Shown here one piece after another: positions 1-4,907 of a stretch of 4,907 nucleotides of DNA. This DNA is from a virus. Its lineage: Duplodnaviria; Heunggongvirae; Uroviricota; Caudoviricetes. The position numbers and the translations under genes were made by a program. Numbering within the stretch: the first letter of the stretch is position 1; every line of letters begins with the position of its first letter. The stretch lies in the IMG/VR virus record IMGVR_UViG_2695420585_000010. One strand, given 5' to 3'. The notes under the pieces were generated by a model that ran no database searches, was not told where the DNA came from, and saw only the letters and a list, made by a program, of their open reading frames with translations.

Positions 1-392
1 TGGGGACTCTCCCTGCCGTCACTGCGTCGTCGCCTGTTCCGCTGTGTCTCCATCCGGGAAAACACGGACGGCACCTTTGCCATCACGGCGGTGCAGCACG
101 TACCGGAAAAAGAAGCCATTGTGGATAACGGGGCCAGCTTTGAGCCGCAGTCAGGCACCCTGAACAGCGTTATTCCACCGGCTGTGCAGCACCTGACGGT
201 GGAGGTGAGCGCGGCTGACGGTCAGTATCTGGCACAGGCGAAATGGGACACGCCGCGGGTGGTGAAGGGTGTGCGCTTCAGTCTGCGCCTGACCAACGGA
301 AGCGGAGAAGACAGCCGTCTGGTGACCACCGCCATCACTGCGGATACAGAGCATCGTTTCAGTGGTCTGCCTCTCGGGGAATACACCCTGAC
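1..392 (+). CDS. J: Partial internal fragment of lambdoid tail-tip host-specificity protein J (allele B copy), open at both ends; probably a redundant assembly fragment
   Basis: Frame starting at nt 1 is open throughout ([26 protein letters not shown]...GLPLGEYTL). By eye it is identical to 1701-2003 over their overlap and near-identical to 573-964 and 2845-3236. It ends abruptly at the N at 393, after which the sequence jumps to a more upstream part of J in a different frame. Confidence 0.6.
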
Positions 393-393
393 N
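393..393. other. Single ambiguous base (N) at a discontinuity between two J fragments
   Basis: Sequence left of 393 corresponds to 573-964; sequence right of it (394-572) is J sequence lying upstream of that block. Reading frame changes across the N. Confidence 0.8.
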
Positions 394-1699
394 ATGCCGC
401 CAGCCGCACCCTGACACTGGACCGTGAGGTGACCCTGCCGGAGACAGGTGCCGCCACGGTGAACCTGATTAACGGCAGCGGTAAGCCGGTGAGCGTGGCC
501 ATCACTGCACACCCCGCGCCGGACCGGATACAGGTCAGCACCCTGCCTGATGGTGTGGAGACATACGGTGTGTGGGGACTCTCCCTGCCGTCACTGCGTC
601 GTCGCCTGTTCCGCTGTGTCTCCATCCGGGAAAACACGGACGGCACCTTTGCCATCACGGCGGTGCAGCACGTACCGGAAAAAGAAGCCATCGTGGATAA
701 CGGGGCCAGCTTTGAGCCGCAGTCAGGCACCCTGAACAGCGTTATTCCACCGGCAGTGCAGCACCTGACGGTGGAGGTGAGCGCGGCTGACGGTCAGTAT
801 CTGGCACAGGCGAAATGGGACACGCCGCGGGTGGTGAAGGGTGTGCGCTTCAGTCTGCGCCTGACCAACGGAAGCGGAGAAGACAGCCGTCTGGTGACCA
901 CCGCCATCACTGCGGATACAGAGCATCGTTTCAGTGGTCTGCCGCTCGGGGAATACACCCTGACAGTCAGGGCAATTAACAGTTATGGCCAGCAGGGCGA
1001 ACCGGCCACCACCACGTTCAGGATTAATGCACCTGCGGTACCCGCCACGATTGAGCTGACACCGGGCTATTTTCAGATAACAGCGGTCCCGCGTCTTGCG
1101 GTGTATGACCCGACGGTACAGTTTGAATTCTGGTTTTCGGAGGCAAAAATCGCAGACACCGCACAGGTGGAAACCGCTGCCCGTTATCTGGGGACCGGCA
1201 GCCAGTGGAGCGTCTCCGGCAGCCGGATTAAGCCGGGGACGGATTTCTGGTTTTACGTGCGCAGCGTCAACCTGGTGGGGAAATCTGCTTTTGTGGAAGC
1301 CAGTGGCCGGGCCAGCAATGATGCAGAAGGGTATCTGGGGCTGTTTCGGGAAAAAATAGGAAAACTGCATCTGGCTCAGGGGCTGTGGGAGCTGATAGAC
1401 AACAGCCAGCTTGCGGATGAGATGGCGGAGATGAAGACCACCATCACCGAAACCCGCAATGAAATCACACAGACGGTCAGTAAAACGCTGGAAGACCAGA
1501 GCGCCACCATTCAGCAGATACAGCGCGTGCAGAAGGACACAAATGATGACCTGGCTGCGCTGTACATGCTGAAGGTTCAAAAAACGAAAGACGGCATTCC
1601 CTATGTGGCCGGGATTGGTGCAGGGATTGAGGATACTGATGGCCAGCCACTGAGCAACATACTGCTGCTGGCTGACCGTATCGCGATGATAAATCCGGA
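394..1699 (+). CDS. J: Partial fragment of host-specificity protein J (allele A), open at both ends
   Basis: Continuous open frame with first full codon at 396 ([62 protein letters not shown]... to ...[12 protein letters not shown]). 550-1699 equals 2822-3971 except for one difference noted by eye (868 A vs 3140 G). Contains two FN3-like segments and a helical segment. Confidence 0.65.
662..1699 (+). repeat. Copy 1 of a ~1038-bp block of J shared by all three long fragments
   Basis: Direct comparison: 662-1699 aligns with 1701-2738 (offset 1039) and with 2934-3971 (offset 2272), with scattered substitutions against the middle copy. Confidence 0.85.
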
Positions 1700-1700
1700 N
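1700..1700. other. Single ambiguous base (N) at a discontinuity between two J fragments
   Basis: Left of 1700 the sequence ends in ...ataaatccgga; right of it restarts at ggtgcagcacgtaccgg, which matches 662 onward. This is a backward jump of about 1 kb with a frame change. Confidence 0.8.
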
Positions 1701-2738
1701 GGTGCAGCACGTACCGGAAAAAGAAGCCATTGTGGATAACGGGGCCAGCTTTGAGCCGCAGTCAGGCACCCTGAACAGCGTTATTCCACCGGCTGTGCAG
1801 CACCTGACGGTGGAGGTGAGCGCGGCTGACGGTCAGTATCTGGCACAGGCGAAATGGGACACGCCGCGGGTGGTGAAGGGTGTGCGCTTCAGTCTGCGCC
1901 TGACCAACGGAAGCGGAGAAGACAGCCGTCTGGTGACCACCGCCATCACTGCGGATACAGAGCATCGTTTCAGTGGTCTGCCTCTCGGGGAATACACCCT
2001 GACGGTCAGGGCGATTAACAGCTATGGCCAGCAGGGCGAACCGGCCACCACCACGTTCAGGATTAATGCACCTGCGGTACCCGCCACGATTGAGCTGACA
2101 CCGGGCTATTTTCAGATAACAGCGGTCCCGCGTCTTGCGGTGTATGACCCGACGGTACAGTTTGAGTTCTGGTTTTCGGAGACAAAAATCGCAGACATAT
2201 CTCAGGTGGAAACCTCTGCCCGTTATCTGGGGACCGGCAGTCAGTGGAGTGTATCCGGCCCGCACATTAAGCCCGGGAAGGATTTCTGGTTTTACGTGCG
2301 CAGCGTCAACCTGGTGGGCAAGTCTGCGTTTGTGGAAGCCAGTGGCCGGGCCAGCAATGATGCAGAAGGGTATCTGGGGCTGTTTCGGGAAAAAATAGGA
2401 AAACTGCATCTGGCTCAGGGGCTGTGGGAGCTGATAGACAACAGCCAGCTTGCGGATGAGATGGCGGAGATGAAGACCACCATCACCGAAACCCGCAATG
2501 AAATCACACAGACGGTCAGTAAAACGCTGGAAGACCAGAGCGCCACCATTCAGCAGATACAGCGCGTGCAGAAGGACACAAATGATGACCTGGCTGCGCT
2601 GTACATGCTGAAGGTTCAAAAAACGAAAGACGGCATTCCCTATGTGGCCGGGATTGGTGCAGGGATTGAGGATACTGATGGCCAGCCACTGAGCAACATA
2701 CTGCTGCTGGCTGACCGTATCGCGATGATAAATCCGGA
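1701..2738 (+). repeat. Copy 2 of the shared ~1038-bp J block (variant allele)
   Basis: Aligns base-for-base in register with 662-1699 and 2934-3971; carries the allele-B substitutions. Confidence 0.85.
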
Positions 2739-2810
2739 GAACGGCAACAGCACGCCGTTATTTGTGGCGCAGGGGAATCAGCTGTTCATGAACGACGTGT
2801 TCCTGAAGCG
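1701..2810 (+). CDS. J: Partial fragment of host-specificity protein J (allele B), open at both ends
   Basis: Open frame with codons starting at 1702 ([22 protein letters not shown]... to ...[11 protein letters not shown]). Differs from the 394-1699 and 2822-4644 copies by mostly synonymous substitutions plus a cluster of replacements at 2182-2280. The GTG at 1702 used by the ORF track is not a credible start, because it sits immediately after an N junction inside J-homologous sequence. Confidence 0.65.
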
Positions 2811-2821
2811 NNNNNNNNNNN
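2811..2821. other. Run of 11 N: scaffold gap or junction between J fragments
   Basis: Left flank ends ...gtgttcctgaagcg (equivalent to 4034-4043); right flank restarts at atggtgtggagacatacgg (equivalent to 550 onward). This is a backward jump of about 1.2 kb, not a simple unsequenced gap. The frame happens to be preserved, which creates the artefactual 980-aa ORF. Confidence 0.85.
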
Positions 2822-4644
2822 ATGGTGTGGAGACATACGGTGTGTGGGGACTCTCCCTGCCGTCACTGCGTCGTCGCCTGTTCCGCTGTGTCTCCATCCG
2901 GGAAAACACGGACGGCACCTTTGCCATCACGGCGGTGCAGCACGTACCGGAAAAAGAAGCCATCGTGGATAACGGGGCCAGCTTTGAGCCGCAGTCAGGC
3001 ACCCTGAACAGCGTTATTCCACCGGCAGTGCAGCACCTGACGGTGGAGGTGAGCGCGGCTGACGGTCAGTATCTGGCACAGGCGAAATGGGACACGCCGC
3101 GGGTGGTGAAGGGTGTGCGCTTCAGTCTGCGCCTGACCAGCGGAAGCGGAGAAGACAGCCGTCTGGTGACCACCGCCATCACTGCGGATACAGAGCATCG
3201 TTTCAGTGGTCTGCCGCTCGGGGAATACACCCTGACAGTCAGGGCAATTAACAGTTATGGCCAGCAGGGCGAACCGGCCACCACCACGTTCAGGATTAAT
3301 GCACCTGCGGTACCCGCCACGATTGAGCTGACACCGGGCTATTTTCAGATAACAGCGGTCCCGCGTCTTGCGGTGTATGACCCGACGGTACAGTTTGAAT
3401 TCTGGTTTTCGGAGGCAAAAATCGCAGACACCGCACAGGTGGAAACCGCTGCCCGTTATCTGGGGACCGGCAGCCAGTGGAGCGTCTCCGGCAGCCGGAT
3501 TAAGCCGGGGACGGATTTCTGGTTTTACGTGCGCAGCGTCAACCTGGTGGGGAAATCTGCTTTTGTGGAAGCCAGTGGCCGGGCCAGCAATGATGCAGAA
3601 GGGTATCTGGGGCTGTTTCGGGAAAAAATAGGAAAACTGCATCTGGCTCAGGGGCTGTGGGAGCTGATAGACAACAGCCAGCTTGCGGATGAGATGGCGG
3701 AGATGAAGACCACCATCACCGAAACCCGCAATGAAATCACACAGACGGTCAGTAAAACGCTGGAAGACCAGAGCGCCACCATTCAGCAGATACAGCGCGT
3801 GCAGAAGGACACAAATGATGACCTGGCTGCGCTGTACATGCTGAAGGTTCAAAAAACGAAAGACGGCATTCCCTATGTGGCCGGGATTGGTGCAGGGATT
3901 GAGGATACTGATGGCCAGCCACTGAGCAACATACTGCTGCTGGCTGACCGTATCGCGATGATAAATCCGGAGAACGGCAACAGCACGCCGTTATTTGTGG
4001 CGCAGGGGAATCAGCTGTTCATGAACGACGTGTTCCTGAAGCGGCTGTTTGCGGTGAGTATCACCTCGTCCGGCAATCCCCCGACGTTTTCCCTGACGCC
4101 GGAGGGCAGGCTGACCGCAAGAAATGCTGATATCAGCGGTAACGTGAATGCGAATTCCGGGACGCTCAACAACGTCACGATTAACGAGAACTGTCGGGTT
4201 CTGGGAAAACTGTCCGCGAACCAGATTGAAGGCGATCTCGTTAAAACAGTGGGCAAAGCTTTCCCCCGGGATTCCCGTGCACCGGAGCGGTGGCCATCAG
4301 GGACCATTACCGTCAGGGTTTATGACGATCAGCCGTTTGACCGGCAAATTGTTATTCCGGCGGTGGCATTCAGCGGCGCTAAACATGAGAGAGAGCATAC
4401 TGATATTTACTCCTCATGCCGTCTGATAGTGCGGAAAAACGGTGCTGAAATTTATAACCGTACCGCGCTGGATAATACGCTGATTTACAGTGGCGTTATT
4501 GATATGCCTGCCGGTCACGGTCACATGACGCTGGAGTTTTCGGTGTCAGCATGGCTGGTAAATAACTGGTATCCCACAGCAAGTATCAGCGATTTGCTGG
4601 TTGTGGTGATGAAGAAAGCCACCGCAGGCATCAGTATCAGCTGA
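2822..4644 (+). CDS. J: 3' portion of tail-tip host-specificity protein J (central tail fibre), about 607 codons with native stop; true start lies upstream of the window
   Basis: Long open frame (codons from 2824) ending at TGA 4642-4644 (...[14 protein letters not shown]). Contains two FN3-like segments (about 3019-3590, e.g. [18 protein letters not shown] and [16 protein letters not shown]), a Pro/Gly-poor helical segment (about 3643-3865) and a C-terminal domain. Sits immediately upstream of lom, as in phage lambda. This is the only copy that continues colinearly to the gene end. Confidence 0.85.
2934..3971 (+). repeat. Copy 3 of the shared ~1038-bp J block (within the colinear J 3' portion)
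   Basis: Aligns in register with 662-1699 (one difference noted by eye) and with 1701-2738 (allele-B differences). Confidence 0.85.
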
Positions 4645-4662
4645 ATTTTATAACCCATATAC

Positions 4663-4690
4663 GGGCGCCAGAAATGGCGCCTTTTTTATT
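4663..4690 (+). terminator. Rho-independent (intrinsic) terminator downstream of J
   Basis: Perfect GC-rich stem GGCGCC (4664-4669) pairing with GGCGCC (4676-4681), 6-nt loop AGAAAT, followed directly by TTTTTT (4682-4687). Located 19 nt after the J stop codon. Confidence 0.7.
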
Positions 4691-4700
4691 GCAGAAAAGC

Positions 4701-4706
4701 GAGAGG
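4701..4706 (+). promoter_or_regulatory. Shine-Dalgarno sequence for lom
   Basis: GAGAGG with a 5-nt spacer before the ATG at 4712. Confidence 0.6.
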
Positions 4707-4711
4707 TAATT

Positions 4712-4907
4712 ATGCGTAGACTTTATGCCGCCATTTTGTCCGCAGCCATTTGTCTGGCCGTATCCGGTGCGCCTGCATGGGCGTCTGAACATCAGTCCAC
4801 GCTGAGCGCGGGGTATCTTCATGTCTCGACGAACGTTCCTGGCAGCGATAATCTTAACGGGATTAACGTGAAATACCGTTATGAATTCACGGACACGCTG
4901 GGGCTGG
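4712..4907 (+). CDS. lom: Outer membrane protein Lom (Ail/Lom/PagC family beta-barrel), 5' portion; continues past the window end
   Basis: ATG at 4712 with a good RBS; translation MRRLYAAILSAAICLAVSGAPAWASEHQSTLSAGYLHVSTNVPGSDNLNGINVKYRYEFTDTLGL. This has a typical signal peptide (predicted cleavage after AWA) and closely resembles my recollection of the lambda Lom N-terminus. Position immediately downstream of J matches lambda. Not in the ORF track because no stop codon falls in the window. Confidence 0.9.
   Translation, partial: MRRLYAAILSAAICLAVSGAPAWASEHQSTLSAGYLHVSTNVPGSDNLNGINVKYRYEFTDTLGL

Follow-up and report, generated by a model that had tools for sequence, protein, structure and literature searches.

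The window analyzed here, a 4,907-nt stretch of DNA from a viral sequence record, presents the middle and 3′ part of the lambdoid gene J four times over. The question that it raises is whether this repeat is a true amplification within a tail-fibre gene or was produced during assembly.

The J fragments are separated by the only N runs in the window

Across the whole window, non-ACGT characters are confined to positions 393, 1700 and 2811–2821, and these N runs divide it into four displaced, overlapping copies of J, which we named fragments A (1–392), B (394–1699), C (1701–2810) and D (2822–4907) (Table 1). Each of the three breakpoints coincides with exactly one N run, with no other N in the sequence, and the match of three breakpoints with the sole three N runs over 4.9 kb is far beyond chance. 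An independent repeat finder likewise retrieved four copies, whose starts are 572, 1039 and 1233 nt apart. A tandem array would show a constant period, one repeated junction and uninterrupted sequence; instead, the window has three different spacings, three differing breakpoints and an N at each of them. Duplicated pieces lying on one scaffold with gaps between the members of each pair are a hallmark of false duplication (Ko et al. 2022, PMC9516828), and this is the arrangement seen here. The possibility that the Ns are one-for-one masked real bases was ruled out, because colinearity breaks exactly at every N run. A previous sequence-only reading had proposed overlapping J fragments joined at Ns, with three junctions that differ in a way a regular tandem duplication would not produce, and both points hold, as the Ns sit only at the breakpoints of overlapping pieces and the spacings are unequal.

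Table 1. Coordinates of the fragments, junctions, domains and other features identified in the window.
Feature	Position	Strand	Remarks
Fragment A, partial J, allele 1	1–392	+	nt 1675–2066 of the 3474-nt gpJ gene of E. coli UTAK-2
Single N, A/B junction	393		D-equivalent 3237: G in allele 1, A in allele 2
Fragment B, partial J, allele 2	394–1699	+	gpJ nt 1496–2801
Single N, B/C junction	1700		
Fragment C, partial J, allele 1, continues A	1701–2810	+	gpJ nt 1764–2873
11-N run, C/D junction	2811–2821		
J portion of fragment D: 3′-terminal 1823 nt, colinear, with stop codon	2822–4644	+	gpJ nt 1652–3474, residues ~552–1157
Ig_J	2995–3306	+	Pfam E 4.8e-42
Ig_J_second	3310–3612	+	Pfam E 3.7e-39
Phage_Tail_Tip	3781–4164	+	Pfam E 1.7e-23
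Ig_GpJ_C receptor-binding domain	4249–4641	+	Pfam E 1.1e-37
J–lom interval: terminator-like G+C hairpin with a T run after it	4663–4690	+	1 found vs 0.3 expected in shuffles
Ail/Lom-family outer-membrane protein gene, 5′ 65 codons, ends at window edge	4712–4907	+	Pfam match

Two alleles of J alternate among the fragments

Ungapped pairwise comparisons showed that identity among the repeated pieces is 97.5–100%. Two of the correspondences proposed earlier were reproduced, A with 2845–3236 of D (4 mismatches in 392 nt) and C with 2934–4043 of D (27 in 1110). The third, of 394–1699 with 2666–3971, is correct as an offset only, because 2666–2821 consists of the tail of C plus Ns; B reaches 156 nt farther 5′ than D, and 394–549 is J sequence lying 5′ of the start of D and without a partner in the window. 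The remainder of B (550–1699) differs from 2822–3971 at a single site in 1150 nt (868 A vs 3140 G), a position at which J alleles naturally vary between A and G. Fragments A and B show three mismatches, whereas 90–392 of A is identical to 1701–2003 of C (0/303), placing the start of C at the equivalent of position 90 in A and not at 91 as first reported. Between B (662–1699) and C (1701–2738) there are 26 differences in 1038 nt. The fragments thus fall into allele 1, comprising A and C, and allele 2, comprising B and D; the earlier grouping stands for A and C, but B and D, being one polymorphic site apart, are not strictly one allele. Differences between C and D are bunched, with 20 of the 27 located in 2166–2328, the equivalent of a variable patch at 3399–3561 in D. 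Because the copies differ from one another, they cannot simply be one locus counted twice. The sample contained no fewer than two near-identical J genes, and probably three or more.

Two junctions break the reading frame of J

The offsets are, modulo 3, 0, 1 and 0, with B in a different frame from A and C, and consequently the A/B and B/C junctions break the J frame. The C/D junction keeps it, an outcome with a chance of 1 in 3. The ORFs 91..414 (GTG), 243..1739 (ATG) and 1702..4644 (GTG, 980 aa) are present as originally listed, and their interpretation as artefacts was borne out: the stretch 243–392 of ORF 243..1739 is fragment A read in the wrong frame, while the 980-aa ORF reads through four X residues (XXXX) across the C/D junction. 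Exact-protein look-ups of the 980-aa ORF, of the 498-aa ORF and of the 606-aa product of D matched no record.

The fragments end at sites that vary among J alleles

Each of the seven internal fragment ends is 0–1 nt away from a position at which close J alleles vary; a formal test, which included six of the ends, gave P ~0.0004 under random placement. Likewise, the window starts one base past a G/A variant site, and C ends one base short of a G/A/T variant site. Ends at sites that differ between copies are characteristic of false duplication or mis-scaffolding, and this pattern is as expected if contigs broke at paralogue variants.

The fragments map to a single J-lom locus in closed genomes

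In phage genomes, the whole 4907-nt window stacks as four pieces on ~2241 nt (~2.24 kb) of one J-lom locus. As expected for a mis-scaffold, the pieces are colinear on one locus in finished genomes, from which the joins are absent. Fragment B matched as one 1306-nt piece, with 99.6% identity, the gpJ gene of UTAK-2 and others, and D, also as one piece, matched gpJ plus lom of UTAK-2 with 99.1% identity. Both are colinear with one UTAK-2 gpJ gene; allele 1 matched best another gpJ gene of that chromosome, situated 380 kb away. These two UTAK-2 paralogues differ at 30 of the 1038 positions of the shared block, compared to 26/1038 between the window alleles, and at 165 of 589 sites over the equivalent of 4044–4644. 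Their strong divergence starts at ~4270, downstream of the end of C, and the idea that C ends at a boundary of strong paralogue divergence is thus only partly true.

Among complete E. coli genomes, those carrying J have a median of 2 matching places, with a maximum of 16–20, and the closed genomes related to the best matches have 9–13 matching J places each. We found neither allele as an exact copy in any closed genome, the best identities being the above values for B and D and 98.8% for allele 1. A 40-mer of allele 1 recurred at 19 independent loci from metagenomes and IMG/VR, all of them N-free and with each fragment colinear with a single J gene, and was unmatched in the genome contig collection. 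The presence of this 40-mer in metagenome and IMG/VR contigs, together with the lack of an exact closed-genome allele and the single difference between B and D, which could be strain variation, would be consistent with the same artefact arising in a mixture, such as a metagenome or a contaminated culture, with each allele coming from a separate E. coli strain or phage. We consider this origin unlikely, given that one genome suffices for the data: related closed genomes have 9–13 J places, and the paralogues of a single chromosome are as divergent from each other as the window alleles.

Fragment D contains the 3′ end of J and the start of lom

The order of domains in D is that of the 1157-aa reference gpJ, up to and including the C-terminal receptor-binding domain. 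The lom gene is recognizable from its start at 4712 (PF06316 Ail_Lom, E 6.9e-34, profile positions 1–65 of 199), and lom likewise follows J in UTAK-2 and Stx phages. The N-terminal FNIII-A and Phage-tail_3 domains were found in the reference gpJ but not in the window, which holds nothing 5′ of gpJ nt 1496; this truncation of J is due to the contig and is not evidence of a pseudogene. The same domain order and an Ail/Lom gene are found in phage lambda, where gpJ (the tip attachment protein or central tail fibre) is followed by lom; in contrast to lambda gpJ, the window, in its D copy, is without the 5′ 1651 nt of J that include FNIII-A and Phage-tail_3, and its allele is at most 99.1% identical to closed-genome copies.

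The repeated copies take in the Ig-like domains together with a portion of the fibre domain, whereas the receptor-binding domain lies outside the repeated block and occurs once. The earlier remark that the receptor-binding region would be amplified was therefore wrong, and the partial copies do not supply alternative versions of this domain, as the members of a silent-cassette or diversity array would. Only D is trustworthy, comprising the 3′ end of J, the terminator-like hairpin and the 5′ end of lom, and the genuine biological content of the window is unremarkable.

The junctions are absent from complete E. coli genomes

We searched for the junctions in a set of complete E. coli genomes (5,426) and in viral, genome and metagenome contig collections. 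Among the 5,426 genomes, none showed a match covering at least 80% of the 161-nt probe for the B/C junction or of the 171-nt probe for the C/D junction, and there was no match to a 43-nt probe for the A/B junction, whose half-matches are too short to reach the E-value limit. A 161-nt probe for the A/B junction produced matches "99% covered", which were discarded as a real junction: among the matches listed, they consist of two pieces over 571–574 nt, the distance normally found on a colinear J, with the probe halves in swapped order. The N-containing junction pattern was unmatched in the viral, genome and metagenome contigs, with literal-N matching by pattern being uncertain.

The lack of the junctions in 5,426 closed genomes would still be compatible with a rearrangement private to one strain. 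Accepting the arrangement as real implies a rearranged and partly amplified J locus, such as a degenerate array of pseudogenes or silent, partial cassettes 5′ of an expressed 3′ end of J, in which the Ns are uncalled bases; the frame kept at the C/D junction and the non-identity of the copies would agree with it. Nevertheless, we regard such a locus as highly improbable: all breakpoints fall exactly on the sole Ns, the offsets differ, two junctions are out of frame, the joins were found neither in the complete genomes nor in the three contig collections, and the C-terminal domain that determines host range is not among the copies. Additionally, ends at paralogue variant sites are what assemblers produce, not recombination. 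With real joins, the locus would be an array of truncated J segments, private to one strain and located 5′ of an intact J 3′ end, which is barely conceivable; if true, it would constitute a reservoir of alternative patches of Ig-like domains (the variable patch, 2166–2328 in C and 3399–3561 in D) for gene conversion among prophage tail-tip genes.

Discussion

Every sequence-level test open to us supports the initial proposal of a chimeric or concatenated assembly rather than a tandem array. The window is, very probably, a scaffold or concatenate of four partial-J contigs with N placeholders, a conclusion that we draw from the sequence and its comparison with other genomes. As judged from these comparisons, the four-fold repeat is an assembly artefact of an ordinary kind and not a biological amplification.

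The artefact could have arisen in a few steps. The contigs stop where the J copies differ, as the positions of the fragment ends show, and a scaffolder, gap-closer or contig-ordering step may then have chained the overlapping pieces, writing gaps of minimal size (1 and 11 N), there being no true gap to fill. The most likely source of the alleles would be separate lambdoid prophages within a single E. coli genome of STEC/EPEC-like type. The overlaps between pieces of the same allele (303 and 1150 nt) exceed what a simple de Bruijn assembler would leave, and the step involved could be the merging of multiple assemblies, gap closing or ordering against a reference. A lone N is the mark that some scaffolders and gap closers leave at an unresolved overlap, a habit on which our interpretation does not lean.

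Instead of read-pair mis-scaffolding, the pieces might have been concatenated deliberately or automatically, through reference-guided ordering or as a pseudo-molecule with N separators. They are sorted by rising J end coordinate (3236, 3971, 4043 and beyond 4907), as if against a reference, and A lies within the range of B, and C within that of D, pieces that a distance-based scaffolder should not serialise. However, the separators are of unequal length (1, 1 and 11 N), while concatenation tools usually insert a fixed spacer, and the order of the start coordinates is non-monotonic; this route is thus possible, if on balance doubtful.

Assembly through a chain of partial-J contigs has parallels in previous work. 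In heterotype-like false duplication (PMC9516828) there are likewise copies a few percent apart on one scaffold, separated by gaps, that lead to spurious gene gains and long ORFs; unlike in those cases, the window variants most likely represent prophage paralogues from a haploid bacterium instead of the haplotypes of a diploid. Draft genomes of EHEC break up at homogeneous lambdoid prophages (PMC7175801), and the fragmentation of short-read STEC/EHEC assemblies (PMC7175801; PMC9278759) likewise affects the multi-copy lambdoid tail region, with contig breaks inside phage genes. Those studies describe contig breaks only, whereas in the window the broken pieces have also been strung together as a single record.

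Read literally, the record would give a false 980-aa "J" containing duplicated Ig-like domains, two more false ORFs and a spurious amplification of a tail fibre, and annotation should draw on 2822–4907 only. The value of the finding is mainly one of data hygiene, as such artefacts inflate gene-family counts and can reach protein databases. What the window reflects of the biology of these phages is already well known: several nearly identical J paralogues in which a variable patch is mosaic, carried by the lambdoid prophages of pathogenic E. coli.

Fragments of gene J and their displacement

The only non-ACGT characters in the window are at positions 393, 1700 and 2811–2821, and they bound four partial copies (fragments A to D) of the lambdoid tail-tip gene J; every junction is thus at an N, as the sequence-only reading had stated. 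Ungapped comparisons bore out the displacements that it proposed for A, with 4 mismatches in 392 nt to D 2845–3236, and for C, with 27 in 1,110 nt to D 2934–4043. Fragment B had been equated with 2666–3971, which stands as an offset, since B 550–1699 aligns to D 2822–3971 with a single mismatch in 1,150 nt (868 A vs. 3140 G), but not for 394–549, J sequence from upstream of the start of D that has no partner in the window. The proposed sharing of alleles holds for A and C (allele 1), with A 90–392 and C 1701–2003 identical (0/303 differences), but only nearly so for B and D (allele 2), which differ at that one site. An independent repeat finder also retrieved four copies, with spacings of 572, 1,039 and 1,233 nt, confirming the four displaced fragments and that their breakpoints all differ.

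Features of the window (gpJ coordinates refer to the gene from Escherichia coli UTAK-2)
Feature	Position	Match or remark
Fragment A	1–392	gpJ nt 1675–2066
Fragment B	394–1699	gpJ nt 1496–2801
Fragment C	1701–2810	gpJ nt 1764–2873
Fragment D	2822–4907	gpJ nt 1652–3474, then lom start
Ig_J	2995–3306	on D; Pfam
Ig_J_second	3310–3612	on D; Pfam
Phage_Tail_Tip	3781–4164	on D; Pfam
Ig_GpJ_C, receptor-binding	4249–4641	on D; Pfam
Terminator-like G+C hairpin	4663–4682	T run to 4690; directly after J stop codon
Shine-Dalgarno-like GAGAGG	4698–4714 (span)	7 nt before lom ATG
Ail_Lom	from 4712	on D; Pfam

The junctions are absent from complete genomes

The offsets modulo 3 are 0, 1 and 0, and the J frame is broken at junctions A|B and B|C. 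The ORFs starting at 243 and 1702, already considered artifacts, are indeed so: the first 50 codons of ORF 243..1739 are fragment A read out of frame, and ORF 1702..4644 passes through XXXX. When 5,426 complete E. coli genomes were searched with junction probes of 161–171 nt, none covered 80% or more of the B|C or C|D probes. Among the matches listed, the A|B probe was covered solely as two pieces spanning 571–574 nt, which we rejected as a real junction because it reflects the usual colinear gene, its two halves being exchanged in the probe; a 43-nt A|B probe, scoring only on the contiguous junction, had no match in the same genomes, and the A|B pattern was not found in viral, genome and metagenome contig collections. 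Conversely, the 4,907-nt window stacks as four pieces on approximately 2,241 nt of one J-lom locus in phage genomes, and in 19 independent loci with an allele 1 40-mer, none of them containing Ns, every fragment was colinear with a single J gene.

The unequal offsets, the broken frames and the absence of the joins from 5,426 complete genomes support a chimeric assembly instead of a tandem array and, as judged from these sequence comparisons, the four-copy arrangement is not a real feature. A real rearrangement of J private to this strain is extremely improbable, as it needs three different breakpoints, each coinciding with the only uncalled bases of the window. The assembly artifact agrees with previous works: homogeneous lambdoid prophages cause fragmentation of EHEC drafts (PMC7175801; PMC9278759), and a primary hallmark of false duplications is that gaps separate the duplicated pairs within a scaffold (PMC9516828).

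All seven internal fragment ends lie 0–1 nt from a site varying among close J alleles (summed distance of 3 in a formal test of six ends; P ~0.0004 under random placement), and the N at 393 falls on the G/A site telling the two alleles apart; this is the signature of contigs stopping at repeat-copy branch points. The same-allele overlaps of 303 and 1,150 nt are longer than simple de Bruijn assembly would leave, suggesting that pieces were merged or put in order at some step; the joins could have arisen by mis-scaffolding, gap closing, assembly merging or reference ordering. The alleles may derive from a single genome or, in a mixed sample, from several strains.

The underlying J gene and its paralogs

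Fragment D matches complete E. coli chromosomes in a single piece (up to 99.1%) that runs from the 3′ portion of gpJ into the start of an Ail/Lom gene. This gpJ, annotated as "gpJ: phage attachment tail tip protein J", is 3,474 nt long in UTAK-2 and is also matched by B, over one 1,306-nt piece (99.6%). From the domain positions on D, the repeated block spans both Ig-like domains and a portion of the fiber domain; the receptor-binding domain occurs once, contrary to the suggestion that a real arrangement would amplify it. The usable part of the window is only 2822–4907, where an unremarkable 3′ end of J is followed by a terminator and the 5′ end of lom; the hairpin and Shine-Dalgarno-like motif suggest transcription of lom either on its own or through read-through.

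Genomes carrying this J contain a median of 2 matching places (up to 16–20; 9–13 in the closest genomes). In the UTAK-2 chromosome, B and D match one prophage and allele 1 best matches another, 380 kb away; these two J paralogs differ at 30/1,038 sites of the shared block, vs. 26/1,038 between the window alleles (B vs. C). At the only site where they differ, B encodes Asn (AAC) and D encodes Ser (AGC); this is a natural polymorphism at 3140, with G common and A found in the J allele L004 as well as in A, B and C. Since other J alleles show either state, B and D are probably two different J copies, rather than one locus assembled twice, and at least three J variants are therefore probably present.

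Two side observations concern individual loci. The J copy of IMGVR_UViG_2529292905_000025 has an in-frame TAG (equivalent to 3970–3972; GAG in all others), an apparent premature stop reflecting either a pseudogene or a sequencing error; it is the codon where B ends, which we consider a coincidence. In UTAK-2, the side tail fiber gene of the prophage carrying the allele 2-like J is immediately followed by an IS66-family element whose tnpA is frameshifted (L001, 8080–9306).

Differences between alleles 1 and 2 concentrate (20/27) in 163 nt of the second Ig-like domain (2166–2328, equivalent to 3399–3561; ...SGPHIKPGK vs. ...SGSRIKPGT), followed by 482 identical nt; this patch looks like recombination or gene conversion between J paralogs. 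The two UTAK-2 J loci (L001 and L002, NZ_CP157162.1) are 97% identical up to the fiber domain and differ at 165/589 sites in the 3′ receptor-binding part (equivalent to 4044–4644); therefore, the 3′ end of allele 1, which the window lacks, may diverge considerably from the one in D.

Follow-up and report, generated by a model that had tools for sequence, protein, structure and literature searches.

A short tract in the second FNIII domain of tail-tip gene J, very probably swapped between alleles of different lambdoid prophages

[quoted passage not shown] Among the lambdoid prophages of EHEC, which recombine, the morphogenetic genes are near-identical (Asadulghani et al., 2009; PMC2669165). Lambdoid mosaicism in pathogenic E. 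coli is already known, and the case described here is an ordinary one; a literature search on J-specific mosaicism and cryptic-prophage recombination found no work directly on FNIII-2 variation. Our locus is similar to inter-prophage recombination in EHEC (e.g. the Sp prophages of O157 Sakai; PMC2669165) in that co-resident lambdoid prophages carry long identical stretches broken by short divergent islands. In contrast to the kilobase-scale exchanges around stx genes in the EHEC study, the tract considered here measures 20-160 nt and lies within one domain of J.

Two J alleles in four overlapping fragments

The window, by which we mean the whole 4,907-nt stretch of DNA that was analyzed, is divided by Ns at 393, 1700 and 2811-2821 into four overlapping fragments (A, B, C and D, all on the plus strand) of a gene that is the lambdoid tail-tip gene J, encoding the tip attachment or host specificity protein. 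The translation of 2824-4641, in fragment D, matched Ig_J (PF24421), Ig_J_second (PF24489), Phage_Tail_Tip (PF09327) and Ig_GpJ_C (PF12421), all above the Pfam cut-offs and with E-values from 4.8e-42 to 1.7e-23; the allele in fragment C matched Ig_J, Ig_J_second and Phage_Tail_Tip, again above the cut-offs. Fragment D aligned with lambda gpJ (8iyk_J) over lambda residues 552-1131 (E = 1.4e-210). Similar to lambda gpJ (PDB 8IYK, 8K35, 8XCI and 9E7M), the domains follow the order Ig_J, Ig_J_second, tail-tip fibre and C-terminal receptor-binding Ig, identity over both FNIII domains is about 66%, and lom follows J. Unlike lambda gpJ, which has 1132 aa, the protein has 1157-1158 aa in the closest finished genome, the receptor-binding domain of these pathogenic-E. 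coli prophage alleles is divergent, and J is present in the window only as overlapping fragments. In place of a single continuous ORF of ~1130-1160 aa, the window holds four N-separated pieces with out-of-frame junctions, and in relatives J is a single ORF of 3471-3528 nt. We attribute the broken frame to concatenation of draft contigs, not to biology.

The neighbourhood of the gene in the window consists of J followed by lom only. In the closest finished-genome relatives (loci L082 and L083), tail proteins L, K (a C40 peptidase) and I precede J, lom and a side-fibre gene, and the annotated products around both loci fit the lambda order of tape measure, M, L, K, I, J, lom and side fibre; the tape-measure gene and the tail-protein genes that follow it lay inside the fetched stretch for L082 only. 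The J stop codon is at 4642-4644. A GC-rich terminator-like hairpin (GGGCGCC..GGCGCC, plus strand) lies 19 nt past this stop and before lom, at 4663-4682 with a T-run to 4687, and resembles an intrinsic terminator that would separate lom from the late tail operon. The 5' part of lom (4712-4907, plus strand; ORF start MRRLYAAILSAAICLAVSGAPAWA) corresponds to Ail/Lom outer-membrane protein annotations under the finished-genome matches. The closest finished genomes are those of Shiga-toxin-type E. coli O45:H2, O103:H2, O26, O145 and O157, with up to 14-16 J-like places per genome; over all finished E. coli genomes, J places number ~10,000.

Fragment A (1-392, with the single N at 393 next) is a piece of the C-type allele and overlaps fragment C, whereas fragment B (394-1699, with the N at 1700 next) is a piece of the D-type allele that reaches ~156 nt further upstream than D. 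Fragment C (1701-2810, followed by 11 Ns at 2811-2821) carries the C-type allele, with both FNIII domains and the beginning of the helical shaft and central fibre. Fragment D, as an N-bounded stretch, spans 2822-4907; its J part (2822-4644) is the 3' 60% of the D-type allele, with FNIII-1, FNIII-2, shaft, central fibre and receptor-binding domain up to the stop codon. In ungapped comparisons, A and C had no difference over the 303 positions of their overlap (1701-2003), A and B had three differences, and B and D had one in 1150 nt (868 vs. 3140). At the sites that separate the alleles, A and C fell on one side, and B and D on the other.

All four fragments align to overlapping parts of one gene, and the block was present once in every related natural locus examined. 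For example, fragment B aligns to 2232-3537 of locus L011, overlapping the footprint of D there, and bases 2935-4041 of D are identical to L011 (1107 nt). Neither A|B nor B|C is joined in frame; C|D is, by chance, which gives a spurious 980-aa ORF (1702-4644). The window is thus a set of concatenated draft contigs joined by Ns, holding two J alleles, each broken into two pieces. The 'copies' of the first-pass annotation are not repeats within a real gene, and a real tandem duplication, or an array of three or four copies, was rejected on the same grounds: N-separated overlapping fragments, out-of-frame junctions, and relatives with a single block. A wider caution follows for draft assemblies, in which 'tandem J copies' can be concatenated repeat contigs. 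We infer that a single Shiga-toxin-type E. coli draft genome is the most likely source of both alleles, each from a different prophage; the window, being a concatenation of fragments, does not itself show where the alleles lie, and does not prove that they belong to one genome.

Two side observations concern the fragments themselves. Fragment C starts at 1701 with VQHVPEKE and fragment D at 2822 with GVETYGVW, and proteins listed as 'host specificity protein J, partial' in NCBI draft E. coli assemblies, on contigs of ~1.0-1.1 kb, repeatedly begin with the same residues. Both starts look like recurrent assembly-graph break points in J, and they fit with concatenated short-read repeat contigs. 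The one base that differs between B and D is part of an Asn codon (AAC) at 868 in B, as at 296 in A and 1907 in C, and of a Ser codon (AGC) at 3140 in D, Ser being the majority state at the equivalent position (42 of 46 related alleles). The difference could stem from a third J copy in the source genome or from a consensus of collapsed repeat reads.

Divergence and exchange of the replacement patch

Between fragments C (1701-2810) and D (2934-4043), 27 of 1110 bases differ in an ungapped comparison, and 26 of 1038 differ between C and B (662-1699). Sixteen of the 27 differences lie within 2182-2279, a clustering within any 98-nt window that was reached by none of 100,000 random placements. This patch exists as two haplotypes on the plus strand: a common, C-type one (2182-2280) and a rarer, D-type one that is identical in fragments B (1143-1241) and D (3415-3513). 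The first-pass annotation had located the homologous stretches correctly and had counted seven replacements within 33 codons, a number that translation reproduced exactly (T/A, I/T, S/A, S/A, P/S, H/R and K/T, for C and for B and D, respectively). Its description of the surroundings also held: 10 of the 11 C-D differences outside the patch leave the amino acid unchanged, and the copies, called identical downstream of about 2340, last differ at 2328 and then agree throughout 2329-2810. Upstream, 2023-2165 is likewise free of differences. Three codons of the patch differ at two to three positions each.

The base changes in the patch are of mixed type, as had been noted from the sequence, and 9 of the 16 involve no adenine in either allele. 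Tail protein domains of phages are a classic setting for diversity-generating retroelements, and the confinement of variation to such a domain would fit targeted hypermutation of the FNIII-2 loops by one of these elements or something similar. We find that explanation scarcely credible, given changes that are not adenine-specific and variants that form a few discrete shared cassettes rather than a cloud. The window held no template repeat besides the allelic fragments, and the annotations of the stretches (8-14 kb) retrieved for the two J loci of a finished O45:H2 genome list no reverse transcriptase.

The polymorphism is real and not a sequencing error, since each haplotype turns up again in independent finished E. 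coli genomes. A 201-nt query around the D patch (3373-3573) found 14 finished genomes with 100% identity, among them O103:H2 12009 and O45:H2 FWSEC0003, and the C patch region was 99-99.5% identical in 69 finished E. coli genome records. An artefact, whether an error of sequencing or a chimeric consensus built from collapsed repeat reads, might be suspected in a stitched window with Ns and out-of-frame junctions, for a multi-copy gene whose database entries in this region are often ~1 kb 'partial J' contigs, but it is very improbable in view of these matches: the C patch is also base-identical in four IMG/VR loci, D equals L011 over 1107 nt, and both frames are open.

We compared C with D by region using Nei-Gojobori estimates. 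Upstream of the patch, dS was 0.061 and dN was 0.003 (dN/dS = 0.05); downstream, dS was 0.025 and dN was 0 (dN/dS = 0). Within the patch, dS rose to 0.379 and dN to 0.127 (dN/dS = 0.33), so that synonymous divergence is 6-15 times that of the flanks. Similarly, of the 14 differences with no effect on the amino acid, the patch, at 9% of the length, has 4 (p = 0.03). Because dS is raised as well as dN, and because codons differ at several positions, the patch tract has a much older common ancestor than its flanks. The flanks, with pS of 0.03-0.06 between C and D, are far below the population mean piS of 0.17-0.21, so the backbone was shared recently. This pattern is unlike that of recent adaptive point mutation. 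Synonymous divergence ought to be checked in this way before any local cluster of replacements is called positive selection.

Evidence for recombination was widespread among 46 distinct related J alleles, our population sample from IMG/VR loci (numbered with an L prefix). When allele D was used to scan IMG/VR again, essentially the same 80 loci came up and only one was new, so the sample was not enlarged. The PHI statistic was z = −26.6 (0 of 1000 permutations), and the Hudson-Kaplan minimum over 1107 nt was Rmin = 56; several of the obligate recombination intervals fell within the patch and next to it. A triplet test of the 3SEQ kind resolved allele C into a backbone like that of D and a tract at 2166-2328 like that of L010 and L015 (0 of 20,000 permutations), and the informative sites with C as child and D plus L010 or L015 as parents gave a clean pattern, PPPPP q(18) P(16). 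The tract is thus flanked by breakpoints, as a mosaic origin had been expected to require, and 2166-2328 (plus strand) is the largest extent that separates C from D, in that no C/D differences occur in 2023-2165 or 2329-2810.

The C patch is nucleotide-identical in L010, L015, L027 and L031, whose flanks differ from C at 10-20 positions upstream and at 18-35 positions downstream. Conversely, L012 and L002 carry the upstream sequence of D (one difference) together with a C-type patch. A complete D-type patch was found among the sampled alleles only in L011, itself identical to D, and partial donors were L021 for its 5' cassette and L055, L049 and L056 for its 3' cassette. As to the direction of transfer, a single event would suffice if C was the recipient, and at least two events or an unsampled donor would be needed if D was. 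At the 3' edge of the tract, positions 2319 and 2322 are C and G in allele C, as in L056 only, and G and A in nearly all other alleles, including L010 and L015. The tract in allele C may have come from an unsampled donor, or it may have gained private synonymous changes at this edge.

Judged from the sequences, the patch itself is composed of at least two short cassettes that occur in differing combinations. The 5' cassette (2182-2202, plus strand; T/A, I/T and S/A) covers the C-C' loop and the start of a short helix, and the 3' cassette (2260-2279, plus strand; PH..K in C vs. SR..T in D) lies in the E-F loop. Across the 46 alleles, the 5' cassette has at least three main states, TKIADIS/TS, AKIADTA and KRITNTA, the third of which is present in nine alleles. 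Its D-type state (G...CCGA) is common to L021 and, in part, to L047, L044 and L052. The D-type state of the 3' cassette (AGC CGG ... ACG) is common to L055, L049 and L056, whose flanks differ, and the triplet test placed this tract at 2260-2322 (0 of 20,000). A table of variable sites for the 46 alleles showed linked variant blocks in many combinations on various backbones.

Finished genome O45:H2 FWSEC0003 carries both types in two single-copy J genes ~450 kb apart: one has a D patch without mismatches, and the other a C-like patch with two. The D-like J is 3474 nt and the C-like J, in another prophage, is 3477 nt; each sits in a lambda-type tail-gene neighbourhood. The two genes differ in the patch, in a few other islands and in the receptor-binding domain, and elsewhere have long stretches with 0-1 differences per 100 nt. 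At L082 (9924-12539; NZ_CP031916.1, O45:H2), the side tail-fibre gene past the D-like J and lom is broken by an IS66-family element (ISCro1), with the espK type III effector gene next, and the L082 prophage is probably defective for side fibres.

We therefore consider it highly probable that the patch is a short mosaic tract swapped between J alleles of different lambdoid prophages, produced by recombination rather than by any demonstrated positive selection. The two alleles would share a near-identical backbone through recent homologous exchange between co-resident or co-infecting lambdoid phages, and a tract of ~100-160 nt (from 2166/2182 to 2279/2328) would have a separate and much older ancestry. 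Such a tract would be a short gene-conversion segment of at least two mini-cassettes, reshuffled across E. coli prophages at the conserved sequences between them. Conserved spacers lie at 2203-2214, 2216-2240 and 2280-2318. The molecular route would presumably be homologous recombination between prophages, of the RecA or phage Red/RecET type. On this reading, the window is a clean small-scale example of lambdoid prophages in the same host swapping pieces of a tail gene, with conversion tracts in J that can span no more than a few tens of bases and that mostly come to light in the loops of an FN3 domain.

FNIII-2 loops and selective constraint

The assignment of the patch to the second FN3-like domain of J, made at first from the letters alone, was corroborated by the Pfam match, lambda gpJ and a structure model. 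In allele C, PF24489 (Ig_J_second) matched residues 126-227 of the 1702-2809 translation, which places FNIII-2 at 2077-2382 (plus strand). In the alignment with lambda J, the patch falls at FNIII-2 residues ~752-785, and the seven replaced residues are equivalent to 752, 757, 758, 763, 778, 779 and 784. AlphaFold2 modelled 1762-2400 (mean pLDDT 86) as two seven-strand sandwiches, the second with strands at 109-116, 118-124, 133-139, 154-159, 162-165, 174-182 and 191-198. Foldseek ranked lambda gpJ first (8iyk_F, TMq 0.79) and then listed numerous tandem FN3 pairs (E ~1e-7), in agreement with a fibronectin type III fold.

In the model, replaced residues 141, 146, 147 and 152 are predicted to lie in the loop and short helix that connect strands 133-139 and 154-159 (the C-C' connection), and residues 167, 168 and 173 in the loop ahead of strand 174-182 (the E-F connection). 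None of the seven is placed in a β-strand, so that mapping the patch onto an FN3 model, as had been suggested, points to loops or a short helix throughout. From standard FN3 topology, we take the C-C' and E-F loops to be at the pole that bears the C-terminus of FNIII-2, both presumably facing the α-helical shaft. Loops of FNIII-2 would tolerate substitutions better than the β-strand core, and old divergence would thus surface there as a cluster of replacements. By analogy with the tube-closing role of FNIII-2 in lambda, these loops may face structural rather than ligand-binding constraints.

The first-pass annotation had read the cluster as mosaic recombination and/or diversifying selection; the first part is borne out by the raised dS, the shared cassettes, PHI, Rmin and the triplet test, and the second is not, since dN/dS stays below 1. 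With Rmin = 56, selection methods that assume a single tree are invalid, and we approximated a site-wise analysis by Nei-Gojobori windows and a tree-free minimum-spanning count per codon. Across the 46 alleles, piN/piS was 0.50-0.64 in the patch vs. 0.11 in the flanks, and the piN of the patch (0.066-0.083) was the highest replacement diversity in the block. By the tree-free count, dN/dS was 0.36 in the patch as a whole, 0.60 in codons 160-171 and 0.16-0.20 elsewhere. In 26 full-length J alleles, the patch was the local piN maximum upstream of the central fibre, well under the receptor-binding domain (0.11 vs. 0.2-0.3). The expectation of an elevated ratio thus holds relative to the flanks (0.33-0.50 vs. 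0.05-0.20; a replacement/synonymous diversity ratio ~2-4 times theirs) but not relative to neutrality: the estimates were 0.33 for the pair, 0.50 from piN/piS and 0.36 from the tree-free count, and the patch was significantly below neutral (p = 0.0009).

Under positive selection on exposed FNIII-2 loops, point mutations would have built up the replacement cluster in situ, for example through altered weak glycan binding or escape from host defence. This account can draw on the raised piN/piS and tree-free ratios, on the local piN maximum in full-length J, on the loop positions of all replaced residues, and on codons 160 and 165, which have three to four amino-acid states each (very small counts, with two replacement and no synonymous changes at 160, and three and two at 165). 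It is also in keeping with the proposal, as Fraser et al. (2006) are cited in PMC10721106, that Ig-like domains of phages bind surface carbohydrates weakly. We nevertheless judge it unlikely. Ratios were below 1 everywhere, replacements were only marginally enriched in the patch over the rest of the block (Fisher p = 0.06), and a 6-15-fold rise in synonymous divergence is not accounted for by selection on amino acids. Three codons have two to three changes each, and whole cassettes are shared with other alleles. Under exchange of an old tract, which we prefer, the patch is under weaker constraint than its flanks; diversifying selection at a few codons (160 and 165) has room but is not demonstrated, and selection may help to keep the patch variants.

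The FNIII-2 of J resembles the Ig-like/FN3 accessory domains of phages, in so far as Fraser et al. (2006) are represented in PMC10721106, in its FN3 fold outside the tail structure and its loop-located variation, and differs from them in that carbohydrate binding by its loops is only putative, by analogy. A more speculative possibility, which we hold to be distinctly unlikely, is that the C-C' and E-F cassettes constitute a second modular specificity surface of J, which might bind O-antigen or LPS glycans weakly or tune the opening of the FNIII-2 trimer after receptor binding, with balancing selection keeping alternative cassettes in the E. coli prophage pool and gene conversion spreading them in very short tracts.

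Two further features of the block were recorded. Long antisense ORFs (285-348 aa) lie opposite J on the minus strand at 723-1769, 1762-2619 and 2995-3852; the one at 1762-2619 was considered as a gene and rejected as non-coding, with internal stops in 13 of the 46 alleles and piN/piS of 1.82. Just past FNIII-2, in the linker to the helical shaft, 2338-2385 is a dimorphic cassette of 12 linked nucleotide sites, one form of which reads EVSGQPSNDGEGYLEFF. Its two forms split the 46 alleles about evenly and assort independently of the patch, and both alleles of the window carry the same form.
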